Assembly (NCBI RefSeq): GCF_963676685.1
Contig: NC_092344.1
Span: 119,040,001 to 119,104,000 of the forward strand
DNA: 64,000 nucleotides
Reading direction: 5' to 3'
Origin: Mytilus edulis
Taxonomy: Eukaryota
Below the pieces are notes generated by a model. The model made no database searches, was not told the DNA's origin, and saw only the letters and a program-made list of their open reading frames with translations. This document shows positions 1 through 64,000 of this stretch, piece by piece. Positions within the stretch are counted from its first letter, which is position 1; each line of letters starts with the position of its first letter. Both the position numbers and the translations under genes were made by a program.

Positions 1-96
1 GATGAATTGTCAAAGAAAACATTGATAGCCTTGAATGACATGAGGATCAAGTTTCCAGGAAAGTCTGACGAGGAGGCAGAAATGATTCTCGACAAG
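1..96 (+). CDS. Gene A (unidentified protein), internal exon running off the window edge: DELSKKTLIALNDMRIKFPGKSDEEAEMILDK
   Basis: Open frame from base 1 ending at AAG|GTAAAT donor (phase 0); joins in frame to the next four exons. Confidence 0.8.
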
Positions 97-656
97 GTAA
101 ATTATGTGTTTAGTTAGTGTGTTTCTGGACAAAATAGTTTTAATGAAATGAAGGTAGAGGTAGAGTTGATTCTTGGAAAGATAGCATTTGTGATACAAAA
201 AGCAAAACACAAACTGAAGTTGTGGCAAATGAGTTTCTAGTCAAACCTGTACACTGTCGAGAGAAAGCATATAGAGTGGTGATATTGAAATTGAGATGCA
301 AAATGCATAGGTATTATGACATAAGTAGTTCAAGAATTGGCTAACTTAACAAAGTATTTAGCTTAATAGAGATTAACCTTACAGCAGATTTGTCTACTGG
401 TAAATGAAAACATAAGTAGTGTGAGGATTTGAATAATCAAATTTTTGTGAAAAACAAAAGGTGATGTGTAAATTTTTTTTTTTTTTACTAGATAGTTTTG
501 TAATAAAATGCCAATTTATGTTGTTTTGTTGTAGGTTATAATTTTTAAGTTCTGTTTATATATTTTTTTGGCTCTGTTATATGGTGAGTACCTGTTTTCC
601 TTCTATCAATCTGAATTTAATTTTTGCTCTTAAATCAAATCTAACTTTCTCTTTAG

Positions 657-737
657 CTCCATGAAAGTTGGAAATTCCACAAACCAAGGATTGCTTCTTA
701 TTGGCTAGTGAAACTAGATTCTATAAAAAGGAGAAAG
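657..737 (+). CDS. Gene A exon: LHESWKFHKPRIASYWLVKLDSIKRRK
   Basis: ctttctctttAG acceptor, AAG|GTATGT donor, 81 nt, phase 0/0, no stops. Confidence 0.85.
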
Positions 738-771
738 GTATGTTATGATTTTCATTTATTAAAAACAAATA

Positions 772-954
772 CTGTGGATTTATCAATATTCATTGGAAAC
801 AAATTTACATGTATTTCGTTGGTACAGGAGAACCATGAATTTAAATGTTCAATGAATTCCAAATTTGCTAAAGGAATGTATGCTGACTTTGCCAAATCCA
901 AGAAATAAAATATCCACGAATATGCAAGTTCCACGAAAATAAATAAATCTACAG
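772..954. mobile_element. Tc1/mariner-type MITE
   Basis: TA|CTGTGGATTTAT...ATAAATCTACAG|TA terminal inverted repeats; same family as 33905-34679. Confidence 0.6.
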
Positions 955-1344
955 TAAGGTCTTTTTGTTAGGTTTTAAAGACTACAATATACACTTAATT
1001 ACATACAACTTTCCTTGATGTACAGTCCATGTGTTATGTCCAAGGAGAGTTTTCAATAAAATGTAAGCAAAAGAAGTTATCTTACTGCTCATTTTAAAGA
1101 TTTGTTGAGTAGTTGTCAAATAGATGTTATATTCATATTTTTATATGTATTCATGCAATCTCAGACAGTGTAAAAATGGCTCTTTGGATAACAGTTGTCG
1201 TTTATTTGAAGGAAAATCAGTACATAACAAAGTGCATATTTTCCATTGAGTTTGAAAGTAATGAAATTGAATTCACAAACAACAGTAAAATAAAGCAGCA
1301 ATGATTGAAATAGAATTACTGTAATATTGTGATATTTTGCACAG

Positions 1345-1505
1345 GTGATAGACATTGTGCGATCTAACGTGAGAGCTGTGTTACAGAGAACCTGGAGAGT
1401 GAGTGATGTCGATAATCTCAGGATCTATAGAATATTTAGTCGTGTATTCAGTCGTCTGCTCTGGAGTCATGGACAGGGGCTCTGGAACTGCTTCTCTTCT
1501 TCCAA
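1345..1505 (+). CDS. Gene A exon: VIDIVRSNVRAVLQRTWRVSDVDNLRIYRIFSRVFSRLLWSHGQGLWNCFSSS(N)
   Basis: ttttgcacAG acceptor, CAA|GTAAGT donor, 161 nt, phase 0/2. Confidence 0.85.
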
Positions 1506-1546
1506 GTAAGTCAATTCTATGGCAGATAATATCAAGGTTAATAGAA

Positions 1547-1739
1547 CACTATAAATTCAGAAGTTATAACAAATAATGGGACAAAGTAAGTTACGCAATA
1601 ATAAGAACTCACATTCTAATAACTTAAACAAAGATCTGTATGTAGATTTTTCTGATATCACAATAATCAAACTTGCATTATTGTTCATTTTTAAACCTTG
1701 CAATAATAAATGCAAGCAATAATTTCCGAATATTCAGTA
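1547..1739. mobile_element. Degenerate TA-type MITE
   Basis: Imperfect TIRs cactataaattcagaagttat / ataatttccgaatattcagta. Confidence 0.4.
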
Positions 1740-1911
1740 ATAATTTTTATTCATTTCTTCATCATTGAAAAAGTCGAGATTTTTTTCCTATCCAAACCAA
1801 CTTGTTATATTTGTATATGTATAACAATTGAAAATTTGCACTAATGATTACATTTTTATTATAAAAAAAACAAAAAATTATATAAAATCTGAATATTTCA
1901 GGTTCCTATTA

Positions 1912-2030
1912 ATGGTCTGTTGTTTTCTCCTGGCATTACAGCTTCCTCCACCAAAAAAACTGGCCACCATAAAATAGCCCAAAAGTGGGGCTTAAAAGTG
2001 GCGTTCAAACACCAACAATCAGATCAAATA
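1912..2030 (+). mobile_element. MetaSINE-like 3' fragment
   Basis: gttttctcc..gcttcctccaccaa.aaaactggccacc..aaagtggcgttcaaacacc resembles the Meta-domain SINE consensus as I recall it. Confidence 0.55.
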
Positions 2031-2089
2031 TCCATCATAGAAAAAAATTAATTGGTCAATTTCAATCCTGGAATAACTTTTTATTTCAG

Positions 2090-2275
2090 TGGACCAGCTG
2101 GTTGGGAAACAATTTTCAGCAAGAGCACAGAAAATATAAGTGAGTCCGATATGAACTGTTGTCGTAGAATCGTTCAGCTGTGCAGGGATTGTCTTCTCAT
2201 TGTTTATCAGTTTGCTGCAGAGGCTAAGAATACCTCACAGAGTACCACTAGTCATTCCGACACTGAACCATCAGG
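2090..2275 (+). CDS. Gene A exon: (N)GPAGWETIFSKSTENISESDMNCCRRIVQLCRDCLLIVYQFAAEAKNTSQSTTSHSDTEPS(G)
   Basis: tttttatttcAG acceptor, AGG|GTAATT donor, 186 nt, phase 2/2; matches ORF-track entry 2052..2279. Confidence 0.8.
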
Positions 2276-3741
2276 GTAATTAAAGGTGATGTAAGAATAT
2301 TATACACTAACTAATGATGTGCACTAATGTTGGGGGTACATATATATATGTGTGTGTGTGTGGGAAGGGGTTTTAAATCATGCCAATTAATAATGAGATA
2401 AACTCATTGCTTGTGTGAAAAAAAGAGTTTTTTCTGCTTTGCATAACATTTACTTTTAAACAAATCACTTATGAGCCAGGTTACAAGAAGTTAAAATCCT
2501 ACATATATGCTAAACGACTGTTAACAGGCATGGAAAATTTAAATGCCTTAAAAAATGTTAATAGGGAATAGAAAATCAGAAAACATTTTGTTTCTAAATC
2601 TCAGAAATTGTTTTCTCTGCATTAAATATTATAGTTACTTTAAAAATGAAATTGTATTAAAACAGTTGGAAAATGGTACTCTTAGAAATATTAAAGTAAT
2701 CAATAAAAGAATGATTGAAGGATAATGAATAGACTGCAGACCTCTGCCACAGTCAGTATGAAATAAAATAGCAAGTATTCAATACATTGAGAAATTCAGC
2801 CTACTTATCCAAGTATCCATGATACTATAATCCTGATTTTCAGCAGTTGAAATAGCTTCTAACAGATAAAGCACTATCAAAGTGACTTCAATGAAAACTT
2901 GTGGACTTGTGGACAATTACATGCATATAACAGGAAATGTAGCTTTGGTTGGGAACTAATATGTGCATGTCCTTTATATGTGTTAGTGTGTAATATTCTT
3001 AATAACACCATGTATTTTAAGTGTATGTGTATAAAATAGATTTTGTGTTTGTTGTAAAAATGCTGAGCAATCATACACTACAGGCATAGGCCTCATCAAG
3101 TTAGTTTTGATTCTCATATCTGTCACTATTTATTTTTGAGGTTTTTTTTGGTCCATGTACATGTCAGCTTTTACATTTTATTAATATTATATTCATTTAT
3201 TTTTCTTTACCTAATTTTCTTTACCTAATTTGTGTTAATTTTTGTCTTTAAATTTTGTCATTAACACTGAGGTTTTTTTAAACAAAAAATGTCATCAAAG
3301 AGTATTAAGTTTATTATGGTTTTTTTAAGTAAGTTGTTTTATTTATGAAATTGAAGAGATAAAACAGTGGCAATTTCAAGTATATCAGCAACAATGTTGA
3401 CCAAAAAAATCACACCACAAGACAAACTAGAGAGCAAACACAGAAGCAATATAATGTTATTTTTGGCGAGTTGTTAGTACTGTGTTTCTCTGGAGTTACC
3501 CAAATATGGCAAACTAGGATATCCTCTTATATAAATACACCAACAAAGTAAGAAATCATCATAAGGTCTTAATTACTCCAGTCGGTTATTTTGTTCTCAA
3601 ATACATACTTTAAAATGCTCATTTCGTAAAAAGTAATTTTACAGTTGCCTCGTGTTGAAAATGATGAAAAAGTAAATCCAGAATATATATTTTTTTAATT
3701 ATTATCCAATAGTAATATTGTTATTCATTTTATTTTTTCAG

Positions 3742-3835
3742 ACTAGGTAGAGAGAAACCAATATCATTAGTTCCTCCTAACACCCAGACAATGAGCCAGC
3801 GCTACTCAAAACTTTATCGTGGGGAAGCATCATGA
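3742..3835 (+). CDS. Gene A terminal coding exon: (G)LGREKPISLVPPNTQTMSQRYSKLYRGEAS*
   Basis: tattttttcAG acceptor, phase 2 compatible with the donor at 2275, ends in TGA. Confidence 0.7.
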
Positions 3836-4277
3836 CAAAACGACTGGTAGCTGACACAGTGCAATGTTATTCTTGGAACCAGTTTGATCATTTCAGATTA
3901 TTAAGTTTTTGTTATCAATTATATTAAAACAGCTGCTTTTTATTGCTATAGATTTTTCAATCATTGCTTTATTATCAACTTTTATTGTGTGAATAATCTT
4001 AGGAAGAATTTGTTTTTTAACTTGTACTTTTTAAAATTCAGTTTCAACATTTTACGCAGCTGCATAACAGAGGTAACTTCCCTTGTTTTTTTTAAATTCT
4101 CAGGACAGTGTTGATACATGTATTACCTGTAGAAAAATGTTATTTGTGTATGACATATAAAATAGACAGTTGAATTGAGGCTTCAGAGACTGGCTTCATT
4201 AAAGCAACATCAAAACACATCATACATTTTGAGACTTTTTTGTAGGGTTTTATTATTTATTCCGACTATTAGCAGCT

Positions 4278-4810
4278 TCACTGCTCTGACAGATATAGGG
4301 GACCATTCTAATGTCTTGACTGCTCTAAAAGATAGAGGACCATTCTGACTCATTGACTCCTCTGACAGGTAGGGGACCATTCTGAAGTCTTGACCGCTCT
4401 GACAGATATAGAGGACCATTCTGAAATTTTGACAACTCTGACAGATATAGGGGACCATTCTGAAGTCTTGACCGCTCTGACAGATATAGAGGACCATTCT
4501 GAAATTTTGACAACTCTGACAGATATAGGGGACCATACTGAAGTCTTGACTGCTCTGACAGATGGAGAATGATTCTGAAGTCTTGACCGCTCTGATAGAT
4601 AGAGAATTATTCTGAAGTCTTGACTGCTCTGACAGATAGGGGACAATGCTGAAGTCGACTGCTCTGACAGATATAGGGGACCGTTCTAAAGTCTTGACTG
4701 CTCTGACAGATAAGGTCCGTTCTGAAGTGATAACCGTTCTTACAGATATAGGGGACCACTCTGAAGTCTTAAAACTGCTCTGACAGATAGAGGACCACTT
4801 TGAAGTCTCA
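4278..4810. repeat. Minisatellite with a unit of about 39 bp (CTCTGACAGATATAGGGGACCATTCTGAAGTCTTGACYG), about 13 copies, in the probable 3' UTR of gene A
   Basis: Tandem repetition directly visible. Confidence 0.9.
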
Positions 4811-7673
4811 ATTTAATTTGGTTGTTGTTTTATTTTTATTGATCACGAAGACCGTCCATTTATAATCACTGTGATAATCTATTGATGTTGATATGATTTT
4901 GATATCTATTGATATTTTTACTATTCCATCAAGTAATTTTAAACCATGTTATGTCTTTCATTTTAAGATTCCATTTTGTAATGATAATTAATATTGATAG
5001 TGCTATTTTAATGTAGTCAGCATTTTTGTAAATGTTTACACTTGTTAATTTTTGACGTAAAATGTTTTGTCTTGCATTGTCATGTAACAATAGGTATGAT
5101 CATTCAGATAGGGCTAACAAAATTTGCTACATTATGATGGAATAAGATGGGAATATTCTATTCAGTTTAGTCTGGTTGATTTTGCCATATATGTTACTGA
5201 CATTCTGTTTTGATATTTTAAAAGTTATATTTTGAAATTATAAGCAAAATGTTTTTGTTTGTATATAAAACAAACTAGATATTTTTGTAGGAACACTGCA
5301 GGCAAGTGTAAAACATCATAATATATATATTGTCATGTAGTATACGGATGTTATTTATAGAAATGTTTCATATATTCTATTACTTTTGTGATATTTTTCT
5401 TTTTATAACATATTTTATGTATTTATATATATGTCACCATATTATCATTTTTACGAAATCATAAATAGAAAAACATTATTGTTTTATAAGGAATTTCCTT
5501 ATTTTTACAGTGGAAGAAAATGATCTAAAAAAAAACATTTTACCAAATATTTGAATAGGCTAAGTTTTATAAGTTTTATTTGACTGGCCATTTCAAATAT
5601 ATATAAAAAACAAATCTTTTTAAACTTCTGTAATGAGAATCACCCTTTTTGGACTCGTCACATTTCTCTGTGTGTGTGTTTTTTTTTAATTCAGCAGAGA
5701 GACTGCTGTCTTGAAAAAGCACATTTTAGTTGAGGAGAGATGTTCTCTTTTGTAAACAACTTCTATGATAAAGAATCAATCAGTTTTTGAAGTACAATAC
5801 ACTTTAGAAATGACCTCAGGTGTGTGTACCTCAAAAAACACTTTGAATCAGATGTTTTTAAGTTATGAATTGAAATCAATATAGATGTGGTAAGGGAGCT
5901 TGCTTCAGGTGACTAACTTTAATTTACCTTTCTCCCCTCAACATCTGGAGTTTCAAAGCCAAACATTTTTTTAAACAGTTCTTGATAAGCCCACATTTGA
6001 AAGAATGTCTTGTTTCCCAATCCCTGGGTCTACCTTTTGTAAACAGACAAGGAAGGCAGGCTAATTTATAAACTGGATGTCATAGCATATATGCATGGTC
6101 ACAAGAATGGGTGGACTTTGTCCAGTCAAGGCCACTTTTCTGTAATTTTAGTTTGTGCTCAATTTGAGTGTATTTATTTATATTATCAATCCTTTTGCTT
6201 TCAAGCACTTTTCAAAAATAGAAACAAATTATTTTTTTTTTTTTTTGTGGAAAATAATTGTTTGACCCGGTGGGGGGAGGGGAAACAAACATTTTTCTAA
6301 TTTTGGCCTAATAACCAATGTATTTGAAAACATACAAAACATACAAGATTTTTCTGGACAGTACCTTCACAATTAACATTGAAGATTTCAACATTTGAAA
6401 TTTCCTTTGTTATCTCCCTTTAAGATATCAACATTTGAAATATCTTTTGTTATCTCCCTTTATTAGTTTTCTGCCTTGCATTCAGTGGAATTAATGTCTT
6501 CTATTATTATGGCTTATTTAAGTAATTACTAATATTAGCATTATAGATATATTCTTGAATTTAATATCATCATCAGAAAGGCAAAAATATTAAGATCTTC
6601 AAACTGTTTCAAACAATCATTCTGTCTATTAATTTAATTGATGACCTTCTATAGCTTTATTTTTTCTTCTTCAATTTTTCCTCTAGTCATGATGTGAAAT
6701 AGTTTTAATCTCTTTTTTGTTATTGTTCTATTTATCTCTGAATTGAGTTTTAGGATACAATATGCTACTGTCTTGATCCAAACAAGTTAACAATTTGTAT
6801 TTTTTTTGTCTTTGAACTGTAACCAACTTAATATCTTTACTATAGTATTTTATGTGTTTATTTTGAGAAATCTTTCAAATTAAGTAGTACTGCCATTTAC
6901 ACTGAATAATAGTAAAATATGTACTAGCAAATATTTATAATTTATTTACATAAAAGCTTTAATTATGCCATATTCATGATATTTTTGTTTAGCTGTGATT
7001 TATGAATATTTATGAATCAATTCATTTTTGATAATATTCTTACAATTAATCTTTATTATTAAGAAGCATAGATTTTATATTTATTTTGTCATTATTGTAA
7101 ATTCAAGAAAAACCTCATGCTTTGAAAAAAGAATATTGCATGGTTTGAAAAAAAACAACCTTATGCTGAAAACCTCCTCATTTAGTTTCTGGTGAGGTTT
7201 AACAGAAATTTCTGCTTTTAAATTGATATGAATGTAGAATATATATGCATTAGGTTAATGGTTTGCAAGAATGCTTGTTAAGAAAACTAGTAACAGTAAA
7301 TGAATATAGGTATAACAGGATGTTTTGAGGTTAAATTTTCAAAAACTATCACTTGTTTTAATTCTAAAATAGAGCTACAGATTTGACAAATGAAACATTT
7401 GAATTTTTATATAAAGTATTTTACACTTTAATACTGTTGTCTTTGTAAGCTTTCAATAGATATTCCTCAATTATTGCAAAATGCTATTTAATTTTTATTC
7501 ATGGCACAAAATTTACAACTCTAAGGGGAGATAAATGCGTTTGATATGTGATATTTTTGAATGATTTGGTTAGTATTATTATAAATGCACTGTGATAATA
7601 TTTTCATTATATTTACTACCTTTTGTGAATCCAGTTTTGAATGTAGAATCTTGCAATGTATTTTCCTAAAAAG

Positions 7674-7679
7674 AATAAA
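7674..7679 (+). terminator. Candidate poly(A) signal of gene A (implies a 3' UTR of about 3.8 kb)
   Basis: AATAAA followed by a GT/T-rich tract; interspersed repeats begin shortly after it. Confidence 0.4.
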
Positions 7680-8074
7680 TGATACTGACTAGTATTTCAC
7701 TGTTATTGTTTCATCTGTCCAGCTCCTGTTGTTTTGTGTCGTCTGCATTACACTTAAAATGAGGTTGTGCATCAACTTTTAATTTTATGATCATGAGTTA
7801 TTCTGGGGTTTTCCTTTACCAATGCATAAAGCAATTTCTGCCTATATCAGTTTGTAAATCCTCTTCTTGAAAATTTACCCATGTTCAACTATCTTGCACA
7901 GATTCTTCCACTGGACATGCATTTTTGCACACTTTTTAAGCTTAACTGGTTTTAAGGGCAATTGTAAGCTACTGCCATCACTTGGTGTCTGTCGTCTCTT
8001 TCATTATCCTTATTTTTACAATAATCTCACTTAAAATACTGGAACCAAATGTGCCTACAATCATCAATGGGGTT

Positions 8075-8589
8075 TAGTTGTTAGTGGCTTTGAACTAGCT
8101 GTCAGATAACTGTGAGCACTCTCAGATCTGTTCTGAGTGTCTTTTTGTTGTTGGGATGTACAAGTACCTATCCACGTCCACTTGTATTTTTGTTCATCTG
8201 ATGAGTAAAGCCTTTTTTAACTGATTTTTATAGTTCTTATGTTGTACTGTCCCATGTTAGGTGGAGGGTTGGGATCCCGCTAACATGTTTAACGCCACCA
8301 CATTCTGTATGTATGTGCCTGTCCCATGTCAGGAGCCTGTAGTTCAGTGGTTGTCGTTTGTTTATGTTTTACATATTTGTTTTTCGTTCATTTTTTGTAC
8401 ATAAATGAGGCCGTTTGTTTCTTGTTTGAATTGTTTTACATTGTCATTTCTGGGCCTTTTATAGCTGACTATGCGGTATGAGCTTTGCTCATTGTTGAAG
8501 GCCGTACGGTGACCTATAGTTGTTAATTTCTGTGTCATTTTGGTCTTCTGTGGACAGTTGTCTCATTGGCAATCATACCACATCTACTT
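8075..8589 (+). mobile_element. Abundant interspersed repeat ending GTTGTCTCATTGGCAATCATACCACATCT; related pieces at about 31325, 42958-43142, 44225-44365 and 63770 (-)
   Basis: Several dispersed copies within the window; class not determined. Confidence 0.6.
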
Positions 8590-10351
8590 TTTAGCTCACC
8601 TGGCCCGAAGGCCAAGTGAGCTTTTCCCATCACTTTGCGTCCGTCGTCCGTCGTCGTTAACTTTTACAAAAATCTTCTCCTCTGAAACTACTGGGCCAAA
8701 TTAAACCAAACTTGGCCACAATCATCATTGGGGTATCTAGTTTAAAAAATGTGTGACGTGACCCGGCCAACCAACCAAGATGGCCGTCATGGCTAAAAAT
8801 AGAACATAGGGGTAAAATGCAGTTTTTGGCTTATAAGTCAAAAACCAAAGCATTTAGAGCAAATCTGACCTGGGGTAAAATTGTTTATCAGGTCAAGATC
8901 TATCTGCCCTGAAATTTTCAGATAAATCGGACAACCCGGTGTTGGGTTACTGCCCCTGAATTGATAATTTTAAGGAAATTTTGCTGTTTTTGGTTATTAT
9001 CTTGAATATTATTATAGATAGAGATAAACTGTAAACAGCAATAATGTTCAGCAAAGTAAGATTTACAAATAAGTCAACGTGACCGATATGGTCAGTTGAC
9101 CCCTTTAGGAGTTATTGCCCTTTTTAGTCCATTTTTAACCATTTTTCGTAAATCTTAGTTATCTTTTACAAAAATCTTCTCCTCTGAAACTACTGGGACA
9201 AATTAGTCCAAACTTGGCCACAATCATCATTGGTGTATTTAGTTTAAAAAATGTGTGGCGTGACCCGGCCAACCAACCAAGATGGCCGCCATGGCTTAAA
9301 ATAGATCATAGGGGTAAAATGCAGTTTTTGGCTTATAACTCAAAAACCAAAGCATTTAGAGCAAATCTGACCTGGGATAAAATTGTTTATCAGGTCAAGA
9401 TCTATCTGCCCTGAAATTTTCAGATGAATCGGACATTCCGTTGTTGGGTTACTGCCTCTGAATTGGTAATTTTAAGGAAATTTTGCTGTTTTTGGTTATT
9501 ATCTTGAATATTATTATAGATAGAGATAAACTGTAAACAGCAATAATGTTCAGCAAAGTAAGATCTACAAATAAGTCAACTTGACCAAAATGGTCAGTTG
9601 ACCACTTTAGGAGTTATTGCCCTTTATAATCAATTTTTAACCATTTTTCGTAAATCTTAGTAATCTTTTAGAAAAATCTTCTCCTCTGAAACTACTGGGC
9701 CAAATTTAACCAAACTTAGCCATAATTGGGGTATCTAGTTAAAAAAATGTGTTTGGTAACTCGGCCAACAAACCAAGATGGCCGCCATGGCTAAAAATAG
9801 AACATGGGGGTAAAATGCAGTTTTTGGCTTATAACTCAAAAACCAAAGCATTAAGAGCAAATCTGACAGGAAGTAAAATTGTTGATCAGGTCACGATCTA
9901 TCTGCCCTGGAATTTTCAGATGAATCGAATAATCGGTTGTTAGGTTGCTGCCCCTGAATTGGTAATTTTGAGGAAATTTTGCTGTTTTTTGTTATCTAGA
10001 ATATTATTATAGATAGAGATGAACTGTAAACAGCAATAATGTACAGCAAAGTAAGAACTAAAAATAAGTCACTATGACCAAAATAGTCAATTGACCCCCT
10101 AAGGAGTTATTGCCCTTCATAGTCAATTTTTAACAATTTTCTTAAAATTTGAAGATTTTCAATAACATTTTCCACAGAAAGTACTGTTATAGATAGAGAT
10201 AATTGTAAGCAGCAAGAATGTTTAGTAAAGTAAGATCTACAAACACATCACCATCACCAAAACAAAATTTTGTCATGAATCCATCTGTGTCCATTGTTTA
10301 ATATTCACATAGACCAAGGTGAGCGACACAGGCTCTTTAGAGCCTCTAGTT
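8590..10351 (+). mobile_element. HINE (non-autonomous Helentron) with three internal tandem units of about 502 bp
   Basis: Inserted in a T-run; 5' subTIR AGCTCACCTGG..GTGAGCT, GTCC/GTC microsatellite, units starting at 8662, 9164 and 9666, 3' GGTGAGCG plus palindrome AGGCTCTTTAGAGCCT, then CTAG|TTT. Confidence 0.8.
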
Positions 10352-12112
10352 TATATTTGAAAGATATGTTCATGATTCTGGTTCCTGACCAACATGTCAG
10401 ACACTGCTTAAAGTAGAACATATGGCAAAATGCATGTTTATCTATAGTCAACTATTTAGAGGAGTTATTGAACCCATTTTTAGTTTGACAAAAACTTTAA
10501 GTACCATATATTTCAAAAAACTTTAAAGAACAGTTATGATTAGGAAGACCTTATTTATTTTATGAGTCTTCATTTTCAATGAGGTTTTCTGATGAAGAGA
10601 CGGTGGGCAAATCTTAATCATTTCTATACAATAACTTGATGATAGTTCAACCAGTCCTCAAATTTAAATATGTTGATTCTAAAGAAAAATTGCAGTTATG
10701 ACACTTGATTGATTGACATGTTTCAACTTCAGAATTACAAATTAATTTCATTTCAAATTATGATAAGTTGTTTCTGATATCAAAATGGAGGTTAAGTTTG
10801 ATTTTGACACTATCCACCCATGCACTTCACAAATTGTGGCTCCTTATTGCTGAAAAAGGACACTGATAAAAGTAAGGGATGTCCACTTTGCTGTCATTTT
10901 GACAGCCTCTTGTTATGTTATATCTCTGTTCACTGTTAATGAGTACTAAGCTTTATTTATTGAAATAACGAGGCTTACTTTTAAGAATGTCTACATTCTT
11001 GCAAATTTTGGTTTTGAAGTAATTCTAGAGTTGTCTCCCTTATAACAACTGACACTTGAGTGACCTGAAGTATGTAAAAGGTTATATGTCTAATCAAATT
11101 GCTGTGAAATTTTATATGAAATCTTACAGCAAACATGCAAAGTTTGAAACAGATTGTTTACAGTATTTAGATATCTTTTTCAATTTAATTGTCAAGTTTG
11201 TATTAAGAGATACACCTACAAAGGTATACAGGTGACAACTTGATTAGAAATTCTTAACGTCCAGGTAACGGTTCATACCACACAACAATGCATTCTTCCT
11301 TGTTTAATAACAAACCTCTTCAGTCTTGTCTATCAAATAATAAAGTAGTGCTTGAGAAATAAATATCCCACATAACTGAAGAAGATGGAACTTTAAAATC
11401 ACTGGAACTGTAAAATATCTCGGCAACTAGCAAAAAGAAGCACTACAAAATGTTAACTAGGCTTTTATATTCTGAAAACCCAGTTATTGATAATCACATA
11501 TTGTTCAAGCACTTTTAAATTGTTTTATGAATTGATATATCCCCATGCCACAAGCAGTATGACTATTTATTTTTCTGTATTTCAAGGAATCTTCAGTTAT
11601 TATTTTAGCTTTCCTTAAGAATTGGACACCAGCTGCACGATTTCACATAATTCAAAAGGACAAGGATGAGGAGTTTAGAAATCAATGGCTCCAAATTAGG
11701 GTGAGGTATTAAGGAATTAATGATTGTGAGGTGTTTTTGTCTATTTGACTGTTTTCCCTACACCTCAATCTGAATTTCAGGATGCTTTATTATTCTACTC
11801 ACTAGATTAATGTATTATCTACCGGCAAGTATTTCATGCATATTCAGAACCAACAGTAATAAATGGAATATCAGATAGGTGGGTTGTATTATAAACTTAT
11901 TTCTGAACACCTGTCAACCTTTGTAAGCTCTCAGATATTATAGTTATAGCTTAATGCTGTTGAATAAAACTATTTCAAGGTGCACATGTATGTCCGACAG
12001 GGTTTATCCAATCTTGACCTTATTTTAATGGCTCAATTTGTCAGATACCTGAAATAAGACCTTGAGCTCAAGTACAAAATATTTGTCATAATAAGTAAAG
12101 CAGACAACAACT

Positions 12113-14050
12113 TTGTGCACTCTTGTTAATTGTTTATTTAAGTTTTATAGGCAGGCTATACATTTCAGAGTGTGCAGTCTTGCTAATTGTTTGTTAAAGC
12201 TTTATAAACAGACAACACATTTCAGAATGTGCACTCTTGTTAATTGTTATTCAAGTTTTATAGGAAGGCCATACATTTCAGAGTGTGCAGTCTTGCTAAT
12301 TGTTTGTTAAAGCTTTATAAACAGGCCAAATATTTCAGAATGTGCACTCTTGTTAATTGTTTGTTCTAGCTTTATAGAATGACCACATATTTCAGAGGGT
12401 GCATTCTTGTCAATTGTTTGTGCTAGCTTTATAGGCAGACCACATATTTCAGAATGTATACTCTTTTTGTGTTTGTTCAAGCTTTATATGCAGGCCAAAC
12501 ATTTCAGAAAGTGTACTCTTGTTTGTTTGTTCTAGTTTTATAAGCAATCCACATTTCAGAAAGTATACTCTTGTTGTTTGTTTGTTCTAGTTTTATAAGC
12601 AATCCACATTTCAGAAAGTGTACTCTTGTTTATTTGTTCTAGTTTTATAAGCAATCCACATTTCAGAAAGTGTACTCTTGTTTGTTTGTTTTAGTTTTAT
12701 AAGCAATCCACATTTCAGAAAGTATACTCTTGTTGTTTGTTTGTTCTAGTTTTATAAGCAATCTACATTTCAGAAAGTGTACTCTTGTTTGTTTGTTCTA
12801 GTTTTATAAGCAATCCACATTTCAGAAAGTGCACTCTTGTTGTTTGTTTGTTCTAGTTTTATAAGCAATCCACATTTCAGAAAATGTACTCTTGTTTGTT
12901 TGTTCTAGTTTTATAAGCAATCCACATTTCAGAAAGTGTACTCTTGTTTGTTTGTTCTAGTTTTATAAGCAATCCACATTTCAGAAAGTGCACTCTTGTT
13001 GTTTGTTCTAGTTTTATAAGCAATCCACATTTCAGAAAGTGTACTCTTGTTTATTTGTTCTAGTTTTATAAGCAATCCACATTTCAGAAAGTGTACTCTT
13101 GTTTGTTTGTTTTAGTTTTATAAGCAATCCACATTTCAGAAAGTATACTCTTGTTGTTTGTTTGTTCTAGTTTTATAAGCAATCCACATTTCAGAAAGTG
13201 TACTCTTGTTTGTTTGTTCTAGTTTTATAAGCAATCCACATTTCAGAAAGTGCACTCTTGTTGTTTGTTTGTTCTAGTTTTATAAGCAATCCACATTTCA
13301 GAAAATGTACTCTTGTTTGTTTGTTCTAGTTTTATAAGCAATCCACATTTCAGAAAGTGTACTGTTGTTTGTTTGTTTTAGTTTTATAAGCAATCCACAT
13401 TTCAGAAAGTGTACTCTTGTTTGTTTGTTCTAGTTTTATAAGCAATCCACATTTCAGAAAGTGCACTCTTGTTGTTTGTTCTAGTTTTATAAGCAATCCA
13501 CATTTCAGAAAGTGTACTCTTGTTTGTTTGTTCTAGTTTTATAAGCAATCTACATTTCAGAAAGTGCACTCTTGTTGTTTGTTCTAGTTTTATAAGCAAT
13601 CCACATTTCAGAAAGTGCACTCTTGTTTGTTCTAGTTTTATAAGCAATCCACATTTCAGAAAGTGCACTCTTGTTGTTTGTTTGTTCTAGTTTTATAAGC
13701 AATCCACATTTCAGAGTGTGTACTCTAATTAATTGCCTGTTAAAGCTTTATAGGCATGCCTACCATTTCAGAATATGCACTGTTGTAAAGGAACACTTTT
13801 CAGAGGGAAATGTGAAATAGCTGTTCTAGTTTTGTAGGTAGGTAACACATTTCAAAGTGAGCACTTTTGTTAAATGTTTTTTCTAGCTTTGTAGGCAGGT
13901 AACAATTTTCAAACTGAGCACTTTTTTGGATGGAAATTCTATTTTCATGGGAGGCCAGTAAGGTGACACATTTCAGAGTGTGCACTCTTGTAGCTTTGTA
14001 GGCAGGTGACACATTTTAGAGTGTGCACTAGTTACTAATTGTTTGTTCTA
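12113..14050. repeat. Satellite with a 52-59 bp unit (CACATTTCAGAAAGTGTACTCTTGTTTGTTTGTTCTAGTTTTATAAGCAATC); homogeneous core at about 12500-13715, degenerate flanks
   Basis: Tandem repetition; unit length varies through an internal (GTTT)n tract. Confidence 0.92.
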
Positions 14051-15239
14051 GCTTTGTAGTTAAACAACACAGTCTGCTATTTTCTTGCTGAATTATTCTC
14101 TAGGAAAGCAATTGAGGCAACACAGTTTTCTTGTGTTACTATAATTTTTTGATTGCTTTAGCTTCATTGGCAACAACAACTTTTAGATATCATGTAACAT
14201 AACACATCTCACGTTGTAACATTTCTTAATCTATTTGAGGCCTTGAAAAAAAGACAATCAGTAAAATTGGTGGTTTTATATAAATGTTACTTCAGTTTAA
14301 GCAAAAAGTCTTCGTAATATGGAATATTGCTTCCCACCAGTATATAGATTTGGGTTATATTACAATATGACATATTTTTTACTGCTCCAGTATTTGCAAA
14401 GTTCAAATCAAAAGTCAAAAGTACAGCAAGAAAAGTTTCATTTTTCCTGTGATAAATGTTAATTTTGCACTCATATACTAGTATTCTAATTTAAAGCCTC
14501 TTAAAATTTGTTAAATGACGAATGTTCATGTGAGCATGTCTGATGAAATGAACAATCTGTGTATTGGAATAGTTAAATCTATCACTTGTTACTTTGGTTA
14601 CTGAAATTTGTTAAGCAGCTTGTCAAAATGTTTGATGAAAACTAGGTCATATTTTACTGTAGCAAGTTCATGTTTGTCAGTTAGATATTAAATATGACAA
14701 ACTTTGTCAATAACTGGACCAGATTTATATGATTAAGTTTTGTGTTAATTTCCATATCTTTGTTACCAAGAAAATGACCAGGTATAAACTGACCACATGT
14801 TACAAGTATTGTACGTTGAACGAGCTTTTAAGCTGTTTTGGTCCTTACACATCATAAGCTTTCAAATATTTGACTTTGAGCGTTCCTGACCAAGGTGAAT
14901 CACAAAAGAGCTCTGAATGTATGTTAATAAATATTGTGTTGTTTTCTTTTTTTGATGTAGTACACGATAAATTAATCTCAAAAATATTTTCAAAATACCT
15001 GAGTCACATCACTTATTTGTAAATGAAAGTACATTGTATGCTGGATTTATCTACAATTGAGAATACACTGGCTTTAGATTAATCGATTGTTGCTTGCTTG
15101 GTGGACAGTGGCAAATACTTCATGCTTATTCATGTTTATTGGCTGAAAAAAGAGTATCTGTAGTTAATTTCTACTGATACCAGATCATCTTCTGACACAT
15201 TAAGTTTTGTCTCACTAGAGCACCCATTAATACAGTACC

Positions 15240-17232
15240 CTCACAACAAAGAACACCCACTGATATGATAGCCTCACAAGAGCACCTATTGTTATGATAG
15301 CTTCACAAGAGTACCTATTGTTATGATAGCTTCACAAGAGCACCTATTGTTATGATAGCCTCACAAGAGCACCTATTGTTATGATAGCCTCACAAGAGCA
15401 CCTATTGTTATGATAGCTTCACAAGAGCACCTATTGTTATGATAGCCTCACAAGAGCACCTTTTGTTATGATAGCTTCACAAGAGCACCTATTGTTATGA
15501 TAGCTTCACAAGAGCACCTATTGTTATGATAGCCTCACAAGAGCACCTTTTGTTATGATAGCCTCACAAGAGCACCTATTGTTATGATAGCCTCACAAGA
15601 GCACCTATTGTTATGATAGCCTCACAAGAGCACCTATTGTTATGATAGCCTCACAAGAGCACCTATTGTTATGATAGCCTCACAAGAGCACCTATTGTTA
15701 TGATAGCCTCGCAAGAGCACCTATTGTTATGATAGCCTCGCAAGAGCACCTATTGTTATGATAGCCTCGCAAGAGCACCTATTGTTATGATAGCCTCACA
15801 AGAGCACCTATTGTTATGATAGCCTCACAAGAGCACCTATTGTTATGATAGCTTCACAAGAGCACCTATTGTTATGATAGCCTCACAAGAGCACCAATTG
15901 TTATGATAGCCTCGCAAGAGCACCTATTGTTATGATAGCCTCACAAGAGCACCAATTGTTATGATAGCCTCACAAGAGCACCAATTGTTATGATAGCTTC
16001 GCAAGAGCACCTATTGTTATGATAGCTTCGCAAGAGCACCTATTGTTATGATAGCTTCGCAAGAGCACCTATTGTTATGATAGCCTCACAAGAGCACCTA
16101 TTGTTATGATAGCCTCACAAGAGCACCTATTGTTATGATAGCCTCACAAGAGCACCTATTGTTATGATAGCTTCACAAGAGCACCTTTTGTTATGATAGC
16201 CTCACAAGAGCACCAATTGTTATGATAGCCTCACAAGAGCACCTATTGTTATGATAGCCTCACAAGAGCACCTATTGTTATGATAGCCTCACAAGAGCAC
16301 CTATTGTTATGATAGCCTCACAAGAGCACCTATTGTTATGATAGCCTCGCAAGAGCACCTATTGTTATGATAGCCTCGCAAGAGCACCTATTGTTATGAT
16401 AGCCTCACAAGAGCACCTATTGTTATGATAGCCTCACAAGAGCACCTATTGTTATGATAGCTTCACAAGAGCACCTATTGTTATGATAGCCTCACAAGAG
16501 CACCAATTGTTATGATAGCCTCGCAAGAGCACCTATTGTTATGATAGCCTCACAAGAGCACCAATTGTTATGATAGCCTCACAAGAGCACCAATTGTTAT
16601 GATAGCTTCGCAAGAGCACCTATTGTTATGATAGCTTCGCAAGAGCACCTATTGTTATGATAGCCTCACAAGAGCACCTATTGTTATGATAGCCTCACAA
16701 GAGCACCTATTGTTATGATAGCCTCACAAGAGCACCTATTGTTATGATAGCCTCACAAGAGCACCAATTGTTATGATAGCTTCACAAGAGTACCTATTGA
16801 TATGATAGCCTCACAAGAACACCCACTGATATGATAGCCTCACAAGAGCACCTATTGTTATGATAGCTTCACAAGAGCACCTATTGTTATGATAGCTTCA
16901 CAAGAGCACCTATTGTTATGATAGCCTCACAAGAGCACCTATTGTTATGATAGCTTCACAAGAGCACCTATTGATATGATAGCCTCACAAGAACACCCAC
17001 TGATATGATAGCCTCACAAGAGCACCTATTGTTATGATAGCTTCACAAGAGCACCTATTGTTATGATAGCTTCACAAGAGCACCTATTGTTATGATAGCT
17101 TCACAAGAGCACCTATTGATATGATAGCTTCACAAGAGCACCTATTGATATGATAGCCTCACAAGAACACCCACTGATATGATAGCCTCACAAGAGCACC
17201 TATTGTTATGATAGCTTCACAAGAGCACCAAT
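15240..17232. repeat. 29-bp minisatellite (TATGATAGCCTCACAAGAGCACCTATTGT), about 68 copies
   Basis: Head-to-tail repeats without spacers. Confidence 0.95.
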
Positions 17233-17490
17233 TAATATAAGAGCAAATTCTGATAAAGTGATAGCCTCACAAAGGCAAAAACTGGTAAACTGATAGCATT
17301 ATATAAAGTACTATAAATTAAGATTACAAGAAGCTCAGCTGAAACTATTCTAACATTTTCTCATAATGGAAAACTGAATGATACTTTTTATGATAATAGT
17401 GCAGCTGCTTCCACTACCATGGTCACAGCATGGTACCCTTTTTCATAGAATTTAAGGGATAGTCAATCAAGGAAATTAAACCAAAAGAAG

Positions 17491-17748
17491 ACAAGAATGT
17501 GTCCATAGAAAACAGAATGCCCCACTCACACTATCATTCTCTATGTTCAAAGCCTTAAAATTGGGGTCAAAACTTTAATTTGGCATTAAAATTAGAGAGA
17601 TCATATCATTGGGAACAAGTGTACTAAGTTTCAAGATGATTGAACTTCAACTTCATGAAAAACTACCATGACAAAAAACTTTAACCTGAAGCAGGAAAGA
17701 CAGAGGAACAGACCGAAAAACAGAATGCCCCTTAGTGGGTCATGAAAA
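17491..17748 (-). mobile_element. Short degenerate HINE-like element
   Basis: acaagaatgtgtcc..atgcccc end and atgcccc..gggtcatgaaaa end, same layout as the other HINEs. Confidence 0.4.
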
Positions 17749-19145
17749 CTAAAATTTAATATCATTAAAATAGACATTTATAAAACAAACAATCCGCACA
17801 GTGAAGGGATGCCCAATAAGCTTCTTTCTTATATCTTTATGTAAACAGCTTACTTTTCACTAGTTTGTGCTTGAATAAATAAAAGTTAATTATAACAATT
17901 TTATTATTAATCCTGAGGTATACAGAGGTATTAAATGCAATTTGTGCCTGGGTATCCATAAACAAGTGTAGTATTATAAACTGAGGTATACACTATACAG
18001 ATATTAATTGCATTTTGTGCCTTGGTATCCATAAACATGTGTTGTATTATAAACTTTAACAATCATATATTAACAAACAACAAGTACAAAGAAAGAAATC
18101 AAAAAAATCAATTTAATTAATAGTGCTCAGCTTTTTGTTAAAAAAAATAAATTTGCCTGATTTCCCTGAGATAAAGTTTGAATGCTGTATAAATACCTAT
18201 ACCATTATGGTAATATGGTCCATATATTGTTTTCTTTTATGTTTCTGAATTACATACATTTCTTATTAAATAAGTGCTTTAATATCATTTGAGAGTTCAT
18301 TTAGCGCCAATATTTATAGCTAGATCGTAAACTTATTTTAATATGTCAAACACCTGCAGATAAATTAAAAAGATTTGAAATTAAAAATAAACCAGAAAAT
18401 TGATTGAAATAAATTGTCCATTATACTCCGAGAAAACTTTCTGTGTATCAAAGATCTAAAATATATATTGAAATAGAAGGCAGAGTAGATTTATTGGTTT
18501 CAGTCATGCCGAGGGAGAAATATAAACATTGTGTTTTATCATACATCAAATTTAAAATATTTAGATTTCCACAAAAGAATACTGTTTTCTATGTGAGAAA
18601 TAAAGGCAACAGTAGTATACCGCTGTTCAAAACTCATAAATCCATGAGAAAAATATCTCAACCAAAATTATACATCTGTAGCAAAATTAACCTATACATA
18701 GTGAAAAACAAAATAGTTGTAATGTTACAGATATTCATATTTCCAATTTAGTCTATAATTAATTAAATTCAACAATTCTAGTATAATTTTAACAGGAAAA
18801 AAGGCATATAAATTCATTATAAATATCAATTTTTCTACCTTAAAATTCAGATTTTTTAAAAAATAATTTGAAAATTCCATTGATATATTAAAGTGATAAC
18901 TTTTATATAAATGTGCCATTGAAGAAAGTTTAAATTTACAGTTTTGCTACAAGTCTTTACAAAATGTGTATGCAGAAAATATTGAATCATATTCCATGCA
19001 ATTTCAGCAGTGAAAAAAGATTATCAATCATATCTTGATTCTCATTTGGTAAGGACTGGTTCTGACGGAAAAGTTATTATACCACAATATTTATATACTA
19101 TGTTGTTCAAGGCCATTAGTACATGAATAAATGAAAGTGTATACA

Positions 19146-21089
19146 TTAAATGATCATTTCAAAACTCGTCTCACTTATCCCGTCCTCATCAGACTCAATG
19201 TTACTGGGACATGTGGTACTGATTGTTTCCTGTGGGAACGCACTATCACCAGATTCACTACAATTATACCACGCAGCACTTCTTGGAGTCTCCAACACTA
19301 TTGTATTTGATTCTAAATCATAATTTTCCTCAATAATTTTTTCCTGAGACGATCGTGAGTATGTTTTTGGTCTCTTACGATTAATTTTAAGATGTTTACA
19401 CATGGTACACTGAGTGGAGTCTGATGCTACAGAAATACGACACTTGTTAAGTTTGGCAAGCACTGTAATGGGTAACTGAAAGTCTGACGATGAATGATCG
19501 GTACTGTAACCATCTGAATACCAATCCTCTAAGTTCTGAGCACTAATTGGTCGAAAAGATTGCAGATTTTGAACATTTTCATTGGTAATATTGTCTTTAC
19601 CTTCAATAAGTTTTTCCCAGCTATCAGTGAGTAGCTGAGTCTGACTGGTATTTTCACATGATAATGGATTCACAGTGTCACTCACTTCAGAATCACTTGA
19701 AGACTGATTAATATTTTGTCGACTTGTCATTGATGTTGAATCTGAATCGGAATCAGATAATCCAGATTTGGGTAAAAATCTCTTATGACTGTATGTCCCT
19801 GCTGAATGAAAAGTCACAGATTTTTCACGTTTTGAATGATTTCTGCTTTCTGATGCTGAGTCTGAGCTTGATGATATTTCTTCCCATTCAGACATAGAGT
19901 CGAGTAATGAGTCCTGCATATTTTTATAATAATTTCCCTGATACAAAGCCTTCTGATACTGACTAACCCAGCCAGCACTAAAAGGTCTCTGAAAATATTT
20001 ACTGTGTTTATTGCAAAGACTGAGTTTGCAGTTTATGCAAGAGTCTTGCACACAAACATTGTCTTTTCCATCTGAGAATAACTTTTTGGCGGGAATGTGG
20101 AAGAAGCGATAATACATCATCATTGAGACAATGCCTATGACAAATGTGATACATGCAATGAATATGATAGTATATGTTCTCAACGAATTATCCTCTACTG
20201 CACTTAAATACCACACAATCAAAAGTACAGCATTTTCTAGGAACATAATTGTATAGAATGTAATATATCTCCATTGCGTTCTCTGGCTGTTGAAATTGAT
20301 GTAACAAAATATGTAAATGTAAGCAATGAGTGTGCTAAGGAAAAATCTGTGCACTCGACTGACTCCCACTAATTCGAAAAATCCAAACACAGAGGTAAAA
20401 ATGCACACCATCATTGTTAACCAGTGGAGTAAAATCACAAGAAAAATCCAGGATTTGTATAAAGATGCAAAAACAATTAATGACAAAATTCTGGAAATTA
20501 TTTCTCCAAATCTCCAGATCAGTCGAAAAATTGTTCCAGGAAAAGTTAAGACTGTGCCTTCTGCTATATCAGCTTCATTTTGTCTCCTGTAACTAGCTAC
20601 GGCCCAGGCAATAGCACACATTGTGACAGTTGTAGCAGAAATTATCAGCCAATCAAACGAGTTATATTTCACTATTAAATACACTTGCATTCCAAATATA
20701 GGCAAACTGGCTGAAAATGTATAAAACAGTCTTAATATGCACAAGTCTGCTAGATCACGTTTCTTCCATTTTATTTCATCTTCTGTTATCAAGCGAATGT
20801 GTCGCCATACAAATCCCAGCTGAAACACATGAAGCATGGCTGTCCCAAAAGCTTGAAATGTTGTCAAATGTTCTCCTCTCTTATGGAGCAGAAGTAAAGC
20901 AGACACTAACTGGACTGTTACCATTGGTAATAGCATCAGTCCCAGCATAATTGTAAACCATGTTCTTTTAGTGCTATCATCATATAAATGTATCACAAAC
21001 ATAGCATTTAATACAACTTCACCAATATGGAGTAGTAACGAAAAAACAAGGTAAATCCCAAAACATAAAGTTAAACAGGTGGAGGCCAT
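19146..21089 (-). CDS. XK-related protein (XKR4/6/7-like phospholipid scramblase family), 647 aa, intronless CDS
   Basis: Long ORF with multi-pass TM N-terminal half and XK-family motifs (LHVFQLGFVWR, LRLFYTFSASLP, WRFGEIISRILSLIVFAS, FYTIMFLENAVL, YYRFFH), then a long Ser/acidic cytoplasmic tail. Confidence 0.92.
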   Translation of the reverse strand: MASTCLTLCFGIYLVFSLLLHIGEVVLNAMFVIHLYDDSTKRTWFTIMLGLMLLPMVTVQLVSALLLLHKRGEHLTTFQAFGTAMLHVFQLGFVWRHIRLITEDEIKWKKRDLADLCILRLFYTFSASLPIFGMQVYLIVKYNSFDWLIISATTVTMCAIAWAVASYRRQNEADIAEGTVLTFPGTIFRLIWRFGEIISRILSLIVFASLYKSWIFLVILLHWLTMMVCIFTSVFGFFELVGVSRVHRFFLSTLIAYIYIFCYINFNSQRTQWRYITFYTIMFLENAVLLIVWYLSAVEDNSLRTYTIIFIACITFVIGIVSMMMYYRFFHIPAKKLFSDGKDNVCVQDSCINCKLSLCNKHSKYFQRPFSAGWVSQYQKALYQGNYYKNMQDSLLDSMSEWEEISSSSDSASESRNHSKREKSVTFHSAGTYSHKRFLPKSGLSDSDSDSTSMTSRQNINQSSSDSEVSDTVNPLSCENTSQTQLLTDSWEKLIEGKDNITNENVQNLQSFRPISAQNLEDWYSDGYSTDHSSSDFQLPITVLAKLNKCRISVASDSTQCTMCKHLKINRKRPKTYSRSSQEKIIEENYDLESNTIVLETPRSAAWYNCSESGDSAFPQETISTTCPSNIESDEDGISETSFEMII

Positions 21090-21639
21090 TTTGTTGTTTC
21101 AATTAATATTTGCTCGATCAAAACGTATTAATGATTCATCTGTTGATTACTATAGATTTAAATGGTATAATCTCTGGCTTAGCACGTATTTGTTGTTTCC
21201 GTCTTACTAAATTGTCAATCTACATGTGAATATTATCAGATTCAATCTTTATTTATTAACACCAGTTCAGTCAGAAAGATTTCACAGATCCCATCTCAAA
21301 GAATCACTAAATAATTCGACCATTTTATACATTCCATAAAACTACATCTATTCACAAGTTTGATCCGAACCTGTCGTTTATGGCTCTATGGTCACACACA
21401 TTCATCAAGAGAGTGAAGTTACTGATCCGTGCTTAACTTGTGTCCCAATGGAGTCTGACCTCTTTTCAAATCTTTTCTTTTCAATTCAAAAGATTTCTAA
21501 ATCGAAACGGATGTAGATTTAAACAATTTTGTTAAGATCATGATTTAGTTTCTGATGGTGATGAAATAATTTTTTCCATTTTTCTTTCAGTGTGGCTGTA
21601 TTAGTATCAATATCTCATCTCCTTTGATGCTTCAACTAC
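21090..21639 (-). other. Probable 5' UTR part of the XKR coding exon
   Basis: Minus-strand acceptor tgttttctcatttaAG at 21641-21640; no long ORF, many upstream ATGs. Confidence 0.45.
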
Positions 21640-24349
21640 CTTAAATGAGAAAACAATATAGATATTATCATAGTATAGATTATATCTAAACGGCCTATAT
21701 CGCGTTAAATGTGGAAGAAGGTTACAATCTTTAAATTATACATCATAACAATAGATACAACAAAGAAATCTAAAAAAAATATTTCCATTCCTTCAAATAT
21801 ACTTGCAGTAAGGGGAATTAACTCTTCAAAAGAAGATTATCCATTTAAGATGTACAAAGTTGAGAAATTATTGAATAAACTACGACATATTTCTGTTCAT
21901 TTATCAAAATTTCACTACTAACATTATTTAGTGTTTCTTCTGAACATTTAAATATGCAATCCCTTCATTGTGCGTATTGTCAATTATGATTATTAGGCAG
22001 GAACAATAGATTTTTCTACAATAATATCCTTAATATATAGTTGCAACAATTTTAAAGAAATACAATAGCTGTTTTGAAAACAAATTTGAATAAAACTTTG
22101 ACACAATAGATCAATATAGTTGCCGTACCATTCTTATTTTAAGATTTAATGGTGTAAAAGAATGTCAATGAGATTTTATTTGATAATCAATGGTATACAG
22201 AACAAAGGAATAGAAACTTATTTTCTTTTGTCAAAGTGTCCTTACAACATACTAAAACATGTTACTATCACAAACTTTTATAAAAAACTTTATTAACAAT
22301 GTTATTTGTACAGTTTTTTTCCAATTGATATCCCAGTAATTAAGGGGTTTGAGTGCATATTAATTTTTTGCATGTACAGAAACATGTCATACACATTATT
22401 AATAAGTAATTCATGAGTTTACTGTTCAGAAGACAATGGATATAAAGTAAAAAATCACTGACATTTTCCCGAACAAACCATTCCATAAAAACCAGCATTG
22501 TATTTACTTTGCTTTATGAACATAAGAAATTACATAAACATCTACATAATGCTACTAAAATATAAATAATATAACATTTATATGCAGAAAATAAGATAAC
22601 AATGAATGTTCAAATAGGGAAAATAATGTAAAATATGTATGACTACTATTAGCTTATTATTTATGACAGAAATGAACTGCTTAATCATAATTATACATTT
22701 TTACCTGGTAATGACAGGTACTGAATTAATGACATATTTGTTCATAGGTAAAAAAAGTAAAATTATGTTTGCACAAAGTGTCAGATATATTAAAAGTTTG
22801 TGTCAAATTCCTAAATTCTTATATTACTACTTTGAATATAAATTCTTTATTCAAAAAGCAATACAGCTTTTAGCTTCAAGTACAATAAATCCTATAGTAT
22901 AATTTGATAAATATGTTTTTAAAAAATGGTAAATTATCAAATTATTTGTATGACTCAAATAAAATGTATATACTTTACAGTTTACACAGTAGTTAATGTT
23001 ACAAAAATCCTAGCCCAATGGAAATTCCTCTGATTATTTTTTGTTTAAGTTCAAGAACTGTCCAAAAAAAAAGTAAAAAAGGTAAAAAAAGTAAAAAAAG
23101 GTAATTCTTAAGTTTTTACTACCATGCATCATCACATATTACAAATATTTATTAACCAGACTACCAGAGGCAATTTTCATTTTCTGAATTTTTGTCATTT
23201 CCAGCTAATATTTCACTTCATAAATTAAACTTTAAATTTGTACAAAAATGAACAAAACGAGAATCATTATAAATATTGTGACAGTACTCACATTTCTTTA
23301 TTGTGTGCCATTATTTCCCATTCTTGTAGAAAATTGGAAATTGAACTATTAATATTTTAACAGTTAACAAAAATGTCATCTGAACAATAGTTTCGAACTT
23401 TGACACAGCAATACAATTTGCTTTTTCACCACAAAAACATCCTTTTTGAATCAATTATTTTTTTAACAATGAATTTTCCCTCCACTTGTTGGTCAATGTT
23501 AAAGGGCCTGACTACCTGTTGATATGAAGTGTGAAGAAATCTGTAACAAACACAGATTTACCTGTAAACAGCTTTCCATGTGATAGAATAAATTACTTAT
23601 TAAACCCATATTAAACTGTTAAGTCTTGCAATGGCTTCACAAGAGTAAACATTCACAATGGAAAATTATCATATTAAAAAAAAAACAAGTTGTTACACTG
23701 CAATTCAGGCATTGAATTTTTTTTTTTTATTAATACCACTATGAAATTAAAAAACATAGTTCTTTGGCCCCAAGGGTCACGATGAATCAAATAATCTAAT
23801 TTTTAACTGACGAATTGGTTAAAATTGACATATCAGCCGTAAAATCTCTGATCTTTGTCATACAAATCAATTAATTATTACCCAAAGTTATATAAAATAT
23901 GCACTGACATATTCAAAACTATTTGGATAAGAAATTCCGTTTACACCTTGTAAGTTTTCTTAGGTAACATTCATTGTTCATAATCTCCTATGCTATCTTC
24001 ATTCTTTTTCATGCAGTTTTAAAATCTAATATCAGAGAGCACTTCTTACATAGTGATACTGCATTCTGCTTTGGTATAGAAAGGTACAAGCTCTATTTAA
24101 ACCTGGTCATAGGAAATTAATATGGTTATGACAGAAGAATTTCTTGTTCAGGGGAAAAAACATCACATAAACTATGTTGAAGAAAAAGCAAGGACATTTA
24201 AATTGCCATGAAACCAAATCTATAAATAAATTTTTCCTTATTAAAACCCAACATATCCCTATAAAAATCTTATCCAGTACTAAACTCTCGCATAAGTCCT
24301 TACATAGATCTTATACAAAACTAAAACCATATTCTACATTGCAACCATT

Positions 24350-25340
24350 TTCTAACATAAATCTTATACCCCACTAAAACCATATCCCACAATGATACCA
24401 TATGATGATATACCAACATAAATGTTATCATATACTAGAACCATATCCTATAATGGAACCATATCCTATATTGGAAACATATCCTATATTGGAACCATAT
24501 CCTATATTGGAACCATATCCTTTATTAGAACCATATCCTATATTGGAACCATATCCTATATTGGAAACATATCCTATATTGGAAACATATCCTATATTAG
24601 AACCATATCCTATATTGGAACCATATCCTATATTGGACCCATATCCTATATTGGAAACATATCCTATATTAGAACCATATCCTATATTGGAACCATATCC
24701 TATATTGGAACCATATCCTATAATGGAACCATATCCTATATTGGAACCATATCCTATATTAGAACCATATCCTATATTGGAACCATATCCTATATCGGAA
24801 CCATATCCTATATTAGAACCATAATCTATATTGGAACCATATCCTTGGAACCATATCCTATATTGGAACCATATGCTATATTAGAACCATATCCTATATT
24901 GGAACCATATCCTATATTTCAACCATATCCTTGGAACCATATCCTATATTGGAACCATATCCTATATTGGAACCATATCCTATATTGGAACCATATCCTA
25001 TATTAGAACCATATCCTATATTGGAACCATATCCTATATTGGAACCATATCCTATATTGGAACCATATCCTATATTAGAACCATATCCTATATTGGAACC
25101 ATATCCTATATTAGAACCATATCCTATATTGGAACCATATCCTATATTAGAACCATATCCTAACATAAATCTTTTCCTATACTGAAACCATATCCTATTT
25201 TGAAACATATTCTAACATTGATATTATCCTATACTGAAACCATATCCTATTTTGAAACATATTCTAACATTGATACATGTATTATCCTATACTAAAACCA
25301 TATCCTACATAAATGTTATATAAAATCAACACCATATCCT
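24350..25340. repeat. 18-bp minisatellite (GGAACCATATCCTATATT)
   Basis: Tandem repetition; generates the LEPYPI, GTISYI and GYGSNI pseudo-ORFs. Confidence 0.95.
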
Positions 25341-28300
25341 TCCTAGTAAATTGATTGATTGATTATTGTTTGCTTAATATTCAGTAGCAAATATTACATG
25401 TATATTCAGTACAAGAACAAGCTAACAATAAATACTTTCTTAATAAACATAAACACACAATTAATCTTTTAATTGAGCTTCCAGATCTTTGTTAAAATAA
25501 GGATTCAGACTGTGTATCAACAAATATTGTTGTTCTTTTTGAGTAATACTTTTCTAATAAATGATTTTTTTCCTGAAAAAAATTGAATTTCCTACATTAG
25601 TCCATGTTTTAACATGGATGATCACACTTTAAAAAAAAACATATATGCTTACATTAAAAGATCTATATGTGATAAAACATAAGCTAGTCTCAACAAATAA
25701 ATAATTACATTTAATATCGAATAATTACAGATAGAAATTCTTAGGTAAGAAATCTGATTACGATGTAGAAAGATTTTATCTAACTAACTTCAGACACCCT
25801 TCTGTTTTCAGACCTTATACAAATATCAAACAATCATATGACACTAATATCATAAAGAATGTGTAATTAGACAGGTAAATTACAGGTATATAATCTTATT
25901 TGTCTACAAATATTTTCACCTGTCCTTTTGACAATAGTTATTTAGAGGTTAGCGAACAATAAAATAAATACCATCGTTGTCCCTATCTGATCCCCCATAA
26001 CACCTTGCGTCCTTTGTTCAAAATTCCAATATTTTTTTTGGTTTTGTAATAAAAAATTTGATGATCCTATAATTATACAATTTAAAGAGTTTAGAATCCA
26101 CTTATGGATTCATTCAAAGTGATTTTAACAAAGAATTACAAAAATATTTATATTTATCTAATGTTGCATCTAGAAAGCAATTTTTAATGAAAATATCCTC
26201 AGTCAGTGGAATTCTCACGCTCCAAACACAATGTATGACTTATGTTGTTATAAGAACATTATTTTACATGTAACAATAGAATTCTAACTTCTTTACACCA
26301 ACCTTTGTCAACATCTACAATAATTATTACCCACTTGGACTAGAATTATTGACAAAGAATTTCTTCTTGACTTCTTTCTCTATTGAATTTCAATAAAAAT
26401 GTGCAAATAAATGCAAACTTCCATAAGCAAATAGGAATGCGAAGATGTGAAAGGGCGAAGTTCCTACTTACTCCTGAGGGTGAATTTTAAGTGTCTCTCT
26501 ATTTTGTACATAGATATAATATACATGATATCCTGGTATTTTTTTTTTATACGACTTTAATACAACATTGGAAATTAAGTTTTTACCCAAAAATTAGGCA
26601 ACATCTAATAAAATAACAATTCTTTAGTTTAATGAATACAATTAGAAATAGTGTTTATAACTCTTTATGTAAAGTGTTTGATTCACATGTCTGCTTCATG
26701 ACCCTTGGTATCTAGTACTATCTACATCTAATCACAAATCACAAAATCCTATCATTTGAGTCTTTTTGAGATTTTAACCTCTTATTTAAACTTTGAAATG
26801 ACACACCAAAAGCTAATTCTTTCAATCTTAGCAAAAGCTAGGGAATCAACAATTGTAATCTTATTATCAAACCTTCTATAGAAGGTATCATTTCATTTCA
26901 AACATTTAATTGATAACAGACTCTTCCCTCTGAAACTGTACAAACAATGTTAAACTAATTAAACATTAATAGAGTAAATTCTATCCTATCCTACCTATTC
27001 AGTGAAATCTTCTCCTCAGACATAAATTCAATTCAATATAAGTCTCATCTCTCAATAATAAATAAAACAAGGTTACATTTAGTGTAAAAACATATGATGA
27101 AATTATAAAACTTTCATAATTAACTCTTTATACTACAAATTTAATATGTCATGATGAGTTAATTAACAGAGAGCTTTGGTATTTAATTATTTCAATAAAA
27201 CATGATTAAAACGTTAATGAGTGAAAAGGACATCAAGTTATCACATTTAAACATGACAACTGACAACTGAACATGCCAAATACCATCAAAATTCTTACAC
27301 ATATTTTAAATTAAATTTGCACATTTTTTCTGACATATTTTGTTGATGACAACTCTTATGCCTTACAATGATTAATAAAAACTGCCTGCAAACATTCAAA
27401 ATAAAATGTAAACATAGACACTGAAATATATCAACTGCTGCATCCTTAAAATGTTAATAGTACAACACATGTGGTGTTTATAGCTGAAGGGTGGATTGCA
27501 ATTTTAAAAAAAATAAAATTTCTGAGACATTGGTCTATAAAAGATAAGAATGTAAATACATATATATTTCAAGGTCACATCACAGCCTTCAACAATAAGT
27601 AAACAATCTTATCACAAGATATGAATGCTTAAAGTAAACTTGCATATTTGAAATTGTTCAAAAACAACTAACAGATAAAGTACCATATAACTACATGTAT
27701 GTGTGCATGGACACCCCTTTTTACTGTGCATATTAGAAAACATTTTTTATACACAAGACCCAATTTAGTTTAAACAGTATTCATTAATGAAAAATTACAC
27801 GATATATATTACAATGTTACATAACGCTTTGATTGAGTTTGACAAATTGAAACCAGCAAATCATTCAGGAAAGATGCCAAAGTACAGAATATAGGATTCG
27901 GAAACATTGTTTGGAAAAACTTTTATAAATCAGTCTCCCTAGACGCAATTTGTTTCTAAGTTAAACCAAATTGCAGTTTCAATCAATTTAAAACAGAATT
28001 CAATACCGATATTTGGTTAAGAATATATTTCATTACATTGTACCAGAGATATGTCTCTGATTGCACTTGGTTCATACTAATAGCCTTTCATTACCAATGG
28101 ACTTAAACTTTTCACAAAAATAAATAAAGTTAATTTCGACCAAAAGTTGATCAGTTAACTTCTTAACATGCCTATTATGCTATTCACAAAACTTTATATT
28201 CAATTATATAATTACTTCAAATTTACCCTTAGGCTTTTCAAAAACTATGCAAATATGATACATGTGCAATGTTGCCAGATTTAACATATTTAAAAAATTT

Positions 28301-29905
28301 AATTAATAAATGCCCTATTGCAGTAAGAATAAAAATGATGAAATAAAAGAAAATAAATCAACCTATTAGAAAGGGTTGATGCATAAAAGTCTGCTTGAAA
28401 TTAAAATATTCAGAATTCAGACAAGCACCTTTGATCACCTTTAGTATGTAGCAGAGTTAACAAGTGTTCTAAACATTCACAAAAAGTTAAGGTATCAGTG
28501 TACTATTAGCAAGAATAGTTAGCAAATTGTAAAAAAAAATCTGAACTAGAGTATTCATCAATTAGACAGTAACCAATTACACACTAAAAACAGTTTTTCA
28601 TTTGACGTTCATTTTTACTGAACTAGTAAAAATTTTGTTACAGGGCCAGCTGAAGCCTGCCTCCAGAATCAGGAAATTCTGGCTGTGTTGAAGAACCATT
28701 GGTGGCCTTTGGCTGTTTTCTGCTCTTCGGATAGGTTTTTGTCTCTTTAATAGACAGATTTCCCATTTCCATTCTAAATTTTATTCAAATTGATCTTCAT
28801 TACATATAATATATCAGACAGAAAGTACCGCTCAGCATCATGTATAAGTAAATTAAAATCTGTCAATCTTATAATGTCACATGCAATACATCTAGTCTAG
28901 TATTAAAAAACACAAGTTTGAAACATTTCAAAATTCTGTTAGTCGTAACTTCAAATAAATAAAAGGATGGTTTTAAATTAAAATTATTTAAATTATTTTT
29001 AATCCCTTGAGCTGTTTTTTTTTCGTGACATTAAAAATTTTAATATGAAAATAACATAATAGAAAACTTAAAATTTAAACTTGATATATTGTATATGAAT
29101 TTTACGCATACCTAGAGTCAAATCCGCTATTCCACATGAAAAGATTTCTTTTTACAAGATGTGCCCTTACAAAGAGCTCTTTAATAACAATTGTTTTGTA
29201 CTGATGAAATTTTAATCTTCCAATTTGTCGACATTCTACAGATTATCATAGTAAACATTTGTGTCCAATCAAATCATGTAGAAAAAGTAGTAATAGCCGT
29301 ATACAATGTCTCCTTTAATGACAATGTTATTTGTATAAAGGATAATTCCAGGGTCGATACCTACTAATTTGTAAAGTTTCCATCGACAAAAGTAGCTCCA
29401 GGGTGTTTTTCTATGTAACTAGTCCAATTATTGTTCCATGGACCATCAAATCTCAGGTCAATTTAAAATTCAATACTTTTATAAAATAACTGAGTCTGAA
29501 CTCTGTGGTGTCATCCAAAAACTAACAATTATGTTGTCACGGAAGATGAAAAATGGTGGGAAACTTGTCTACATACATCAGACATCATATAAAAAACAAA
29601 TTGTTTTATTTAAAAGAATGTAAAATATGAATGTATATATATTATTTCAATTGAAAACACATAACAAATACACATTTATTCATATAAAAAAAAACACATA
29701 AAAAATTCCAAGGGAGGATAAAAAGACCTGAAGTTATTAAAAAGTAGATTATCATTTTGCACTAATTTTATGAAAATTTCAAAACAAATTCCTTTATTAT
29801 AATTATTTTTCAGTTTTTCATAGTTATCATTAAAAGAAACAGCTTGATTATACATTGAAAATCAGGAAAAAAGATACAGACTTTCTTCTGTCTTCTCATG
29901 TGATA

Positions 29906-30932
29906 ATAAAGGGCTGCGCTTAAGCGCATGATACGCCCATTGCTCTTTTAACTTGTCTTTTATGCTTTAAATGAATTTATATGATCAACTAGAAATATAT
30001 ATACAAATCAAAAGGGATGTTACATTAATATATTCACCAAAGTTTCATAAAATCCCCCTTTTTTAAGTATAAAAATTCATTACTTAAGAAAACGTAAAAT
30101 CTAAAATTTATAAAAATGGAAAGGGAGCTTATGTCAATAGATATAAACAATTTATCAAAGTTGCATAAAATTTTGTGAAAGTGTTAGTTATTGTCCCAAA
30201 ATTGGAAAATCCCCCCTTTTTTAAGCATAAAAATTCATAACACGGAAATGTAAAATCTGAAATTTATAAAAATTGAAAGGGAGCTTACATCAATAGATAT
30301 AAACAATTCACCAAAGTTTCATGGACATTGGTGAAAGCCTTTTTGAGTTATTGTCCGAAGTGTTGAAAATCCCCCTTTTTTTATGAATAAAGCCCCATAA
30401 ATCCAAAACTTAAAATCTGAAATTTATAAAAATTGAAAGGGAGCTTACATCAATAGATATAAACAATTCACCAAAGTTTCATGGACATTGGTGAAAGCCT
30501 TTTTGAGTTATTGTCCGAAGTGTTGAAAATCCCCTTTTTTTTTATGAATAAAGCCCCATAAATCCAAAACTTAAAATCTGAAATTTATAAAAATTGAAAG
30601 GGAGCTTACATCAATAGATATAAACAATTCACCAAAGTTTCATGGACATTGGTGAAAGCCTTTTTGAGTTATTGTCCGAAGTGTTGAAAATCCCCCCTTT
30701 TTTATGAATAAAGCCCCAAAAATCAAAAACTTAAAATCTGAAATTAAAAAAAAACGAAAGGGAGCTTACGTCAATAGATATAAACAATTCACTGAAGTTT
30801 CATGGAAATTGGTGAAAGTGTTTTTGAGTTATTGTCCGAAGTGTGGACGACGGACGGACGGACGGACAGACGGACAGACGGACAACGGTATACCATAATA
30901 CGTCCCGTCTAAAAGACGACGGGCGTATAAAA
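29906..30932 (-). mobile_element. HINE with five internal tandem units of about 160 bp and a (GTCC/GTCT)n microsatellite
   Basis: Minus strand TTTT|ATACGCCCGTC..GACGGGACGTAT 5' end; 3' GGGCGTATC plus palindrome TGCGCTTAAGCGCA; units at about 30096, 30252, 30412, 30573 and 30733. Confidence 0.82.
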
Positions 30933-33904
30933 ACATAAGAGTTAAAATAAATCTAAATAATTATCAAATTTAACAAGACAAATGAACAGTCTCTTTAGGG
31001 GCCAGCTGAAGCCCACAGTGACCTTCCAGTGAAGTATTTTCTCACTGTGTTGAAGACCCGTTGGTGGTCTTCTGCTCTTTTAGAAACATTCCTCCAGTTC
31101 AATTCTCAATTTTAGTCTCTGACTATATCTACTTTATTAACTTAGATTATAATATCTTTATTATCATTTCAGAATATGAATTAAATATTTGCCATTGGAC
31201 AAAAACTGGATAGATTTCATTAGTTAAATATGTCATCTGTCCATGATCTGATCAGAGCAACTTATGAACTTAATTTCACATTATGGAAGTTAACTGTGAA
31301 GTAAGACACAACATGAGAGGATATTTGTCTCATTGGCAATCATACCACATCTCCATATTCTTGTATTAAAAAAGAATTACAGCACCATTTTTTTCAAATC
31401 ATTTTGTATATTATCAGTTGATAAACTAATTACCATCTCTTATTTCATGTTAGCTTTTTGAAATCAAATAATATGGTATGGATAAAACAATTTACCTTTT
31501 TATTAAATGTTAGTCTATGAAAAAATAATAATGAAGCTAAAACACTGATAGTTCCAATCTATTTCAGATTAGTGTTTTATATCGTCAGATAATGAAACAA
31601 CTAACTTATCTTATTTCGTGTTAGCTTTTGGAAATCAAAGAATATTTTTGTTTGTTGGACTAAAACTGTTTTTATATAACTAAACCTTTTAATAATGCAG
31701 ATTATTACAAACCTATACAACATTTCATAACAGAATAGGGATAACATGATGAAAAAGGGCAAATCAAACAGCCCCTTAATAATGTTGTCAAAAAAGTCAA
31801 GTCCACCTTACATAATTGCTGTGATAAAATTTTATCAAGCAAAACACAATCTAATACAAAATATCATAGAATATCAACAATTATAGATGTAATAATAATC
31901 AACTTGAGACACAATAATTTTACGTCTTAAATTATTTAACCCTTTCATTATATATTTTTTTTTACAGAAACAAACCCTTTTAACGCTATTCTAGTTAAAA
32001 CATTACAGTTTACTCTACAACTATTTTTTGTTGGTTGTTACATAAAACATGAAGCTGATAGTATTTTTTCAAATGTCTTATTATACTTATACTGCATCAA
32101 TTTTTTTTCTATCAACAAAAATTATCAAATGAAAGTATGAAAAGATATCTAATTTAAATTTTCTGAAGTATAGCCATAATAGTAAATTTATGATAAAAAC
32201 CTACCATCTTTTTTTCATTACATCCTTTATTCCAAAACATTACGAAAGTTCTACATTCCTTATTACTGCCCACAATATTCAGGATTGCCCTCTCGTCTTC
32301 AATACCATTGGTCAGTTTAAATCTGTACTAAATATATTAAACACATCATAAGTAGTGAAATTACAAGTTTCTATCGATGTAGTTAATAAACAGCGGCCGG
32401 TATTCCTTGAATAAATATTATCATTACAGTGGTTACGTATAATCTGACCATCAAAGAAATATTTGTCAATACAGAGAATAGTGGGCCATGACACAGGTTG
32501 ATAGGGAGCTTGTAAACTTCGCCTCATTTACCCCAAAATCAAAAGAAATTAAATAGATTTTAGTTAAAAAGAATCCATTACGTACAGTTATATTACAATT
32601 TTTTCTATCCCGCTATAGATTTCACCTTTCTACAGATTTCATTAAAAGATTTACGCTATTCATAAATGAATCAATATTTTTTCTCTTTCATATGACCAAA
32701 CTTTTATGTATAGTGAAGAAAAAATGTGGTGTGTGAATACAATGAAAGTTGGCCAAATATTTCCACCTTTATATTCCTTAGTTATTTAGGCTACAGGTTA
32801 GTGACATTCATAGATTTTTGGTGAATAAAATCCTTCTCTAAAGTGTTATTTTTATGTATTTTAACATCATATCTGACAAACATTATCTTATGGTGAAAAG
32901 TTTATTTTGGGCAGAAGTTTATAAAATTTCTGTATGAATAAACTTTATAAAAAAAAAACTTTTTTTTCACCAACTCTAAGCTATGATAATGAATGAAGTT
33001 TACCTTCTACAAAAATCTATTACATTCACAAAAAAAAATATAATTGGTTAAACCCCAAAACTCACAGTTATATATATATAAAAATTAGAATGTAACCCTC
33101 TCTTTTTTGGGTGTTAGGGTGTTTTGAATTATTTTAAGAATATATAACAAAAATTCATAGAAAAAAACAAGAAAAAAATTGTTACGGAAATAATTATAAA
33201 AATAGTGACCAAAAATATAATATAATAACAAATAAACAAATACCTAAAAAGTCAGACTAGGAAATCTACTTGTAGAGAACCAAAAATAATACGTTAAAAA
33301 ACAATTTCTTCAGATAACCAGTTTTGAGTAATGTATGACATATATAACATTTTATAAACTAAAAGATTATCTGTCGTAAACTTCATTCTATTATAAACAG
33401 TTATAGAAAAAGAACACTTCAAAGTGTTGAAAAGTTTGCACAAAAATACAAATATGAAAATTGATGAATGAGGTTCAAACAAAACTTTTGATCAAATTCT
33501 TTAAATCTGAATTGTTTAATATTAAAATACCAACACGAATGGATTATAGCTCTCAACCATTTCAAACCCGACAATTTACATTGACAAAAGCTACTTGGGG
33601 GTTTATCTGATCCCTGTAATACTGTTTTTAATGTCCCAGTGACAAAATAAATTTCAGTTATTTCCATGCATTGTCAAATAAGTTGGATTGGTAAAATATA
33701 AATGATACCATTTATACAGATCTCTCGTACAGATCACAGACAGATAAATGAATTACCTGACAAAAATTGCACTTATTTGTTTTCTTTAGTTATTTTTTGG
33801 TTAAAATTAGGTGACATTTTGCCAGTAAAGGTCATCACCCTGAATTATCGTTATCCTGTACTTTTTATTCTGCAGTAACAATGAACCACTATTGAAACAC
33901 TGAA

Positions 33905-34679
33905 CTGTGGATTCATGTATTTTTATTGGTACATTGTACCAATTTTTGTGGATGGATAGAAAATTAGCATTTTCGTGGATATTAGAATTCTTGGTTTCCA
34001 AAAAGTCTGCATATAAGCATACAGCAAAGGAGTAGGTCCTCAAATTTTAGGTTCATCTAACGAAAGTTTTTGGACACTTTTTAAACACTAAAGTGTCTAT
34101 TTCAATTGATTCGATTAGTTTATGTGAAAGATTTTAACTGATCTAGTCATTAAAAACGCTCTGATTCAAGCTAAAATATGAAAAAATCTATCAAATATGC
34201 CAAAAAACGTCACGTTTCACATGGTTTTTGTCAAAAATGGAAGTGGCCGCATCCGTGTTCATCCTCAACCTTTATATATGTTTTGTATTATCATCAAATA
34301 CAACTTACATTTCAATATCATGAATGAACACGAATGCGGCCACTTTCATTTTAGACGAAAACCGTCTAAAAATTAACCAAAATGCTTAAATTTTGAAGAT
34401 TTCAGTAATTTAGCATGACTTAATGAGGCTAGAACGCGATATTTGTGCATTGTATTGTCAAAAACAGCTCATATTTATGTAGCAGAAGCATTTTACTTTC
34501 CAAAATATAGCTTAAAGATTACATTTTCACAATTTTCTAAAACTGCTATATTTTGGGGCCAAAAAGGGGTCTTACTGAACCTACTCCTTTGCAATTTGTT
34601 GAACATTTAAATTCATGGTTTCCCTGTCCCAACAAAATCCACCAAAGTTGGTATCCAACAAAGAAAAATGAATTCACAG
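33905..34679. mobile_element. Tc1/mariner-type MITE interrupted by a nested TIR element
   Basis: CTGTGGATTCAT...ATGAATTCACAG|TA ends; same family as 772-954. Confidence 0.55.
34026..34590. mobile_element. Nested non-autonomous DNA transposon (possibly Kolobok-like)
   Basis: TIR AAAGGAGTAGGT / ACCTACTCCTTT and internal inverted repeat AAGTGGCCGCAT..GTGTTCAT. Confidence 0.6.
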
Positions 34680-37600
34680 TATCTTGTGCTTCCTTGTCTT
34701 CCTGTGTTGTTGGGTAACTGTCAAATTTGTGTTTGCCCCATCTTTCTTTATATAAAACAATAAACTGTTAATGAGTTATGTCTCAATTTCTGTAATAATG
34801 ATGGTAAAATGCAATCACCAGTCCATGATTAAAGGTGCAGGGCAAAATAGTCCATGGAAATGTGAAAAGGCAATAGTTATAAAATTATATACCAAATACC
34901 ATTAACTTATCACAAGTGGTTTCCTTTAAAGTTTCAAAGTGAATGTACCACGATTAGGGGTTGTGGGCCTTATAATTTCCATGAAAATTGTCATGCATAT
35001 ACGAAAACAATTGCATACCCAACATTTGCCTAAACAGTAAATGTTCATCTTAAACTGATCTATGACAAACATTTAAAACATGTCAATAATGTAAATATTC
35101 AAAGTCCATGAACCATGACAGAAAAGATGGGAAAAGGGGGGGGGGGGGGGGGTTAATTCCAAAATGTATAGGGTGGATGATCTTCTAAAATTGAGCTATA
35201 TGCTCTAGATGAATAAATTCAAAAAAATTTGTTGTTATCATCAGCAAGGATGTGAATTTCATTTTAATCACAATTCATTTTAGACCCACATATATGATAG
35301 CTCATGACCAGCATTTTAGACCTAGTTTTGTAATATTCACTCTAGAATACTTCAGAGGACTAAATCTGAGGATTTCTATTTGGTTTTCATTTCTATATTT
35401 AAGTATTATAGTATAAAAGTAAAGATAGGACTCCTTCAATTCCATTTGAAATTCTAGATGGTGGGTGTTAATTTGTAGATTTCATTTCATATTGTCGCTA
35501 TGCATGCTTACTTTTTTTTAAGCTGACAAATGTTCTTTTATATTTTTACAAAATTGTCAATTGTTTCCTGCATCTGTGTTGCAGGCAAAGTTATTCATTT
35601 TCATAATCCCTCTTCCCCTCTTTTCCAATATTAAATATTCAAACTATGAATCGACATGCAGTCAAACTTAATTAAAATATCTAATCTGACAATGAAAATT
35701 GAAGTACCATAAAGAAGGATAAAAACTACATTTATCTTAATAGAGACTTGACATCTACTACTTCATGTTTCTTATGGGTCACAAACGTGTCAACAACTTT
35801 ATTTATTTCTCAATGTGTACACATAATTTAAAATATTTACTGAATTTTTATCTTTTTATGTTGAGATGAATTATTATAAAAGCTACTCTAAAGTTCTTAG
35901 AGAATTTTAAATAAAAGTGGCTAAAGGTATGAAAATTGTAATAAAACCATCTCCTACTGATAAGATTTAAAACTTTAATACTTGAATATTTCTTATCAGA
36001 TTTTATTGTAAAATGTTTCTAACTAGTTTACTAAGTAGATTTTTATACAACCGCTACAAAGAAACTGTAAATAAAACAAGACTCATTTCCTTAACAATAG
36101 GATAAATGGTCTGCTGTCTTATCATATACATAACATATCATTATCCACAGTTTATCTGTGATTTGCACATTTTTCCTTTGATCCTCAAGCCCAATTCTTT
36201 TTTGGATAAAGGAAAGAATGTGATACTCTAAAACATAACTGAATAACATGGCATTGTTGTGAACTTGTAAATACTTCTTATTTTCCTATCCTATCCCAAG
36301 AAATATATTGCATTCTAGTATTTCTGCACAGAAAGTATAGAAAAGATAGACAAAATAAAAAATAATGAGTATTAATATAAAAAAGTCTGACCCTACTTTT
36401 GTAAAACTCTTTTAAAAAGTAGCACATTTAGTTGTTTTTTTCTCATATCGATCAGGTAGAAATAGTTTTAATGCAAATATTCCCCAAAAATCACAGCAGG
36501 ATCAAATTCAGTGGAAGACTACAAGTTAAAAGAAAAATCACAATGTTGTAGTGTTCTTAGAACTGGTGTACACCTATCCATGCCAGGTTATTTTCATGTG
36601 TGAAATCTAAAAGGTTACAAAAGAGAATAATCTATTCCACAGCAATACTTCTACTCATTCATGCCAAAATTGCCAAGATATTTTCAAGTAATAGTATGAA
36701 AAGTTATTTTAAGAATAATAGTGCATTATCTATTGAAGGGCAATATTTCTAAACAAAAATGTTTTGTTGCAAGTACTGTAAGTACAAAATGGTTTCTGAG
36801 AGGACAAGTATTTGCACTGTAAAATAATTGGACTTCTATTAACTGATTAAAAGTAAATTCACAACTCCTCAAATGTATTTCAGTAAAAAAATTGATTACA
36901 ATTGAACAAAAATAGAAATAGTTTGATACAATTTCTGTGGTTCTTTGATGTCTAATGTAAACACATATCACTATATCAAAAATAACTAGACCAGTTATCT
37001 TAAGGAACTATTTCATTTTGTCATACTTGTGTCAATTACTTTTCATTGAAATATTGTTGACTAAAAGTTTCTCTGTATAATGTAAATCACTCCAGATTTA
37101 AAACAGTCAAATATGTGTCACACAAAAGTTTTTTTTGTAACAAAATTTAGTTAACCCAGATAGTTGACTGGACATGTACCATGTTTAAAATTAAAATAAG
37201 TGTACACCAATTATATATAGGTATAAATAATTCATGGCACTATTAATTGACTAAACAGCCAGAGGTATTAATGAGTTAATCCTATATTGTGAATTATAAA
37301 TTGTATTGTTAAATATTTTTAATCCAATGTATAATCCTATTGGCATAACTATTCCAGCTGCTACTACAAACATGTTAAATTGTTCAATTATTAATTAACT
37401 ATTGTACAAGTTAAAGAGTTATAATGTTATTTTAATTGTATAATTGATACTTATTGAGACAACAACCCAACAATACAATGAAATAGAAAAGATAGAAAAG
37501 ATATCCAGAGGTCAACATAATGTCTTCCATGATAGACTATTGACTTATTAAGAAAAGTTATGAATTCAGCAGCAACTACTTTTAAACATTTCAACATATT

Positions 37601-37953
37601 TGTTTTTTGTCAAGATTTCAAATTGTTCAAAAGAGATATATTATACATTTTTTGTCTTTTCTTCAGGTAGATATAGCAAAGGTGATATCCTCTTTGAACT
37701 TCTTGGTCTTAATACACAAACCAATACATTTTTATGATGTATGTTTTTTCTAAAGACATGTAAAAATTATACAGATGAATAAATGTACTTTTGACATTTT
37801 TTTTAAAATTTCGTATGAAATGAGTGGGTGAAATAAAAAAAAATCGCCATTATCATGTGCTATTACATAAATCATGATTATAAAAAAAAACCATTTTCAT
37901 TGGAAATATGTTAGACACATTGCTACTAATATGAAAAAAGACACTGTTTATCT

Positions 37954-39043
37954 AAACAAGAGTGCACACACTGAAATGTCTCGCCTTCTTTACTAATCAT
38001 TGATATTATGTTGATAGTCCTAAGTATAAAGCTTTATTACAACTGTCACATAAATGTTACATTAACCAAGATAACTAAACAAAGACCAATGAACCATGAA
38101 AATGAGGTCAAGGTCAGATGAACCATGCCAGGCTGACATGTTCAGCTAACAATGCTTCCATAAAACAAATATAGTTGACCTAATACTTATAGTTTAAGAA
38201 AAATAGACCAAAACACAAAAACTTAACACTGAGCAATGAACCGTGAAAATGAGGTCAAGGTCAAATAAAACCTGCGCGACTAATATATAAATCATAAAAT
38301 ATTTCCATACACTAAATATAGTTGACCTATGGCGTATAGTATCAGATAAAAAGACCAAAACTGAAAAACTTAACTTTGACCACTGAACCATGAAAATGAG
38401 GTCAAGGTCAGATGACATCTGTCCGTTAGACATGTTCACCTTACAATCATTCCATACAACAAATAAAGTAGATCTATTGCATAAAGTATGAGAAAAACAG
38501 ACCAAAACACAAAAACTTAACTATAACCACTGAACCATGAAAATGAGGTCAAGGTCAGATGACACCTGCCAGTTGGACATGTACACCTTACAGTCCTTCC
38601 ATACACCGAATATACTAGCCCTATTGCTTATAGTATCTGAGATATGGACTTGACCACCAAAACTTAACCTTGTTCACTGAGCCATGAAATGAGGTCGAGG
38701 TCAAGTGAAAACTGTCTGACGGGCATGAGGACCTTGCAAGGTACGCACATACCAAATATAGTTATCCTATTACTTATAATAAGAGAGAATTCAACATTAC
38801 AAAAAATCTGAACTTTTTTTTCAAGTGGTCACTGAACCATGAAAATGAGGTCAAGGACATTGGACATGTGACTGTCGGAAACTTCTTAACATGAGGCATC
38901 TATATACAAAGTATGAAGCATCCAGGTCTTACACCTTCTAAAATATAAAGCTTTTAAGAAGTGAGCTAACACCGCCGCTGCCGCCGCCGGATTACTATCC
39001 CTATGTCGAGCTTTCTGCAACAAAAGTTGCAGGCTCGACAAAA
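37954..39043 (-). mobile_element. HINE with about six 147-bp internal tandem units and a (GGC)n tract
   Basis: Minus strand TTTT|GTCGAGCCTGCAAC..GTTGCAGAAAGCTCGAC 5' end; GAACCATGAAAATGAGGTCAAGG at 38091, 38238, 38385 and 38532; 3' CTCTTG|TTT. Confidence 0.8.
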
Positions 39044-41814
39044 AAATCCCATTACATAAGAGATTCTTTCCACTCATATCAAAATTTAAATATCAGTTTA
39101 TTCAAAGTTCTACTAAACTTTATGATTTTTTAATTTCTTCAATAGAAAAAATGGGAATTAGTAGGTTAACTGTACCAGGAGCTACTGCATATGTCCATTC
39201 ATCATGTCTAATAAATTATCATAAAGGTAGCAATTGACAAACATTTCTTTTAATCTGACTAGCTTAATAAATCACAATATAAATTTAATGCAATAAAAAA
39301 TTAATGCTCACTTTTGAAAAAGAGAAGGAAATCTTTTTACAGTAATTAAAAAAAATATATATATATTATTAAAGAAGTGATTTATATACAATATAACAAC
39401 TCAATTGTTCACAAAAAGCACACAAACATGGAACAGAAGGATTACAAAGACACTTAAAACAAGTAGATATATAATGGAACTAAACATAGATTATAAATGT
39501 TATCCTCTTACTAATTAAAGTACGACTCAACCATTGTAAAGACGAATTTCAAACTAATACACTTTCTCATTAACCACAGGTAGGTAATATGTTCTGAATT
39601 GCTAATGATTTGCAAGTTTTATTTCTCACCAGAGCTTTTCATTTTAAGGAGCTTTGGTCATTTAACTTAGACAAATAAGTTTGACCTGCACTAAAAAAAA
39701 AAAGGTTGATCCCCGTGCACAGAATACATAATAAGAAAATAATTTGCGAGGATAAGCTGTATGTATATGCAATGTTCAAAAACCTGTTATTTCAAGACAT
39801 TGTAGTATGGCTATTCAGTATTCAGTTTAGTTTTAAGTGTGCACAAATGCAATTTAATAAAAAAAAATTAAAGTATCATTTACTAAAATACACACAAATT
39901 CTACTTTTCTTACATGTTAAAACATTGTTTTTTGAATTAGTAAAAAATGTCTTGCAAATGTTAGATGACTAATGTTTAATTTCCTAAATACCAATACATA
40001 TTCACCAATACATGTATAATCTAAGTAAAACTTTAATAATCTAGGTTAATCCTGGTATAAAACCTAAAATCTACTTCATTGTGTTCTTAACAAAATAAAC
40101 AAGAATCAGTAAAGTGTTAATTCATAACTCTAATCTAGATTAATAGAGATTTCCACACTTTAAATTATACATTACTTTTGTATAAAATCAAACAGCTGTA
40201 AATACACTATATATGTATTACATGCAAATGATTTCATAAATCGTATAACTGACCATACATTTGTAGAGGCCAGACATAAAGTCTTATTTAACTTAATTCC
40301 CCAAATAGTCTTTCAAAGAAAAGAAACAGTGTACCAAAAAGTAATCTCTCACTAACCAAACTTCTACATGTCCCCCCTCCCCCCCAAAAAAAAATACTCT
40401 CACACAGCAACTACACATTCCAAACCATAAAAAACTCACACAGACATCCCAGTCTAACAAATGTTCTCACAAATATACGTAACATTCGACACCCCTACAA
40501 TTAGTTTTATCAGAAGCTAAATATTTTTTCACATAATCATTCATTTCTATTTCAGAACTAGTTTATAAGTTCAAAACCACATTATTTATTGAATGGCGAG
40601 GGGGGGGGGGGGGGGGACAATTAATCTCTTTCATGTTAAAAACTGTAAAACACATCAGGACATAATGTCAGCTTGTAATAGAAGAGATCTAAACACTATT
40701 CAGATCACTACTATTTTTCCTAAAATAAAATGGCAAATTGTAGCAACGTGGTATACGAAGGAACTTTTGGTGCTTTTTTGACAGGTGACAATTATCTTAC
40801 CTGCTGTGTTTTCTACCTTTTTTTTTCTTCATTTAACCATTCTTTTTGTTGAGAAATATCACTGCAATCTACAAACAGATAGTGAAAGATACCATCATAT
40901 AATTGAGATTACATCACGTATAAACACACAAGGTGTGTATAATATGTTTATGTCACTGTTCCCCAGGCTAACTACCAGTAGTAATTGAAAATCATTGTTG
41001 TCTTATCACCAGACAAATTGGGATGTCTTTGATTGACACATCTATTTATCATTAATTATAACATCTACTTCTGTTTTTTTCATCTGTCAGAGGGGCGGTT
41101 CTGGCTCCCACTAAGGGTCTTATTTCATTAATTTTAGGTTTGAAACGTTGTGTATTCAATCTTCCTGCCAACTTTAAACATATCATCAGGGATACAATAG
41201 AAATAAACATTTGTATGTTTAAAAATTTCAGTTTGTTGAAACTAATTTTTACATTCATTGTTAACTAGTTCGGAAGAAAATTGTTCAGTGTTGTTCAAAT
41301 TTACATATTGTATTTTTTACTGTTTATGCGTTTGACTAGCCATGACCTTATCCAGTTCATTTTCTTTGTTGTCTGACCAAGTTTATATATTAACATTCAT
41401 TTCATCACATACAAAACTATACTGTACTATATCTAGTCAACATATAAACTTTGGTATTAAATAAAGTGATTCTTAGAATCTGGAATTATAGTTTTATACC
41501 AAACACAGTCATGTCATTTGATGTTTGTCTATTTGGCTGATTTATGTCACCTTAGGAAACAATGCTGTTGTGCATGAAAATTATTAGACATGATGTGAGA
41601 TGCCTACAGTATAAAATATTCTTTAATTGAAAACTTTACATAAATTATGAAGAGAACAAAAACAAATGCACATAAAAACCATAATTAAATACAGACACCA
41701 TCGGTAAAATAATGAAAACAAAATGACAAACACTACATGTAAAAGATTAAGACATACATGTGAACCCCATCATACATAGAAGTTGAAATCAGGGGCTCAG
41801 GAAAAGGGAAGTAT

Positions 41815-41970
41815 TTGATCGATTATGTGTGTTTAAAGCCACTTTCATTGCTATTGGCTACATCATGGTGGTTAGTTTTTATTTGTGGAGCAAATTGTAG
41901 TGCAAAGAATTATTTACCAAACTTTAGCAGGAAAGCTAACAATCCTAGTCAATAAAGATTGGAGTTCAAC
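41815..41970 (-). mobile_element. Degenerate MetaSINE-like fragment
   Basis: Reverse complement of the motif set seen at 1912-2030. Confidence 0.4.
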
Positions 41971-44439
41971 ACACTAGCATTAGTGCTTGCTCTTGCATCC
42001 TTAACATGTTTTTTGGTAGTCAATCACCACCAAACATTTTTAAATTTTAACTCAAAACATATTTAATGATGAACGATTTCAACCCTAGGTAAATTGAAGA
42101 ATCTTATGCATGGTCACAGTAAACACTGATAGCATTTGATCTAAATGTAAATCCGCAGCTTTTATTGATTATTGAAAGTTTAAAAGGAAGAAATGGAATT
42201 GTGGTTATAACTTTAGTCCTATAAAGTGTCTTAATTCATTTATACCTAAAAAAATTATTGCACAAATGATGTATACGCCTGGGCCTTTTGGTGTTAAGTT
42301 AGCTATTCCACATGAAATACAGCACAATAATTATAATTACCCATCAAATCCAACACAACTCACAAACTGTGTTGTTAAGAAGCTTAAATCAGATTCTGAT
42401 CTGTCTCCTTCATCTAAAGTAGAACTAGGCTTTAAACTGCAATCAAATTAAAAATTGGGTTAAACAGAAATCATCTTTTACCACTAAAGGGGAACAACTC
42501 TAATTTAATATGTCTCAAGTTTTCTTGTTTTTGGAGGATATTATAAATAATAGGCAAATTAGTTTGTACAGCCATATCTCATCAACCAGTTCTTCTATTA
42601 CCTTTTTTCTGTCTTAGAAACTGTACGGCCTCTTCCTTTCCATTTAAATTTGTATAATTTAGATTAAAGTTGTTCTTGGTCTACACAACTAATCATACTT
42701 TTCAAGGCATATTTTTTTTGCTGGAACTAGAACTAGGTTAAACATGATTAAACATAAATATGGTTAATAAAGAGTCATTCAAATTTCTGCTTACTATTGA
42801 ATAAATTTCTTTCACCTGATAAATTAAGCTCATAGCTTATGAAAGGTTGTTAGAATGAAGCAAGTGTTCTGAAATATAAATTATTAGTAATTTAATATCT
42901 AATTCCAATGTTTAGTATAAGTTGCAAAAATTGTTTCCCAATCCACTATACATAAATATGGTTTTCCCGTTTGAATGGTTTACACTAATAATTTTGGGGC
43001 CCTTTATAGCTTGTTGTTCGGTGTGAGCCAAGGCTCCTTGTTGAAGGTCGTACATTGACCTATAATGGTTTACTTTTTTTAAATTGTTATTTGGATGGAG
43101 AGTTGTCTCATTGGCACTCACACCACATCTTCCTTTATCTATTAAACTAATGTTTGATTACTATTTGACAAAATATAGGTGTAATTGTGAGTTACTAGCA
43201 AAAATAATATGAGGCAAACTTTTGAATTATAAGCTCTAACATTATATAATCTGTTGACACACAGATATGTCATGCTTTTGTAATCTTTTTTCCTGAAAAG
43301 AATAATGAAATGTATTTGTTGGAAAAGGGAAAATTGTAGTATTGAAAACATGATAAAGGGGAATATGTAGTTTGTCCATAGCCTAGATAACAGTCATTTC
43401 AATGAGGAAAAAATTAAATTAAATTAACCATTGAATGACATGGTTTCCAGAATTTTAAGCATGGCTAATCCTGATTGGTATTTGTGTGCAGCTAATATTT
43501 TTTACTTCTAAGTCACTCAGTGCACTCTGCATTATAACAAAATCAACATAATAATATGTTTATAGACCAAAAGGAACTATAAACACTTTTCTTCACTGAG
43601 ACAACACGTGTTCCATTAATGTTGAAATGATAGGCAATGGAGAAGAGTAAATCAACATGCTGAAGGGTAGAGATTGCTATAATTACATCTATGCTACTAT
43701 TTATCAGTAAGTAAAACGAAATAGAGTTGGTTGTAGTTACAATTCTGAACAAAGGAGGATAACTCCAATTTTTAAAGATGACTTTAACCATCATTGATAT
43801 TTTTTTTGACAGATATTAGCACTTTTAGCAAGTTATTTAATCATTATCTTGGCAGGTATACCATTGTTTTATGACTGAATATCTTGGCATATTTCTGGAA
43901 ATGTTCATGGACAGGATGTATAAAATGATATGGCCAATGCACTATATTTTGTGTATCTCAAAGGTAGTGATAAATCTTAGAAAACTTAGATTTCAAGTTT
44001 GTACCATAGGGTTTTGATTCTTTCACAGAAATTATTAAGCTTCAGCTTAGTGAACAACTTGGTGTTAGTGCCTTATTTTGTAGTTTTTAAAACGCATGAA
44101 TTGTCTCAACATTTATCTTTGATCTTACATGTTGTACCTATTAAAACATTTAAACCAGCTGCATTTGTCAGGAACCGTATGTTCAGGGGTGCATAAGGTT
44201 TTTTTTTTTTTTTTTTATTTGGATCAGACTGTTTGTTTTCTGTTTGAATGGTTTTACAATAGTCATTTTGGGCCCTTTATAGCTTGCTATTTGGTGTGAA
44301 CCAAGGTTTCGTGTTGAAGACCATATTTTTTTCTATAATGGTTTACTTATATTACAAATTGCAAAACTACAATACAATAGGCCTGCAAAATATTCTGTGA
44401 AGTTGTTTAAAGTTGAAAACTTCACATAATTGCTCTTTT

Positions 44440-45168
44440 GAATATTCTGCTGAAAATGTTCCTGAAGTCTTGAATAATGGGAAAAGTTCCTTAGAACTAT
44501 TAGAATCCTTTGTGTGAATACCTTTAAGCATACACTACACAACAAAAGATATACATCTCCAATCACAAAATCATTGCACATGTTCTCATTTGACTACGAA
44601 AATTATTTAGATTTAAAACACCCACAAAAACATTTGTTAACAAAATACAGACTCAGCAATCACTGTTTAAGAATAGAAACTGGCAGACATGAACGAATTA
44701 TCAATGTATGTGGTAAATATGAAATATTACCTCGACATGAGAGGATATGTTTATATTGTAATTCAAATTGTATTGAAAATGAAATGCACTTTCTTCTGGA
44801 ATGCCCTCTTTACAATAACCTTAGAAGAGATGTGACTGATTATATCAAAAAAGTTTAGATAATTCAAACAGAAAAGATCTTTTTTCATAGATCATGATTA
44901 ATGAAGATAGCAGATTTTTATCAATTTTATGTGCATACCTCGATAAAGGCCTGCAACTTAGAAAATCAGAAAATTAGTCAACTTAACTCTAAAACATATC
45001 CAAATTATCTCCCCTTGACCACTGATTCTTTCTTCATGCATTTGAATTATTATTTTATGTTTCTTTAATCACTCTGTAATGTTTATGTCATGTTGTAATT
45101 AATGTTATGCTCTTAATGGGCCCTTTAATTTGGAAAATAAAAATATTTTATTGTATTGTATTGTATTT
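44440..45168 (+). mobile_element. 5'-truncated non-LTR retrotransposon (RTE-X-like) with ORF2 C-terminal zinc finger and (TTGTA)n tail
   Basis: ORF 44514-44858 LTKYRLSNHCLRIETGR...ERICLYCNSNCIENEMHFLLECPLYNNLR; 3' GGGCCC..AATAAA plus pentamer tail; similar tails at about 59390-59450 (+) and 60324-60385 (-). Confidence 0.75.
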
Positions 45169-45628
45169 AACAACTTGTAGATGACATGAGAGTATATAGG
45201 TCTCACCTCTGCCACTTCGAGACAAAGCAAATGCAAATAATGATGGATAGCAAACCTTTTCAAATAAACAGGTTTTTTTTAATTAAAATATGGTTTGGTA
45301 GCTTATCTTTTTCACCACTAAAAACTTTGTTTGCTCAATACTACCACCTTCAGACTACTAAAGCATGCCCCAACTCACAATTCATAGTACGAGAAAGGGA
45401 GCAAGTTTCCCACACAACCAAATAAATGGAGAATGTTTCCAAGGGGGCACAGATGATACCCAAGCTTGTATGTGTTATAAAGAGGCATACTAGAGAACAG
45501 TTTTAAATAGTCTTGCCACAGAGATTCAAAATTTACTTATGTGGTAATTTGCTTTAAATACAGGTTTTCATCACATTTGGTTGAGGGAAACTTAATTGAG
45601 AACAGAAACCAATTTCGGGCCAGACTGG

Positions 45629-45759
45629 TATTGGCAGATCCAGGGAGAGGGTTCCGGGGGGTGGAACCCCCCCCCCCCCTTTTTTTGGATGATCAATGCA
45701 TTTGAATGGGGACATATAGTTGGAATCCCCCATTTTTAAAATGGCTGGATCTGCCCCTC
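45629..45759. mobile_element. Degenerate GC-rich MITE (GGCGGATCCAG family)
   Basis: ggcagatccag / ctggatctgcc TIRs; homologous to 62663-62821. Confidence 0.6.
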
Positions 45760-46472
45760 GTTGGACAAGCTTCATCTGCAGTGGGGGCAAAACTGTTGAC
45801 AATTTAACTTGTCACTGTCAAACTGATTATCAAATATGGAGTCATTCTGGTCAGTAGTACATTTGTAATTTAACTGTAAATGTGTGATGAAAAATTAGTC
45901 AATATTATCAGTATCAAAAAATAAATTGGTTCCAGCATAAAAAAAAAAAAGTGCTGAACAAACCAACAAAGTAATGGCAATATAACCCAAACTTTTTGTT
46001 TAAAATTTGGAAACTACCTAATGATTCTATTTGTTAACTTGTGTCATGTAGTTATAGCTTATGATTGTAATATTTTTTTGGATGATATTCAACGTGACAA
46101 ACTCAATTTTCATCTTCACGGACAACACCAAAAATATATCTTTGTAACAACTAGACTTCTGATTGCCTGTCCGAAAGACATTGGATACAAATCATCAGCT
46201 AAATCTTCTTTGTTTTTGTTTTTATGTATGGGAATGATTTTCATATATGGTCTGCAGCTTGATAATGCCAAGTTCTAGTGTATGAGCAATTTTTACATGT
46301 TAGTACAGCCACTTCCTCTTAGGCTCTATATCTTGTAGATCTTTTATTTTGCAAAGAAAATCTTTGTTTGGTTTAAAATTAAATGAAGATTCCATGACAG
46401 GGTATATCATTGATTGGCAATATATTTCATGCATACAGAAGACAACACTTTTTTCCTCTCATAACATCACAT

Positions 46473-46478
46473 TTTATT
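46473..46478 (-). terminator. RPS12 poly(A) signal
   Basis: AATAAA 7 nt after the stop; a second AATAAA overlaps the TAA. Confidence 0.7.
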
Positions 46479-46485
46479 TGAAAGT

Positions 46486-46548
46486 TTATTTCTTTGATCT
46501 GAAGTATTCGTGAAGAACATCCAGAGCCTGTGATTCTTTTCCATAATC
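46486..46548 (-). CDS. RPS12: 40S ribosomal protein S12 exon 6: DYGKESQALDVLHEYFRSKK*
   Basis: ttctgtttttAG acceptor, phase 0, canonical eS12 C-terminus. Confidence 0.95.
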   Translation of the reverse strand, partial: DYGKESQALDVLHEYFRSKK

Positions 46549-46703
46549 CTAAAAACAGAAATAATACAAATTAGGTCTATACTCGTTAAGCCTCACACTA
46601 TCACGGTATAAACCATTCTATAAAGCAAGCAGTATTGTTTAATATATTGTAAATCAAATGTAGATGTGTCTAGAAGTTTAGACGTGACAAACAATATATA
46701 AAA

Positions 46704-46832
46704 TTATGGTTAGCATTTCTCTCAATATAAATGTTGTAAATCAAGGAAAATCATTGCAATTTTTCTTTACGCATTCTGTTTCTCAATGGGAACTTTTAAG
46801 TTGCTTATGAGCACTGAAGGGTGAAGAATGCA
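46704..46832 (-). ncRNA. Candidate box H/ACA snoRNA in RPS12 intron 5
   Basis: Hairpin TGCATTCT/AGAATGCG with internal pocket and upper stem TTCAGTG/CATTGAG; H box AAAGAA about 14 nt from the pocket; weak second hairpin; ATA variant of the ACA box. Confidence 0.3.
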
Positions 46833-47170
46833 TTAATCTTTAATTAGGAACTAAAAATTTAACATTGTACTATACTAAGCCCTTGAATGCAATGCTATGA
46901 ATTTTTTCAACTACAATCATATAGACAAAGGAAGATAACTCTAGTATATACATTTTGAAAATTCATTCAGCATCAACCATTTATTTTATTTTCCGAGGTA
47001 TGGTTATACATACATACATTTAGTTACTTAAATATTTGGGAAAATGTCTTAATGCGAATATAATTCATTGATAAATTACTTTCTATGTTCATGGACAGGA
47101 TTTATAAAATATTGTGCTCAATACCCTATGTTTTTTTTTCTAAAGCAGTGACTAAGTTGGGAAATTATCA

Positions 47171-47249
47171 AGCCTCAGAGTAGAAATAATTTCCATTGTA
47201 TCCACATCAAACTTCAGAAGAGGGAGCATGGAATTCTTCATCACAGGCT
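47171..47249 (-). ncRNA. SNORD100: Box C/D snoRNA, SNORD100-like, copy 1 (intron 5)
   Basis: Stem AGCCT/AGGCT, C box GTGATGA, guide CATGCTCCCTCT before D' CTGA, D box CTGA. Confidence 0.8.
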
Positions 47250-47331
47250 ATATTTTATCAGGCTAGGGTTCATAAAATGTGGGATGTAATTATGCATGAA
47301 TTTGATAGGAAACAACATATAAATTTATATT

Positions 47332-47661
47332 CTAATGCAACAACGTTTGTAACGTTCATTTTGATTGGATAACGTCACTTTCTTACATGGCATCAATTGA
47401 CAATTGATGCTATGGGACATACGCGCAAGCGCAGACAGCATATGACAGATTTTAAATACATGTTTTAACGTTATTTTCTGTCAGTTTCATTAGAATGGAG
47501 ATAATTGTATTTTAAGCTCCGACGGCATCAATTTGGGATTTGATGGTCGCAAATACCCGTTTACTGTCTCCGCTAACGCGTCGCCAGTAAACTTAATTTG
47601 CGACCATCAAATCCCCAATTGATGCCGTCGGAGCTTAAAATACAATACAGTTATCTCCTAA
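47332..47661. mobile_element. CpG-rich repeat with a long terminal hairpin (arms within 47497-47658); possibly a non-autonomous Crypton-like element
   Basis: Near-perfect inverted arms ...TTTAAGCTCCGACGGCATCAATT.GGGATTTGATGGTCGCAAAT; class assignment uncertain. Confidence 0.55.
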
Positions 47662-47736
47662 TTGCTTCATCCTTGATCAGCAATGTCAGTCTCAGATGCA
47701 GAAAACACTCATCATGTATAAGGGGAGATAACTTAC

Positions 47737-47838
47737 TTTAACAACTACACAGCTACAGCCAACAACTTTCCTGGCCTTTCCTTCTCTATCAATTTTGCAT
47801 AGACCAGCCCATTCTCCTAGTTTCTTGCTGTCATCTAT
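47737..47838 (-). CDS. RPS12: RPS12 exon 5: [34 protein letters not shown]
   Basis: ttttttacAG acceptor, AAA|GTAAGT donor, 102 nt; signature eS12 sequence. Confidence 0.97.
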
Positions 47839-47960
47839 CTGTAAAAAATTCAGAGCATCTTCATAAGAAATGTATTTTAAATATATGTCAGCCTTTTCTA
47901 TATAACTATACAAATTAATCTATCAATCATACACTATGTACCGTATACAAAATATTTATG

Positions 47961-48041
47961 AAACCTCAGAGTAGAAATAATTTCCATTGTATCCACATCA
48001 AACTTCAGAAGAGGGAGCATGGAATTCTTCATCATAGGTTT
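47961..48041 (-). ncRNA. SNORD100: Box C/D snoRNA, SNORD100-like, copy 2 (intron 4)
   Basis: AAACCT-ATGATGA...CATGCTCCCTCTT-CTGA...CTGA-GGTTT. Confidence 0.85.
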
Positions 48042-48459
48042 AAGTGAATTGTTTATGTAAAGGTTGAGGTCCAATGCAATTTATTTTCTGACCATCCCTT
48101 TGAGTTTTAACAGTTTGCAGTAAAACCCTTGCTTAATATGGGCATATGCTTCACAACTATGCTTCGTTGTGAAGCATATACAAAATACAACTTCATGGAG
48201 TAATTTAGACATTTTGAACATTTGCAACAAGAGGTTCCTAATGCATGATAAAATGTCTGCCTCAATCCAAAATGCCTTCATTGCCCAGTTAGAGTCAAGA
48301 TTTGAATACCTTGATCATGGTAAACATACCTTGCAGAACATTAATTCGTTACAAAGCTTTGTTCATTTGTTCTCTTCCAAAATTTACATGAAATATTTTT
48401 TTCACTGGATATTAATCAAACAATCAATCAATAATATACTGAATTTTTATACTCATATA

Positions 48460-48540
48460 AAACCTCAGAGTAGAAATAATTTCCATTGTATCCACATCAA
48501 ACTTCAGAAGAGGGAGCATGGAATTCTTCATCATAGGTTT
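48460..48540 (-). ncRNA. SNORD100: Box C/D snoRNA, SNORD100-like, copy 3
   Basis: Same sequence as copy 2, all boxes intact. Confidence 0.82.
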
Positions 48541-48960
48541 TAATGACCTTTAAGATTGAGGTCCAATTAAAAGTTATTTACTGGTCATCTCTTATACTTT
48601 TACCATCCTGCAGTAAAACCCTTGATAAATATGGGCATATGTTTGGTTGTCAAGTAATATAAAATACAATCACAGATGATATGAATTTGGTTGTTGAATC
48701 GGAGGAATTCTGTTCTTGCAAATTACAGAACATTTGCAACAAGAGGTCCCTGCTACATGACAACATGTCTGCCCAAATCCAACATGCCTTCAAGGCCCAG
48801 TGACAGTCTAGATTTCAACACCTTCATTATGGTAAACATACCTTGCAGAACCTTGGTTATGTAGTTTTGTTCATGTGTTCTCTTCCAACAAAATATACAT
48901 GAAATATTTGCCACTGAGCATAAATCAAGCAACAATCAATCAATAATATACTGTATATTA

Positions 48961-49649
48961 TAGTCCGTTTGACTTCTATAAATCTTCAAAAAATAATTCT
49001 TAAAATTTCATTTTTAAAGATAAATATTTTTTTTCTTCATGTATGTTAATGTATGATATATACGAACTCTGACTATGCATATCATAATTTTAAACCTATA
49101 ATAAAAAAAGTTACTCATTAGGTCTCTATGTTACTTCAATTTATTTTAATATAAAATACTCAATGGAGTACGTATGAGTAGTGTAACAGCCTTCCATTCA
49201 AAACAAAAACATTAGACATGTGCTCTAAACCTGTTTTATTGTACCATGTGACTTTACTCATTTAAATAACTCTGGTCATGTGATTACTGAGCTTTCTGTA
49301 TTCAATGAGAAATACAAAAGCATGCACACATGACCAGAGTTATTTAAATGAGTAAAGTCACATGGTACAATAAAACAGGTTTAGAGCACATGTCTAATGT
49401 TTTTGTTTTGAATGGAAGGCTGTTACACTACTCATACGTACTCCATTGAGTATTTTATATTAAAATAAATTGAAGTAACATAGAGACCTAATGAGTAACT
49501 TTTTTTATTATAGGTTTAAAAATTATGATATGCATAGTCAGAGTTCGTATATATAATACATTAACATACATGAAGAAAAAAAATATTTATCTTTAAAAAT
49601 GAAATTTTAAGAATTATTTTTTGAAGATTTATAGAAGTCAAACGGACTA
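48961..49649. mobile_element. 689-bp foldback MITE with TA target-site duplication
   Basis: Near-perfect inverted arms 48961-49282 and 49327-49649; flanked by TA; empty site CTGTATATTACTTGTC present at about 50146-50161. Confidence 0.9.
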
Positions 49650-49657
49650 TACTTGTC

Positions 49658-49738
49658 AACCCTCCGAGTAGAAATAATTTCCATTGTATCCACACCAAAC
49701 TTCAGAAGAGGGAGCATGGAATTCCTCATCATAGGTTT
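49658..49738 (-). pseudogene. SNORD100: SNORD100-like copy 4, D box mutated to CGGA (probable pseudogene)
   Basis: Homologous to copies 2 and 3 with substitutions in the D box and the C' region. Confidence 0.7.
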
Positions 49739-50161
49739 TAATGACTTAAGTTTGAGGTCCAATTAAAGTTATTTACTGGTCAATCCTAATACTTTTACCA
49801 TCCTGCAGTAAAACCCTTGATAAATATGGGCATATGTTTGGTTGTCGAGAAATATAAAATACAATCACAGATGATATGAATTTGGTTGTTGAATCGGAGG
49901 AATTCTGTTCTTGCAAATTACAGAACATTTGCAACAAGAGGTCCCTGATGCATTACAACATGTTTGCCCCAATCCATCATGCCTTCATTGTACAGTGGCA
50001 GTCTAGATTTCAAGCCCTTCATCATGGTAAACATACCTTGCAGAACTTTCATTATGTAGTTTTGTTCATGTGTTCTCTTCCAACAAAATATACATGAAAT
50101 ATTTGCCACTGAGCATAAATCAAGCAACAATCAATCAATAATATACTGTATATTACTTGTC

Positions 50162-50241
50162 AACCCTCAGAGTAGAAATAATTTCCATTGTATCCACATC
50201 AAACTTAAGAAGAGGGAGCATGGAATTCTTCATCACAGGTT
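50162..50241 (-). ncRNA. SNORD100: SNORD100-like copy 5 (D' box variant CTTA)
   Basis: C box GTGATGA and D box CTGA intact, guide intact. Confidence 0.72.
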
Positions 50242-50737
50242 CAAGTAAATTTTTATGAATATTTTTAAATTTCAGTCACTCAGTGAATCAGTAATTTATT
50301 TCCAATTAAGAATGTGATTAAACACAATTGGAATTTTAATAGAGGTTTTAACATGATACAATTTACAAAGCATATAATTTACTGCCATTTATAGTTCTAC
50401 TAGTCTTCTGGCACCAATTAAGTGATGCCATTCCAATAACATTTAAATTTGTAAGATATGTTCGAGGACAGTCACAGCTGGTTGGAATTGCAATATTAAT
50501 CATGCCACATTTCAGATCTCTTGAAATAACTGACAGAGGGGTTGCCAGTCAAACATTTTGTCCCTATCCTCACATTCCCCCCCCTTCTCCAAAGGCATTC
50601 CAAAAGACCACATTTACCAAGGCCAACCTTCTCGACAGACGATTTGTTCTCATTTGGAATATGACCAAAATATAAGCCACTGGACATTAATCAATCTTCA
50701 AGCGATCAACCAACATACATTATGAATAATATTTATA

Positions 50738-50818
50738 AAACCTCAGAGTAGAAATAATTTCCATTGTATCCACATCAAACTTCAGAAGAGGGAGCATGGA
50801 ATTCTTCATCATAGATTT
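50738..50818 (-). ncRNA. SNORD100: SNORD100-like copy 6
   Basis: All boxes intact; terminal stem AAATCT/AGGTTT keeps pairing through a G-U pair. Confidence 0.8.
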
Positions 50819-51968
50819 TGGTGGCTGTTTAACACTTTCCTTACTGATTTTTTGTTTACCGTGACGTTGTGTGACCTGATCAAATTTCAGGACGTTGTTT
50901 ACCAGGCCTGAATTAATTTGACGTGTGACTGAAGAAAAAGTGACGTTTTGTAAAAAACGTTTGTATCTTTGTTGTTTCTCATCAAATCGGGTTCAAACTC
51001 GATAGTTTTACACTTAAGTATGAAAGGATCGTTGCAATACAAACAAATTTACATGACAATACATACTTTTGACATGTTTTAACCTTTAGTTGGAGGAAAA
51101 TGACGTTTTATTTGAGAAATCATTTTTTTTTTGTGACCGGTTTATGTTTATTCCTTCCATCTTCTAAATTAACACTGCAAACGGTAATTAACACCTATCG
51201 AGTGTTCCTTTATCAAAGTTTTATGGAAAAAATAACTCCAGAGTCAAAATTCTAGCTCAATGGTGTGAATAAACACGAATGAAAATGGTATGTCAAATTC
51301 TCCGGCGGCCATTTTTTACCTGTACAGTATGCAATCAGATGACTCTGAACAAGTTGGAGTTGTCTTTCTTGGTCCAATGTTTTCTTTGTATTTTTGCATT
51401 GATTTAGATATAAACTGACTATTGGGATCTTTTGTGGATTTATTAAAATTTTGTGGAGATATCAAATACTATTTTTTCTGGTACAATCATGAATTCTTTT
51501 CCAGATTCATATGTGCTTTTTTAAATGAATGTGCATGCATATATATTTTTTCTGGTTTTGTTTTGTATCATGGAAATATTATTCCAATGTATTCTGATCT
51601 GACACACCAATATACATGTATGAATATTTAACACTTCAATATCTTGATAAACTAAGTGAGACTCTTTAAAAACAATAATGAACTTACTATGATTTATTTA
51701 AATAATTATCTGTGTCAGTTTCTATGAGATGCTAGAATTTCCAGTCTTTGGTTGTGTATTGTTCAATGATGAAAATAATTAAATGTTCTTTAAAATTTGG
51801 AATATTGTTGATCAAAAATTAATAAATGAAACTGTCAACTGTAACAACAATTATAAATTATGAATATCCTTTCAACAAACAATGAAAATCCTCTCAACAA
51901 ATGATGAATATCTTTTCAGCAAATTATGTATTTTCCTTCAACTTCATGTGTAACAAAGTAACTGTCAA

Positions 51969-53729
51969 TTAAGAAGTGTAATTTCTGACTGAGTGGTAGA
52001 CTGTAAAGCAATGTGGCATGCAAAGGTGTTTGCTACATTCTACGCAACCATATTTTGTCTGACGCCTTTTTTCCTGAGTATCATTAGCTACCCTATGCCA
52101 GCATACATGACACCATGTCTTGTTACCCAAATCTGCTGGTAAATGTCTGTGTGTAAGTCTGACTTCTACAGGTAGGTTAGATGGCCTCCCCCTACGGTTG
52201 TCCCTTGTGGTATACCCTGCAATGAGTTGAGTTGCAACTGATTTAGAAAAATCCAAATAGGTCATTGATGTAGTTTGCTGGTGATTTGGTGACATTTGTA
52301 ACAGACGGTAAGCATTAAACTTAATAATTTCCAGCATCTTGAAGAACACTCTCTTTGGCCATTTATTTGTTTTGTGACAGAAGAAATAGTACTGTATGTA
52401 CTGGTCACAACGGTCGACACCGCCCATGTGGCTGGTGTAATCTGCAACCATCTTTGGACATTGGAGTTGCTGCCTTTGGAATTGTCCTTCTTGTTGAACA
52501 ATTCTACTCACTTCCGTCAAGCTGTTGTCATGGATGGTAGATATCACAGAAACATTTTTCTTGTCTTTCCATACTGTAGCTGAAATTGCCCCCTTTTGCC
52601 TAAATTGACTGTCTCCTCTCTGTGTAATACCAACAGGCTTCTTTGTCATTAAATCCTGTGGTAAGCCTCTTCTGTTTTGACGGACTGTTCCACAGGCTCC
52701 AGTGTCAAGATTTTCAAATAAGTTGGTGAACAATTCAGGACTGGAAAAGTAGTTATCCATGTAAACATGGTAACCTTGTCTGGATAAATTGGCACCTTCA
52801 AGACAGGAAATAACGACAGTGCTAGCCAACCCTACATGGGTTCGATCTGTTTTGCCCTGGTAGATTTTACAAAATGACATATACCCAGTGTCAGACTCTG
52901 CCAACGCCCAGAGCTTGATTCCCCATTTTGTTGGTTTTGCAGGCATGTATTGTTTCAAGGCAACCCTTCCCTTGTATGGTATCATACACTCATCTATTGA
53001 TACATTTCTTTTAGGTATATATTGATCCCTCATTTGTTGGTTAAGGGCGTCCATAAAGTATCTGACTTTGTAAGTACTGTCGTAGTTAGGCTCCCCTCTT
53101 TGTGGAACTCGCTGGTGAGGATCAGTAAAGTGTAGATATCTCATAATTTGCATGAACCTGTCACGTGCCAAAACTGTGGGAAAATATGGGGTTTCCAGAC
53201 AATCTTTAGACCAGTAGGATTTTAAATCTGGCTTTACATCAATACCCATTAGGAAAGTTAAACCAATAAAAGCCTTCATCTCGGGCAAGGAGGGACAAGA
53301 CCAAGCTGACTTGTGTAGGTCAGGATTCAAATCTTTTTGCATGTTTGCATAGCCATCACTTTTCTCAATTATCTGTTGTAAAAGGTGGTCAGATAAGAAC
53401 AGTTGGAAAAAGTCAATTATATCCTTCTCTGGGCCTAATATATTTTGTGGACCAGTAGTATTTCTAGGTTGGAACAGATGGGGGAGACCTCTTTCATAAA
53501 TATCAAACTCTTGGTGCCATCCATCATTGTTGGGTGCATCACCGGCATTATTTACGTCAACAAGTTGTGGTTCATCATTATTGTCATCAGACAGTTCACT
53601 TTCGACATCACTTATCAGAAAATCATCACCAATGCCGTTTTGGGCTAATTGCACTTGATATCTTTGGCATGCAAGTTCGATTTCACCCGCCGAAAACCCC
53701 TCAAACTCGTCCTCTGAAGTGTCGGACAT
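51969..53729 (-). CDS. piggyBac transposase (PGBD4-like), 586 aa
   Basis: Acidic N-terminus, SIDECMIPYKGR, YMPAKPTKWGIK, YMDNYFSS, MGGVDRCDQ (DDD triad), C-terminal Cys-rich domain CHVC..CVEC..LC..HCF..YH; no stops. Confidence 0.96.
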   Translation of the reverse strand: MSDTSEDEFEGFSAGEIELACQRYQVQLAQNGIGDDFLISDVESELSDDNNDEPQLVDVNNAGDAPNNDGWHQEFDIYERGLPHLFQPRNTTGPQNILGPEKDIIDFFQLFLSDHLLQQIIEKSDGYANMQKDLNPDLHKSAWSCPSLPEMKAFIGLTFLMGIDVKPDLKSYWSKDCLETPYFPTVLARDRFMQIMRYLHFTDPHQRVPQRGEPNYDSTYKVRYFMDALNQQMRDQYIPKRNVSIDECMIPYKGRVALKQYMPAKPTKWGIKLWALAESDTGYMSFCKIYQGKTDRTHVGLASTVVISCLEGANLSRQGYHVYMDNYFSSPELFTNLFENLDTGACGTVRQNRRGLPQDLMTKKPVGITQRGDSQFRQKGAISATVWKDKKNVSVISTIHDNSLTEVSRIVQQEGQFQRQQLQCPKMVADYTSHMGGVDRCDQYIQYYFFCHKTNKWPKRVFFKMLEIIKFNAYRLLQMSPNHQQTTSMTYLDFSKSVATQLIAGYTTRDNRRGRPSNLPVEVRLTHRHLPADLGNKTWCHVCWHRVANDTQEKRRQTKYGCVECSKHLCMPHCFTVYHSVRNYTS

Positions 53730-54287
53730 TTTTGTATTTTCAAAATGTTACAGACGACATTTTACTATATTTACTACGATTTTGGCGTCCTTGACACCGA
53801 GCAAGTGGGAGAGGAAAGTGATTGGATAGTTTTATTTAGATTTTCCATAAAAGGAGTGCGACCTTTTGCACTCGTGGGAAAATGGAATAGCCGCGCCCAC
53901 GGAAGTCCAATTATTACTTGACTTTTATTCTCCGTGAAGTTTTGAAAAGCATTTTTCGTTATTCTAATCATTATATAAATCAAATTAATAATGAAATTAT
54001 ATTTGACTTTCCTTCCAAATAACATTTTCTTGACCTAAAAGGTCACATGTTCGCATCACATGTCTTGTACAAAATGGCGACGACTTATTTTGTTTGTTGA
54101 CGCTACCGATCTTTCATTGTACTATGGTAAATATTAGGCGTCAAACTCAGTAAGAATACGTATTCCTATACTGTAACATGCAAGCTTGTTGAAAACCTTG
54201 ATATTTATTGGGTTAAACGTAGCTTTACGGGGGAAATGAGTTAAAAAGACGAAAATTATTTTCATCACGTGATTGTAATGCATGAAA

Positions 54288-54369
54288 GCATTGTTCGGCC
54301 TGGCTACGGGGATGACTCAACGCATTGTTCGGCCTGGCTACGGGGATGCCTCAATGCATTGTTCGCCTT
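54288..54369. repeat. 34-bp subterminal tandem repeat of the piggyBac 5' end
   Basis: GCATTGTTCG(G)CCT at 54288, 54322 and 54356. Confidence 0.85.
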
Positions 54370-54701
54370 GAAAGGGTTAAAGATCATATCCACTAGCTAA
54401 CACCACTAAATTTCATTTTATTAACAAGATATATTGACTAGGGTATATGAATAGGGTCAACCTTGAAGTAAAACCCTGGTCACAAAATTTCAATCTTAAT
54501 ATTCGTAAGATCCTGCATCCATGTCTTGCTTACAAAGATCTGACAATACCTTGTTTTAATGTCCTGAAGGTGTATGAAATATTTGCCACTGGACATGTTG
54601 TTGGGACGAACAACTATCAATCAATCATTATAATTTATATATGATATATCCAATGTGAGTCTAATCATAATTCATATAAATAATTTAACATCATGTTTTA
54701 C

Positions 54702-54804
54702 CTTCAATAGATTAATGCCATGTTCTGTACAGAGTGCTTCAACTAACTTAACGTAAGCTGGTTCGTCACAGTTGTTGGCCAAGATGCAAAGATGGGCTTG
54801 ACGT
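54702..54804 (-). CDS. RPS12: RPS12 exon 4: (K)[34 protein letters not shown]
   Basis: catctttcAG acceptor, AAG|GTAAAA donor, 103 nt, phase 2/0. Confidence 0.97.
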
Positions 54805-54825
54805 CTGAAAGATGAATACTAATTT

Positions 54826-54970
54826 TTGTGTTCTGCATTTGATTAAAGAAATACAGTTGATAAAATTAAGCTAACTGTCAAATGCATTACTCTGTGAATA
54901 GTGTTACCTTTACTAATTTAATAAAAATCTGACTTTTGTGATTGTCTAAAACCAGATTTAATCTATCCAT
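54826..54970 (-). ncRNA. Weak candidate box H/ACA RNA in RPS12 intron 3
   Basis: Hairpin TGGATAG/CTATTCA, H box AGAGTA, hairpin TGCATTTGA/TCAAATGCA, then ACA; pockets asymmetric. Confidence 0.25.
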
Positions 54971-54984
54971 GTAAACTTATATGT

Positions 54985-56228
54985 CAGGGCTCACGCTACC
55001 AGGCGACTTGGGCGAAGAAGTCGCCTTCCCGACCGTCACTTCGCTTTCCCCGACCCCCAAAAGCGAAATCAAGTCGCCCTGTTCTTGACGATACTCGCTT
55101 TCAGTCGCTTCCGTCATCGGACATTTTCAATTTTTACCAAATTGATGAAACATCAATTTTTTATTGATAATTAAAGAAATTCAGACATAAACGATTCATT
55201 ATCTTTAGAAAAGAGGTTGAAGCATTGTCTTCGCAGTATGTAGCAGGTTATTTGATAAAAATACAACTTTTTATCACTTCATGCATTTTCGCAAGTTCCG
55301 GTGCTTGTTACTCGAAAACGTACATCAACCTAAATTTCGGCGGCAAAATAAGTTTGTTACTTCATTTAAACGTGATAAAAGTTGCCTCCAGTAAATGTTT
55401 AATCCATTTATTGCATTAAAAACGTCATGTTCCTTTTCAAATAACTTGTCAAACATCGTTTATTTTTGTAAATTTTCTTGCATTCATCCGCCATTGACCG
55501 ATTTCTAAACTACGGATCTGAACGGGACCAGCTATGACCGAAATCCGTACTTTTACAATAATTACTACGGACGCAACAGCTGACAGAAGAATATTGATCC
55601 CAAAGGGAAAAAATACGCATTCCACACACATTAAGAGACTTTTGGTTACATCTAATTGATTGGTGTATATAATTCCCTATATTTTTTATGGATTGTTTCA
55701 AACTATTGATTAAAGTTGCTTAACTCTGAGACTATTATACTAATTTCAATATATTATGGCCCAGCTTAATAACTTTTATATTTTTTTATGAGAAACACTT
55801 TCAATATATTATGGCCCAGCTTAATAACTTTTATATTTTTTTATGAGAAACACTGAATTTCATACACAAGATAATTTTTAATTAAATTGTAATAATGATA
55901 TATTATAATTTCTTTACATTTTTTAAAATATTTTTTTTTTTTAGTGCTAGATATTTAGTTGGAATAAGTTTCTCACAAGAACCTTAGTAAAACTTAAACA
56001 ACTTTTAATTTCAAATGTTACTTAAATTGTATTTTTTTTACTCAGATATGAATTGAACAATATAAAAAGAACATTATTTACATATAGCCCTTTATACTAT
56101 TGTAAAATCCAAATATTGTAGTGCACCGCGCGAATGAGCACTTCTCTTTCAAATTTCACCACTTCTCCCTATCAGTTTCAAAAAGAGAAGTCACTTCTCC
56201 CTATAATTCTGAAGTAGTGTGAGCCCTG
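54985..56228. mobile_element. Non-autonomous DNA transposon with CAGGG ends and a 5-bp TSD (hAT5-like)
   Basis: TIR CAGGGCTCACGCTAC / GTAGTGTGAGCCCTG, TATGT on both flanks, subterminal GTCGC and CACTTCTC repeats. Confidence 0.82.
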
Positions 56229-56391
56229 TATGTTTCTTTCATTTTGCAAATTTTAAAAAGCAATTTTGTTTACTTTTAAAAAGTCTTGAAAAACTTGTTA
56301 TAGTCTCTTGCTATTTAAGGCATTGTAAATCATTGATGCCTTATAAAGAATAATGAATAAAGCTGTATAATTATATATATCCCAAACTAAC

Positions 56392-56520
56392 TTGTCAAGT
56401 GCCTTGGCACACTCATGAAGGCCTCTTGCTAAGCCATCGTGGATTAAAGATGTCTTGAGAACTTCCTGTAGAGCTGTATATATATCCATAACTCCTCCTG
56501 CTGCCATGGGAACATCATCT
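56392..56520 (-). CDS. RPS12: RPS12 exon 3: (G)[42 protein letters not shown](K)
   Basis: gcttttAG acceptor, CAA|GTTAGT donor, 129 nt, phase 2/2; eS12 signature. Confidence 0.97.
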
Positions 56521-56931
56521 CTAAAAGCATAAATTAAACTCTCTGCTGCTTACAAGTTTTCTTAAAATTGCTTGCAATATCATGAAGATGTAATCTGAAT
56601 TTTAATGAGAAAGCAATCTACCAATTGCAAGGAGGGGTGAAAATTGGCAGACCAGTTAGAATAAATTTGTTACCTATATGATACTTTCTTTAAAAATTAT
56701 AGAAATAAACACGATCTTTATGTCTAAATACAATGTACTTGAACATATGAGCATAAATTATCAATTAAATAGCCTGTTTTAGTTTTTTTTTTATATTCAA
56801 CAGAATATTGGACCTTTAAACTACTTCCCAGTATCTCCACAATTGCAACAAATCGTCAAAGAAACTTATTTATCAAGTTTGGTTCACCCAATTTATGAAC
56901 GAAAATATATTGTATAAATGGTATAACATAC

Positions 56932-56951
56932 CCTTCCGTATCCGATGCCAT
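56932..56951 (-). CDS. RPS12: RPS12 exon 2 coding part: MASDTE(G); exon spans 56932-56976; full protein 138 aa
   Basis: aaaaATGg start context, AGG|GTATGT donor phase 2, tttcAG acceptor at 56978-56977. Confidence 0.88.
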
Positions 56952-57040
56952 TTTTGGTTTGGAGACGGACGTCCTTCTGAAATTACATCAAAACAAACAG
57001 ATCATAACTTGCAACAAATCTATAGGTAGGATTGCATTAC

Positions 57041-57091
57041 TGTGTCGTGCCTTCTGAAGATAAGAATTTCACAGCCAGAAAAGTACACGTG
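57041..57091 (-). promoter_or_regulatory. RPS12: RPS12 non-coding exon 1 with 5' TOP/TCT start (CTTTTCT, 57083-57077) and adjacent E-box CACGTG (57086-57091)
   Basis: Pyrimidine start typical of ribosomal protein mRNAs; ACA|GTAATG donor; 64-nt intron 1. Confidence 0.7.
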
Positions 57092-58623
57092 TCCCAGTGA
57101 AAGTAGGGAAATGTAGTTTGTGCAAATAATATCAGGTACAAACCATACTCAAATAGTCTCTTTACAGTAATTTTTTTTTGGAATATTTGCAGGAGTGGAC
57201 ATGCATGTTTTGTTTGTTCTGCTTTTGTTGTTGGGTTTAATAGCTTTTTAGAGCTTCTTTTTAATAGTCCACTTTCGAATTCATCCGCCAACGAAAAAAA
57301 ATCATCAATTATACGCGCCTTTATGACGTCATTTACCAGATAGAGGGGATCTCCTGTATCCCTGAAATATTAACGTTCATCAAGCGTCTTAGTGCAGGAT
57401 AAACAAGAAATTCAGTTTTATTTTGTAAGTACCTTATCACAATTCCCTAATGACAGCAGTGCTGATTTGTCGATTATGAAAATTTAATTAGCTGAATAAT
57501 AATCGTGCAATACAGCATTATAATTTTCCAACCACTAGCTCAACATTAGAACGGAAGCGATGTTCACTAAAACCAGAGTTTTTGACGGATATGCATCAAA
57601 CTCGAAACTTGTCTTTTGTAAAGTACAAGTTCTGATCAAAATTAAGCTTCAAGTTTCACATTTATATGTCAAAGTAAAGTTATAGAAAAATACAACATAT
57701 ATAGGTAAATAACGTTGAAAAATCCTCACTAATGCTCAACTATTAATAACGCTTTTTCTAATACCTGGCAAAAAAAGGTAAGTATAATGTAGATTGTGCT
57801 CATCTTCGTTATATTTTAGCACATACTAACATAGTGCATTTTCCATTTCCCACAAATTATGGGGCACATCTGTTTCTATTTAAAAAACAATGACCTGCAT
57901 ATGGGCTCAGAAACCTTAAAAGGTTCGACTTGTCATGGGTCAGATATGATAGATATGAATTTCAACGTTATCACATTGTATCTCAGCTTTCTTATGAATT
58001 GCAATGTAAAATCCAGCCTTCAAGACTACATGACGAGTGCACCTTTATACGTGAAGTAAATGATGCAAGTTTCTTGTCGCATACACAACATTTTCATAAC
58101 AATTAGAACATTAACTAAATACAGAAACATAGAACTTCATTAACATAAAAAAAGAAAATGCTAATGACTATAAACTTTAAAGGATGGCAACAGATTGAAT
58201 TTGCAAATTACTAACAATGATGTCCTAACGTGTAGATAAAATTCAAAAAGGAAGTCCAAGACAGACTTCCGGAACAGTGAAAAGGGTTGATTAAAAGACA
58301 GATTTTATTTTGTGGGTTTATTTTGCAAGTTTATGTTTGAGGGTTTAATGTTTGAAACCGATGATTCTGATGTTAAAGGTCCCGGGTTCGATTCAGAATC
58401 GGGGCACTAGAAATTTCATTACATCACAATGGTGATTTCAAACTCCCTCACACTCCTCTGGTACCCAGACCGGAGTATAAACAAGAATGGGTACTTCGGG
58501 GGCCTCGGTTGATCAAAAGTTGCCCTCTACTTTGACCTGGAGATCAATCTTCTGATATTTGTCTGTTCTCACTGAGTGCCACAGTGGTTTTCTCATAGTA
58601 CTTTGGCTTCCTCCACCGTATTA

Positions 58624-59725
58624 GGGACCGGTCAATCAGAGGCGGATTTAGGTGGGGGCAGGGGTCCAGCCCCCCCCCCCCTTTTTGGGAAAAAATTTGG
58701 TTGCTTATATAGAGAATCACTCACTAAAGCGTGACTGTAGCGGGGCCCCCTCTTAGGTCAGTCAGTGGGCCCCCACTTATGAAAATTTCTTGATCCGCCT
58801 CTGTCAATATTAATTGGGGGTGGGGGGGGGGGGGGCATTGCAATTCATGATGGCCATCTTAACTGAAAAATCTATGTCCTACCCTCTGAATATACCAAAA
58901 AAAGTTTCTGTCCTATATGAAATATTTACTAAATAAGTATATGTCCTATCTAATCTATGAATAAATCTAACAGACTTTATTTGTCTGGAATTTCAACTCA
59001 TCTCCTCCTTGAAGAAGGCAATAAATATGCCAAAACAGTAGAACTGCTCTCAATTCTAATGGAAGATTCTGACATGAAGAGTAATACTCTACAATAGTTT
59101 ATGAACAATTTGTATTATCTTTTTTTCATATATATTTTTTTCTGTCTTTTTTCCTAATTTTTTAGTCAGAATATTTTATTGTTAAATTGTTTTACTTATT
59201 CTTTAAGATGTATATATTTAATGATTTGCATTTGTTTAATTTGTACCACACCGATGGTAGTATATCATATCACTTATAAAAGCTCCATCAATGTTCTTTT
59301 TTTTTTAATTAATTTTATGTTTTTTTTTTTTTTAGTTTTTTTTTGTTTTATACAAAAAAGTCATGTATGATTTATTTGTTTGTAATTGATATGCCCATAA
59401 GGGCCCTTTAATTAGGAAATAAACATATTTGATATTTGATTTGATATTTTGTACATGTATATTTTTTTCAACCTTAAAATCATTACATGATTGTGTTAAC
59501 ATAATATCAATGTCTAGACTTGAAATTGTATTTCCATTGTTGTTACTTTTTTGTTTTTGTTGTTATTGAATTTGTATAGGCTTTTTTCTACATTCATACA
59601 TATGCCATAAAAGTATTGCTGTCCTATCAGTGGTGAAAACAATAAAAAAATTTAAGTTAAAACAAATGTGTGTACTACTGCATTTTGTACCGGTCCCCCC
59701 CCCCCAATAAATATTGACCGGTCCC
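58624..59725. mobile_element. TIR element with TA flanks, containing a MITE and a LINE 3' fragment
   Basis: TA|GGGACCGGTCAATATT(A)ATTGGGGG ... CCCCCAATAAATATTGACCGGTCCC|TA once the nested MITE is removed. Confidence 0.75.
58637..58803. mobile_element. GC-rich MITE with 5-bp TSD TCAAT
   Basis: CAGAGGCGGAT / ATCCGCCTCTG TIRs. Confidence 0.8.
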
Positions 59726-59843
59726 TAATAACAAACTTCTCGGTGTGAGGCCTAGCTAGAACTCCTCAGTTGTGTTGGGTTGGGGACTGTCCTTGTACAA
59801 AATGTTGTTGTAAATACGTTAGTAACACATCTCCATCAATCAA

Positions 59844-60010
59844 CAGTGGCGGATCCAGGGGGGGGGGGGGTTCCGGGGGTGCGCACCCCCTTTATTTTTG
59901 CCGATCAATGCATTTGTATCGGGACATATGTTTTGCACCCCCCTTTGCCCTGGGTGCCCTGGGTTAGCACCCCCCCCCCCCCTTTTCGAAAATTCCTGCA
60001 TCCGCCCCTG
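59844..60010. mobile_element. GC-rich MITE with 5-bp TSD ATCAA
   Basis: CAGTGGCGGAT / ATCCGCCCCTG TIRs. Confidence 0.8.
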
Positions 60011-61121
60011 ATCAAGATAGGGAGTGTACACGGATTCCACTGAACCTTCGCAGCTCTCGATGGGTTCTTTGAATAACGGAGGCATCGACCATAATTACAT
60101 GCACGTTCATGCATATGGCCGGTATTAAGCACCTCGTACTTGTGGGGTTTGTGTTGCTCACGGTGATCCTTTACTTTTCTACCATTTTATTTGTCAATCG
60201 TGGTTTGTCTTTTTTGTTTTACGAATCAGATAAAATTATTTTTAACCAAATGGTTTACATGGCATAATATTGGGTACGGCATGGGTTGTTGTCTTTTCCC
60301 GTTTCCATTCTTAGTTTTGTACTATAGAATAGAATAGAATAGAATATTTTTATTCACCAAATTAGGGCCCCAGGAGGGCATATAGCATACAGACAATATT
60401 ATTATAAACAATAACATATGCAATACACAAACAATAAAAGATATGTAACAAGTGTTATAAAAATAATAAAATAAAATGATATACCACAGAAAATACACTC
60501 AACAAAATAGTAGTAATGTATTCTTATTCAATGAATACTATGTTGACATTGACTCAAGTGCAGCCGGTAAGTATGTATCACTGGTTATATAGGCAGAAAC
60601 TGTTGTTTAATAAAATCACAACAACTCTGATAAGGAGTTCATTGATGACTATTAGGACCCCGCCTATGTAATATATATATAGCAGTCTCAGTTTCAGTCA
60701 TGTTGAAAGTTTTGTATATCTTTAACTTTCGATAACAGATCAGTGGTCATCAGTGTTGCTGTATATATAATTTCTGCATGCCAATCTGTTTTTGTTCAGT
60801 TCCAAGACACAAACATTGTCCATTTAGAGACAATCCAACCAGTAGGCATCTGATGACATTTTTATGGGAATGAACGGTGCGTAGATCTTAGTTAGTTCTT
60901 GACATTCTGAGCATTTTTTCACCAGTCAGTCAAATTTTCTATTATATTATAATTATAATTTTTAAAACATATAAGACAATCACTTGCAACTAGTTTAATT
61001 TAGCCACGGCATGTACATGCTACTGAGATGGAATTATGAAAGACATTTTAAGCCGGACTATTAAGACAATACCAAATAAAGTGATTTATTTTACTACTGC
61101 ATGTGTGACAGCAAGCGGCCA

Positions 61122-61250
61122 CAGTGGCGGATCCAGAACTTTTCATAAGGGGGTCTGTTGACTGACCTAAGGTGGGGGCGCTCCCGCCATGCTTCAGTGA
61201 TTCCCTATATAATCAACTATTTTTTTCTCACGAAAAAAGGGGGGGCAACG
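61122..61250. mobile_element. Truncated GC-rich MITE, relative of 58637-58803 in the opposite orientation
   Basis: CAGTGGCGGATCCAGAA..TTTTCATAAG..ACTGACCTAAG. Confidence 0.55.
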
Positions 61251-61794
61251 GGATACACGTATGGGCCATTTAGATTTTATTGCAGAAAAATTAAATACGA
61301 ATCCAATTCATCTTTCTCGAACTTTAATGCATTCTCGAGCTAATAGTGCAAACCATTTTTGTTCTCCGGAGTATCGAAATGAGCGTCCTGAATATACAAG
61401 ATGACCATTCACTTCGGGCTGAGATTAAAGAGCTACCATTTGATATTTAAGTGTTGGGTGGGTCCGGAGGTTGGTTGAAATTTGAAAAAAAAACGTCAGG
61501 GTAGGACATGAGTTTTTAGAAAAAAGACAGCAAAAAATGCAGGATAACAATTTATGTAAATAATAGTAAGGATATACCAAAAAAATATAGCAGGACCAAA
61601 TAGATTGAAGGCAGGACAGAGATTACAACTCAGCTAGTCGACTGGAATGCGTTCGCCGTTTGATGTTTTGATTTGGCAATTTAATATATTAACGGAACTT
61701 TTAATGCATTTTTCTTGGCATTCTTTATTAGATTCACGGTATTTAATTGAAGACCGGACCATTTGTGTGTGTCCTCCATCTGATTTTTTTCTCC

Positions 61795-62618
61795 ATTGAA
61801 AATGAAAATGGAGAATATGTCAAAGACACAACAACCGGACCAAAGGGCAAACAACAGTCGCAGGACACCAATGCTCGCACCAAGGGGTCTTCAACACAGC
61901 GAGAAAATCCCGCACCATGAGGTGTTCCTCATGCATGCAGCTTGTCCCTAAATAAAATTGTGTACTAGTTCAGTGAAAATGGGCGTTAGGCACACTAAAC
62001 TTTAAAACATATAAATGAACTAAAATTGAAAAACATACAAGACTAACAAAGGCCAGAGGCTCTTGACTTGGGACAGGCACAAAAATGAGGCGGGGTCAAA
62101 CATGTATTAATCTTTCAGTCAGTTTAATTGAAGTCTGGAGCTGGCATGTCAGTTAACTGCTAGTAGTCTGTTGTTATTTATGTATTATTGTCATTTTGTT
62201 TATTTTCTTTGGTTACATCTTCTGTCATCAGACTCGGACTTCTCTTGAACTGAATTTTAATGTGCGTATTGTTATGCGTTTACTTTTCTACATTGGTTAG
62301 AGGTATAGGGGGAGGGTTGAGATCTCACAAACATGTTTAACCCCGCCGCATTTTTGCGCCTGTCCCAAGTCAGGAGCCTCTGGCCTTTGTTAATCTTGTA
62401 TTATTTTAATTTTAGTTTCTTGTGTACAATTTGGAAATTAGTATGGCGTTCATTATCACTGGACTAGTATATATTTGTTTGGGGGCCAGCTGAGGGACGC
62501 CTCCGGATGCGGGAATTTCTCGCTACATTGAAGACCTGTTGGTGACCCTCTGCTGTTTTTTATTTGGTCGGGTTGTTGTCTCTTTGACACATTCCCCATT
62601 TCCATTCTCAATTTTATT
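61795..62618. mobile_element. Two adjacent, oppositely oriented copies of one interspersed repeat family; fragments also at about 28590-28785, 30995-31115 and 60280-60320
   Basis: 61795-62105 is the diverged reverse complement of 62330-62618 (ACATGTTTAACCCCGCC...CCCATTTCCATTCTCAATTTTATT). Confidence 0.7.
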
Positions 62619-62621
62619 CAC

Positions 62622-63403
62622 CGTGTATCATCAGTTCAGCGGATATAGGTACTAACCAAGCACAGGGGCGGATCCAGCCATTTTAAAAAGGGGGGTTCCC
62701 AACCCAAAGTAAAGGGGGGGGGTTCCAGCTATATGCTCCCATTCAAATGCATTGATCGGCCAAAAAAAGGGGGGTTCCAACCCCCGGAACCCCCCCCCCC
62801 CCCCCTCTGGATCCGCGCCTGAAGCGGGTGTGATCGATTTCAGTGACCTCACACGGTAACGAAAATCTGTGTTTTTGTCATTGAAATCTTTCATGCATGT
62901 TTTTTTTCGAGATTTTATTCCGAAAAGAAGCGTTGTGTACGGTGTTTAGCTGACCACATAAATCCTTCTGTACGGTGCATAGTTAAGTTGCTGTACACCG
63001 TACACAACAACAAAATGTTCATACTCGTTTATTACCCAAAACGTTTCAAGGAATGAGTAATCACGGGTGGGTATATGATTGATAACTATTACTTTTGCCC
63101 TGCATTAGCTTTCTTTCAGGTAAAACATGTAAATATCTCGACAATTGTATCGAAATTGAAAGTTGGTGTTGACATTCACAACTATTTACGCATTTACAAG
63201 TTAATTGTTCTTATTAGAATATAAAAGTTGTCTTTTAAATAGGAAAAAATCGATGCGAAAATTATTTTGGAGCAGGAATTTCAGATGTTGAGAAATTTAC
63301 ACTGAATGTTGATAAAACAAAACAAAGATTTTCGTTACCGTGTCAGTTCAAAATCGATCATGCCCGCTTGGTTAGTACCTATATCTGCTGTCAATGATAC
63401 ACG
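62622..63403. mobile_element. Non-autonomous DNA transposon with long TIRs; left TIR interrupted by a MITE
   Basis: CGTGTATCA..CAGCGGATATAGGTACTAACCAAGC..GATCGATTT..ACACGGTAACGAAAATC mirrored at 63327-63403. Confidence 0.75.
62663..62821. mobile_element. GC-rich MITE with 5-bp TSD AAGCA/AAGCG
   Basis: CAGGGGCGGATCCAG / CTGGATCCGCGCCTG TIRs. Confidence 0.8.
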
Positions 63404-63839
63404 TTGGTATTGTGAGATTTCAAACCTCCCCTTTACCTCTATCCAAGGTAAATAAAAGAAATACATACATGAAGCAAGATATACGCAATTATATTATAGT
63501 AAAATTGATTGTTTTCAATTAAGTTCGATTATTTTCGCGTTTTCATATAAATGAATATTTTCGGTAATCGCTGTAGAAAATAAACTTGGATTTGATAGTG
63601 ATCGAATAGCAAATATAAGTAATTTCTAGCATATTTATGTTTAAAATAATATCATGAATATAGAAAAACGCAAAATTAGTTGATAAACCGGGAGACGGAA
63701 TTATATAAAAGTTTTTTCAAACTTGTTTCCAAACCCATATTTAAATTTTATATAAAATTGTAGTATATAGAATAAGGAGATGTGGTATGATTGCCATTGA
63801 GACAACTATTAAACCACTAAAGTTCAAAGGAAGTGGATG

Positions 63840-63940
63840 TAACCCGGCCGTGTCACGGCGGCCCGTTCTTCTTCTTCTTATGGTATCCAGTTATCCATCA
63901 GATTTTTGATGATTACTAACTGCTGCGCATGCGTAGGATA
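63840..63940. promoter_or_regulatory. CpG-rich patch with an NRF1-like motif (TGCGCATGCG, 63924-63933); possible promoter of a neighbouring gene
   Basis: Local CpG enrichment and motif match only. Confidence 0.3.
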
Positions 63941-64000
63941 ATAATAAATAAATATTTACAAAAGAAAAGTGCCAAAAATAAACAAATACTAACATGACAT

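What the first reader, a model, noticed from the sequence alone, without database searches (positions are those of the whole stretch)
47171..50818. Six-copy SNORD100-like snoRNA array inside RPS12, five copies in a single intron
Seen: an approximately 80-nt unit with a terminal stem, C box (RTGATGA), D', C' and D boxes occurs six times on the RPS12 sense strand (47171, 47961, 48460, 49658, 50162, 50738). The copies are nearly identical while most spacers are clearly diverged, which suggests purifying selection or gene conversion on the snoRNA. Known: vertebrate RPS12 hosts SNORD100, and intronic C/D snoRNAs in vertebrates usually occur one per intron because they are released by debranching and exonucleolytic trimming. 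Inference: the host-snoRNA pairing is conserved between molluscs and vertebrates, but here it is amplified into a cluster that needs an extra release mechanism.
Basis: partly seen in the sequence, partly recalled or inferred. Interest (0 to 1): 0.85.

Follow-up and report, generated by a model that had tools for sequence, protein, structure and literature searches.

The report
SNORD100-like snoRNA array in RPS12 introns
A mollusc ribosomal-protein gene (RPS12) carries six local copies of the small guide RNA that its vertebrate and sponge counterparts carry once, five of them in one intron; the gene-guide pairing is already published and multi-copy intronic clusters are known elsewhere, so this is a well-documented new example, not a new kind of system.

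Summary
Six ~83-nt box C/D units lie on the minus strand, which is the RPS12 sense strand. They are the only copies in the 1.37-Gb genome. One sits in the last intron. Five sit in the 6.9-kb intron between exons 54804-54702 and 47838-47737, which RNA contigs from three organisms join directly.

The D' guide pairs over 13 bp with the genome's own 18S rRNA. It selects the same G as the Rfam SNORD100 consensus guide. Rfam scores stay below the curated threshold (29.9 bits against 58).

SNORD100 in RPS12 from sponges to man is already published (PMC3412847). Intronic snoRNA clusters are known from rice and Drosophila.

New details:
- Copies c2, c3 and c6 are identical over 70 nt and c1 differs at one base, although their flanks are diverged.
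- c4 (D box CGGA) and c5 (D' CUUA) differ from each other about as much as their spacers do, so they look like decaying copies.
- The repeat unit is the snoRNA plus a fragment of a dispersed repeat.
- An unrelated metagenome contig carries two copies in the homologous RPS12 intron.

No small-RNA evidence was available, and how the copies are released is untested. Earlier scan notes concern this same stretch, not other DNA.

The parts
47168..47251 (-). Copy c1. Boxes intact; stem AGCC/GGCT; C box GUGAUGA. It is the only copy in the last RPS12 intron (46549-47736).
   Evidence: the intron is defined by the RNA joint
47959..48042 (-). Copy c2. Boxes intact. It ends about 120 nt upstream of the acceptor of exon 47838-47737.
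48458..48542 (-). Copy c3. Boxes intact; 7-bp terminal stem; best Rfam SNORD100 score (29.9 bits).
49656..49740 (-). Copy c4. D box CGGA, C' UGGUGU, and an A-to-G change next to the C box. Probably decaying.
   Evidence: the fold is no better than shuffles
50160..50244 (-). Copy c5. D' box CUUA. A contig of organism B also shows a C-box change here (50230 T>C on the plus strand). Probably decaying.
   Evidence: (table 3)
50736..50820 (-). Copy c6. Boxes intact; the stem has a U-G wobble. It lies about 10 nt from the TTAA end of the piggyBac insertion.
56393..56507 (-). RPS12 (eS12) coding exon, MAAGG...ALDK
54702..54804 (-). RPS12 coding exon, RQAHL...INLLK. Its donor opens the 6.9-kb intron that holds c2-c6.
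47737..47838 (-). RPS12 coding exon, IDDSKK...VVVK
46486..46548 (-). Coding part of the last RPS12 exon, (D)YGKES...RSKK plus the stop codon
50037..50108 (-). Candidate cryptic 72-nt exon. Its acceptor lies 51 nt after c5, its donor is AAG|GUAUGU, and it has in-frame stops. Not shown to be used.
48842..48913 (-). Candidate cryptic 72-nt exon, a paralogue of the previous one. It lies 742 nt after c4 because of the palindromic insertion.
48330..48404 (-). Candidate cryptic 75-nt exon. Its acceptor lies 53 nt after c3, it has the same donor, and it has in-frame stops.
49965..50139 (-). Fragment of a dispersed ~175-nt repeat directly downstream of c5. Paralogous fragments follow c4, c3 and, more diverged, c6. 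It supplies the acceptor-like CAG|UGG.
48959..49651 (.). Near-perfect 693-bp palindromic MITE with a TA target duplication, inserted between c4 and its downstream flank.
   Evidence: high DNA depth
50829..54380 (-). piggyBac-type element (TTAA to TTAA) with an open 586-aa transposase ORF at 51969-53729, in the same intron and the same orientation.

Best explanation
These are six local paralogues of the SNORD100 (HBII-429) box C/D snoRNA, carried in sense orientation in two introns of the highly expressed ribosomal-protein gene RPS12 (eS12).

Shown:
- The units have full box C/D anatomy.
- The D' guide (CAUGCUCCCUCUU followed by CUGA) pairs over 13 bp with the genome's own 18S rRNA. It places the fifth-nucleotide rule on G397 of that 18S, the same G in the conserved GAGAGGGAGC motif that the vertebrate SNORD100 guide selects (human Gm436).
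- The guide follows a lineage-specific 18S change (GCAUG here, against the GCC complementary to the Rfam consensus guide).
- The host gene is spliced exactly around the two snoRNA-bearing introns.

Inferred: each intact copy (c1, c2, c3, c6) assembles with the core box C/D proteins on the RPS12 pre-mRNA or the excised intron. It is then trimmed by exonucleases to an ~80-nt snoRNP that directs 2'-O-methylation of that 18S G.

Origin: an ancestral unit of snoRNA plus an adjacent dispersed-repeat fragment was duplicated in tandem (unit about 500 bp), with older copies at c6 and c1. The four intact copies are held identical by selection and/or gene conversion. The youngest pair, c4 and c5, is drifting and has hit box positions.

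Release of the five copies that share one intron (inferred, not tested): c2 and c1 can follow the ordinary lariat-debranching-trimming route from the intron ends. Internal copies need a cut in the spacers. I rate endonucleolytic entry, as assumed for the intronic clusters of rice and Drosophila, somewhat more likely than internal splicing at the cryptic exons.
For: - Six copies, and only here in the genome.
- Box anatomy and alignment. Terminal stems form in every minimum-energy fold. There is one compensatory and one wobble change in the stem.
- The D' guide has one 13-bp match in the whole rDNA unit, at 18S nt 393-405. It has the same guide sequence and register as the Rfam SNORD100 consensus.
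- SNORD100 is the best Rfam family for five of the six copies. Among the 60 of about 60,900 first-look candidates that were scored, c3 and c6 were the only SNORD100 matches reported for the genome.
- The host exons match eS12 of solved ribosomes at E 1e-15 to 1e-16.
- Spliced joints occur in RNA contigs of three runs and not in the DNA run. The loose end at 47840 equals the exon end at 54704.
- Cores: c2 = c3 = c6 with 0 differences in 70 nt, and c1 with 1 in 70, while the flanks are at the identity level of random sequence (0.59-0.65) or 71-84%.
- A second, unrelated RPS12 locus (metagenome contig L010) has two SNORD100-like copies in the homologous intron, with the same stem, C box and D' guide.
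- Published: SNORD100 sits in RPS12 from sponges to vertebrates and guides 18S Gm436 (PMC3412847). The Gm436 site and guide family are ancient (PMC3511168).
Against: - Rfam's gathering score is not reached (29.9 bits against 58).
- No RNA of snoRNA size was seen. The available runs are contigs, apparently of mRNA-type libraries, and show no excess depth over the copies.
- The D guide, invariant in all six copies, has no rDNA target and is not conserved in L010.
- Stem covariation is not significant with only six sequences.
- Identity among copies could come from gene conversion without each copy being functional.
Confidence: 0.82

Rival explanations
1. Release by internal splicing. The repeat-derived cryptic exons between the copies (50108-50037, 48913-48842, 48404-48330, and a weak one after c6) would be used either in NMD-targeted isoforms or in nested splicing inside the big intron. 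Each snoRNA would then end up in its own lariat, as in SNHG/GAS5-type host genes or the SNORD116 repeat units.
For: An acceptor-like CAG with a T-rich tract lies 51-53 nt after c5 and c3, and about 57 nt after c6. It is followed 72-75 nt later by AAG|GUAUGU. The GUAUGU donor is absent from a dispersed copy of the same repeat. All three candidates carry in-frame stops, as poison exons do. The copy displaced 742 nt from its acceptor by the MITE (c4) is the one with a broken D box. L010 has a CAG|GUAGAG site between its two copies.
Against: No junction involving these sites appeared among the joints shown. Low-depth RNA contigs run unspliced across the donors and one acceptor, and the abundant mRNA joins the flanking exons directly. 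The constant spacing and the splice-like motifs are shared by descent within one duplicated unit, so they count as one observation, not three. The acceptor motif is intrinsic to the dispersed repeat. The c4 coincidence is a single case.
Confidence: 0.25
2. Only the end copies mature as snoRNAs. The stretch between them persists as a long RNA capped by snoRNPs at both ends (a sno-lncRNA), or the internal copies are simply degraded with the intron.
For: In mammals, introns hosting more than one snoRNA give sno-lncRNAs because exonucleases stop at the outer snoRNPs (PMC10557570). Low-depth intronic contigs exist in all three RNA runs.
Against: The internal copy c3 is identical to c2 and c6 over 70 nt although its spacers are 71-84% identical. 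That is hard to explain if c3 yields nothing useful. The intronic depth is about 0.1-1% of exon depth, as expected for ordinary pre-mRNA.
Confidence: 0.15
3. The array is mostly redundant duplication. One or two copies are functional and the rest are kept similar only by gene conversion or by youth.
For: c4 and c5 differ from each other at 5 of 70 positions, about the same as their spacers (92-95% identity). Both have box mutations, and c5 has a further C-box change in organism B.
Against: The flanks of c1 and c6 are unalignable with the others, yet their cores differ at 0-1 of 70 positions. With spacer identity near 0.78, the chance of 70 unchanged bases between c2 and c3 is about 3e-8. Identity stops sharply at the stem, which fits selection better than long conversion tracts.
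Confidence: 0.2
4. The array is an assembly artefact or a collapsed or expanded repeat.
For: None specific. Short-read contigs break inside the repeated cores (table 8).
Against: Every unique junction between a copy and its flank is covered by contigs with no differences in a DNA run (46628-47202, 47638-47990, 48012-48485, 48511-48752, 50210-50763). Spacer contigs are also present in RNA runs labelled as two other organisms. The copies carry distinct stems and flanks. The DNA run may come from the assembled sample, so it is not fully independent.
Confidence: 0.02

Closest known systems
SNORD100 (HBII-429, Rfam RF00609) in RPS12 of vertebrates, sponges, cnidarians and placozoans (Perina et al. 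2012, PMC3412847)
   Same: Box C/D snoRNA in a sense-strand intron of RPS12. The D' guide GCUCCCUCU-N-CUGA selects the same 18S G (human Gm436). In mouse it lies in intron 4 (PMC10287158).
   Different: Six copies here instead of one, spread over two introns. The guide is extended to match the lineage's own 18S (GCAUG). The D-guide half is unrelated. The score is below Rfam's gathering threshold.
Intronic snoRNA gene clusters of rice and Drosophila (Liang et al. 2002; Huang et al. 2004, 2005; cited in PMC2780460)
   Same: Several snoRNA genes inside a single intron of a host gene, often paralogous isoforms produced by local duplication.
   Different: I found no description of this in a mollusc in the searched literature. 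Here the cluster is a C/D homo-array inside a ribosomal-protein gene whose orthologues carry one copy. The repeat unit includes a fragment of a dispersed repeat.
SNORD116/SNORD115 tandem units and SNHG/GAS5/UHG host genes
   Same: Tandem units of 'snoRNA plus short non-coding exon', one snoRNA per intron, with the spliced product often an NMD target. This is the architecture the cryptic exons would give.
   Different: Those hosts are non-coding and their exons are demonstrably spliced. Here the units are nested in an intron of a coding gene and exon use is not shown.
sno-lncRNAs (introns with two snoRNAs; reviewed in PMC10557570)
   Same: More than one snoRNA in one intron, which predicts snoRNP-capped long RNAs.
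   Different: No such RNA has been observed here. There are five copies, not two.

Membership tests
box C/D snoRNA | C box RUGAUGA near the 5' end and D box CUGA near the 3' end | tested here: met
   All six copies have RUGAUGA. Five have CUGA and c4 has CGGA.
box C/D snoRNA | A short terminal stem that brings the C and D boxes together | tested here: met
   Stems of 4-7 bp appear in every minimum-energy fold. 83% of cells are paired, against 22-69% when the partner is slid. There is one G-C/A-U compensatory change. This is not statistically significant with six sequences.
box C/D snoRNA | An antisense element of at least 10 bp ending next to D or D', with the target nucleotide opposite the fifth position | tested here: met
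   The D' guide makes 12 Watson-Crick pairs plus 1 G-U with the genome's own 18S nt 393-405, and this is unique in the rDNA unit. The D guide has no target.
box C/D snoRNA | A stable ~80-nt RNA bound by fibrillarin, Nop56, Nop58 and Snu13 | not testable with these tools
   Only contigs of public runs were available.
SNORD100 (RF00609) | Reaches Rfam's gathering score (58 bits) | tested here: not met
   Best score 29.9 bits, with E 0.0033 in 6.5 kb and E 0.17 genome-wide. The second-species copy in L010 scores 33 bits. The sponge orthologues were likewise identified from the conserved guide and boxes.
SNORD100 (RF00609) | The guide selects the 18S G equivalent to human Gm436 | tested here: met
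   The guide sequence and distance to D' match the Rfam consensus, and the guide pairs with GAGAGGGAGC in the genome's own 18S. Equivalence to human position 436 rests on PMC3412847 and PMC3511168, not on an alignment made here.
SNORD100 (RF00609) | Hosted in a sense-strand intron of RPS12 | tested here: met
   The exons match eS12, and spliced joints flank the copies.
intronic snoRNA gene cluster | Two or more snoRNA genes within one spliced intron | tested here: met
   c2-c6 lie between the exons ending at 54702 and starting at 47838, which RNA contigs join directly. L010 has two copies in the homologous intron.
intronic snoRNA gene cluster | Each member yields a mature snoRNA | not testable with these tools
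   No small-RNA reads were available.
SNHG / SNORD116-type unit (snoRNA plus exon) | The exons between snoRNAs are spliced into RNA | tested here: inconclusive
   Candidate sites exist. No junction appears among the joints shown, but contigs drop rare forms and 52 joints were not listed.

The most novel reading that the evidence does not exclude
A fragment of a dispersed repeat that was duplicated together with the snoRNA has been turned into a series of cryptic poison or nested exons. These would divide one intron of a protein-coding ribosomal gene into one-snoRNA lariats. RPS12 would then contain a miniature SNORD116/SNHG-like snoRNA factory, whose output could be set by alternative splicing independently of the mRNA.
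Probability: 0.2. Interest if true: 0.7.

Novelty: new member of a known kind. Interest (0 to 1): 0.38.

Why it matters
This locus shows a deeply conserved host-guide pair (SNORD100 in RPS12) changing in copy number. It contains intact copies held identical, two young copies visibly decaying, and transposon insertions that altered their spacing. That makes it a compact natural experiment on three questions: what keeps an intronic snoRNA functional, whether position relative to a splice site matters outside vertebrates, and how animals release several snoRNAs from one intron. The second point bears on the general rule of one snoRNA per intron. None of this overturns current understanding.

Tried and rejected
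- Rfam at gathering thresholds gave no hit in the whole window. Permissive scans of the other RPS12 introns found no further snoRNA family. My own C/D motif scan of 46000-58500 found only these copies.
- D-guide target: nothing in 18S, 5.8S or 28S, even allowing one mismatch. snRNAs were not checked.
- Structured cleavage sites in the spacers: only spacer 48043-48459 folds better than shuffles (z -3.2). This is due to a private 16-bp palindrome that its paralogues lack. The other two spacers tested are at z +0.2 and -0.5. There is therefore no conserved hairpin that would mark an RNase III-type site.
- TE-borne or retroposed snoRNA: rejected, because there are no copies elsewhere in the genome.
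- Metagenome scan with the exact core found nothing. A looser pattern gave the single contig L010.
I therefore could not fetch the RPS12 loci of the named molluscs and annelids found (Haliotis, Mizuhopecten, Dreissena, Pinctada, Mactra, Paralvinella, Lamellibrachia), and copy number across bivalves remains unknown.
- Species identity: eS12 is too conserved to place the genome. The best named match is Haliotis at 89% over the exons.
- The odd backward joint 50705 to 48898 in run X3 (table 5c) was left unexplained. It probably reflects homology between repeat fragments.
- The spliced protein was never joined. Exons were searched one by one by reference.
Full report
**What is there**

A repeat search of 45000-53000 finds one family of six ~108-nt direct repeats, starting at 47148, 47939, 48438, 49636, 50140 and 50716. 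A profile built from them finds exactly six matches in the 64-kb window, all on the minus strand. A DNA search of the whole 1.37-Gb assembly finds only these six. The window contains no N.

Read on the minus strand, every unit has the layout of a box C/D snoRNA. In order:
- a 4-7-bp terminal stem;
- RUGAUGA (C box);
- a 20-nt spacer;
- CUGA (D');
- AGUU;
- UGAUGU (C');
- a 25-nt spacer;
- CUGA (D);
- the other half of the stem.

The stems form in the minimum-energy fold of all six copies. Across the copies, 83% of stem cells pair, against 22-69% when the partner strand is slid. The stem shows one compensatory change (G-C in c1, A-U in c2, c3 and c6) and one wobble change in c6. With six sequences this is not statistically significant.

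**The host gene**

Minus-strand exons at 56507-56393, 54804-54702, 47838-47737 and 46548 downward translate to eS12. Two of them, searched separately by reference, match 40S ribosomal protein S12 chains of solved ribosomes at E about 1e-16 and 1e-15.

I laid public contigs on 46300-51300.
- Three runs guessed to be RNA, labelled as three different organisms, contain the joint 46547/47736. This skips 1188 nt with GT..AG ends on the minus strand. A DNA-like run lacks the joint.
- In the same three runs, contigs that end at 47840 continue with letters that occur once in the window, at 54704, which is the end of the upstream exon.

So c1 lies in the last intron (46549-47736). Copies c2-c6 lie in one 6.9-kb intron that the abundant mRNA removes as a whole. 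About 4.2 kb of that intron is recent insertion:
- a piggyBac-type element from TTAA to TTAA at 50829-54380, with an open 586-aa transposase ORF (PF13843, E 1e-86);
- a 693-bp near-perfect palindromic MITE at 48959-49651.

**What the RNA would do**

I took the genome's own rDNA unit. The element upstream of D' pairs with 18S nt 393-405 (GAGAGGGAGCAUG) through 12 Watson-Crick pairs and one G-U. This is the only match of that quality in 18S, 5.8S and 28S. The fifth-nucleotide rule puts the methyl group on G397.

The Rfam SNORD100 consensus has the same guide (GGCUCCCUCU, one nucleotide, CUGA) in the same register, so it selects the same G of the same motif. The guide here reads AUGCUCCC where the vertebrate consensus reads GGCUCCC, and the 18S of this genome reads GCAUG. 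The guide therefore follows its own rRNA.

SNORD100 is reported to guide human 18S Gm436, and the target sequence is conserved down to sponges (PMC3412847). The site and guide family are counted among the ancient ones (PMC3511168).

The D-box guide is identical in all six copies. It has no rDNA target and is not conserved in the second species described below. I treat it as an orphan guide.

**Family membership**

At Rfam's curated thresholds nothing in the window scores. With permissive thresholds, SNORD100 is the best family for five copies: 29.9, 28.3, 26.5, 24.4 and 21.4 bits, against a gathering score of 58, with a best E-value of 0.0033. In a genome-wide search that scored only 60 of about 60,900 first-look candidates, the two reported matches are c3 and c6.

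The curated threshold is therefore not met. The guide, its register and the host gene are met. I call the units SNORD100 orthologues by target and host, not Rfam-certified members.

**How the copies relate**

Over the 70 nt from the C box to the D box:
- c2, c3 and c6 are identical;
- c1 differs at one base (the R of the C box);
- c5 differs at two, including D' CUUA;
- c4 differs at three (D box CGGA, C' UGGUGU, and one base next to the C box).

Flanks of 150 nt are at the identity level of random window sequence (0.59-0.65; random mean 0.595) for most pairs. The exception is the three spacers 48043-48459, 48542-48958 and 49740-50160, which are homologous at 71-95%.

With spacer identity near 0.78, 70 unchanged bases between c2 and c3 have a chance of about 3e-8. 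The flanks of c1 and c6 are not alignable at all. Four copies are therefore held constant, by selection, gene conversion or both.

By contrast, c4 and c5 belong to the youngest duplicate pair (spacers 92-95% identical) and differ from each other at 5 of 70 positions. That is as much as their spacers differ, and the changes fall in boxes. A contig from organism B adds a C-box change in c5 (50230 T>C on the plus strand, giving GUGAUGG, table 3). These two copies look like decaying genes.

**The repeat unit**

The ~175 nt directly downstream of c5, c4 (beyond the MITE) and c3, and in diverged form c6, are a fragment of a dispersed repeat. That repeat has at least 187 first-look candidates elsewhere in the genome at 70-75% identity. 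So the snoRNA and an adjacent repeat fragment were duplicated together.

This fragment supplies an acceptor-like CAG|UGG behind a T-rich tract, 51-53 nt after c5 and c3. In the three RPS12 paralogues an AAG|GUAUGU donor follows 72-75 nt later. A dispersed copy lacks that donor. All three candidate exons carry in-frame stops.

Earlier first-reader notes on this same stretch proposed these features as poison mini-exons (s1-834662). They also pointed out that the copy separated from its acceptor by the MITE is the one with the broken D box (s1-834979). I confirm both the sequence features and the coincidence. However, the motifs are shared by descent, so they count as one observation. No junction using them appeared among the joints shown. 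Low-depth RNA contigs run unspliced across them. Contigs cannot exclude rare forms.

**A second species**

A pattern of C box plus the lineage-type guide found one metagenome contig, L010 (Ga0049105_1025796, 4197 bp). It is another RPS12 gene: its exons read ...GINLIK / VEDNKKLGEW...VVVK / DYGKESQ.... It has two SNORD100-like units, at about 750-835 and 1271-1340, inside the 1.03-kb intron homologous to the five-copy intron here. One of them scores 33 bits on SNORD100.

Their stem (AGCC/GGCU), C box (GUGAUGA) and D' guide match c1. The D-guide half does not. The closest named eS12 proteins to this contig are from annelids and molluscs, at 80-83%. Its organism is unknown.

Duplication of SNORD100 within this intron is therefore not unique to one genome. 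A CAG|GUAGAG site lies between the two copies. I note it without weight.

**Mechanism**

Shown: the anatomy, the guide-target pairing, the host splicing, and the pattern of conservation and decay.

Inferred: snoRNP assembly on the intron and exonucleolytic trimming after debranching, which is the standard route (PMC10557570). This is sufficient for c1 and for the copies nearest the intron ends.

For the internal copies, three routes are open:
- endonucleolytic cuts in the spacers, as assumed for intronic clusters;
- internal splicing at the cryptic exons;
- no separation, which would give sno-lncRNA-like species.

I found no conserved hairpin in the spacers that would mark a specific cleavage site. 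I rank unspecific endonucleolytic entry first, cryptic-exon splicing second (about 0.25) and sno-lncRNA third. None of these is tested.

**Comparison and novelty**

The host-guide pairing is published for sponges, cnidarians, placozoans and vertebrates. In mouse, Snord100 lies in Rps12 intron 4. The intronic gene cluster as an organisation was described in rice and then Drosophila and is listed in current reviews.

I found no paper on mollusc snoRNA organisation. This is a new example of a known kind. It has instructive evolutionary detail, plus an untested but attractive splicing hypothesis.

**Limits**

- No small-RNA or raw-read data were available, and the single read-laying run returned contigs only.
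- The DNA run that supports every copy-flank junction with no differences (table 8) may be from the assembled sample itself.
- The species was not identified.

Noticed in passing
window 50829-54380 (ORF 51969-53729, minus): A piggyBac-type element bounded by TTAA on both sides, with short similar ends (C[A/C]CTTTC) and an uninterrupted 586-aa DDE_Tnp_1_7 transposase ORF. It sits in sense orientation in the RPS12 intron and ends about 10 nt upstream of snoRNA copy c6.
   Followed up: partly
window 48959-49651: A 693-bp near-perfect palindrome (arms 100% and 94% complementary) with TA target duplication and ends TAGTCCGTTTGAC. It is high-copy in the DNA run. In the pre-mRNA it would form a roughly 320-bp double-stranded hairpin between c4 and c3.
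   Followed up: partly
window 47330-47660: A very high-copy element (DNA contig depth 20,000-70,000 against about 5 in neighbouring bins) in the last RPS12 intron, just upstream of c1. It contains a 51-bp hairpin (47504-47554 / 47596-47646) that scores on a plant miRNA model (MIR5998, 55 bits, below threshold). It is probably a MITE.
   Followed up: no
L010 596-1627 (metagenome contig Ga0049105_1025796): An RPS12 gene of an unidentified invertebrate with two SNORD100-like copies in one 1.03-kb intron. Copy A carries small internal duplications in its guide and D-box regions. A CAG|GTAGAG site at 957 lies between the copies. The first two coding exons of the window's gene are fused in this contig.
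   Followed up: partly
window 48140-48180: A private 16-bp perfect palindrome in the spacer between c3 and c2, absent from the paralogous spacers. It makes that spacer fold better than shuffles (z -3.2).
   Followed up: no
window 50705 / 48898 (run X3, table 5c): A contig of organism B joins 50705 back to 48898 with 27 other letters in between. This could be a different arrangement of the array in that organism or a cross-match between repeat fragments.
   Followed up: no
own rDNA, G000:C312 (locus L009), 18S nt 393-405: The 18S of this genome reads GGGAGCAUGAG where the vertebrate SNORD100 consensus guide implies GGGAGCC. The snoRNA guide carries the matching change, which extends the duplex to 13 bp.
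   Followed up: partly
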